From Alphaproteobacteria bacterium (lineage in GTDB: Bacteria > Pseudomonadota > Alphaproteobacteria > UBA2136 > UBA6156): 34,519 nucleotides of DNA. The stretch lies in assembly GCA_027489415.1 (NCBI GenBank), contig JAIXZU010000057.1, positions 1-34,519 of the forward strand. Direction: 5' to 3'. Below are positions 1-34,519 of this stretch, one piece after another. The stretch's first letter is position 1. Each line of letters begins with the position of its first letter. A program made the position numbers and the translations under genes. The notes under the pieces were generated by a model. It saw only the letters and a list, made by a program, of their open reading frames with translations. It made no database searches and was not told where the DNA came from.

Positions 1-852
1 CAGCACGGCACGCACACCTGTTTCCCACTCGGTAAACCGGCTACCCATATGGTTGTTCAATCCTACCGCCACATCACTCATCGCCGCCACATTCCGGCTC
101 AGCAGGCGCTCAATCTCGGCTGGGCTCATGCCCACGCGCAGGGTGTCCGGCCCGGGGTCAGGCACCACGGCGCCATGGGCCTGCGCTTCCATCGGCATAT
201 GGATCATAATCTCATGCCCCTCGCCCTTGGCCTTGCGCGCCAGCTCAATCCCCTCGCGGCTCCACGGGAAAAACGACAGCGTCACACCTTGGGGCAGCAC
301 GTCCACAGCACGGCGGCTCATATCCATCTGTCCCCCCATGTCATCAATCACAATCGCCAGCATCGGCGCGCCCGGGGTCACGGCAACGGGGGCTGCATGG
401 GTCTTCCACTTCAGTTCGCTCGGCAAGGGGCTTAACGCCAGCGGTTGCACCTCTTCTTGAGGCATCGGTGGCTGCACGGAAGGGCTTACAGCAACAGGCG
501 GCACTTCACTGGGCTGCAAGGTCATCACCGGCAACTCCATTGGCACGGTGTCACTGGGCACTGCCACCACACTGCCGGAAACCTCTGTCCCGCTCACAGC
601 CGTCTCACTAACCACTTCCACCGGCTGATCCATCATCGCCGCCAGCTGGGCCGCGCCACTGGCAGCCGCTTGGTCAACCGGCTTGGTCACCTGCATGTAA
701 CCTTCACGCCCGCCACCCCGTTCTGGGCCGAGGTTACGCAGGCGCGTGCCCAATACAATGGCCAGCATCAGGCACAACAAGGCCACGACCACCATCGCAG
801 CAAACACACCCCATATACGTCCCGGCACCGGCCGCCGCGGCTGAGAACTCAT
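1..852 (-). CDS. divergent polysaccharide deacetylase family protein (YibQ/DUF610-like), 5' part; CDS runs off the left edge
   Basis: Absent from the ORF track because it has no stop inside the window. Manual minus-strand translation from ATG 850-852 stays open to position 1: MSSQPRRPVPGRIWGVFAAMVVVALLCLMLAIVLG (membrane anchor) ... MLAIVIDDMGGQMDMSRRAVDVLPQGVTLSFFPWSREGIELARKAKGEGHEIMIHMPMEAQ ... GLNNHMGSRFTEWE. These match YibQ-type signatures. It starts 10 nt downstream of ctpA. Confidence 0.8.
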   Translation of the reverse strand, partial: MSSQPRRPVPGRIWGVFAAMVVVALLCLMLAIVLGTRLRNLGPERGGGREGYMQVTKPVDQAAASGAAQLAAMMDQPVEVVSETAVSGTEVSGSVVAVPSDTVPMELPVMTLQPSEVPPVAVSPSVQPPMPQEEVQPLALSPLPSELKWKTHAAPVAVTPGAPMLAIVIDDMGGQMDMSRRAVDVLPQGVTLSFFPWSREGIELARKAKGEGHEIMIHMPMEAQAHGAVVPDPGPDTLRVGMSPAEIERLLSRNVAAMSDVAVGLNNHMGSRFTEWETGVRAVL

Positions 853-862
853 CCCTCAACCC

Positions 863-2245
863 TTAGCGTGCTGGCGTCTGGCTGGCGGCCTTGGCGCCGC
901 TGGTCTGCGGCCACACAATCAGCGCACGCATCACACTCACCGCACGGTCAAGCTGGGCATCCGGCTTATTATCCAGTCCGGCCAATGTATCGCTCGGGCT
1001 CTTTTCACCTACAGGCGCGTAAATGCTCTGCGGCAGGTCGGCACGCGGCTCGGTTTTGCTCACTTCGGCGGCCTTACCGGCATTCAGGTGGCCCAGCAAA
1101 CTGGCCTCGCTCGGCATGTCGTCATCTTCCAGCGCCAACCGCTCCTGTTCCTTGGTCTTCAAGGGCTTCTGCACGATATCCGGCACAATCCCATGGGCCT
1201 GGATACTCTTGCCGGACGGCGTGTAATACAGCGCCGTCGTCAGCCGCATACCGGTCGCACCGGGCAGGTCGAAGATCGTCTGCACGCTCCCCTTTCCGAA
1301 GCTCTTCGTCCCCAGCACCACCGCACGGCGGTTATCCTGCAGCGCGCCACCGACAATCTCCGCCGCACTGGCACTACCACCGTTCATCAGCACCACAATG
1401 GGCTTGCCGTTCATCAGGTCGCCACGGCGAGCGGTGTAACGGGCATCTTGTCCGGCAATCCGCCCACGGGTGGAAACAATCTCACCTTCTTCCAGGAAAT
1501 CATCACTCACCGCAATCGCTTGGGTCAGCAAACCACCCGGGTTGTTGCGCAGGTCAAGAATCAACCCACCCAGCGGCCCCTTGTTGGCCACTTCCATGGT
1601 CTTGATATGGTCCCGCAGCGCATTTTCAGCATAGTCATTGAAACTCGTAATCCGCAGGTAACCAATGCCATCGCTCAGCAACTTGCTCTTCACCGGCCGA
1701 ACCTTAATCTCCGCCCGCGTCAACACCACGGGGAAGGTCCGCTTCTCGCTCTCACGCAGAATCACCAGCTTCACCTTGCTACCCGGCACACCGCGCATGT
1801 TGTCCACCGCGTCCTTCAGCGTCATGCCCTGCACGTCTTTGTCATCAATCCGGATGATCAGGTCAGCGGTCTCCAAACCGGCCGCCGCCGCAGGCGTGTC
1901 CTCAATCGGGCTCACCACTTTTACCAGCCCATTTTCCATGGTCACTTCAATGCCAAGGCCGCCGAATTTCCCCTGCGTCTGTTGCTTCAGCTCCTGCATT
2001 TCGTCTTTTTTCAGGTAGCCGCTGTGTGGGTCAAGGCTGGTCAACATGCCGTTAATGGCGTTTTCAATCACACCGGTCTCACTCACCTGCTCAACATAAC
2101 TGGTCCGGATCTTCTCCAGCACATGCGCAAACACATCCAGTTTTTCATAAACTTCGGGGTCTACGGGGCGCCCCTGGGCATATCCGGCACCGCTTACGGC
2201 CATAAAACCGGCCACACCTGCCAGCATCAGCAATTTCATACGCAT
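863..2245 (-). CDS. ctpA: carboxy-terminal processing protease (S41 peptidase with PDZ domain)
   Basis: 460-aa ORF with a signal peptide. It has a PDZ region (GGLGIEV...LETADLIIRIDD) and S41 motifs (LDLRNNPGGLL, NGGSASAAEIVGGALQD, TKSFGKGSVQ). The long + strand ORFs across it are antisense artefacts. Confidence 0.95.
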   Translation of the reverse strand: MRMKLLMLAGVAGFMAVSGAGYAQGRPVDPEVYEKLDVFAHVLEKIRTSYVEQVSETGVIENAINGMLTSLDPHSGYLKKDEMQELKQQTQGKFGGLGIEVTMENGLVKVVSPIEDTPAAAAGLETADLIIRIDDKDVQGMTLKDAVDNMRGVPGSKVKLVILRESEKRTFPVVLTRAEIKVRPVKSKLLSDGIGYLRITSFNDYAENALRDHIKTMEVANKGPLGGLILDLRNNPGGLLTQAIAVSDDFLEEGEIVSTRGRIAGQDARYTARRGDLMNGKPIVVLMNGGSASAAEIVGGALQDNRRAVVLGTKSFGKGSVQTIFDLPGATGMRLTTALYYTPSGKSIQAHGIVPDIVQKPLKTKEQERLALEDDDMPSEASLLGHLNAGKAAEVSKTEPRADLPQSIYAPVGEKSPSDTLAGLDNKPDAQLDRAVSVMRALIVWPQTSGAKAASQTPAR

Positions 2246-2412
2246 GAAAACAATCCGCCAATCTTGTTGTTAAATCCAATGCCTGCCAGCCTACCCGTAA
2301 AGCCCCCTCCCCGCAACGTCCAATGCCCACTTTCCTACCAAAACCTCCCCTTGCCATCCCCACCAACCCACAGTATACAAACATCATCACTGCCTCGAAC
2401 CCGGAGCATCCG

Positions 2413-3024
2413 ATGTCCCGTTCCCCCAAGCGCACCAAAGCGCAAAACCGCGCCCTGCAACAGGCCCGCGAACTCCTCACCACCCTCAAAGCCGGCCGCA
2501 TCCCACCAGCAATTTTCGTTTTGAACGCCGTGCCTACCATCGAGAAACTCCTGCAATCAGCGCAGGCGCAACCGGAGGACATCGGCACCACCGCCAAGAA
2601 ACTGAACAAACTGGACGTTACCATCGTCCATAAATTCATCCGCCGCTGGGTCAGGCAGCTTCGCAAGATGACTCTGCCGGAAAGCCCCTGGAATCCCGGC
2701 ATCACCACCATCGCGGAACTGCTGGATCAAACGTCAAGATGGCAAGGCATCAACTTCACCCGCGCCAAAACCACGCCCGAAGAAGTCGCCACCCTCGTCC
2801 GCACTGCCCGCCTCATGCTCCACAACCGCAACATGCGAATTTGCGAGCTTAATCTGCTGAAAGCACTGGATGTCTTCAACGACATCCAAGCCTCCCTCAC
2901 CGAGCATGGCCTGACCACGGCGGACCTCGACTACGACCCCGTCTACCTCGCCTCCCTCGAAACCCTCACCACCTTCTACACGGAGGACCCCACTGCAGAA
3001 GACGAGCCTGACAGTCAACCATGA
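2413..3024 (+). CDS. hypothetical protein (203 aa), no recognisable domain
   Basis: ORF 2323..3024. The preferred start is ATG 2413, with GGAG 8 nt upstream. Basic N-terminus (SPKRTKAQNR) and acidic C-terminus (EDPTAEDEPDSQP). A strong terminator follows directly. Confidence 0.6.
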   Translation: MSRSPKRTKAQNRALQQARELLTTLKAGRIPPAIFVLNAVPTIEKLLQSAQAQPEDIGTTAKKLNKLDVTIVHKFIRRWVRQLRKMTLPESPWNPGITTIAELLDQTSRWQGINFTRAKTTPEEVATLVRTARLMLHNRNMRICELNLLKALDVFNDIQASLTEHGLTTADLDYDPVYLASLETLTTFYTEDPTAEDEPDSQP

Positions 3025-3032
3025 AACAAAAA

Positions 3033-3062
3033 AGCCGCCCGGCACAACCGGGCGGCTTTTTC
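3033..3062 (+). terminator. rho-independent terminator
   Basis: Stem agccgcccgg / ccgggcggct with loop cacaa, followed by ttttt, 9 nt after the stop at 3024. Confidence 0.85.
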
Positions 3063-3082
3063 CATTCTGAAACGTTTTCCGT

Positions 3083-3216
3083 CGCGCCGCGACGTCTATG
3101 GGGCTGCACGCAGGCGGCTATAAACGGTCACGCTGGAATTTTTGGGCGGGATGCAGTGTACGAGCGTACATAAATCACGCCCAAAAGGTTCAGATGACCG
3201 TTTTAGCCCCTGCCCC
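3083..3216. repeat. nested-palindrome intergenic element, subtype A, copy 1
   Basis: Left arm ggctataaacggtca...ttttgggcg, core gtgtacgagcgtacataa, right arm cgcccaaaa...tgaccgttttagcc. It shares a left extension (gcgacgtct) with the other copies. It ends 2 nt before the stop of the M23 gene. Confidence 0.85.
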
Positions 3217-3218
3217 AG

Positions 3219-4136
3219 TTATTGTAAGGGGTCTACAGCCCGCCCCCTCCGCCTCACCTCCCAATAAAGCCGCCCTTCATCACCCAACACACCCAACACC
3301 GTCCCCGCCCCCACATCCTCATTCGCCTTCACACTCAGGCCACCCAAACCGCCCAGCACCATATCTTCACCACGCACGGTTTTCACAATCACCAAGCCCC
3401 CAAAATGCTTGAACGGCCCCGCATACAGCACGCGTCCGGCCTGCACCGCCCGCACCTCAGCCCCACCGACGGCTTTCAACACAACACCAGCCTTACTCCC
3501 GCCATTCCCGCTGCCGAAGGGCCGTTCCACCCGCCCCGCCACCGGCAACCCACCAGCCGAAGCCTCCTGAGTCCTCACAACCGGCACCATAGCCACCTTG
3601 GCTACCTGGCTACTATTCCCTTGGCTACCTTCCAAAGCCGCCGCCAAATCCTCGCTCAACGCATCAGCCTGCACACCCGCCCGCCGCAACACCGCCTTTT
3701 CCGCCGCCAGCAACTTGCCGTGGGCCTCGCCGTACGCCGCCTGCACATCGCGTACCGCCTGTAACTGGCGGTTTACGGCACCATACAGCTCCGTCAGCTG
3801 TCCGGCCTCTGCTTGGGCTTGCAACAGCTGGTTGGCCTGCATGCGGCCGCTGGCCTGCATCAGGCCCGCCTGAGCAGGGCTATCCATCACCACACTACGC
3901 AGCACCCAGAACCCCTGCGGATACTGCCCCAAACGCACCATGGTGCGCACCGCCTGCTGTAAATGGCCGTCAGCCTTTTTATGGCGGCTACGTGCCGCCT
4001 CGATCCGTGCCTGAACAATCTCTAACTGAGCTTCAGCCGCCCGCACTTTCGCCGCCAGCGCGGCCACGTCTTCGGCCTCAGCCGCCCCCACCACCGCAGG
4101 CATCATCAGCAATACAAGCAACCAAACGAATATCAT
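3219..4136 (-). CDS. murein hydrolase activator, EnvC-like (coiled coil plus degenerate LytM/M23 domain)
   Basis: 305 aa with a signal peptide and a long Ala/Gln/Glu coiled-coil region. C-terminal LytM fold (AGRVLYAGPFKHFGGLVIVKT...GTVLGVLG...LYWEVRRRGRAVDPL) with the usual His positions substituted (KT for KH, LYWE for LHFE), as in EnvC-type activators. It lies between rlmH and ctpA. Confidence 0.8.
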   Translation of the reverse strand: MIFVWLLVLLMMPAVVGAAEAEDVAALAAKVRAAEAQLEIVQARIEAARSRHKKADGHLQQAVRTMVRLGQYPQGFWVLRSVVMDSPAQAGLMQASGRMQANQLLQAQAEAGQLTELYGAVNRQLQAVRDVQAAYGEAHGKLLAAEKAVLRRAGVQADALSEDLAAALEGSQGNSSQVAKVAMVPVVRTQEASAGGLPVAGRVERPFGSGNGGSKAGVVLKAVGGAEVRAVQAGRVLYAGPFKHFGGLVIVKTVRGEDMVLGGLGGLSVKANEDVGAGTVLGVLGDEGRLYWEVRRRGRAVDPLQ

Positions 4137-4207
4137 AGGGCAGCACCCTAAACCACAACCCGCCCCAGCACCAGTCTCTCAACCCACCCCAAACACTGCA
4201 TAACTCA

Positions 4208-4350
4208 CGGCGCGCAGCGCCGTCTCTCAGGAATCCGCCAGCACGAGGCTATAAAGCCTGATCCCAGTGCTTTTTGGCGGGTCGCCGAATACACTGAAAG
4301 TATTTCAGACCCGCCAAAAAGTGCTGGGGCAGGGTTTTAGCCCGTGCCCC
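4208..4350. repeat. nested-palindrome intergenic element, subtype B, copy 1
   Basis: cggcgcgcagcgccgtctc...gcacgaggctataaag...cccagtgctttttggcggg...aatacactgaaagtatttcag...cccgccaaaaagtgctgggg...gttttagcccgtgcccc. It ends 2 nt before the rlmH stop. Confidence 0.85.
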
Positions 4351-4352
4351 AA

Positions 4353-4811
4353 TTAGTCGCGATGATATGGATGCCCAGTCAGTAGTGTATGTACACGGTA
4401 CATCTGCTCCGCCAACACCAGCCTCACCATCTGGTGCGGCAACGTCAGCTTGCCAAGGCTCCAGACCCAATCCACGCGCTGCGCCACGGTCTTGCTCACG
4501 CCGTTGGCGCCGCCAATCAAAATACATACGGCCTTGATGCCATCATTCTGCCAGGCTTCAAACTTGCCGCTCAACTCGCGGCTGGAGACATTCTCGCCGC
4601 GTTCATCCAGCAGAATGCGCACACCCGGCATCGGCACACCGGCCAGCGCCAAAAGCTGGCCGCCACTTTCTTCTTCAGGCGAATCACCATCGGGCAGTTC
4701 GCGCACGGTCACACGCCACATATTATCTGGCAAACGCGTTAAATACTGGCTTTCCAGGGCTTTCAGGTGGGCGTCGCGACACTTGCCGGTGGTCAGGATG
4801 ATGAGCTGCAT
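4353..4811 (-). CDS. rlmH: 23S rRNA (pseudouridine1915-N3)-methyltransferase
   Basis: 152 aa of the SPOUT/RlmH type (ILIGGANG ... SLGKLTLPHQMVRLVLAEQMYRVHTLLTGHPYH). Its start overlaps the rsfS stop (TGATG). Confidence 0.92.
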   Translation of the reverse strand: MQLIILTTGKCRDAHLKALESQYLTRLPDNMWRVTVRELPDGDSPEEESGGQLLALAGVPMPGVRILLDERGENVSSRELSGKFEAWQNDGIKAVCILIGGANGVSKTVAQRVDWVWSLGKLTLPHQMVRLVLAEQMYRVHTLLTGHPYHRD

Positions 4812-5296
4812 CAGCCCTTATCATCCTCATCGGCCTCTCCCGTCAAGGGGTCGGCTGCGGGGGTGAAGGCAAAACTCCACAACTTCTCAAGGTTATACAG
4901 CACGCGTTTTTCGGGCAGGAACAGGTGCACCACAATCCCGCCCATGTCGGCGCACACCCATTCGCCGTCGTCCAAACCTTCCAAACCGAGGAAACTCGCC
5001 TTGCCCAGCTTGTCCTGCAACGCTCGGCCCATGCTGCTAACGTGGAGGGTGCTGGTGCCGCTGGCAATCACGATGTAATCGGCAAAACTCGCCTGTCCGG
5101 CAAGGCTAATCACCGTAATATCAACAGCTTTGTAATCTTCCAGAATCGCCGTGACCTGCCGCACTTCGGCCTCACTGGTCGCAGGCGCCTGCATGGGCTG
5201 GCTCTCCGGCCTGAGCATCTGCTGGATTTGCTTTTTTACCACCTTGCGGGGTGTAACCCGTGCGGAGTTTCCGCCCGGAGCCCTGGTGCGACGCAC
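4811..5296 (-). CDS. rsfS: ribosome silencing factor
   Basis: The C-terminal ~110 aa are typical RsfS (KAVDITVISLAGQASFADYIVIASGTSTLHVSSM...EGLDDGEWVCADMGGIVVHLFLPEKRVLYNLEKLW). The start is uncertain; an alternative ATG lies at 5218. Confidence 0.88.
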   Translation of the reverse strand: MRRTRAPGGNSARVTPRKVVKKQIQQMLRPESQPMQAPATSEAEVRQVTAILEDYKAVDITVISLAGQASFADYIVIASGTSTLHVSSMGRALQDKLGKASFLGLEGLDDGEWVCADMGGIVVHLFLPEKRVLYNLEKLWSFAFTPAADPLTGEADEDDKG

Positions 5297-5489
5297 GCGC
5301 GCCGCGGCAACTTGTGCAGCTATGACACGAACCTTTCGTTATCTGGAGAGGGGAATAGTGAGAGACGGTGATCGTTCCACATGTGTCCCTATCTTATGGC
5401 ACCCGCCGCAAGGCACAAGCCCTAATTCCTAACAAAAGCCTAACACCAAATACCCCTGCGTTATCAAGGCAACAAGCACAACACACAGT

Positions 5490-5631
5490 CCGTCAGCCGT
5501 CGGCTGCGGTAAGAAGGAATGGCTAGCACGCGGCTACAAACGCTCATCCGGACAATCTTTTGGCGTGATGCAGTGTACGAGCGTACATAAATCGCGCCAA
5601 AAGTTGTTCGGGGAGTGTTTTAGCCCGTGCC
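5490..5631. repeat. nested-palindrome intergenic element, subtype A, copy 2
   Basis: ggctacaaacgctca...cttttggcgtgatgcagtgtacgagcgtacataaatcgcgccaaaag...gttttagcccgtgcc. It has the same 18-nt core as copies 1 and 3. It ends 4 nt before the recR stop. The left extension is degenerate. Confidence 0.8.
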
Positions 5632-5635
5632 TAAA

Positions 5636-6247
5636 TCAAGCCACCCGCTGCCGCCCCGCCAACGCCAAACTCAGCGTCCCCTCATCCAGATAATCCACCG
5701 CCGCCCCCACCGGCATCCCCTTGGCCAGCGTGCTCACCGCCACCCCAAGGCTCGCCAACCGGTCAATGATAATCTGGCCTGTCGTCTGCCCGTCCACACT
5801 GGCGCCCAGCGCCAGAATCACTTCCTGCACCTCTTCATCGCGCGCCCGCTTCACTAACTGGGGTATCCTCACATCCTCAGGCCCCACACCATTCAGCGCC
5901 GAAACCACGCCACCCAGCACATGGTAACGGCCTACAAACACACCACTGCGCTCCAGCGCCCAGATGTCCGCAATGCCTTCCACCACGCACACCACGCCGG
6001 TGTTGCGCACGGGGTCGCTGCAAATCTCACAGATAGGCGCCTCACCACCGGCAAACGCAAGGTTGCCGCAGCAGCCGCAAATTCCCAACTGCGCCGCCAC
6101 ATCCGCCAAATTACGCTGTAAATCAGCCAGCAATACCGGCTGCTGCAACAGGCTCAACGCCACGCGCTGCGCACTGCGCGGCCCCAACCCGGGCAACTTG
6201 CCCAACTGCCGCAGCAGTCGCTCCAGTGGCAAAGGAATCAGTGCCAT
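5636..6247 (-). CDS. recR: recombination protein RecR
   Basis: 203 aa with an HhH (LPGLGPRSAQRVA), a Cys4 zinc finger (CGCCGN...CEICSD) and a Toprim region (VCVVEGIADIWALERSG). Confidence 0.95.
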   Translation of the reverse strand: MALIPLPLERLLRQLGKLPGLGPRSAQRVALSLLQQPVLLADLQRNLADVAAQLGICGCCGNLAFAGGEAPICEICSDPVRNTGVVCVVEGIADIWALERSGVFVGRYHVLGGVVSALNGVGPEDVRIPQLVKRARDEEVQEVILALGASVDGQTTGQIIIDRLASLGVAVSTLAKGMPVGAAVDYLDEGTLSLALAGRQRVA

Positions 6248-6252
6248 AATAA

Positions 6253-6283
6253 TCTAACTTCTAACCTCTAACATCTAACGTCT
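6253..6283. repeat. heptamer microrepeat (TCTAACN x4; GTTAGAN on the coding strand) filling the ybaB-recR spacer
   Basis: tctaact tctaacc tctaaca tctaacg tct, read directly from the sequence. Confidence 0.9.
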
Positions 6284-6286
6284 GGC

Positions 6287-6595
6287 TTAAAAACCGGGAA
6301 TATTCAGCCCACCGGTCACCGCACTCATCTTCGTCTTGGCAATCTCATTCGCCTTGGCCAGCGCGTCATTGCAGGCCACTTTCACAAGGTCTTCCAGCAT
6401 GCCCATGTCATCAGTGTCCACGGCACTGGGCTTGATGCTCACCCGCACAACCTCATGCGTCCCGTTCATCACCACGCTCACCGCCCCACTGGCCGCCGTA
6501 CCTGTCACTTCGGTCTTGGCCAGCTCCGCCTGCACCAGCTGCAGGTTTTTCTGCATTTCCTGCGCCTTTTTCAGCATTCCGAACATATTGCTCAT
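6287..6595 (-). CDS. ybaB: YbaB/EbfC family nucleoid-associated protein
   Basis: 102 aa (MLKKAQEMQKNLQLVQAELAKTEVTGTAASGAVSVVMNG...). It sits in the conserved dnaX-ybaB-recR order. Confidence 0.93.
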   Translation of the reverse strand: MSNMFGMLKKAQEMQKNLQLVQAELAKTEVTGTAASGAVSVVMNGTHEVVRVSIKPSAVDTDDMGMLEDLVKVACNDALAKANEIAKTKMSAVTGGLNIPGF

Positions 6596-6630
6596 CTCAG
6601 TCTCTTTCTCATTGTTAACTCTTTAGAAAA

Positions 6631-6654
6631 TCTAACGTCTAACCTCTAACGTCT
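6631..6654. repeat. heptamer microrepeat (TCTAACN x3) directly after the dnaX stop
   Basis: tctaacg tctaacc tctaacg tct. On the coding strand it reads TGA CGAG AC GTTAGAG GTTAGAC GTTAGAT. Confidence 0.9.
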
Positions 6655-6656
6655 CG

Positions 6657-8405
6657 TCAGTGGTAATCATCCGCCTCAACACTCTCCAGCTCAGCTCCGG
6701 GGAACATCTCCATCATATCAGCCACCATCGGGTCGGCTGCGGCGGCTGTCAATCTGGCCGCACCGGCTTCCGCCGCCACTTGCGCTAAATTGATGCCCTC
6801 ACCTCCGGCACCGGCCACTTCACGCACATCCCACGCCACGCCGGTCAGCTCACGTAAAGTGGCGCGCAGGTCGCGCAACAGGTCGGACGTCGTCAACAAC
6901 CCCTTATCCACTGCCAGCTCCAGCTTGGTGTCCGCAAAACTCACACACCTCACCTGCCGCTCCAATGCCGCCGAAAGCCCTGGCTTGGCCCCCCGCACCA
7001 TCTTCACCACACCGGCCCAGTCATGCACTTCCGCGCCCACGGCGGCGGACTGTATCCCCCGCTCGGCCGAACTCAACCCCGCCTCAACCACCGGCAAATC
7101 ACGCACGTTCTCATCCTGAACCACACTAACAGACGCCAACGTCGCCGGCACCGCCTTCACCTCCCCGCTGAAACTCGCACTAGCCACTCTGGCTACCTGG
7201 CTACCCGCTTCCTGGCTACCTATCACCCCCATCGCCTCGCCCATCAACTTATCCATCGCCGGCATCGGCGTCAGGTAAGCCATGCGCACGCAGGCCATCG
7301 CCAGCGCTTCATACGGCCGCTCGGCCTGCTTCACCTCTTGCAAGCCTTGCATAAGCAGCTGATACAACCGCCCAAGGTTCGGCAGCGGCACGGTGTCGGC
7401 CATGGGTATCGCGCGTTTGCGCTCAATCTCGGTCAGTCCTGTGCCCTCTTTCAGGCTGGGCACAATCCGGATGCGCGTCGCAAGGTGCACCAGCTCCATC
7501 ATGCCATGCAGAATGCCCACAGCATCACTGCCACTGGCGTAAAGGCTGTCTACAATCGCCAGCGCGTCGGGTACGCGGCCCTGCGTCAACGCTTCCAGCA
7601 GGTCAAACACCCGCGCACGGTCAGCCACACCCAGCATACCTTCCACGGTTGCCAGGGTCACTTTGGCCTCGCCACTACCTTCACTCACGGAAAGCGCAAT
7701 CGCCTGGTCCAGCAAACTCAACCCATCACGGGCAGAACCATCCGCCGCCCGCGCAATCAGCTGCACGGCAGAACTCTCAAACCCGACGCTCTCCTTCTGC
7801 AGGATACTCTCAAAATAAGGCGCCAGCACCTCACTCGGTATCCGCTTTAAGTCAAAGCGCTGGCAGCGGGAAAGCACCGTCAGCGGGATCTTCTGCACAT
7901 CCGTCGTCGCGAAAATGAATTTCACCTGCGGCGGCGGCTCCTCCAGCGTTTTCAGCAACGCATTGAAGGCCGTGGTGCTCAGCATGTGCACTTCGTCAAT
8001 AATGTAAACTTTAAAACGCCCCGCCACCGGCGCGTAGTTCACCCCTTCAAACAAGCGCTGCACGTCTTCCACGCTGCGGTTGCTGGCGGCGTCATACTCA
8101 AACACATCCACGTGGCGGCCGGTCCGGATCGCCTCCACCTGCGCATCGTTCACGTCCCACGTTACGCTGGGGCCGTTGTCGCAGTTCAGCGCCATCGCCA
8201 GCAAACGGGCGGTACTGGTCTTCCCCGTACCCCGTATCCCCGTCAGTACGTAAGCGTGGTGGATCTTATTCATCGCAATCGCATTGGTCAGCGTGCGCAC
8301 CAGCGCATCCTGCCCAATCAGCTCGGCAAACGTCCGGCTCCGGTATTTCCGCGCCAGCACTACATAGTCATGTTGAACCTGTGTATTCAAAGCTTCCCCC
8401 GCCAT
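6657..8405 (-). CDS. dnaX: DNA polymerase III subunit gamma/tau
   Basis: 582 aa with an AAA+ clamp-loader N-terminus (VLTGIRGTGKTSTARLLA, Walker B YIIDEVHMLS, SRC motif LSRCQRF). No A-AAA-AAG slippery site was seen. Confidence 0.95.
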   Translation of the reverse strand: MAGEALNTQVQHDYVVLARKYRSRTFAELIGQDALVRTLTNAIAMNKIHHAYVLTGIRGTGKTSTARLLAMALNCDNGPSVTWDVNDAQVEAIRTGRHVDVFEYDAASNRSVEDVQRLFEGVNYAPVAGRFKVYIIDEVHMLSTTAFNALLKTLEEPPPQVKFIFATTDVQKIPLTVLSRCQRFDLKRIPSEVLAPYFESILQKESVGFESSAVQLIARAADGSARDGLSLLDQAIALSVSEGSGEAKVTLATVEGMLGVADRARVFDLLEALTQGRVPDALAIVDSLYASGSDAVGILHGMMELVHLATRIRIVPSLKEGTGLTEIERKRAIPMADTVPLPNLGRLYQLLMQGLQEVKQAERPYEALAMACVRMAYLTPMPAMDKLMGEAMGVIGSQEAGSQVARVASASFSGEVKAVPATLASVSVVQDENVRDLPVVEAGLSSAERGIQSAAVGAEVHDWAGVVKMVRGAKPGLSAALERQVRCVSFADTKLELAVDKGLLTTSDLLRDLRATLRELTGVAWDVREVAGAGGEGINLAQVAAEAGAARLTAAAADPMVADMMEMFPGAELESVEADDYH

Positions 8406-8467
8406 AAGTCCAACCTTTCTACCCCAACCTTCCCATCAAGGCCACACCTCACGCCCAACAAATCGCC

Positions 8468-9031
8468 TTAAACACGCCCAGTTTGGCGCAACCATTCGCC
8501 TAAGTCTTTATAATGTCGCAGGTGGCGCAACCAAAACGCCCGGATCTCATCAGCATCGCACTCCCCCGCAACCTTATCAAATCCGTCCAGAATCATAATC
8601 TGGTCCATCGGGGTCTTCCCTGCCCCCGCCAATAAAGCCACCGAAGCATGCTGAACCGAGCTAAACACCACAGGCTCTTTATCAGGTTCAGCATAAGCCA
8701 ACGCCTCCCGTATCGTAACCCGCCTGTCATCTTTGCCTTCCATCAGCCGGAGAAAATCCTCACCACCTAAAGTCTGGTTAGCAAACTTTACCAACGGGCC
8801 GGGAAATCCTCGCAATGCCTCAAAATAATAGCCAGCATCCGTCACCATCACCGGACCGCCAACCTTGTTGCAAGCCAAATCAGCAGCTGCCATTGCCACA
8901 TCTTCAACACTCATGCTCTGAATTTCTGGCAGTTCAAACTGTGCCCGAACCAAAGTCACACCGAAGGAAGACAGCAAATCATTGGCACTTCGCCATTTTT
9001 CATCATTTCCAGTCACAAATGTAATCTTCAT
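8468..9031 (-). CDS. Ham1/ITPA-family non-canonical purine NTP pyrophosphatase-like protein
   Basis: Preferred start is ATG 9031 (MKITFVTGNDEKW), with AAAGGGG upstream. It is collinear with ITPA-type motifs (FVTGN..K, LPEIQ, VMVTDAGYYFEALRGFPGPLVKF). The C-terminal FGWD/SHR-type motifs are diverged (PMDQIMILDGFDK). The extended ORF to 9154 runs into the upstream terminator. Confidence 0.65.
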   Translation of the reverse strand: MKITFVTGNDEKWRSANDLLSSFGVTLVRAQFELPEIQSMSVEDVAMAAADLACNKVGGPVMVTDAGYYFEALRGFPGPLVKFANQTLGGEDFLRLMEGKDDRRVTIREALAYAEPDKEPVVFSSVQHASVALLAGAGKTPMDQIMILDGFDKVAGECDADEIRAFWLRHLRHYKDLGEWLRQTGRV

Positions 9032-9095
9032 AACCCCTTTTAACAAAAAGTACCTTACCTCGCCAGTAGCCAACCCATTCAGTTTAAACCAACAA

Positions 9096-9124
9096 GAAAA
9101 GGCGGCGGGATAAATCCCGCCGCC
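9096..9124 (-). terminator. rho-independent terminator after the alpha-CTD gene
   Basis: Minus strand: GGCGGCGGGAT-TT-ATCCCGCCGCC followed by TTTTCTTG. Confidence 0.85.
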
Positions 9125-9132
9125 CAAATTAG

Positions 9133-9540
9133 CTAAACCTCGCGCTCCGGCCACTCTTCCGTTTTTTCCCGCCAGCCACGCCTGTCCATTTCAAAGCACA
9201 GGTCATGGGCCTCAAGGTAAGCCTTCACCTCATTCATGCATTTCCGCCCGAAATTCGGAATACGCAGGCACTCGCGCTCGGATTTATCGACCAGATCGCC
9301 AATGTAACGGATACGATCGTTGCGCAAACAGTTCCGGGTCCGGATGGACAACGCCTCCTCCAAACTGGGGATCGGCACATCCAGCTTCGTCCACAGCGCC
9401 AGCGTCTGGGCATCAGGCATGCCCTCGGCCGCCACCACCCCCTGGGCACGTAACAGGTCCAGAAACTGCATCAGCGCAGCCTCCATTTCAACGGATGGAT
9501 TCTCCAGCCGGATGTTCAAACGAATATCAATGCCACTCAT
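9133..9540 (-). CDS. standalone RNA polymerase alpha-subunit C-terminal-domain (alpha-CTD) protein
   Basis: 135 aa. Residues ~60-125 (LEEALSIRTRNCLRNDRIRYIGDLVDKSERECLRIPNFGRKCMNEVKAYLEAHDLCF) are collinear with the E. coli RpoA CTD ([55 protein letters not shown]). There is no alpha-NTD. AAGGAGA Shine-Dalgarno upstream and its own terminator. Confidence 0.8.
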   Translation of the reverse strand: MSGIDIRLNIRLENPSVEMEAALMQFLDLLRAQGVVAAEGMPDAQTLALWTKLDVPIPSLEEALSIRTRNCLRNDRIRYIGDLVDKSERECLRIPNFGRKCMNEVKAYLEAHDLCFEMDRRGWREKTEEWPEREV

Positions 9541-9608
9541 GTCAGGTCTCCTTAGTTCGACACGATGAAAACAATAACTAAATGTATACTAAATCCCCGG
9601 TACCGACA

Positions 9609-9641
9609 ACAAAAAACGCCGGAAGATCTCTCTCCCGGCGT
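9609..9641 (-). terminator. rho-independent terminator
   Basis: Minus strand: ACGCCGG-GAGAGAGATCTT-CCGGCGT followed by TTTTTTG, 6 nt after the stop at 9648. Confidence 0.8.
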
Positions 9642-9647
9642 TAATTA

Positions 9648-10100
9648 TCATGCCACTTCGGCAATACTCTGCACCATCGCCACTCCCGCACTGGAAGTCA
9701 GTACATTCCGCCAGTAGCGCCACGCACTCCCATCCGGCACCCTCACGGTGCTGTCGGCATAGTAATGCATGTCAATGGTCAGCTTGGCCTTCAGCTGCTC
9801 CATGGTGAAGGCTTGCCCATCAAGCATGGTCTCAAAAATCTGCTCTGTCAGCACCAACACGCTACGTTCAACGGATTCAACCGCGTCACGCCCCTGCATA
9901 ACACGAAAACTATGGCCAACCACCGCCGCTGACAGGTAAGGCTCATAACTCTCTCTCACCTCAAGGGAGGCGATATCGAGATAATTCTCATAAGCATCCG
10001 GCGTAAGCACGATCTTCGCAATCCACTCATCAGCAGGTACATGCACGGCCCAGTAAAGCATCAGCTCAACCCGGGCCTCATTATGTAAGGTAAACGTCAT
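9648..10100 (-). CDS. hypothetical protein (150 aa)
   Basis: Preferred start is ATG 10100 (MTFTLHNEARVEL), preceded by GGAGGA. No recognisable motif. It has its own terminator. Confidence 0.6.
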   Translation of the reverse strand: MTFTLHNEARVELMLYWAVHVPADEWIAKIVLTPDAYENYLDIASLEVRESYEPYLSAAVVGHSFRVMQGRDAVESVERSVLVLTEQIFETMLDGQAFTMEQLKAKLTIDMHYYADSTVRVPDGSAWRYWRNVLTSSAGVAMVQSIAEVA

Positions 10101-10298
10101 AGGTAGTCCTCCAACTGCCCCCAGGGGCGCTTCAGATAACCCATAAATACATGAAAATGTATCCAATAACAACAAAAAGTGGCCCCACCCAAGGGTAGCT
10201 CATACCACTGCTCCGTTTCCGGCCTGATGGAGTTTTGAGCGCCTTGTCGGAGCCACCTCCTCCCTGCCCCAACCAAACCACTACGTCAAGCCCCATAC

Positions 10299-10434
10299 CG
10301 GCGCGCAGCGACGTCTCGTGGGCCTGCACGCGCGAGGCTATAAACGGTCACTCTGGAATTTTTTGGCGTAGCGCGGTGTACGAGCGTACATAAGCTGCGC
10401 CAAAAATTTTCAGATGGCCGTTTTAGTCCGCGCC
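10299..10434. repeat. nested-palindrome intergenic element, subtype A, copy 3
   Basis: cggcgcgcagcgacgtctc...gcacgcgcgaggctataaacggtca...ttttggcgtagcgcggtgtacgagcgtacataagctgcgccaaaaa...ggccgttttagtccgcgcc. It lies in a divergent promoter region and is the only copy not next to a stop codon. Confidence 0.85.
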
Positions 10435-10470
10435 TTGCTCAAAGAAGCAATCCACCGTAGTGTGCATACC

Positions 10471-11049
10471 ATGAACAGTCACTACCGGCGCCGCAAACCG
10501 CGCCCGGCCCATAAATCGGGCCCCAAACCCGCCGAGGGAAAGGCTGGAGCCACCGCCTCCGAAGCCAAATCGCCTCCGGCCAAACGCAATAACCGCACCC
10601 AGAGGGGCCGCGGGCGTAGTGGCGCGCCCGTCGCCAAGTCGCGCTGGTTCTACGATGTCCGCCAGTACGCCATCCTCACCGATGCCGACAACAACATCCT
10701 GATCCTCCAACTCCCCAAGGAGTACGACGCCGCCGCTGCCAATACCTGGACCCTCCCCGGCGGGAAGCTGGAACCGTCGGACGAACCCGGCGAGGGCCTG
10801 CTGCGCGAAATCACCGAAGAAACCGGCCTGCCCGCTACCCTGCTCGGCCCCTGCGGTGTCGCCCGCTGGACCAACCGCAACAGCAAAAAACTGGGTATTT
10901 TCTACCGCGCCAGCATTGCCGGCAGCAAACCGGCGCTGAAACTCTCCAACGAGCACCAGCGCGCCATCTGGGTCAGCCTGTCCGAAATCACGGACTTCCC
11001 CTTCCACCGCCCCGAAATGGTCGAAGTCATCAAAAAAATCTCCACCTGA
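10471..11049 (+). CDS. NUDIX hydrolase with a ~60-aa Arg/Lys/Pro-rich N-terminal extension
   Basis: Nudix box GGKLEPSDEPGEGLLREITEETGL. Preferred start is ATG 10471, because the ORF-track start at 10414 lies inside repeat copy 3. Confidence 0.8.
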   Translation: MNSHYRRRKPRPAHKSGPKPAEGKAGATASEAKSPPAKRNNRTQRGRGRSGAPVAKSRWFYDVRQYAILTDADNNILILQLPKEYDAAAANTWTLPGGKLEPSDEPGEGLLREITEETGLPATLLGPCGVARWTNRNSKKLGIFYRASIAGSKPALKLSNEHQRAIWVSLSEITDFPFHRPEMVEVIKKIST

Positions 11050-11101
11050 CCCACCCAACGCACCACTCGACACGCCAAACACAAAGCGATACAAAACCCT
11101 C

Positions 11102-12049
11102 ATGAAGCAACACACTCTCCTCGTCCTCGGCTCCGGCGCTGCCGGCTGCACCGCCGCCATTTATGCCGCCCGTGCCGGTATCAAAACGACACTTATCCGC
11201 GGCAACCAGCCCGGCGGCCAGCTCACGATCACGACGGACGTCGAAAACTACCCCGGCTTCGCCGAAGCCGTCCAAGGCCCATGGCTGATGGAGCAAATGG
11301 AAGCCCAAGCCAAACACTGCGGCGTGGAAGTGGTTGCGGACCACATCATGGCCGCCGACCTCACCGCCAAAACCCTCACCGGCATGAACGGCACCGTCTA
11401 CAGCGCCGACGCCCTGATCATCGCCACCGGCGCTTCTGCCAAATGGCTGGGTCTGGAATCCGAAAAAACCTACAACGGCAAAGGCGTCTCCGCCTGCGCC
11501 ACCTGCGACGGCGCCTTCTACCGGAACCGCAACGTCGCCGTCATCGGCGGCGGCAACTCGGCGCTGGAAGAAGCCCTCTACCTCGCCAATATCGCGAAGC
11601 ACGTCACCCTCATCCACCGGCGGGATAGCTTCCGCGGCGAAAAAGTCCTCCAGAACCGCGTCCTGAACCACGAGAAAATCAGCGTCATCTGGAACTCCGC
11701 CGTCGATGAAATCCTCGGCGACCCCCACCCCATCACCGGCGGCGTCACCGGGCTGCGCCTCAAAAGCACCACGGACGGCACTCTTTCCGAACTCCCCGTC
11801 CACGGCGTCTTCATCGCCATCGGCCACCAGCCGAACACCAGCCTCTTCAAGGGGCAACTGGACATGGACGAAACCGGCTACCTCACCCGCCTCCCCGGCA
11901 CGGTGCTCCCCACCCACATGGGCCAACCACTCCCCGGTGTGTATGTCGCGGGGGACGTCGCCGACAGCATCTACCGCCAAGCGGTCACCGCCGCCGGCAT
12001 GGGTTGCATGGCCGCGCTGGACGCCAACCGCTACCTCGAAAGCCTGTAG
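11102..12049 (+). CDS. trxB: thioredoxin-disulfide reductase
   Basis: 315 aa with an FAD motif (LVLGSGAAGCTAAIYAARA), the redox CATCDG motif and an NADPH motif (VAVIGGGNSALEEALYL). Confidence 0.96.
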   Translation: MKQHTLLVLGSGAAGCTAAIYAARAGIKTTLIRGNQPGGQLTITTDVENYPGFAEAVQGPWLMEQMEAQAKHCGVEVVADHIMAADLTAKTLTGMNGTVYSADALIIATGASAKWLGLESEKTYNGKGVSACATCDGAFYRNRNVAVIGGGNSALEEALYLANIAKHVTLIHRRDSFRGEKVLQNRVLNHEKISVIWNSAVDEILGDPHPITGGVTGLRLKSTTDGTLSELPVHGVFIAIGHQPNTSLFKGQLDMDETGYLTRLPGTVLPTHMGQPLPGVYVAGDVADSIYRQAVTAAGMGCMAALDANRYLESL

Positions 12050-12066
12050 CCTCCAACCCAACAAAA

Positions 12067-12090
12067 AAGGCCCCAACCGGGGCCTTTTTT
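12067..12090 (+). terminator. rho-independent terminator after trxB
   Basis: aaggcccc-aacc-ggggcctt followed by tttt. Confidence 0.85.
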
Positions 12091-12278
12091 AAGGTCAGGC
12101 CTATACCCTGCTTCCGGAAATCCACCCCAAGGCTGGGACACCGTGCCTTGCGGCCAGATTTCCACAAAACAAACGGGGTAGGGCCCCCGTTTTTTGTAGG
12201 AAATCTCCGACCAGGCACCACCCTTACCTCTCACAGGCACTTCCTGTAAAACGGAGCCCCATTCTCAAATTCAAGAAA

Positions 12279-12303
12279 CAAAAAAGGGGCCACTCCGGCC
12301 CCT
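12279..12303 (-). terminator. rho-independent terminator after the GlsB/YeaQ gene
   Basis: Minus strand: AGGGGCC-GGAGT-GGCCCCT followed by TTTTTTG. Confidence 0.8.
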
Positions 12304-12323
12304 GCATTCATATCGGCAATCAC

Positions 12324-12587
12324 CTAAACCGCCACCTTCCCTTGGAATAAACGCAAAACAAACAGAAAAACAATGGCTCCAACAGTACTCACCGCCAAGC
12401 TCGGCAAAAACCCACCGCTCGACGGCATTAGCCCGAGAGACCCCAGAATCACCGGCCCGATCAGCGCCCCGATCAAACCAACCACCAAACTAGTCAGCAA
12501 CCCGTAGTTGCCACCCATCAGGTTTTCGGCAATCCATCCGGCCAGCAGGCCCACGATAATCGCCCCAAGAATACCAACACCAATCAT
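12324..12587 (-). CDS. GlsB/YeaQ/YmgE family stress-response membrane protein
   Basis: 87 aa, Gly-rich, 3 TM (GILGAIIVGLLAGWIAENLMGGNYGLLTSLVVGLIGALIG). Confidence 0.85.
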   Translation of the reverse strand: MIGVGILGAIIVGLLAGWIAENLMGGNYGLLTSLVVGLIGALIGPVILGSLGLMPSSGGFLPSLAVSTVGAIVFLFVLRLFQGKVAV

Positions 12588-12729
12588 AATTTCAGTCCCT
12601 TTGTTGTGATGATGGTTCCCCTATCGGAACCTCTGCAAGCCTAACGCACCACCGCTGCGCTTGTTCCAGAACGCGCAAACGCGCAGCCCTCTTGCCGAAC
12701 CGAGAATTTTTCCTTAAAGAAGAGCCACT

Positions 12730-12803
12730 GCGGGATTAGTTCAATGGTAGAACGGAAGCTTCCCAAGCTTCAGGCACGGGTCCGATTCCCGTATCCCGCT
12801 CCA
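12730..12803 (+). tRNA. tRNA-Gly (anticodon CCC)
   Basis: Manual cloverleaf: acceptor GCGGGAT/ATCCCGC, D stem GTTC/GAAC, anticodon stem GAAGC/GCTTC with loop TTCCCAA, 4-nt variable loop, T stem ACGGG/CCCGT, encoded CCA. The T loop reads TCCGATT, so position 55 is C rather than the conserved U. Confidence 0.9.
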
Positions 12804-12918
12804 GTCTTTACCCTGCGGGGCTAATGAATACGGGGTACTGCGTTTCCCGTATCCCGCTCCAGTCTTTGCCCTGCGGGGCTATGAATAAGGCGTACTACGT
12901 TTCCCGTATCCGTCTCCA
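12786..12918 (+). repeat. tandem repeat (period 57-58 bp, ~2.3 copies) that starts inside tRNA-Gly and reiterates its last 18 nt
   Basis: ttcccgtatcccgctcca occurs at 12786 and 12844, and ttcccgtatccgtctcca at 12901. The first two copies are followed by gtcttt(a/g)ccctgcggggcta(a)tgaata(c/a)gg(g/c)gtact(g/a)cg. Confidence 0.9.
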
Positions 12919-12942
12919 AAATGTCCGTATTGGCCTAATTGC

Positions 12943-13635
12943 TTAAAGCCCCTGCACAACGCTGCAACTACCATTATTGGAACTTAACTCAATTCTACCT
13001 GTCCATCTCGCCACGGGCATCAAGCTGGACTCTCCCATTACAATCACACCACTAGCACCGGATACCGCGCTGCTGTAGCGGTAAAGCTGGCCGTTTTTCT
13101 CATAAAAACGATACGTCCCGGAAGCTGATACACTGCACCCGCTGGAATCCCCATACGCATGGCAACTGTCAGAATCATTGATAAGGGTTGTCCATCCTGA
13201 AGTCGTTTGCATGCGCGCCGAGACCGCTGCAGAAGCCCGCGCACCCTGCCCACCCCGGCTACCGGTCGTAGCACTGGCGGAACAACTAATCTGCACATCC
13301 GTACCACTAGGTTTAGCAAGCGTATAGGTTCGGGCCGCGCCGGAGTGGCTTATGTTAGTCCCATTACGGGTCCCCGTCTTGACCGCCACACACCCAGTCG
13401 CATCAACACCGGTCGTCCCCGGCGCGTAAATCATGCCCTTCATACCACATTCCTTAATCGCGGTGGCCAGTGCCAGCGCGCCATCCGCTTTGGCGTTGGC
13501 GCTGTCGGCAATGTTTTTCAAAGCACTCCATGTCATCTGCACATCGGTCGCACCTCCTGCCGCACGCTCCTGCGCGGCAAGGGTGAAAGGAACGCCAAGC
13601 AGGGCCGCCGTCAGGGAGAACGAGATAATTTTCAT
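12943..13635 (-). CDS. secreted Cys-containing protein of unknown function
   Basis: 230 aa with a signal peptide (MKIISFSLTAALLGVPFTLAAQE). The mature part is Ser/Gly/Thr/Ala-rich with 6 Cys. AAGGGG Shine-Dalgarno upstream. Confidence 0.65.
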   Translation of the reverse strand: MKIISFSLTAALLGVPFTLAAQERAAGGATDVQMTWSALKNIADSANAKADGALALATAIKECGMKGMIYAPGTTGVDATGCVAVKTGTRNGTNISHSGAARTYTLAKPSGTDVQISCSASATTGSRGGQGARASAAVSARMQTTSGWTTLINDSDSCHAYGDSSGCSVSASGTYRFYEKNGQLYRYSSAVSGASGVIVMGESSLMPVARWTGRIELSSNNGSCSVVQGL

Positions 13636-13718
13636 AACCCCTTATATCATACCGAAGCGAAACCGTACCTGACACTCCCACAATCCCATAAACCATTGTG
13701 TCGGTTCAGAAACACCCC

Positions 13719-16700
13719 CTACCCATTCACAATCACCAACTCCGCCGCAATCTCCGCAAACATCTCGTCTTTGTCCCGGTTATCAGTGTTCTTCTCGGCC
13801 TTGGCGCACAGCCCGTGCAGCACCATGAAGCCCATCGCCCCGCTGGCCCCTTTCAGGCGGTGGGCGGCGCGGCTCCAGCGCTCGGTGTCGTCAAACATCG
13901 CCGCCGCTTCCAGCTCGTCCATGCATTCTTTCGCACTCTGCACGAAGGTCGAATGCAATTCGGCCCGCATCTCGTCACTCATCGGCGCAGGCCCCGTATC
14001 AGCCACCACGGCGCCCTGCTTGTTCCATACGTTCAGCTGCGCCACCAGCTTCGCGCGGTTCAGCGGCTTGGTCATGTAATCATCCATGCCGGCCGCAAGG
14101 CAGCGGGTGCGGTGCTCGGCCATGGCGTTGGCGGTCAGCGCCACAATCGGCGTGCGTTCCGCCGCGTTCTCGGCCTCCCAGGTCCGCATCAGCTCGGCCG
14201 CTTCGGGGCCGTCCATTTCCGGCATCTGCATATCCATCAGCACCAAATCGAACTTGCCCATTTTAAACACATCCACCGCAACCTTGCCGCTGGCCGCCAC
14301 GGAAACCTCGCACCCCAGCTCTTCCAGCATCTGGCGCACCACTTTCTGGTTCACCATGTCGTCCTCGGCCACCAGCACGTTCATGCTAAAGGCCATCGGC
14401 GCATCAGGGTCAAAGTTACCCTGTTCCTGAATGGTGTGGCGCGTTAAAATCCGCTCCTGCTCGGGCTGGGCCAGCAGCGCCGCCAGCATCGTCCGCACTT
14501 CTTCGGGGCGGGAAGGCTTCACAAGGTAGCCGTTAAACCCCTTGTCCTGGAAATACGTCGCATCGCCGCGCATCCCGCGGGATGAAAACACCATCATCGG
14601 CATCGTCGCGGTCAACGGGTGGTAACGCAGGTTCTCGCCCAGGTCGCCGCCACTCATCTCCGGCATGTCATGGTCAATCACCGCAATGTCAAACGGCACC
14701 GCCTCGGGGCCGGAAAGCCAGTTCAGCACCTCCTCGCCGGAGGCAAAGCTCCGAGCACTCGCGCCCCAGTACGCCAGCAACTCTTCCAGAATGGACACGT
14801 TCACAGGGTTGTCATCCACCACCAGCACCTGCTTGCCGGTCAGGTCGGCTATTTCCAGCGGCTGCACCGGCGTCATGTCCACCGTCGTCGGTAACGTGAA
14901 CCAGAAGGTGCTACCACGCCCCTGCTCGCTCTCAATGCCAATCTGCCCCCCCATCAGCTCCACCAGCTGCTTGCATATGGCCAGCCCTAAACCGGTTCCG
15001 CCGTATTTACGGGTGGTGGAGGCCTCCGCCTGCGTAAACCTCTCGAAAATGCTTTGCAGGTTGCTCTGGTCAATCCCAATCCCGGTATCCTGCACCGCAA
15101 TCTTCAAACACGTATGTCCCTCCACCTGCGGCGCGGCCTCTTCCTCCACACTCACCAGAATATGGCCGGTCTCGGTGAACTTGATCGCGTTGCTGATGAG
15201 GTTGTTCAAAATCTGCCGCAACCGCCCGGGGTCGCCGTAAATCCGCTCCGGCGTCCCCGGCGCGTAGCGCAGCAGCAGCTCCAGCTCCTTCTGGCTCGCG
15301 TTGGCGCTGTGAATATCAATCACGTCCTCAATCGTGCGGCTGAAATCAAACGCAATCGTCTCCAGCCCCAGCTGGTTCGCTTCAAGCTTGGTCAGGTCTA
15401 AAATATCGTTAATCACGTACAGCAACGTCTCGCCGGACTTCCTGATGGTGCGCACATAATCATCCTGCTGGCCGGAAAGCACCGTGCGGCTCAATAAGTC
15501 CGCCGTCCCCAGCACACCATTGAGCGGGGTTCTAATTTCATGGCTCATCGTCGCAAGGAACTGCGTCTTCGCACGGTCCGCCGCCTCAGCCTGGCTGCGG
15601 GAGGCCTCAAGCTCGCTGTTCTTCACCTCCAGCTCGGTCGCATAGGCCTGTAATTTCGCATCCGCCTGCTGCTTGCGGGCGGTAATGTCTTCAATCAACC
15701 CCAATAGCAGGCTCGGCTTGCCATCTTCGTCATAAATCGGCACTTTAATCGTGTGCGCCAACCACGTTCCGCGCGCGGGTGTGGTCACCTCTTCCTCATC
15801 AATCTCAATCACTTTACCCTCGCGCATCACGCGCTCATCGGTCTGCCGGAAGAACGCCGCCTCATGCTCGGGGAAATGCGCAAAATCACTCGTTCCCAGC
15901 ACATTCTCCGCCCGTAGCCCGAACAACTCTTCCGCCTTTTTATTCCACATGTCCCAGCGGTAGTTCTCGCGCACGTTTTTCACGAACAACCCCATCGGCA
16001 GGTGTTCGATAATCTCATGCAGAATATGCCCCTGCGCCGAAAGCTGGCTCTCGGCCTTCACGCGCTGGTCCACTTCCGCCAGCAGCCGCCGCCGCCAGCC
16101 CACCAGCAAGCGCAGACAAAACACCCACACCGCCCCCAACAACACCAGCACCACTGCCACCATGCAACTGCGCCAGATAATCCCCTGCCGCCACTCTTCC
16201 TCAATCGCTTCATTCAGCACGGTCAGCTTGGCACTCAACTGGTCAAGGTCACGGGTACTGGCCTCACTGACCGCCAGGTATTCCATTCCATTCAGCAGGC
16301 TCAACCCCTCTTGAACGGCATTTTGCCGGGCCAGCGCAAAACTCTGTTCCTCAATCTCGGCAAGCTTGGCCCGCTTGGCCATAATGTCATTCCCCAGCAC
16401 CGCCAGCTCCTCCGGCGCCATCCGCGTAATCGCAGCCACATCATCCGCCAGTTCTTGTTTGGCTGCCTCATAACGCTCCAGCCACATCGGCTGTACCGTC
16501 CGCGTGTAATGCTGCGCACGGTTTTTCACCTGTTCCGCGTGGTAAAGCACATGCCCTTTCATCTCCAGCATGCGCTCCTGCCGGATATTCGCCTCCTCCA
16601 TCTGCTGCACGCCCACCCACGCCTGCCACACCATCAGCATGATCAACGCCTTACCAGTCAACAGCAGCACCCACAGGGTTTTCAGGGGCAATCCCCCGGA

Positions 16701-16760
16701 CGTCGCAACAGCCATAAACCAGCCCTTCTTTTTCTTAGCGTCACTCGCCTTCGCAAGCAT
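13719..16760 (-). CDS. hybrid sensor histidine kinase (2 TM, helical periplasmic sensor, PAS, HisKA, HATPase_c, REC, REC, Hpt)
   Basis: H-box MSHEIRTPLNG; N/G boxes NLISNAIKFT, DTGIGI, GGTGLGL; REC1 VLVVDDNP...VIDHDMPEMSG...YLVKP; REC2 VLVAEDDMVN...LMDMQMPEMDG...YMTKP; Hpt AAHRLKGASGAMG. An alternative start lies at 16715. Confidence 0.92.
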   Translation of the reverse strand: MLAKASDAKKKKGWFMAVATSGGLPLKTLWVLLLTGKALIMLMVWQAWVGVQQMEEANIRQERMLEMKGHVLYHAEQVKNRAQHYTRTVQPMWLERYEAAKQELADDVAAITRMAPEELAVLGNDIMAKRAKLAEIEEQSFALARQNAVQEGLSLLNGMEYLAVSEASTRDLDQLSAKLTVLNEAIEEEWRQGIIWRSCMVAVVLVLLGAVWVFCLRLLVGWRRRLLAEVDQRVKAESQLSAQGHILHEIIEHLPMGLFVKNVRENYRWDMWNKKAEELFGLRAENVLGTSDFAHFPEHEAAFFRQTDERVMREGKVIEIDEEEVTTPARGTWLAHTIKVPIYDEDGKPSLLLGLIEDITARKQQADAKLQAYATELEVKNSELEASRSQAEAADRAKTQFLATMSHEIRTPLNGVLGTADLLSRTVLSGQQDDYVRTIRKSGETLLYVINDILDLTKLEANQLGLETIAFDFSRTIEDVIDIHSANASQKELELLLRYAPGTPERIYGDPGRLRQILNNLISNAIKFTETGHILVSVEEEAAPQVEGHTCLKIAVQDTGIGIDQSNLQSIFERFTQAEASTTRKYGGTGLGLAICKQLVELMGGQIGIESEQGRGSTFWFTLPTTVDMTPVQPLEIADLTGKQVLVVDDNPVNVSILEELLAYWGASARSFASGEEVLNWLSGPEAVPFDIAVIDHDMPEMSGGDLGENLRYHPLTATMPMMVFSSRGMRGDATYFQDKGFNGYLVKPSRPEEVRTMLAALLAQPEQERILTRHTIQEQGNFDPDAPMAFSMNVLVAEDDMVNQKVVRQMLEELGCEVSVAASGKVAVDVFKMGKFDLVLMDMQMPEMDGPEAAELMRTWEAENAAERTPIVALTANAMAEHRTRCLAAGMDDYMTKPLNRAKLVAQLNVWNKQGAVVADTGPAPMSDEMRAELHSTFVQSAKECMDELEAAAMFDDTERWSRAAHRLKGASGAMGFMVLHGLCAKAEKNTDNRDKDEMFAEIAAELVIVNG

Positions 16761-16845
16761 TTGGGGAACATCTTACCGCGAAGCCCGCTCCGCACAAGCC
16801 ACTCATTCAGCAGGATAATTGTCCAACAATCCGACCACCCAGCCC

Positions 16846-17724
16846 CTATCCAGCATAATAGCGGTCAAGGCAGTCATTCAGCTTCTGGCGGCTGAAGGGT
16901 TTCACCACATAGCCCTTCACCCCCTGTTGCAAGGCGGTCTTAACCTGCTCCTGCGCCGCCCCACTGGTCAGCATCACCGCATGGGCACTCTTGTCATGCG
17001 TTGCAATCAGCTCAAGAACATCTAAACCACTGATATCCGGCAATTTAATATCCAAAAACACAATATGCGGCGGCTTCCGGATGTATGCCTCAATCGCCTC
17101 TTTGCCCGTTGCGGCGAAACTCAGCGTATGCCCACTCTCCGCCATCAAGGTGTTGAGCAACTGCCGGATCGTCGGCTCATCATCGACGAACAGCAAATTG
17201 AGCTTGGCAGGCTTGGCCACCCGCCCCGCAATCATCCCGCTCGCCGCCTTCAACTCGGCAGCAAGGCGCCGCAGTAACGCCTCGCGCTCGGCCGCCTGCA
17301 CTTTTTCGGTCATGGCGGCGGTGCGGCTGTACATGTCGCGGCAGGCGGTCATAAAGGCGTCCCAGTCCACACTCAAATCGTAGCTGCGGCACTCCCAGTC
17401 ACTGGGGGGAATCGCCAGCTCCGCCAGCAAGGCTTGCAACGCCATGCTCACACGCTGGTAGGCGGCGTTGCTCAGGGTTTCACCGAGCACGATCACATCA
17501 CCGGAGGGCAACAGCAGCAGCCATACTTTATCTTCTTCAGTCGCCAGGGCTTTTAGCAGGCGGTCGCGCATCAGCGCCATCAGGGTGGTGTCTTGGGCCC
17601 AGCGCGGCAGCTCGGCACCACGCCATGCAACAGTTACCGCACACCAGTACAGGCGGGAATTTTTCAGGAAGCGCAACCGCTGTTGGAATTCAATGCTTGC
17701 ATCGGGGCCGGTATGAAAGTGCAT
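16846..17724 (-). CDS. response regulator: ~165-aa N-terminal domain of unknown type plus a C-terminal REC domain
   Basis: REC motifs at the C-terminus (LLFVDDEP, VFLDIKLPDISG, VMLTS, YVVKP). The N-terminal half has no motif I recognise. It lies 85 nt upstream of the hybrid kinase with no visible terminator between them. Confidence 0.85.
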   Translation of the reverse strand: MHFHTGPDASIEFQQRLRFLKNSRLYWCAVTVAWRGAELPRWAQDTTLMALMRDRLLKALATEEDKVWLLLLPSGDVIVLGETLSNAAYQRVSMALQALLAELAIPPSDWECRSYDLSVDWDAFMTACRDMYSRTAAMTEKVQAAEREALLRRLAAELKAASGMIAGRVAKPAKLNLLFVDDEPTIRQLLNTLMAESGHTLSFAATGKEAIEAYIRKPPHIVFLDIKLPDISGLDVLELIATHDKSAHAVMLTSGAAQEQVKTALQQGVKGYVVKPFSRQKLNDCLDRYYAG

Positions 17725-17854
17725 GATAATCTCTTGTTATGGAACAGGACATTCTTAGCACCGCTATAGGGCACTGGCCACTCCCCTCCCCCGCAATGCC
17801 GGAAGCACCGTTGCCGAAAATCGCCGCCGCAGGGCGTGCGCCCCCACCGGAATC

Positions 17855-18184
17855 TTATTCGCCCGCGTCCTCGTACTCACCCCGCACCGGGTTTTTAATG
17901 TTCCGATAAATGACATTCAGCCCGTTATGCGCCAGCTGCTGGTAGCGGCTGGCATCCAGCTCCTCGCCCCCTCTGGTCAGGTAACGGATGTACGACTCAA
18001 CCTCCATCAACTTCCCGCGCAGGTAATCCTCGTTTTCAATCCCTTCATTCACAACAAAGCTCTCAATCCGGCCGAGAAACTGCGCCACATCTTCCATCAC
18101 CTCGTTATGGGTGGGGCGTCCGCCGTGGGCCAGCTCATCCACCAGCCGCTGCAGCTCTTCAATGCTGTGTAGTACAAATTCCAT
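17855..18184 (-). CDS. hypothetical small helical acidic protein (109 aa)
   Basis: Preferred start is ATG 18184 (MEFVLHSIEELQRLVDEL), with GAGGGAA upstream. The longer ORF to 18256 would run through the upstream terminator. Confidence 0.55.
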   Translation of the reverse strand: MEFVLHSIEELQRLVDELAHGGRPTHNEVMEDVAQFLGRIESFVVNEGIENEDYLRGKLMEVESYIRYLTRGGEELDASRYQQLAHNGLNVIYRNIKNPVRGEYEDAGE

Positions 18185-18233
18185 GGCTTCCCTCATACGG
18201 CACCACCTCGCGTTCGCAAAGGATATTCTGCAT

Positions 18234-18270
18234 GAAAAAACCGGCCTTCCCCACAAGGGGGAAGGCCGGC
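18234..18270 (-). terminator. rho-independent terminator after the 864-aa gene
   Basis: Minus strand: CCGGCCTTCCCC-TTGT-GGGGAAGGCCGG followed by TTTTTT. Confidence 0.9.
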
Positions 18271-18282
18271 TTCAGTCGCATA

Positions 18283-20877
18283 TCAGGCGCACAGCACCCG
18301 CATCACTTCGGCAAGGCGCCGTCGCTGTTCGTCCTCCGGCAGGGCGGAAAGGTGTTCCGCCAGCAGGCGGTTCACCAGTTTCACCATGTCGTCGGTCACA
18401 CTGCTCCGGGCCTGTACCTCCGTCACCGCCACCACGGGGGCAACGGCAACCTCGGCTTGGGCCGGAACCTGAACCTCAGGCTCGGCGTCCACCATGGTCT
18501 CGGCGGCTTCTTCAACCTCGGGCTCGGCCACCTGTTGCACAGGCAGCTTCACCTCCGGTTGCCGGTCGGCATCATCCTCGGCCACGCCGTCCACCACCTC
18601 GTCGGCAGCGGCGTCGGCTTGCGCCTCGGTCGCGTCCTCCTCGGTGGCATCAGGTTCAGCTGCGGCAGAGGAATCCTCCACCGTCACCTCCTCATCTGCC
18701 GTCACAGCGTCAGCCGTCACCTCGGGCTCAGCCGGCGGGGCCAGCGGCGGTTCCTGCGAATCCACAGTCTCCGTCGTCTCCGTTGCCTTGGCTTTCGGTG
18801 TGCCAAGCGCCTTCAGGGTGGTGAAGAAAACGTCAGGCGTCATCTTCAGCACTTGCATCAGAACGCTCAGTCTGGCCTCATCCCAGAAGGACTTTCCTGC
18901 CAGAATATTTCTGCCAGTTCCCGGGTGGTTGGCATGGCCAAGGTTAACCAAGGCCACACCATAGGTTTGGATGGTGTGCCCTGCTTGGTTCAGCATCTCC
19001 ATCACCAGCGAATTGAACGTTACGCGGTTATTGGTGGCAAAGGTCACCAACGTTTCCATCATAATGCTCTCTTCGGTCGGCAACGTATCCTGCACCGCAG
19101 GGTTAACCTCCGGCTGAGCCTGAGCTTGGGCCGGCTGCTCCTGTGTCGCCACAGTTTCCGTCGTCACCTTGGCCGCATCCAGCTGCACGCCGCCATCTGC
19201 CAATGCCTCGTAAAACGCCTTCGGCGTCACCTTCAGCATCGCCAGCATGGTACGTACCCGCAGCTTGTCCCAGTAGGAATTCCCCGCCATCAAATTGTTG
19301 GCGGTATTCTCCTTCTGGGCTGCCCCGGCCCTCACCAGCTCACGGCCGAACGCCAGCACAGCCAGGCCCTGCTTAACGAACAACTGTTTTACCAGCTTGT
19401 TGAACACCTCGCGGTTGCTGTCGGCATACTCCGCCAGCAGCTCCAGCAGGTCACCCTGCATCGGCGGCAACTCGGCCTTGCCCTCGGGCGCCACGCCGGC
19501 CGGAGCCTTCGTCGCATCCTCAGGCGCATCCTCAAGCGCAGGCCCCGTTGCCGGAACCTCCGCCGCCGTCACCACGTCCGCCTTGTCAGGCGTCGCCGTC
19601 ACGGGGGCATTCGCTGTCACCGGTGTCAGGTTCGGCTGGGCCACCGTCACCGCAGGTTGCGGCTTCAGCAAGTCCGGCACGGTTTTCGCAAACCGCACGG
19701 TCTTCGGCACCATCCCGTCTTCAAACAGGTAGCGCTCGGCCAGTTCATGGTCGGGCACGCGGCCGTTCCACTGGGCAATCACCTTGGCCAGTCCACGGCG
19801 GGAAAGGCTGGTATTGCCCAGCAGAATCACTTCCGCATGGCGCAAATCCGTTGCCTCCCCTCCCAAAATACTCATCAGCGTGTCCGCTGCGCGTATCTCG
19901 GGTGCCAGCAACACCAGGACGGACGCCAGCCGTTTGGCCACGGCATGGTCGCCGTGAACAAAAAAGCGTGGCACCACCGGCATTCCCGGCCGGAGCGGCG
20001 TCCCGATCAGGTCCTGCGTCCCCTTGAACAGGAAACCCTCCGTCAACCCCAGTGCCAGCTTCAATTGGCTGCGCTCGGGTGCCGAAAAAATCTCCCGTTG
20101 GCAGGTGCGGTCATAGAGCTTCGGCACATTCGCCTCAAACTCCATATCCTTCCAGTTCGGCTGATACCGGCCACAATAGGCCTGCAAAGCCTCCAGAATA
20201 AGGTCATTTTCGCTGCGTTTGGTCACGGTTGCCTCCGTTACAATTTCAGGGGAAAGCTCAGTCTTCGGCTCATCGCCACGCAATAGGCCCAGTACACTGG
20301 GCACTGCCATGCCTTTGGCCGCACAGGCTTTCAGCAGGGCTTGCAGGGGCCACAGCCCCAGCGGCTTCTCACCGGCCAGTATTTCCAGGGCGTCCTCTTC
20401 GGTCGCCACGGCCTTCGGGCACAGTGTCATCAGCAGGTCTTCCGCCGTTACCGGCTCGGGGCAGCGCCGCAGCAATTCATGTAAACGCAGGGCCACATCA
20501 GCGTCCCCTTTCACGAAAAACCGCGGGCAGATAGGCTCCCCGAGGCCGATAGTCCGGCCGAACATGTCTTCCTGCCCTTCCCACAACGCGTCGGAAAACG
20601 GCATAACCAGCCGGATCTTCTCACGCTGTTTGTCATTGAAGGCCGCAAAGCCATTCAAAATACCGGCAGTCACATCAAACCCGACCCTCTGGCTTATCTC
20701 CCTGCGGTAAGCAGGGCTGTCACCAATATGCGCCCGGATAAACGCCTTGAGGCGTATCTGGCGCGGGTCACGCGGCCCCACCGGCAATTTCCGGTAGTCA
20801 AAGCCTTCACCCTTACGGGCTAAACCCGCATTCTCATGCGCCAAGTCACTGATATCCCCATCACCAATCTCCGGCAT
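18283..20877 (-). CDS. large modular protein: duplicated HTH-like modules (2 large + 2 small) joined by Ala/Pro/Thr/Val/Glu linkers, with a highly acidic C-terminal region
   Basis: 864 aa with GAGGAGAG Shine-Dalgarno upstream and its own terminator. Internal repeats: aa ~39-200 vs ~223-384 (shared PRFFV.GD..VA.RL...L, ILxG) and aa ~476-560 vs ~606-690 (NLMAGNSYWDKLRVRTMLAMLKVTPKAFYEAL vs NILAGKSFWDEARLSVLMQVLKMTPDVFFTTL). The + strand 684-aa ORF is an antisense artefact (His/Arg/Leu/Gly-rich). Confidence 0.8.
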   Translation of the reverse strand: MPEIGDGDISDLAHENAGLARKGEGFDYRKLPVGPRDPRQIRLKAFIRAHIGDSPAYRREISQRVGFDVTAGILNGFAAFNDKQREKIRLVMPFSDALWEGQEDMFGRTIGLGEPICPRFFVKGDADVALRLHELLRRCPEPVTAEDLLMTLCPKAVATEEDALEILAGEKPLGLWPLQALLKACAAKGMAVPSVLGLLRGDEPKTELSPEIVTEATVTKRSENDLILEALQAYCGRYQPNWKDMEFEANVPKLYDRTCQREIFSAPERSQLKLALGLTEGFLFKGTQDLIGTPLRPGMPVVPRFFVHGDHAVAKRLASVLVLLAPEIRAADTLMSILGGEATDLRHAEVILLGNTSLSRRGLAKVIAQWNGRVPDHELAERYLFEDGMVPKTVRFAKTVPDLLKPQPAVTVAQPNLTPVTANAPVTATPDKADVVTAAEVPATGPALEDAPEDATKAPAGVAPEGKAELPPMQGDLLELLAEYADSNREVFNKLVKQLFVKQGLAVLAFGRELVRAGAAQKENTANNLMAGNSYWDKLRVRTMLAMLKVTPKAFYEALADGGVQLDAAKVTTETVATQEQPAQAQAQPEVNPAVQDTLPTEESIMMETLVTFATNNRVTFNSLVMEMLNQAGHTIQTYGVALVNLGHANHPGTGRNILAGKSFWDEARLSVLMQVLKMTPDVFFTTLKALGTPKAKATETTETVDSQEPPLAPPAEPEVTADAVTADEEVTVEDSSAAAEPDATEEDATEAQADAAADEVVDGVAEDDADRQPEVKLPVQQVAEPEVEEAAETMVDAEPEVQVPAQAEVAVAPVVAVTEVQARSSVTDDMVKLVNRLLAEHLSALPEDEQRRRLAEVMRVLCA

Positions 20878-21151
20878 GGTTCTCTCCTCAGGTTACATCC
20901 GCCACCCACAGGGCACGGATACATCGAAACGGTTTAAAAAATGAAACCACACTATGTATACAACAAAACCCCCGTATCTTCAAGTCCTCTCCACAAAAAG
21001 AAACCCCCTTCAAGCTGGGAGGGCCATTCACCTCCCGCCCATGTTCCTTACATCTTCCCATCAGGGAAAGTAAAAATCGGCTCCCACAGCCAATGTGCCA
21101 CGGTCATTGTCCATGGTTGACCACATACTTTCCATCACGTCTCTAAAACCA

Positions 21152-21177
21152 CAAAAAAGCGCCGTCACGGCGCTTTT
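21152..21177 (-). terminator. rho-independent terminator after the lipoprotein gene
   Basis: Minus strand: AAAAGCGCCG-TGAC-GGCGCTTTT followed by TTG. Confidence 0.85.
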
Positions 21178-21187
21178 CAGGGGTTAC

Positions 21188-21781
21188 CTAGAAACCAGGC
21201 TTGGGGATGATCCCGGACAGGTTCTGCATCGGCCCGAGCGGGGTTTTTTGGCTCTCACTGCTGGCTATCTCGGGTGTACCGTTCCACAGTTTATACACCA
21301 CCTTGCCATCCACTAAAACCAGCGTCGCCTGAAACTCCCAACCAGAGATATCTGTATGTTTTCTAAAGCCAAATAGGTCAGCCGGTATGTTTCCACCACG
21401 CTTATTCTTGATACTTCTCACCCCAACAACATAAGCCACACAACTATCCTGCGCTGTCACACACGTTTTCACGCCAATCGGCAGGTCTTCCGGACGGAAG
21501 GCGGAGCCAAAAAGGTTAGCAACATCAACGTAGTTCAGGATGCGCACGTTCGCATTGCCATCCGGCGTAAAACCCTTATGTTTCAAGTCGTTTTCCGTTG
21601 TCTGGTCAAGCACCACGTTGTTAAAGGCTTTATGTGCCTCATCGTAGCTGGACCATTTACTCTTCGTATTGGTCGTAGCACTCGGTAAAACAGCGCAGCT
21701 GCTCAAAATTGTCATCGCAGCAAGGGCACTCAGCCAAATTTTATTGCTGCGGGTCAGGGTGCGGGTATGTGTGTGTGTCAT
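21188..21781 (-). CDS. lipoprotein of unknown function
   Basis: 197 aa with a lipobox (AAMTILSSC). This stretch looks lower in GC than the flanks. Confidence 0.7.
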   Translation of the reverse strand: MTHTHTRTLTRSNKIWLSALAAMTILSSCAVLPSATTNTKSKWSSYDEAHKAFNNVVLDQTTENDLKHKGFTPDGNANVRILNYVDVANLFGSAFRPEDLPIGVKTCVTAQDSCVAYVVGVRSIKNKRGGNIPADLFGFRKHTDISGWEFQATLVLVDGKVVYKLWNGTPEIASSESQKTPLGPMQNLSGIIPKPGF

Positions 21782-22028
21782 GGTTAGGTTCCTTCATATC
21801 CTTATAGAGGCCCACACCATGCTGCAACGCGATATTTACCTGTAATATCAGCAACTTTATCCAAATTAAAACACTAAATATCTGGACTCATTCACTTGCT
21901 GCACCGCGAGACAACATGTCAAACATTTCCTAACACCCCTCACACCTGCGTTTCATCATGCAGCGCAACACCTTTGTGAGGGTGACATTATGCCTGACAT
22001 CCCCCTTATTCACTGCTACAAATAACCC

Positions 22029-22763
22029 ATGAAAACACCTGCCCTGCCGAAAAAACTCCAACTCATCGCCTTTGATCTCGACGGCACTCTCGCCGACACC
22101 GAATCTCTCTCACTCCCCTCAGCCGTCACCACATTGCGGGACCATTTTGGGGTCCCCATCACATTGGAGTACTGGTACGAGAACCTCCACGGTCTTGCCG
22201 GACAACCCTTAATGACAGCAATAGAACAACAATTCGGTAAAACTTTAAATCTTAATGATTATTTAACACGCCGCGCCGCAATGGTTCCCACCATGTTTGC
22301 CCAAGGCGTAAACCCGGCTCCCGGTATGCTGCAAGCGGTCAAAAATCTGGTTATTCAGGGCCAGCAACTCTGCATCTGCTCAAACAGCCAGCCGGAACGC
22401 ATCCAGCTCACACTTACCCATATAACCGGCCAACATAGTGCGGGCATGAACTTACCATCCATGTTTGATGGCCATATATTTTCAGCCACAGGCAACGATG
22501 GACTTGGTAAAGCCAAACCAGCGCCGGACGTCTATCTACAAGCCGCAGCCTTCTACCGCGCCAAACCAAAGTACAGCATCGCAGTTGAGGACACCCCTGT
22601 AGGCGTCACAGCAGCCGTCGCCGCAGGCTTCACCTGCCTCGCCTACACTGGCCTCAACCGCCACCCTGAAAAGGATGCAGAAGCACTGTTAGCTGCAGGC
22701 GCGCACGCCACCTTTGTTCATTGGGATGATTTCCTGCCCTTACTATCCACCTTGAAAATCTGA
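22029..22763 (+). CDS. HAD-IA family hydrolase (phosphatase / beta-phosphoglucomutase-like)
   Basis: Motif I FDLDGTLADTE, motif II CSNS, motif III GKAKPAPDVY, motif IV VEDTPVG. Confidence 0.85.
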   Translation: MKTPALPKKLQLIAFDLDGTLADTESLSLPSAVTTLRDHFGVPITLEYWYENLHGLAGQPLMTAIEQQFGKTLNLNDYLTRRAAMVPTMFAQGVNPAPGMLQAVKNLVIQGQQLCICSNSQPERIQLTLTHITGQHSAGMNLPSMFDGHIFSATGNDGLGKAKPAPDVYLQAAAFYRAKPKYSIAVEDTPVGVTAAVAAGFTCLAYTGLNRHPEKDAEALLAAGAHATFVHWDDFLPLLSTLKI

Positions 22764-22826
22764 CTTGACGCCCCGCCCATCATCAGCGATAAGCCGTGGT
22801 GTTGAAACCGCATTGCGCGTTTCTTC

Positions 22827-22901
22827 GGGTGATTAGCTCAGTGGTAGAGCACTACATTGACATTGTAGGGGTCACAAGTTCGAACCTTGTATCGCCCACC
22901 A
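22827..22901 (+). tRNA. tRNA-Val (anticodon GAC)
   Basis: Acceptor GGGTGAT/ATCGCCC, D stem GCTC/GAGC, anticodon stem CTACA/TGTAG with loop TTGACAT, T stem ACAAG/CTTGT with loop TTCGAAC, encoded CCA. Confidence 0.93.
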
Positions 22902-22906
22902 GTTTC

Positions 22907-22934
22907 AAAAAAGCAGCCCAAAGGCTGCTTTTTT
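22907..22934. terminator. bidirectional rho-independent terminator
   Basis: aaaaaagcagcc-caaa-ggctgctttttt, between tRNA-Val (+) and the lipid kinase gene (-). Confidence 0.85.
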
Positions 22935-22946
22935 AAGTTCAAACAC

Positions 22947-23858
22947 CTATTTCTGAACAAACACCCGCACAGCTTTCGGCCGCACCTTAAACAATGCCGG
23001 TGTCTGCGTCACAATCTCACCGTCCGCATTAACAGGCATGGGCTTTCGCGTTCTCAGCTCAAATTCAGCCACTCTCAATCCCCTCACAGTAGGCCACGCC
23101 GCATGTGTGCCATTCCGTAATAATGGCAACATTGCGGGAAGCTCCAGCCAGTGGTTTACTTCAAGGCTGTAAACATCCAGCATCATGTCATCAGGCCGTG
23201 CATCGGCAGCAACTTTCATCCCTCCACCATAATAGTGGCCATTACCAACAGCCACTTGCACGGTACGCACATAATCCTCTTTACCATCATAAGCCAGCGT
23301 TGCCCGAAAAGGCTTATTACGCCATAGCACCTTAATCGCCGTGAGGGCATAGCCCAACACGCCCCATTTACGTTTAGCTTCGCGCGTCAGGTTCTGCGCT
23401 AAATCGGCACTAAAGCCTACACTGGCCACATTAAAGAACGGGAAACCATTCACGTCTCCTAGGTCAATGATTCGCGTATGCCCGCGTGCAATCACTTCCG
23501 CCGCTGCAGCAATATCTGTCGGTAAACCCAGTGTACGGGCCATGTCATTCGCCGTACCCATGGGGATGATCCCCAACGGAAGATCATGGGCAATCAAACC
23601 GCGCGCTGCGGCATTAAGTGTACCATCCCCCCCTCCTATTACCACTCGGTCAACTTCACTGTGGTATTGGTCAATGACAGCACTGGCGTCCTGTCCCTTG
23701 CGCAGCTGCACTAGCTTACACTGAATGCCATAGGCACTGAGCACATCTTCCACAATATCGGCATCACGTCCTCCGTGGCGGGCCCGTCCGTTGATAATCA
23801 CCAGCGCCACTTTTCGCAGGGGGTGTTGGGAACGTTTCATAGGGCTGCGGGCTTTCAT
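22947..23858 (-). CDS. YegS/BmrU-type lipid kinase (diacylglycerol kinase catalytic domain)
   Basis: 303 aa with VIINGRARHGG, VVIGGGDGTLNAAARGL and GIIPMGTANDMARTLGLP. Confidence 0.88.
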   Translation of the reverse strand: MKARSPMKRSQHPLRKVALVIINGRARHGGRDADIVEDVLSAYGIQCKLVQLRKGQDASAVIDQYHSEVDRVVIGGGDGTLNAAARGLIAHDLPLGIIPMGTANDMARTLGLPTDIAAAAEVIARGHTRIIDLGDVNGFPFFNVASVGFSADLAQNLTREAKRKWGVLGYALTAIKVLWRNKPFRATLAYDGKEDYVRTVQVAVGNGHYYGGGMKVAADARPDDMMLDVYSLEVNHWLELPAMLPLLRNGTHAAWPTVRGLRVAEFELRTRKPMPVNADGEIVTQTPALFKVRPKAVRVFVQK

Positions 23859-23985
23859 CTACTAGTAACGGTTTATACACCGCTGCGTTCCAGCCGCAAA
23901 CGATAATCAAATAACCGTTCTGCACTTGCTCAAGGGACCACATATCGCTAAGCTGACTACAAATCATTACAGGGGGAAAAACAAC

Positions 23986-24612
23986 ATGATGAATCTCACG
24001 ACTTTCACAACAGCCTGCACGCTCGCGGTAACTCTTATGGCCTCATCCGCAACCTATGCGGATGCCACACCCTACAAACTTGGTAGCACCATCCCCGAGA
24101 GCCTCACCCTCACCGATCAAAACGGTAAAGTCCGCACCATGTCGGAATTTCGGGGAAAACCTGTTGTACTGGAATGGACCAACCCCGGCTGTCCCTTCGT
24201 CAAGAAACATTACTCAGGCGGTAACATGCAAAGCTTGCAAGCTTCTACCTCAGCAAAAGGTGTGGCTTGGATAACCGTCAACAGTAGTGCGCCCGGCAAA
24301 CAAGGCTACTTGGACCCTAAAACAGCGTCTGCTGAAGTGGCCAAGACCGGTTTCAAGGGCACCTTCACGGCGCTGGATTCCGACGGCCGCCTCGGTAAAG
24401 CCTTCGGAGCTGAAACCACTCCCCACATGTACGTGTTGGATGCCACCGGCAAACTTGTCTACATGGGCGCCATCGACAGCATTCCCAGCTTTGCAGCGGA
24501 GGACATTGCCAAAGCCGAAAACTATGTTACCAAAGCCGTGAATGAGGTCCTCACCGGCAAGCCCGTCAGCAACCCGCAAACCAAGGCCTACGGTTGCAGC
24601 GTCAAATACTAG
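23986..24612 (+). CDS. periplasmic thioredoxin-fold (redoxin-like) protein
   Basis: Signal peptide MMNLTTFTTACTLAVTLMASSATYA. Motif GKPVVLEWTNPGCPFVKKHY. AGGGGGA Shine-Dalgarno before ATG 23986. Confidence 0.75.
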   Translation: MMNLTTFTTACTLAVTLMASSATYADATPYKLGSTIPESLTLTDQNGKVRTMSEFRGKPVVLEWTNPGCPFVKKHYSGGNMQSLQASTSAKGVAWITVNSSAPGKQGYLDPKTASAEVAKTGFKGTFTALDSDGRLGKAFGAETTPHMYVLDATGKLVYMGAIDSIPSFAAEDIAKAENYVTKAVNEVLTGKPVSNPQTKAYGCSVKY

Positions 24613-24624
24613 GTGCTTCTACAA

Positions 24625-24648
24625 AAAAGCCCCTGCCGGGGCTTTTTT
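24625..24648 (+). terminator. rho-independent terminator
   Basis: aaaagcccc-tgcc-ggggctttt followed by ttg. Confidence 0.85.
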
Positions 24649-24663
24649 GGGTACTATAGCCTC

Positions 24664-25851
24664 ATGAATATACTCCTCGCCGCCTTCACATTCCTGCTTG
24701 GCCTCATTAGCGGCGGGGCAATCTGTTACGTCCTGCTCCGGCGCCAAAAATCTGTCCTACCAAACCATATTCAGGACACCTTCAACGCCTTAGCCGCGCA
24801 GGCCCTGCAAGCTAATAACCGCCAGTTTCTGGAACTCGCCAACGAAAAACTCGCCCAGGCCCGGCAAGCCTCGGACGCCGATCTCACCGGCAAGAAAAAC
24901 CTCATCGAGCAACGCCTCTCCACCATCCAGACCGAAGTCACCAGCAAACTCGAAAAAGTCACGACACTGGTCACGGATATCGAGAAAACACGCCACGCAT
25001 CTTTCACCTCGCTCCAGCAACAAATTGGTGCAACAGGCGAACAACTCAAATCCCTGCAAACAACGACAGCAGACCTCAAATCAGCCCTCACGAATTCCCG
25101 TACCCGTGGCCAGTGGGGGGAACGCATGGCAGAAGATGTTCTCCGCCTTGCCGGTCTTCAACCCGGTGTGAATTACCGCCGCCAAAGCTCAATTACCAGC
25201 TCGGACGGAGCCCGCGGCCGCCCCGACTACACCTTCCTACTCCCCGGCTCCCGCGTGATTCACATGGACGTCAAGTTCCCCCTCGATAACTACCTGACCT
25301 ACCTGAATGCGGAAACGGAGGCCCAACGCACAACAGCAGCCCGGCAATTCGTCAACGACGCCCGCGCTCGCCTTCGCGAAACCACAGCCCGGGAATACCG
25401 CTCCTCACCCACCGAACACGGCGAACAAGCATTAGATTATCTCCTGATTTTTATCCCCAACGAGCAGGTTTATGCCTTCCTGCTCGAAAACGCCCCAGGG
25501 CTTCTGGACGAAGCTCTCACCCAGAAAACGATTCTCACCTCTCCCACCACTCTCCTCGCCGTCCTCGCCGTGATCAATCAGGCCGCCCAGCATTTCCGGC
25601 TCCAGCAGCAAACGGCAGGCATCATGGAAATCCTCACCGGCATTCGTAAGGAATGGGAAAAATTCAGTACGGAAATGGATAAAATCGGCAAGAAACTCCG
25701 CGAGGCACAGTCCACCTTTGACGACGTCACCGGCACCCGTACCCGCGTTCTGGACCGTCAATTCACGAAACTAGACTCTCTTCCCCCGGAATCCTCGGAA
25801 ACCTCATCCAGCCTCCTAAGCAGCACACATCCTCTCCCCCCGGTGCAGTAA
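24664..25851 (+). CDS. rmuC: DNA recombination protein RmuC
   Basis: N-terminal TM, coiled coil and RmuC nuclease-like core (RGQWGERMAEDVLRLAGL, PDYTFLLPGSRVIHMDVKFPLDNY, DYLLIFIPNEQVYAF). The start is placed after the upstream terminator. Confidence 0.9.
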   Translation: MNILLAAFTFLLGLISGGAICYVLLRRQKSVLPNHIQDTFNALAAQALQANNRQFLELANEKLAQARQASDADLTGKKNLIEQRLSTIQTEVTSKLEKVTTLVTDIEKTRHASFTSLQQQIGATGEQLKSLQTTTADLKSALTNSRTRGQWGERMAEDVLRLAGLQPGVNYRRQSSITSSDGARGRPDYTFLLPGSRVIHMDVKFPLDNYLTYLNAETEAQRTTAARQFVNDARARLRETTAREYRSSPTEHGEQALDYLLIFIPNEQVYAFLLENAPGLLDEALTQKTILTSPTTLLAVLAVINQAAQHFRLQQQTAGIMEILTGIRKEWEKFSTEMDKIGKKLREAQSTFDDVTGTRTRVLDRQFTKLDSLPPESSETSSSLLSSTHPLPPVQ

Positions 25852-25853
25852 GC

Positions 25854-26399
25854 TTAAACTGGCACGCCAACAGGCTTAATCTGCCCATCCTTGGCCATAA
25901 TCTTCATGCCGCCCACCCGCTTCTGCGCCAAAATCACTCGTATCGGGCCACCCCAGGGGGCGCAGCGCGCCCATCGTGCACAGAACCCGACAGTAAAACT
26001 ATCAGCTACCAGCCAGTTAGCGGCGCGCAACCAACGTTTCCAGTAAAACTGGGGGAAGCCCCGCCACCACGCCGTGCGGCGCATGCCAAACGGGCTTGGC
26101 CGTGCCGCAACCACCACCAGTAAACCATCGGGCCTCAACTTGCGCCACATCTGCGTCAGCAGTAGCGGGTAATCCGCTTTCACTGTCCCATCTGCCAGCA
26201 CCACAATTCGCGCGAAACCAGTTTCATCTCCTAACGCTTCACCCCAGGTCTTATGAACGACCAAAACACCCTCACCAAATACCACGGGTAATCCGTCACC
26301 TACCACCAGCACACTGCCAGTGGCACTGCCACTCAGCGGCGGCACAATGCCGTCCACCGCCAGGATATCCTGCCAAACTTTGCGTTGCCAATCTGCCAT
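25854..26399 (-). CDS. class I SAM-dependent methyltransferase-like protein
   Basis: VLVVGDGLP (motif I-like) and LLTQMWRKLRPDGLLVVV (post-III-like). It is divergent from a GloB-like gene. The ORF track extends to 26456; I prefer ATG 26399 (MADWQRKVW). Confidence 0.55.
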   Translation of the reverse strand: MADWQRKVWQDILAVDGIVPPLSGSATGSVLVVGDGLPVVFGEGVLVVHKTWGEALGDETGFARIVVLADGTVKADYPLLLTQMWRKLRPDGLLVVVAARPSPFGMRRTAWWRGFPQFYWKRWLRAANWLVADSFTVGFCARWARCAPWGGPIRVILAQKRVGGMKIMAKDGQIKPVGVPV

Positions 26400-26488
26400 G
26401 GCACCCAGTTTAACATATCTTTCAGCTTGTGCACTGCACTGTCTTGGGGTTGCCATATCATGGGGTTAAGCCTAGCGTCATCGGCACT

Positions 26489-27022
26489 ATGATGCACGTC
26501 ACTCTCATCTCCCCCCACGCGGAAACCCCGACCTACCTTCTCACTTGCGCCCACACCTTCCAGCGCACAGTCCTGGACCCCATCCACCCCGCCATGGTGA
26601 CGGACGCGCTCGGCTCCCACAAGCCGGACCTCATCCTCCTCACCACCGCCACCGAGCTCACACTCGCCGCTGCCGAAATTCTCCACCACCGTACCGGCGC
26701 GCCAATCCTGGCCAGCAATACTCTGAACCAGACCGCCCTTCCCGTCGCCCGCTACCTGTCGGATGGCGAAGTCGTCGGCCTCGGCCCCTTGGCTCAAACC
26801 ATTTACATTCCCGAAGGCCCGAACGGCTCCGATATTGTCTGCTTCGCCCTTGGTGCCGAAGGCTTGCTTTTCACCGGTCCGCTCTTTACCGGTAATACCC
26901 TTAAACTCAAGGCTAACAAGAACGCCATCGCCCGCCTCGGCACACTCCCCTCGGACACCACCGTCCACGGCGGCCATGCCCAAGGCCAACCCCTTGGCCC
27001 TTTATTAGAATCTCCAAAATAA
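26489..27022 (+). CDS. degenerate metallo-beta-lactamase-fold protein (GloB-like; nearly all metal ligands substituted, C-terminal domain missing)
   Basis: Collinear with hydroxyacylglutathione hydrolase, but THHHxDH reads TTATEL, PGHTxGH reads PEGPNGS, and GDTLF reads GPLFT. Only LPxxTxVxxxH is partly kept (LPSDTTVHGGH). 177 aa against the ~250 typical. Confidence 0.6.
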   Translation: MMHVTLISPHAETPTYLLTCAHTFQRTVLDPIHPAMVTDALGSHKPDLILLTTATELTLAAAEILHHRTGAPILASNTLNQTALPVARYLSDGEVVGLGPLAQTIYIPEGPNGSDIVCFALGAEGLLFTGPLFTGNTLKLKANKNAIARLGTLPSDTTVHGGHAQGQPLGPLLESPK

Positions 27023-27100
27023 TCTTTACATCTCAAAGGTTTCAGTCTTTACTCAAAGGGTAACACCCCGTTTTACCATGTCACCGAAGAGGATCTCGAC

Positions 27101-27469
27101 ATGAATGAGCCTGATCATCATCTTCCACTATCAGACCAGAAACTCCTCGCCCAGATCATTCAGCACGGTCCTTCAAGCCTGGTGATGGTCTCAACGGCCG
27201 AAATGGTTGCTAAGGTAGCCGAAATCAAAGAGATCAAGGAGCGGACAACCCGGAACACCAAGCTCTTTGAACTCTACAAAACCATGAAGCAGCCGTGCAT
27301 CAACGCCATCGAGGCCGACCCCGAAGGCCGGGTGATCAATCCACTGGAGGGATCTCCCACGCTGATTATCTCAGGCACTGAAGGCTTCTACCGGCGCCTG
27401 CTACAGAATCAGCGCCAACTCGGCATTCTTAGCATCACCCCCAATGAAGCGACTGCCACAACACTCTGA
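27101..27469 (+). CDS. hypothetical protein (122 aa)
   Basis: ORF followed by a hairpin terminator. No recognisable motif. Confidence 0.5.
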   Translation: MNEPDHHLPLSDQKLLAQIIQHGPSSLVMVSTAEMVAKVAEIKEIKERTTRNTKLFELYKTMKQPCINAIEADPEGRVINPLEGSPTLIISGTEGFYRRLLQNQRQLGILSITPNEATATTL

Positions 27470-27475
27470 ATTCCA

Positions 27476-27502
27476 AAGCCCGCCATCAAGGCGGGCTTTA
27501 TC
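27476..27502 (+). terminator. rho-independent terminator (weak T tract)
   Basis: aaagcccgcc-atcaa-ggcgggcttt followed by atca. Confidence 0.65.
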
Positions 27503-27504
27503 AT

Positions 27505-27645
27505 GCGGCGCATAGCGACGTTTCGAGGGGTGGCACTCGCGAGGCTATAAACGATGATCCCAGTGCTTTGGGGAAGCGCCAAATACAAGCAAAAGGGTAT
27601 TTCAGCTTCACCAAAAAGTGCTGGGGCATCGTTTTAGCCCGCGCC
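27505..27645. repeat. nested-palindrome intergenic element, subtype B, copy 2
   Basis: gcggcgcatagcgacgttt...gcactcgcgaggctataaacgatgatcccagtgctttgggg...aaatacaagcaaaagggtatttcag...ccaaaaagtgctgggg...gttttagcccgcgcc. It ends 3 nt before the phaA stop. Confidence 0.85.
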
Positions 27646-27648
27646 TTT

Positions 27649-28836
27649 CTACCGTTCCACACACACAGCAATCCCCTGTCCCCCACCAATGCACAGTGTC
27701 GCAAGGCCGCGTTTTGCATCGCGCTTGCCCATTTCATGCAGCAAGGTCACCAGTACCCGCGCACCACTGGCTCCAATCGGGTGGCCCAGCGCAATCGCAC
27801 CGCCGTTGACGTTGGTTTTAGCCGCATCGAACTTCATGCTGTTGCACACACCCAAAGCCTGCGCCGCAAACGCCTCATTCGCTTCAATCAGGTCAAGGTC
27901 GTCCACCGTCCATCCAGCTTTCTTCAACGCAGCGGTGGCAGCTGGCACTGGCCCCAGCCCCATCACTGCGGGGTCAACACCGGCCACCGCATGGCTCACC
28001 ACGGTCGCCAGTACCGGTAGGCCGCGCTTCTCGGCTTCGGCACGGCTCATCACCACCAGCGCCGCCGCACCATCGTTAATGCCACTGGCGGAACCCGCAG
28101 TTACAGTCCCTTCCTTGTCAAAAGCGGGGCGCAACTTGGCGAGCGCCGCTTCATCGCTCAGGCGCGGGTGTTCATCCTGCGCAAACAGCAGCGGGTCACC
28201 TTTCTTTTGCGGAATCACCACCGGCACAATCTCATCCACAAACTTCCCGGCTTTAATCGCCGCATCGGCACGGCGCTGGCTTTCCGCGGCAAAGGCATCC
28301 TGTGCTTCACGCGTTATGCCGCACTGCTTGGCCACATTCTCCGCCGTAATCCCCATGTGATAGTTATTAAAGGCATCCCACAGCCCATCGACAATCATCG
28401 TGTCCATCAGCTTACCATCACCCATTTTCAGGCCTTCACGCATTTTCACGGCGTGGGCGCTCTGGCTCATGTTCTCTTGCCCACCCACCACGTAAATACC
28501 TGTTCCTTCAGCCTTAATCGCATTTGCAGCCAAAGCTACTGCCTGCAACCCGCTGCCACACACACGGTTAATCGTAATCGCGGTCACTTCATGCGGCAAC
28601 CCGGCAGCAATGCTCGCTTGCCGCGCCGCGTTTTGGCCCACACCGGCGGTCAGCACCTGCCCCATAATCACTTCATTCACATCTTTACCCGCAACCTTGG
28701 CACGCTCCAACGCTTCCTTAATCACAATACTCCCCAGTTGCGCTGCAGAATGATCCTTCAACGTTCCCATAAATCCACCAATTGCCGTGCGTACCGCACT
28801 CACAATCACCACGTCATTTCCAGCTGTCTTGGCCAT
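27649..28836 (-). CDS. phaA: acetyl-CoA C-acetyltransferase (thiolase II)
   Basis: 395 aa with [14 protein letters not shown], the active-site [11 protein letters not shown], and the C-terminal [19 protein letters not shown]. The gene symbol is inferred from phaR/phaC lying 1.5 kb away. Confidence 0.93.
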
Positions 28837-28922
28837 AGTTTTATTTCCTTGTTATCAAAATATGCCGGAACACTCCCACAGCCGTCACCCTCACACAACC
28901 CCTCCCTTCGCACCGCACAATA

Positions 28923-28939
28923 AAGGGGCCCGCGGCCCC
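28923..28939 (-). terminator. hairpin terminator after the SemiSWEET-like gene
   Basis: Minus strand: AGGGGCC-GCG-GGCCCCT followed by TTTATTG. Confidence 0.6.
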
Positions 28940-28947
28940 TATCAAAT

Positions 28948-28963
28948 GTCTAACCTCTAACGT
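28948..28963. repeat. heptamer microrepeat (2 units) directly after a stop codon
   Basis: Coding strand reads TAA AC GTTAGAG GTTAGAC. This is the same AC(GTTAGAN)n unit as at 6253 and 6631. Confidence 0.8.
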
Positions 28964-29302
28964 TTAAGCAACCTTCAAGCGCACCACATTCTTCGGCAAG
29001 GCGCCCTTGCCACCGGCCGCATGAATCTTCCGACCCCGGATAATCAAACTCAAACACCCAAACGTCGCACACATGAACATTCCAGAGTTAAACACAAACA
29101 TCGGGTCACCATTGGCAATCACCGCATACAGGAAAAATACAAATGTCTGCGCACTCCACAAACACCATGTAATCAAGGGGGTTGCCGCACATACCTCGGG
29201 CTTGAACCAGAACGCGCGCATCTGCGGGATATAGCCCGCCAAGGCAACAAACCCCATCAGGGCATAAGCAAGCGTTAGCATCTGGTTCATATCAAGGTTC
29301 AT
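28964..29302 (-). CDS. SemiSWEET / PQ-loop family small transporter (3 TM)
   Basis: Preferred start is ATG 29302 (MNLDMNQ...). GFVALAGYIPQMRAFW...WCLWSAQTFVFFLYAVIANGDPMFVFNSGMFMCATFGCLSLII is collinear with bacterial SemiSWEETs (AYAPQ...LWLIYGLLSGD...N). Confidence 0.65.
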   Translation of the reverse strand: MNLDMNQMLTLAYALMGFVALAGYIPQMRAFWFKPEVCAATPLITWCLWSAQTFVFFLYAVIANGDPMFVFNSGMFMCATFGCLSLIIRGRKIHAAGGKGALPKNVVRLKVA

Positions 29303-29442
29303 GAAGAATCTCTCTTTCCGGATCCTTATGCAAAATCCATCCAGAATGACTGACAGTTCCCACATCTGGCGCTGACACCTCTCAAATAGCCCTAAAATGA
29401 TGGGTGAGGCCCAAAAACCACAGTCGGCGGCGCAATCGCATG

Positions 29443-29450
29443 CCCCCCCC
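29443..29450. repeat. C8 homopolymer in the divergent promoter region
   Basis: gcatgcccccccctgtc, 75 nt upstream of the pilin-like start codon. Confidence 0.9.
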
Positions 29451-29524
29451 TGTCAGAAGCGCTGGAGCAGCGTAACATACGATAATTACCAAACCGCTAA
29501 CAACTCGTAAGGAATTTCCTGACA

Positions 29525-30187
29525 ATGAAAAGTAAGTTCACACGTTTGTTCAATCGCATGCTCTCCAACAAAGGCTATACGATTGACCAAACCATTCTGA
29601 TCGTCGCCATCATCGCGATCCTGATCACGCTCGTCATCGTCACTGTGGGCTGGCAGCTCATCAACCGCTCCAGCGGTACCAAGGCTGGTGCACAGGTGAA
29701 ACAGATTGAAGACGCCAACGGCCAGTTCTTCTCCAGCCAGCGCGTGTGGCCCCACCAGGCACTAACATCCACGGCAACCGCTACCCAGAACATGCAGATC
29801 CTCGCTAACAACGGCATCAGCACCTGGGCCGCCAACATTAACCAGAGCGACCTGCGCAACCTGATCCCCGGCTTCAAACTCTCCGGCAGCGCCATTTATC
29901 ACGGCTTTGGTTCCGGTGGTATCATTACCCAGCAGGCTAACCGCTTCCTGGCCAGCATGAACGTCGGTACGGACACCCGCATGGTGGTCCAGTTTGCAGG
30001 GGTTCCCCTCTCGGAAGCTCTCGAAGCTGACCGTGCAATTGACGGCGTCGAAGGCTTCGATGTCGGCCGCGTTATCTACGGCACCTCAGCCTGTCTGAAC
30101 GGTACCGCAGGCGGTAACGTCACTGCTCCGTCAGAAGCAACCGGCGGTACAGTATTCCTCTGCTATGCAGCGAACACTGTCGGCTAA
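29525..30187 (+). CDS. pilin-like secreted or anchored protein with an atypical prepilin-type N-terminus
   Basis: 17-aa basic leader ending in KG, then YTIDQTILIVAIIAILITLVIVTV (hydrophobic helix; Q where type IV pilins carry E5). Two Cys near the C-terminus (SACLNG...FLCYAAN) resemble a pilin disulfide loop. No assembly genes lie nearby. Confidence 0.5.
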   Translation: MKSKFTRLFNRMLSNKGYTIDQTILIVAIIAILITLVIVTVGWQLINRSSGTKAGAQVKQIEDANGQFFSSQRVWPHQALTSTATATQNMQILANNGISTWAANINQSDLRNLIPGFKLSGSAIYHGFGSGGIITQQANRFLASMNVGTDTRMVVQFAGVPLSEALEADRAIDGVEGFDVGRVIYGTSACLNGTAGGNVTAPSEATGGTVFLCYAANTVG

Positions 30188-30202
30188 CCAATCGCCTCAG
30201 AT

Positions 30203-30230
30203 AAAACCGCCCACTCGGGCGGTTTTATTG
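30203..30230 (+). terminator. rho-independent terminator
   Basis: aaaaccgccc-actc-gggcggtttt followed by attg. Confidence 0.8.
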
Positions 30231-30242
30231 TCTTGAGCACCC

Positions 30243-30265
30243 AAAAAAAGGCCCCCTTAGGGCCT
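30243..30265 (-). terminator. rho-independent terminator after phaR
   Basis: Minus strand: AGGCCC-TAAGG-GGGCCT followed by TTTTTTT. Confidence 0.8.
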
Positions 30266-30283
30266 ATTGTGCTATATCAGCAG

Positions 30284-30820
30284 CTACTTAGCCTTCAGTC
30301 GTTCAATTTCCTGCTGCAGTTCACGGATACGCGCATCCTTTTCAGTATCACCAGTGCCCCGTAAAAACGGGTTAAATAGGCCCATCACCTGCTGCATCTG
30401 TTCAATCTGCTTACGCTGGATCTGCTGCATCGCCGCAAACTGCGCAAAAGGCGAAAACCCTCCCAATGCCTTGTTGGTCTCATCCCGAATCCGGTTCTGG
30501 TTCTGCTGGAACACGTCCATCACCATCTCAAGGTAATGGGGTAAAATACTCTGCATGGAGTTATCGTAAAACCCGATGACATGCTTCAGGAAGTTCACCG
30601 GCAGCATCGCTGCACCCTTGCTTTCTTCTTCCAGGATGATCTGCGCCAGTGTCTGGCGGGTCAGGTCTTCACCTGTCTTGGCGTCCACCACTTCCACGTT
30701 CTGGCCACCGCGGATGATTCCCGCAAGGTCGGACTGGGTAATATACGTACTGGTCTCAGTATTATATAAACGCCGGTTGGCGTATTTCTTGATGATGACA
30801 GGTTCAGTTCCGGTAGCCAT
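30284..30820 (-). CDS. phaR: polyhydroxyalkanoate synthesis repressor PhaR
   Basis: IKKYANRRLYNTETSTYITQSDLAGIIRGGQNVEVVDAKTGEDLTRQTLAQIILEEE is the PhaR signature. Preferred start is ATG 30820, with AGGAGGGA upstream. Confidence 0.92.
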   Translation of the reverse strand: MATGTEPVIIKKYANRRLYNTETSTYITQSDLAGIIRGGQNVEVVDAKTGEDLTRQTLAQIILEEESKGAAMLPVNFLKHVIGFYDNSMQSILPHYLEMVMDVFQQNQNRIRDETNKALGGFSPFAQFAAMQQIQRKQIEQMQQVMGLFNPFLRGTGDTEKDARIRELQQEIERLKAK

Positions 30821-30976
30821 AGCATCCCTCCTGCCACAAAGGTGGCGGTTTGTTGTGTTCTTGGGTAGTATCCTGCCATGACTTGGCGCCGCGCTCAACC
30901 CATCAATCCCCATGGCCACAACCCTGGCGTGCAACAAACAGGCACATTCCTGCGTCAGGCCAATCCTTTAGCCGCG

Positions 30977-32092
30977 ATGAGCACCGCCGCTCTCCTTGCT
31001 ACCAACCGCCCGCTCCTCGAACAAACGCTCCAGAATCTCATGCAGCAGGTGGAGCAAATCCCGACCGACATCAACTGGCCGGAGTTCCAAGCCGGCCTCG
31101 CCCGCTACACCGCCAACACCACTCCGCCCTCAAGCCCCGACTATCCCGTTATCAGTACCTCAGGCCGCACCACACTACTTGACGCCGGCGGCGTAGGCCC
31201 CTCCATCGTCCTCATCCCCAGCATGGTGAATAAAGGCTACATCCTCGACCTCTGCCCCGGTCACAGCCTCACCGAACACCTGCGCGCTCAAGGCTTCCAC
31301 GTCCTGCTCATCGACTGGGGCACCCCAACACCGGAAACGGTCCAATCCCTGTCCGACACCATCACCAACGGCCTCGAACCGCTCCTCAAAAACGCCCACA
31401 CTCATTTCGGCCCCCTCTCCCTCTTCGGCTACTGCATGGGCGGGCTCCTCGCCCTCGCCGCCACCGTCCGAATCAACTCAAATACCCAAACACCCAAACA
31501 CCCAGTCACCAAACTCGCCCTCGCCGCGATGCCATGGGACTTCTCCGCCACCACCAGCGCCCAGCACATGCAACTGGCCAAACCGTTCCTAGAGCCCTGG
31601 CTCACACCACCACAAAACCAGACACCAGATACCAGACACCAAACACTCATCCCCCCCGAAGTCATGTCCCACTATTTCTGGAGCCTAGACCCCTGGTCGC
31701 CCATCCGCCGTCTCATGGCCTACGGCCGGGAAGCCGACCCCAACCGCCTCATCCAAATGACCGCCCTTGAGGACTGGCTGAACGACGGCCTCCCCCTCGA
31801 CGGCCCCATCGCGCGGGAAATGCTCATCGACTGGTACACAGACAACACCCCCCTGAAGGGCGAGTGGCAAGTCGGCGGCACCCCCATCCTCCCCCAAAAC
31901 ATCAACTGCCCGCTCTGGGTTTGCATCACGCAAAACGACATCCTCGTCCCCACCGCCTCCAGCCTCCCCTTCCTCGCCCAAACCAAAGGCGCACAGGTAG
32001 TGATGTCCGACACCGGCCACGTCGGCCTCGTCTGCGGCCGCCGCGCCAAGGAACGCCTCTACACCCCCCTAACCGCTTGGCTAAAATCCTAA
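30977..32092 (+). CDS. phaC: PHA synthase-like alpha/beta hydrolase (class III/IV PhaC-like)
   Basis: Lipase-box-like GYCMGG with a catalytic Cys, and a C-terminal SDTGHVGLV His motif. It is divergent from phaR. The ORF track starts at 30878; I prefer ATG 30977, which leaves room for divergent promoters. The start is uncertain. Confidence 0.8.
   Translation: MSTAALLATNRPLLEQTLQNLMQQVEQIPTDINWPEFQAGLARYTANTTPPSSPDYPVISTSGRTTLLDAGGVGPSIVLIPSMVNKGYILDLCPGHSLTEHLRAQGFHVLLIDWGTPTPETVQSLSDTITNGLEPLLKNAHTHFGPLSLFGYCMGGLLALAATVRINSNTQTPKHPVTKLALAAMPWDFSATTSAQHMQLAKPFLEPWLTPPQNQTPDTRHQTLIPPEVMSHYFWSLDPWSPIRRLMAYGREADPNRLIQMTALEDWLNDGLPLDGPIAREMLIDWYTDNTPLKGEWQVGGTPILPQNINCPLWVCITQNDILVPTASSLPFLAQTKGAQVVMSDTGHVGLVCGRRAKERLYTPLTAWLKS
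32061..32092 (+). repeat. direct repeat, left copy (last 10 codons plus stop of phaC)
   Basis: acacccccctaaccgcttggctaaaatcctaa encodes TPLTAWLKS*. Confidence 0.85.
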
Positions 32093-32093
32093 A

Positions 32094-32125
32094 AAAGGGT
32101 GGCACTATAATTAGGACCACCCTTT
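32094..32125. terminator. hairpin between the convergent phaC and 152-aa genes
   Basis: aaagggtgg-cactataattagga-ccacccttt with flanking A and T runs. Confidence 0.6.
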
Positions 32126-32133
32126 CAACGTAT

Positions 32134-32592
32134 TTATGAATAGCGATTTTCAAACCATTCCTTAGCTTCACCCAACTTTAAATCAAAGTGAGCAAGAAAA
32201 CGCGCAAGTAAATCAACCGTACCCCTTGAAACTAAGGGTATTCTTAACGCTTGCGACTCACTCAGGCTTGCAAACTTTCCAAGTGGTACTAATTCACGTT
32301 GGAGTTCCATGGCCCCGTGACTTGTCTCCAGTCCATAGAATCCAACATGATTCCACAAGCGAGTTACAGCACTTTTAGGAATGCCATGGACTTCAGCGAA
32401 TTTAAGAATATCCTGATAAGAAATAAGTTTCTCAAAAATTTCAGGGGTACCCGTTAAACCAAGCTGAACATTCTTGAAGTTTCCTTGAAGTTTTTGTCGT
32501 GCAACCTCCTCACATGCCAATTTCTGTAAAATCCCTATATCCCGAAGGATATTATCCAAGTTGTGAGTATCACCAGTCAAAGTATAGGACAT
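32134..32592 (-). CDS. hypothetical protein (152 aa) with two helix-hairpin-helix-like segments
   Basis: The only ORF in the AT-rich insert. VHGIPKSAVTRLWNHVGF and ALRIPLVSRGTVDLLARFLAHFDLKLG resemble HhH motifs. The second resembles CLRIPNFGRKCMNEVKAYLEAHDLCF in the alpha-CTD protein at 9133..9540. Confidence 0.55.
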   Translation of the reverse strand: MSYTLTGDTHNLDNILRDIGILQKLACEEVARQKLQGNFKNVQLGLTGTPEIFEKLISYQDILKFAEVHGIPKSAVTRLWNHVGFYGLETSHGAMELQRELVPLGKFASLSESQALRIPLVSRGTVDLLARFLAHFDLKLGEAKEWFENRYS

Positions 32593-32672
32593 CTCAGTCT
32601 CCGCAAAAGGGGCCGCACATCATGCAGCTAAGGCTAAACCTTCTTTTTGTATACGTTAATTATCTCAGTTTG

Positions 32673-32705
32673 ACAACCCCCCTCACCCTCTGGCTCAAAT
32701 CCTGA
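32673..32705 (+). repeat. direct repeat, right copy (displaced remnant of the phaC 3' end)
   Basis: acaacccccctcaccctctggctcaaatcctga encodes, in frame, TPLTLWLKS*. It uses GC-richer Leu codons (CTC) than the left copy (CTA). Confidence 0.85.
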
Positions 32706-32707
32706 TA

Positions 32708-33370
32708 TTAACCCTCCAGCCGGATATCCGCCCCGAGCGTACTCTGCCGTAACGCCCGGTAACCCATCAACACCCGTATCACCACATAAAACGCCCAGTG
32801 CCCAAGGCATAGCAACCAGAACCCACCTTCCACTTCAAGAATCACCCACGGCACAATCCCCACAAACAGCATCGCCCCTATGAAATGCAACAGGGAAACT
32901 CTCTTCTGCACCATCAGCAGCGGCACATGCGCCACAACGAACACCGCAGCAACCAGTACAGACACCATCAGAATATCTCCCCAATACCGGTATAGCCAAA
33001 CTACAAGCACCATCAAAAACAGCTGCTGGAAAAGAATATCAACCGTTTTCACCACCACAAATGGCAGGTTGAAATTGAGGAAATAGGACGCCCCATGCCG
33101 TTGTAAATAGCCTTTAGGTATCGGAAAGCGCCCGTTATAGAACATCGCCGCCATCACCATCCCCAACCATAGCAAACCCATCAGATTGCTCCACACCAGC
33201 GGCTCCGGCGGCAAAAAGTCACGGGCAGTTTCCATCAAAAATATACTCCCTGCTGCGTAAATCCCTGCAAAGTGGTGCGGGTGGCTGAAATAGGTTTGCT
33301 GGCGGTGTTGCAGGTAAAAACTCACCGCATGAACCATTCCGGCCAACAAGAATACCGTAATCAAGTCCAT
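32708..33370 (-). CDS. polytopic integral membrane protein of unknown function
   Basis: 220 aa with at least 6 hydrophobic segments. Its ATG immediately follows the stop of the upstream glycosylase gene (TAGATG). Confidence 0.65.
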   Translation of the reverse strand: MDLITVFLLAGMVHAVSFYLQHRQQTYFSHPHHFAGIYAAGSIFLMETARDFLPPEPLVWSNLMGLLWLGMVMAAMFYNGRFPIPKGYLQRHGASYFLNFNLPFVVVKTVDILFQQLFLMVLVVWLYRYWGDILMVSVLVAAVFVVAHVPLLMVQKRVSLLHFIGAMLFVGIVPWVILEVEGGFWLLCLGHWAFYVVIRVLMGYRALRQSTLGADIRLEG

Positions 33371-34051
33371 CTAATAAGCCACTTCCTCAGGGTCCAAACT
33401 CCGCCACAAATACCAACTCGCCACCGTTCTGTAGGGCTTCCACCCCTCCCCTACCACCATCATCCGCTTCTGCCACAGCTTCAAATGCGGCCCGCTCATC
33501 GCTAATTTCTCAGCAGGGTCAAAATCCTCATACAGGTGCCCATATTCCTTCTTGAATCCTTTAACCAACCCAATATCTCCCTCAGAAATCACATCCGGCC
33601 TCATCAAACAGAACATCAAGAACATCTCCGCTGTCCACCGCCCAATCCCCGGTAATTTCACCAGCTCCGCAATCACCGCCTCATCGGCCATGCCGTCCCA
33701 CAGCCCGGGGTGTACGGTCCCGTCCAGAAACCCACTCGCAATCCCCCGCACATACTTCACTTTTCCGCCGGAAAACCCGCACGCCCGCACCTCCTCCTCC
33801 GTCGACGCCAGCACCCGCTCCGCCGTAAACGGAACACCAACCAGCGCCTCAAAACGCGCCCAGATACTCGCCGCCGCCCTCACTGAAATCTGCTGCCCCA
33901 CCACACTGCGCATCAGCGTCACCATCGGCTCACCGCGGGTCCCGAGCATACCATCCGGAAAGCGTGCCATCAGCCCCGCCATCACCTCATCCCGCGCACT
34001 CAGCTCGGCACAAGCCTTCGCCCAATATTTTGGTCTTTTAAGGTCTTCCAT
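33371..34051 (-). CDS. alkA: DNA-3-methyladenine glycosylase II-like (HhH-GPD superfamily)
   Basis: GQQISVRAAASIWARF, an HhH (LVKLPGIGRWTAEMFLMFCL) and a catalytic Asp context (RPDVISEGDIGLVKG). Confidence 0.85.
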   Translation of the reverse strand: MEDLKRPKYWAKACAELSARDEVMAGLMARFPDGMLGTRGEPMVTLMRSVVGQQISVRAAASIWARFEALVGVPFTAERVLASTEEEVRACGFSGGKVKYVRGIASGFLDGTVHPGLWDGMADEAVIAELVKLPGIGRWTAEMFLMFCLMRPDVISEGDIGLVKGFKKEYGHLYEDFDPAEKLAMSGPHLKLWQKRMMVVGEGWKPYRTVASWYLWRSLDPEEVAY

Positions 34052-34307
34052 CCTTAAAAACTTTCTTGTTAAGCCACATGTTATGGGGCGGTGTCACCCC
34101 GGAAGGTTAGTGGGTGGCAAAAATCCTATTTTTGCCGGGCCCCGCTACCTATCCGGGGCCCACCCCCGCCGGGAGGCCCGCCGGAAGCATAATAACCTCA
34201 TGCTTTAGCATTCTTTTTTGCGTTTCACGCGGGTTCGCAAAGCGAAGACGCGGTGAAATGAAACGCAAACCTGAAAATGCCGCAAGGCATAAGCCCCCAC
34301 GCACGGC

Positions 34308-34519
34308 CTAACTCAAAAGCCCCTTCACACGCTCTAAATCAGCAGGCGTATCCACCCCAACAGGCTCATGCTCCGTCGGCAGAACATAGTACTTAAGCCC
34401 GATTTCCAACCCTCTCAGCTGTTCCAAATCCTCTTGTTTTTGCAACGGCGTCGGTGCCTGCGCCACATACTTCTCCAGCGCCTCATAACGGTATCCATAG
34501 AAGCCCACGTGCCGCCACA
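34308..34519 (-). CDS. kdsB: 3-deoxy-manno-octulosonate cytidylyltransferase, C-terminal part; CDS runs off the right edge
   Basis: RHVGFYGYRYEALEKYV...PLQKQEDLEQLRGLEIGLKYYV...VGVDTPADLERV matches the KdsB C-terminus. The frame stays open to the window edge. Confidence 0.8.
   Translation of the reverse strand, partial: WRHVGFYGYRYEALEKYVAQAPTPLQKQEDLEQLRGLEIGLKYYVLPTEHEPVGVDTPADLERVKGLLS

Follow-up and report, generated by a model that had tools for sequence, protein, structure and literature searches.

The phaC locus and its repeated gene end

The stretch of DNA analysed here, which we call the window (34,519 nt; contig JAIXZU010000057.1, Alphaproteobacteria bacterium), carries a phaC-like gene and a convergent gene for an HhH-GPD DNA glycosylase. 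Between these two genes lie an AT-rich interval with a single small ORF, a second copy of the phaC 3' end and a gene for a putative membrane protein, in the following arrangement.

30878 to 32092, plus strand: phaC-like PHA synthase gene (alpha/beta hydrolase with a GYCMGG Cys box; Pfam Abhydrolase_6)
32063 to 32092, plus strand: proximal (working) phaC tail, TPLTAWLKS*, with the AT-richer codons CTA, GCT, CTA and TAA
32094 to 32125, either strand: hairpin flanked by an A-run and a T-run, folding at -18.1 and -19.3 kcal/mol
32134 to 32592, minus strand: ORF152, 152 aa, 40.5% GC, member of a divergent, nearly orphan family
32593 to 32675, minus strand: ORF152 upstream region with a GGAG ribosome-binding site, a 5' leader and a putative promoter
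32676 to 32705, plus strand: distal tail, read as a displaced phaC remnant, ..PLTLWLKS*, 28/28 nt against L085/L086 and 24/30 nt against the proximal copy
32708 to 33370, minus strand: 220-aa all-helical membrane ORF, GC 51%, GC3 0.64, its ATG abutting the HhH-GPD stop codon
33371 to 34051, minus strand: HhH-GPD DNA glycosylase gene (Pfam HhH-GPD, 4.4e-10)

The true start of phaC is probably Met34, at 30977, and phaR adjoins the gene in divergent orientation. Among 1831 homologues, the named ones are called PHA synthase or alpha/beta hydrolase in their sources; in NCBIfam, the match was to PHA_synth_III_C, partial and below the cut-off. Four residues near the C-terminus (P397, L398, W401 and L402) were invariant in 21 sequences.

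The final 30 nt of phaC, ACC CCC CTA ACC GCT TGG CTA AAA TCC TAA, recur downstream as ACC CCC CTC ACC CTC TGG CTC AAA TCC TGA. This repetition had been reported in the initial annotation and was borne out by the alignment, in which the two copies match without gaps at 24 of 30 nt (80%); the 6 mismatches are spread along the repeat, whose first 8 nt, at the left edge, are identical. The start-to-start offset of the two tails is 613 nt, one more than the 612 bp first given. Matches to the 30-mer with 6 or fewer mismatches occurred in none of 300 Markov-simulated windows, and no third site was found in the 34.5-kb window on either strand, even at up to 9 mismatches. A search with the phaC tail pattern returned no match in viral contigs and a single chance match, within a histidine-kinase gene, in JGI metagenomes.

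The surely homologous portion of the distal tail is 32678-32705, and CAACC at 32674-32678 would represent junction microhomology. Because this portion equals the functional phaC end of the relative L085/L086 at all 28 nt, TGA stop included, the distal copy is homologous to the phaC end and no chance resemblance; it is a genuine phaC terminus that has been displaced. The same match to a real phaC end, together with the scatter of the six differences along the repeat, indicates that the two tails are different alleles and that no fresh target duplication is involved. The distal TGA (32703-32705) lies 2 nt from the stop of the converging membrane ORF, exactly as had been annotated.

The working tail departs abruptly from that of close relatives exactly at the start of the repeat (-30). 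Relative to L001 and L002, phaC diverges by 2.5-5% over the 120 nt before the repeat and by 23-27% over its final 30 nt (against L002, 3 differences before the repeat and 8 within it), and 10 relatives hardly vary in the block from -92 to -31. When identity was followed in sliding windows along both phaC and the HhH-GPD gene, a single jump appeared, at the last 30 nt of phaC, and no long foreign tract in either gene. As to codons, the CTA and TAA of the working tail are also those of the closest relatives (L001, L002 and L084), and the displaced tail has CTC and TGA, as in more distant relatives; both tails of the window read ACC where close relatives have GAC. The contrast between proximal CTA and distal CTC, to which the initial annotation drew attention, is real, but CTA counts for little as an argument, as it makes up 5 of the 51 Leu codons of phaC and 2 of those 5 lie in the tail.

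The AT-rich interval and ORF152

At 41.0% GC, the interval 32093-32672 is the lowest 580-nt stretch of the window and is compositionally foreign; the whole window has 57.2% GC and phaC 62.1%, so that the annotated AT-richness relative to the flanks holds on computation. The 583 nt between the tails contain, also as annotated, one hairpin and ORF152 as the sole ORF. The hairpin is unusually stable (folding z of -4.7 on the plus strand and -3.6 on the minus strand, with no shuffle equally stable) and looks like an intrinsic terminator for ORF152 on the minus strand and, less well, for phaC on the plus strand. An Rfam search over the region and related slots yielded nothing significant.

ORF152 has a GC3 of 0.33, against 0.62-0.78 for neighbouring genes. 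It had no match in Pfam, PHROGs, PADLOC or NCBIfam, was absent from the phage and plasmid collections, and gave a single weak match (P0122) among 1.84 billion representative proteins; the members of its family are L001_163, L088_158, L085_141 and P0122. Over its full length, ORF152 shows 26% identity to both L001_163 and L088_158, whereas these two share 62% with each other and phaC of the window shares 81% with that of L001. Judging from these identities and from its GC3, ORF152 is clearly not the vertical counterpart of L001_163 in the closest relative.

The C-terminal part of the ORF152 family resembles the C-terminal domain of the RNA polymerase alpha subunit (alpha-CTD, PF03118), as suggested by profile comparisons. 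The family profile matched alpha-CTD chains in the PDB (E 6e-4), and hhalign against the E. coli alpha-CTD gave a probability of 94.8%; hhalign probabilities were 92-95%, with the alignment restricted to the second helix-hairpin-helix. In comparison with stand-alone alpha-CTD proteins, the C-terminal ~50 residues of the family would correspond to this second helix-hairpin-helix, whereas ORF152 alone falls below every Pfam threshold and the N-terminal half of the family (MSYTLxGDxxNL..) has no known relative. The AlphaFold2 single-sequence model of ORF152 (pLDDT 44) was too poor for a fold search. Separately, a clear stand-alone alpha-CTD protein is encoded in the same window at 9133..9540.

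Upstream of ORF152, we read putative promoter hexamers, a -10 element TATACA (32653->32648) and a -35 element TTGTCA (32676->32671) with a 17-nt spacer; the promoter scan omits them, the final -10 base being A. The upstream region is 78% identical to that of L001_163 over 94 nt and 81% identical to that of L088_158 over 64 nt.

On the other side of the distal tail, the membrane gene is host-like in composition (GC3 0.64). Its product had no match in Pfam or NCBIfam and no homologue in the 100 loci fetched for comparison or in plasmids, and its AlphaFold2 single-sequence model, helical and of low confidence (pLDDT 53), was likewise too poor for a fold search. The adjoining HhH-GPD gene is 81% identical in nucleotide sequence to that of L001 along its whole length; at its stop end, 41 of 44 nt equal L001 by reading, and sliding windows there gave 0.82-0.83.

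A hypervariable slot between phaC and HhH-GPD

The comparison set comprised the 100 fetched loci, of which 12 were close-relative contigs. A search of genome contigs with the single phaC protein as query found no relative, and a search with the phaC alignment found only distant ones (at most 62% identity); the latter were set aside as slot comparators, their inspected phaC neighbourhoods not being comparable, as was a distant phaC clade (P0014, P0015 and P0017) in which the gene order is different and uninformative.

Eleven close relatives share the gene order phaR, phaC, slot, HhH-GPD, kdsB and DUF3108, two of them without HhH-GPD, and the HhH-GPD gene forms the conserved right-hand border of the slot (syntenic in L001-L003, L084 and L087-L089). 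About nine different contents occupy the slot among these 11 relatives; L087 has nothing there, and its phaC and HhH-GPD genes overlap by 4 nt. Compared across these loci, the space between the two convergent genes is a hypervariable slot for small, mostly AT-rich cargo or for none. None of the 11 has the empty site that the initial annotation led us to expect, in which phaC would directly adjoin the membrane gene.

The ORF152 family was found solely at this locus, placed directly behind phaC in L088, L085 and L001. In relatives, phaC is followed by the terminator, the family gene (minus strand), its conserved upstream region (~60 nt) and the HhH-GPD stop. In L088 and L001 the upstream region runs into this stop, the canonical sequence ending ..AAGCAACC/TCCTCAGGG within the HhH-GPD stop region (here and below, a slash marks the junction). 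No phaC-tail repeat flanks the family gene in L088 or L085, and no second copy of ORF152 turned up among the loci and collections compared.

L001 provides a second example. Its order is phaC, an ORF80 unit (as in L003), a displaced phaC tail and an ORF163 unit (as in L088), and what follows the displaced tail, a terminator and ORF163, matches what follows the phaC end in L088. The displaced tail of L001 starts at about -38, with small indels, whereas that of the window starts at -28/-30; the working tail of L001 shares CCT and CTA with L002. By these alignments, L001 carries a second, independent displaced phaC tail, with other cargo and another left boundary. Local alignment detected no decayed third tail copy in L003.

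Origin of the displaced tail

Our leading explanation, which we put forward tentatively and at somewhat less than even confidence, is that recombination stacked two alternative cargoes in the hypervariable slot and left the repeat as a scar. The scar most likely arose with DNA from a related bacterium, in an ordinary event that involved no new mobile element. The process would be homology-facilitated illegitimate recombination, homologous on one side and joined by microhomology on the other, with a donor from a related lineage that had a different slot occupant. The recipient would most likely have had phaC, the membrane gene and HhH-GPD tightly packed, and the incoming piece would have comprised a phaC 3' end, the terminator hairpin, ORF152 and its promoter region, the unit that adjoins phaC in relatives. 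A homologous crossover would have taken place where phaC hardly varies, immediately before its last 30 nt, and the other end of the incoming DNA (..TTTGACAACC) would have joined the recipient phaC at about -28 (..GACC/CCCTCACC..). Because of this join, phaC would now end in the donor tail, and the recipient's own tail would be kept as a non-coding remnant of 28-30 nt attached to the membrane gene.

Several features of the locus are in keeping with such a scar, among them the hypervariability of the slot, the allelic nature of the two tails, the usual place of the ORF152 family directly behind phaC, the departure of ORF152 from a vertical counterpart and the comparable stacking in L001. A conserved anchor lies directly beside the replaced segment (phaC -92 to -31, with the jump in divergence at -30), and its near invariance among relatives makes it a good homologous anchor. 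The displaced remnant retains both a part of phaC and the old downstream gene, in the window (the membrane gene, 2 nt away) as well as in L001. At the junction, an apparent microhomology of ~3-5 nt (CAACC/ACC) is common to the canonical end of the family's upstream region (..GCAACC/TCC) and the phaC tail (..GACC/CCC), as compared in the sequences of relatives, not of the parents; a canonical ..GCAACC/TCCTCA and a phaC tail ..CGACC/CCCTCA would together give the ..ACAACC/CCCTCA of the window. In classic experiments on this kind of recombination, the microhomology is reportedly short and GC-rich.

Other observations weigh against this account or against its direction. The recipient arrangement, phaC beside the membrane gene, is unobserved in the relatives examined, and two tail displacements in sister lineages within ~10 nt exceed what random illegitimate joins would predict. 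The ACC shared by both tails, against GAC in close relatives, has to be ascribed to junction microhomology and a lineage-specific change. The working tail of the window has the CTA and TAA of the closest relatives and the displaced one the CTC and TGA of distant relatives, and the working tail of L001 looks native, which fits the opposite direction there. It had been proposed that a replacement terminus displaced the original one: the distal copy is indeed an authentic displaced phaC end and the working tail diverges at -30, and a donor origin of the working tail is the likelier of two candidate directions.

The same mechanism might have run in reverse, with the membrane gene and the phaC-tail fragment as the newcomers, which we regard as a distinctly less probable account, though the strongest of the alternatives. 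The resident arrangement would then be the canonical one of phaC, terminator, ORF152, promoter and HhH-GPD. Incoming DNA from a relative with phaC, the membrane gene and HhH-GPD would have been anchored by homology at the HhH-GPD side, and its other end, with only ~28 nt of the donor phaC, would have been joined illegitimately at CAACC in the region of the ORF152 promoter and the HhH-GPD stop. This would account for the ORF152 unit being at the usual place of its family beside phaC, for an ORF152 upstream region that is 78-81% identical to those of L001/L088 and so about as similar as the flanking genes, and for the absence of the membrane gene from all 100 fetched loci, 12 of them contigs of close relatives; it also agrees with a working tail that resembles L001, L002 and L084 and a displaced tail that equals the more distant L085, as well as with the native look of the L001 working tail. 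However, it is the membrane gene that is host-like (GC3 0.64) and ORF152 that is deviant (0.33) and clearly no vertical ortholog of L001_163. Moreover, the HhH-GPD gene is subclade-like up to its stop (41/44 nt to L001), so that no tract from a distant donor is visible, and the abrupt divergence of the working tail at -30 is left unexplained.

We consider it improbable that an integrase-less cassette or island remnant was inserted by a trans-acting recombinase at an attB site in the phaC 3' end. Under site-specific integration, the crossover would have occurred in the shared core ACCCCCCT, the element, like a CIME or an IME, would have brought a phaC-like replacement tail, and the junction of the excised circle would read ..TTTGACAACCCCCCTAACCGC... 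Direct repeats do flank an AT-rich insert that restores the phaC reading frame, the position of all six mismatches to the right of the identical left edge is what a left-edge crossover would give, ACC in both copies would be a natural result of a shared-core crossover, and in L001 a tail is displaced at almost the same point, there with other cargo. Nevertheless, no recombinase was found in the 583-nt interval, where the initial annotation had already noted its absence, nor among the 25 Pfam-scanned ORFs of the window. In L088 and L085, members of the ORF152 family occupy this locus with no repeat around them, and the left boundary in L001 (about -38, with small indels, against -28/-30) speaks against a single fixed crossover core. 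Inverted repeats and arm-type sites are absent besides the terminator, no further tail copies were found in the window, the viral contigs or the JGI metagenomes, and ORF152 is missing from the phage and plasmid collections. Of the element originally envisaged at the phaC 3' end, the direct repeats, the foreign composition and the displaced terminus remain, whereas a discrete att-flanked element is not supported.

It is even less probable, in our estimation, that the phaC 3' end serves as a dedicated site of recombination, at which a recombinase encoded elsewhere in the genome stacks self-contained single-gene cassettes. In each cassette, a cargo gene would be accompanied by a promoter, a terminator and a phaC tail, in an integron-like manner without attC or a linked integrase; if true, this would explain the nine different contents of the slot as well as the presence of two displaced tails in sister lineages. 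A transposon or IS target-site duplication was rejected, in agreement with the earlier remark that the repeat is unlike one: it is 30 nt long at 80% identity, no transposase is present and the only inverted repeat is the terminator hairpin. Least probable is a trivial origin, either a chimeric metagenome assembly of two strains, for which the window has the length of a metagenomic contig and strain mixtures with different slot contents clearly exist but which would need a shared k-mer where the junction shares only ~3-5 nt and would have to recur in L001, an independent assembly from another sample with the same kind of structure, or a tandem duplication followed by divergence, which would give identical copies and in which the non-functional copy, still 28/28 to another lineage, would be too young for six changes in the functional one.

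If the scar is correctly read, the slot offers a clean natural example of how accessory genes can accumulate at a hotspot flanked by conserved convergent genes, with no mobile-element machinery at work. A single event would both have swapped the end of a functional enzyme gene and have kept the old end as a datable scar, and such scars of displaced tails might allow gene gains to be ordered in uncultured lineages. The case also cautions that a gene-end duplication is not always an att site. The ORF152 cargo may merit its own study, as a fast-evolving, nearly orphan family with an alpha-CTD-like domain and a conserved putative promoter.

Among known systems, integrase-bearing islands in gene 3' ends and their integrase-less derivatives (CIMEs and IMEs; reviewed in PMC5704250) are similar in having direct repeats around an AT-rich insert and a gene 3' end rebuilt by element-borne sequence. 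The phaC locus differs from them in that it has no integrase, its repeats are only 80% identical and mismatched throughout, the boundary differs between the two cases, and the cargo occurs at the same locus in relatives without repeats. Homology-facilitated illegitimate recombination, described for transformable bacteria and conjugation (de Vries & Wackernagel 2002 and Prudhomme et al. 2002, as cited in PMC5361080; a further precedent is PMC3240628), combines, like the event proposed for phaC, one homologous anchor with a heterologous end joined at a short microhomology and leaves an insertion whose illegitimate junction carries a small duplication or deletion; unlike those experimental cases, that of phaC is inferred from sequence alone.

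Effector loci of the rhs, CDI and T6SS kinds are known for C-terminal displacement and orphan modules (Kirchberger et al. 2017, PMC5361080; Jackson et al. 2009, as cited therein). In contrast to those loci, phaC encodes a housekeeping-type enzyme and no polymorphic toxin, the swap of ~9 codons yields nearly the same peptide and so no functional diversification of phaC, and the cargoes are unrelated small genes, not immunity genes, in stacks of two units only. In both settings, if the phaC scar is correctly read, a new 3' end with downstream cargo is placed beside a conserved gene body, the old 3' fragment and its cargo are retained and shifted downstream, the conserved upstream sequence serves as the anchor, and repeated events can build stacks without a recombinase.

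Two phaC tails around an AT-rich interval

The recurrence of the phaC 3' end downstream, claimed in the initial annotation, is borne out: the two copies are identical at 24 of 30 positions without gaps, and both translate as the same-frame tail (TPLTAWLKS and TPLTLWLKS, each followed by a stop). The second copy lies downstream as claimed, at a distance of 613 nt, not the quoted 612. No further 30-mer match with nine or fewer mismatches was found anywhere else in the window, and hits with six or fewer mismatches occurred in 0 of 300 Markov-simulated windows.

30878..32092, plus strand: phaC-like gene, ending ACC CCC CTA ACC GCT TGG CTA AAA TCC TAA at 32063-32092 (working tail)
32094-32125: strong hairpin within the interval
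32134..32592, minus strand: ORF152, 152 aa
32676-32705, plus strand: distal, displaced phaC tail, ACC CCC CTC ACC CTC TGG CTC AAA TCC TGA
32708..33370, converging: membrane ORF, 220 aa
33371..34051: HhH-GPD glycosylase gene

The interval is AT-rich, as had been seen by eye; 32093-32672 has 41.0% GC against 57.2% for the window and is the lowest-GC 580-nt stretch in the entire 34.5 kb. Its content (one hairpin and one 152-aa ORF) and the 2 nt between the distal stop and the stop of the converging membrane ORF also agree with the initial description, and the ATG of the membrane ORF abuts the HhH-GPD stop. The mechanically read phaC ORF (404 aa, from 30878) probably starts too early, the doubtful stretch being 30878-30976; in the protein collection the gene is called at 371 aa, and several close relatives start at the residue corresponding to Met34 (MSTAALLAT, 30977).

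Public assemblies hold phaC homologues at 69-81% amino-acid identity, with C-termini of the form ..RLYDPLTxWLKS in which P, L, W and L are invariant (n=21 sequences). We fetched 12 close-relative contigs, of which L085 and L086 are one locus from two samples, leaving 11 distinct relatives; all are metagenomic, with at most 82% nucleotide identity. The distal copy matches the functional phaC end of L085/L086 at 28 of 28 positions, TGA stop included. Because this remnant is non-coding yet identical to the working gene end of another lineage, it must be young, and therefore the six differences between the copies cannot have been acquired after a local duplication. The feature is real, its homology is proven, and the copies are two phaC-tail alleles with different histories.

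Elsewhere in the window, the second most AT-rich stretch lies at about 21300-21750 (about 47% GC in 580-nt windows) and coincides with an ORF that may be another acquired gene.

21188..21781, minus strand: 197-aa ORF, no Pfam match
18283..20877, 10423..12076 and 12943..13635, minus strand: long ORFs, one of 864 aa, no Pfam match at E 1e-3 or better

The surroundings of the long ORFs are ordinary housekeeping (dnaX, recR, rsfS, rlmH, SRP RNA and a hybrid histidine kinase). In the profiled part (e.g. 29000-34500), plus-strand GC skew stays almost everywhere between -0.1 and -0.5, and the strands differ strongly in composition: plus-strand genes encode Leu with CTC (35 of 51 codons in phaC), minus-strand genes with CTG and TTG and almost never with CTC.

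A hypervariable slot and the ORF152 family

The gene order common to the relatives is phaR, phaC, a variable slot, HhH-GPD, kdsB and DUF3108; in L085/L086 and L091, HhH-GPD is absent and kdsB directly follows the slot.

Contents of the slot between phaC and HhH-GPD
Window: ORF152 and membrane ORF
L001: 80-aa ORF and 163-aa ORF
L002: disrupted ORF with in-frame stops (Nudix-like by eye) and a repeat element
L003: 68-aa ORF and 211-aa ORF
L084: 166-aa ORF, 34% GC
L085/L086: 141-aa ORF
L087: empty, with a 4-nt overlap between phaC and HhH-GPD
L088: 158-aa ORF
L089: 88-aa ORF, plus strand
L091: 251-aa ORF

In most cases, the GC content of the small minus-strand cargo genes is below that of the host. 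The L084 cargo (L084:1840-2340; hydrophobic by eye, GC3 0.23, host phaC 66% GC) is an extreme compositional outlier with no spacer, its stop overlapping the phaC stop by 4 nt, and the L002 slot (L002:7265-7720) reads by eye as a Nudix-hydrolase pseudogene. Between HhH-GPD and kdsB there is usually an intergenic element, conserved over about 125 nt, which forms a long imperfect hairpin (TTTTGCGTTTCAC...GTGAAAYGAAACGCAAA), shows compensatory changes at some positions and has no match in Rfam (window 34175-34310; L002:7716-7850 and 8685-8800; L001:3675-3800; L091:4545-4680; L084:3172-3216); in L002 a second copy inside the slot leaves HhH-GPD flanked by two, and this extra copy may reflect a further duplication scar or else a small repeat element. 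L001 and L003 also share a conserved stretch of about 170-190 nt ahead of their 80-aa and 68-aa ORFs (L001:2131-2300, L003:7383-7560), with changes that look compensatory (GGGCCTACAGGCCC vs GGCCCCACAGGGCC); the stretch has no Rfam match and may act as a structured 5' leader or encode a small RNA.

ORF152 had no match in Pfam, PHROGs, PADLOC or NCBIfam and no homologue by word-indexed search, and a single weak match (P0122, E 6e-4) emerged among 1.84 billion representative proteins. Direct comparison with slot ORFs nevertheless brought out a family: ORF152 has 26% full-length identity to L001_163, 25% to L088_158, 27% to P0122 and a weaker likeness to L085_141; L001_163 and L088_158 share 62%. 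Every family member is encoded on the minus strand immediately after phaC; at the L088 and L001 loci, the phaC tail is followed by a terminator hairpin, the family gene, about 60 nt of conserved upstream sequence and then the HhH-GPD stop codon. Sequence identity in the region upstream of ORF152 reaches 78% over 94 nt with L001 and 81% over 64 nt with L088, and no flanking repeat surrounds the family gene in L088 or L085. ORF152 is the regular companion of phaC rather than an outsider.

The family profile matches the RNA polymerase alpha-subunit C-terminal domain (25 PDB sequences, best E 6e-4), with hhalign probabilities of 94.8% against E. coli alpha-CTD and 92% against a stand-alone protein elsewhere in the window.

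9133..9540, minus strand: stand-alone RNA polymerase alpha-CTD protein, 135 aa (Pfam PF03118, E 4e-17)

This protein, encoded between an unannotated ORF and a Ham1-family gene, is similar to the family in the latter's C-terminal part. ORF152 itself is most probably a small protein, either DNA-binding or RNA-polymerase-related; its AlphaFold2 model was too poor for fold comparison.

Junctions, direction and mechanism

A second, independent displaced tail was found in L001, whose working phaC ends ..CCT CTA ACC CTC TGG CTC AAA TCC TAA (last base 1846) and is followed by a hairpin and the 80-aa ORF, the unit that follows phaC in L003. The displaced tail (GCCTACTACTCCCCCTCACCCTCTGGCTGAAATCCTAA, L001:2318-2356) lies about 480 nt further on, and after it come a terminator, ORF163 and the upstream region, exactly as beyond the L088 phaC end. 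Two slot units in tandem with a displaced tail between them occur in 2 of the 11 relatives. By local alignment, the remnant reaches to about -38 in phaC in L001, with small indels, and to -28/-30 in the window, boundaries that are close but not the same.

At canonical loci, the family upstream region finishes with ..TTAATAAGCAACC|TCCTCAGGG, read on the plus strand as the HhH-GPD stop region, where GGTTGCTT on the minus strand provides the TTG of a putative -35 element. At equal distance from the conserved GTATACGTTAA motif the window reads ..AGTTTGACAACC|CCCTCACCCTCTGG, and phaC tails of relatives read ..CTACGACC|CCCTCACC. Because the three compare in this way, we place the window junction within a putative microhomology of 3-5 nt (CAACC / GACC), and it may be the junction, not phaC, that contributed the ACC read as "Thr" in the distal copy. 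On the minus strand, the junction would create a putative promoter upstream of ORF152 (TTGTCA, 17 nt, TATACA), both hexamers being readings by eye and not tool output, since the promoter scan demands T as the last -10 base.

The ORF152 unit may tentatively be regarded as the newcomer, the direction proposed initially, because its GC3 (0.33) deviates from that of the membrane gene (0.64) and host genes (0.62-0.78), because the displaced tail is slightly nearer the tails of the subclade than the working tail is, and because ORF152 and L001_163 share 26% identity against 62% for L001_163 and L088_158, even though the window and L001 pair as mutual closest relatives (81% amino-acid identity in phaC, 81% nucleotide identity in HhH-GPD). 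The mirror direction, in which the membrane gene arrived with a phaC-tail fragment beside a resident ORF152 unit, is rather unlikely; in its favour, the working tail has CTA and TAA like L001, L002 and L084 and the displaced one CTC and TGA like L085, the L001 working tail looks native, and the membrane gene was found only in the window among 100 fetched loci.

Site-specific integration at the phaC end, the att-site, mobile-element reading of the initial annotation, has partial support but is quite improbable. The direct repeat stands, its left edge is an identical 8-nt stretch (ACCCCCCT) with every mismatch to the right, a core-crossover pattern, and two events near the same place are suggestive; however, the boundaries differ between the window and L001, the cargo family occupies the same locus without repeats in other genomes, and a recombinase is absent from the insert, as the initial annotation stated, and from the 25 window ORFs scanned with Pfam. 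No other copy of the tail was found in the window, viral contigs or JGI metagenomes, and none of ORF152 in phage and plasmid collections; the predicted empty site, phaC directly beside the membrane gene, was not found among the 11 relatives. That the phaC end serves as an integron-like cassette platform is very improbable. A chimeric assembly is scarcely credible, as the junction lacks the shared k-mer on which such a misjoin would depend, and the independent assembly L001 is similarly built.

The simplest account is homology-facilitated illegitimate recombination between slot variants, in which a resident variant and DNA arriving from a related lineage would recombine, homologously on one side and by an illegitimate join at microhomology on the other. 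The phaC block -92..-31 would serve as the anchor because it is almost invariant among relatives. The working tail differs from L002 at 8 of 30 positions and from L001 at 7 of 30, against 3 of 120 and 6 of 120 just upstream; a crossover resolved in this block would give such abrupt divergence. The best reading of the locus is a displacement scar at a hotspot for gene cargo, one more case of a familiar type of event: homology-facilitated illegitimate recombination is the mechanism suggested for T6SS and rhs loci, with their displaced effector ends and orphan immunity genes (PMC5361080, PMC3240628).
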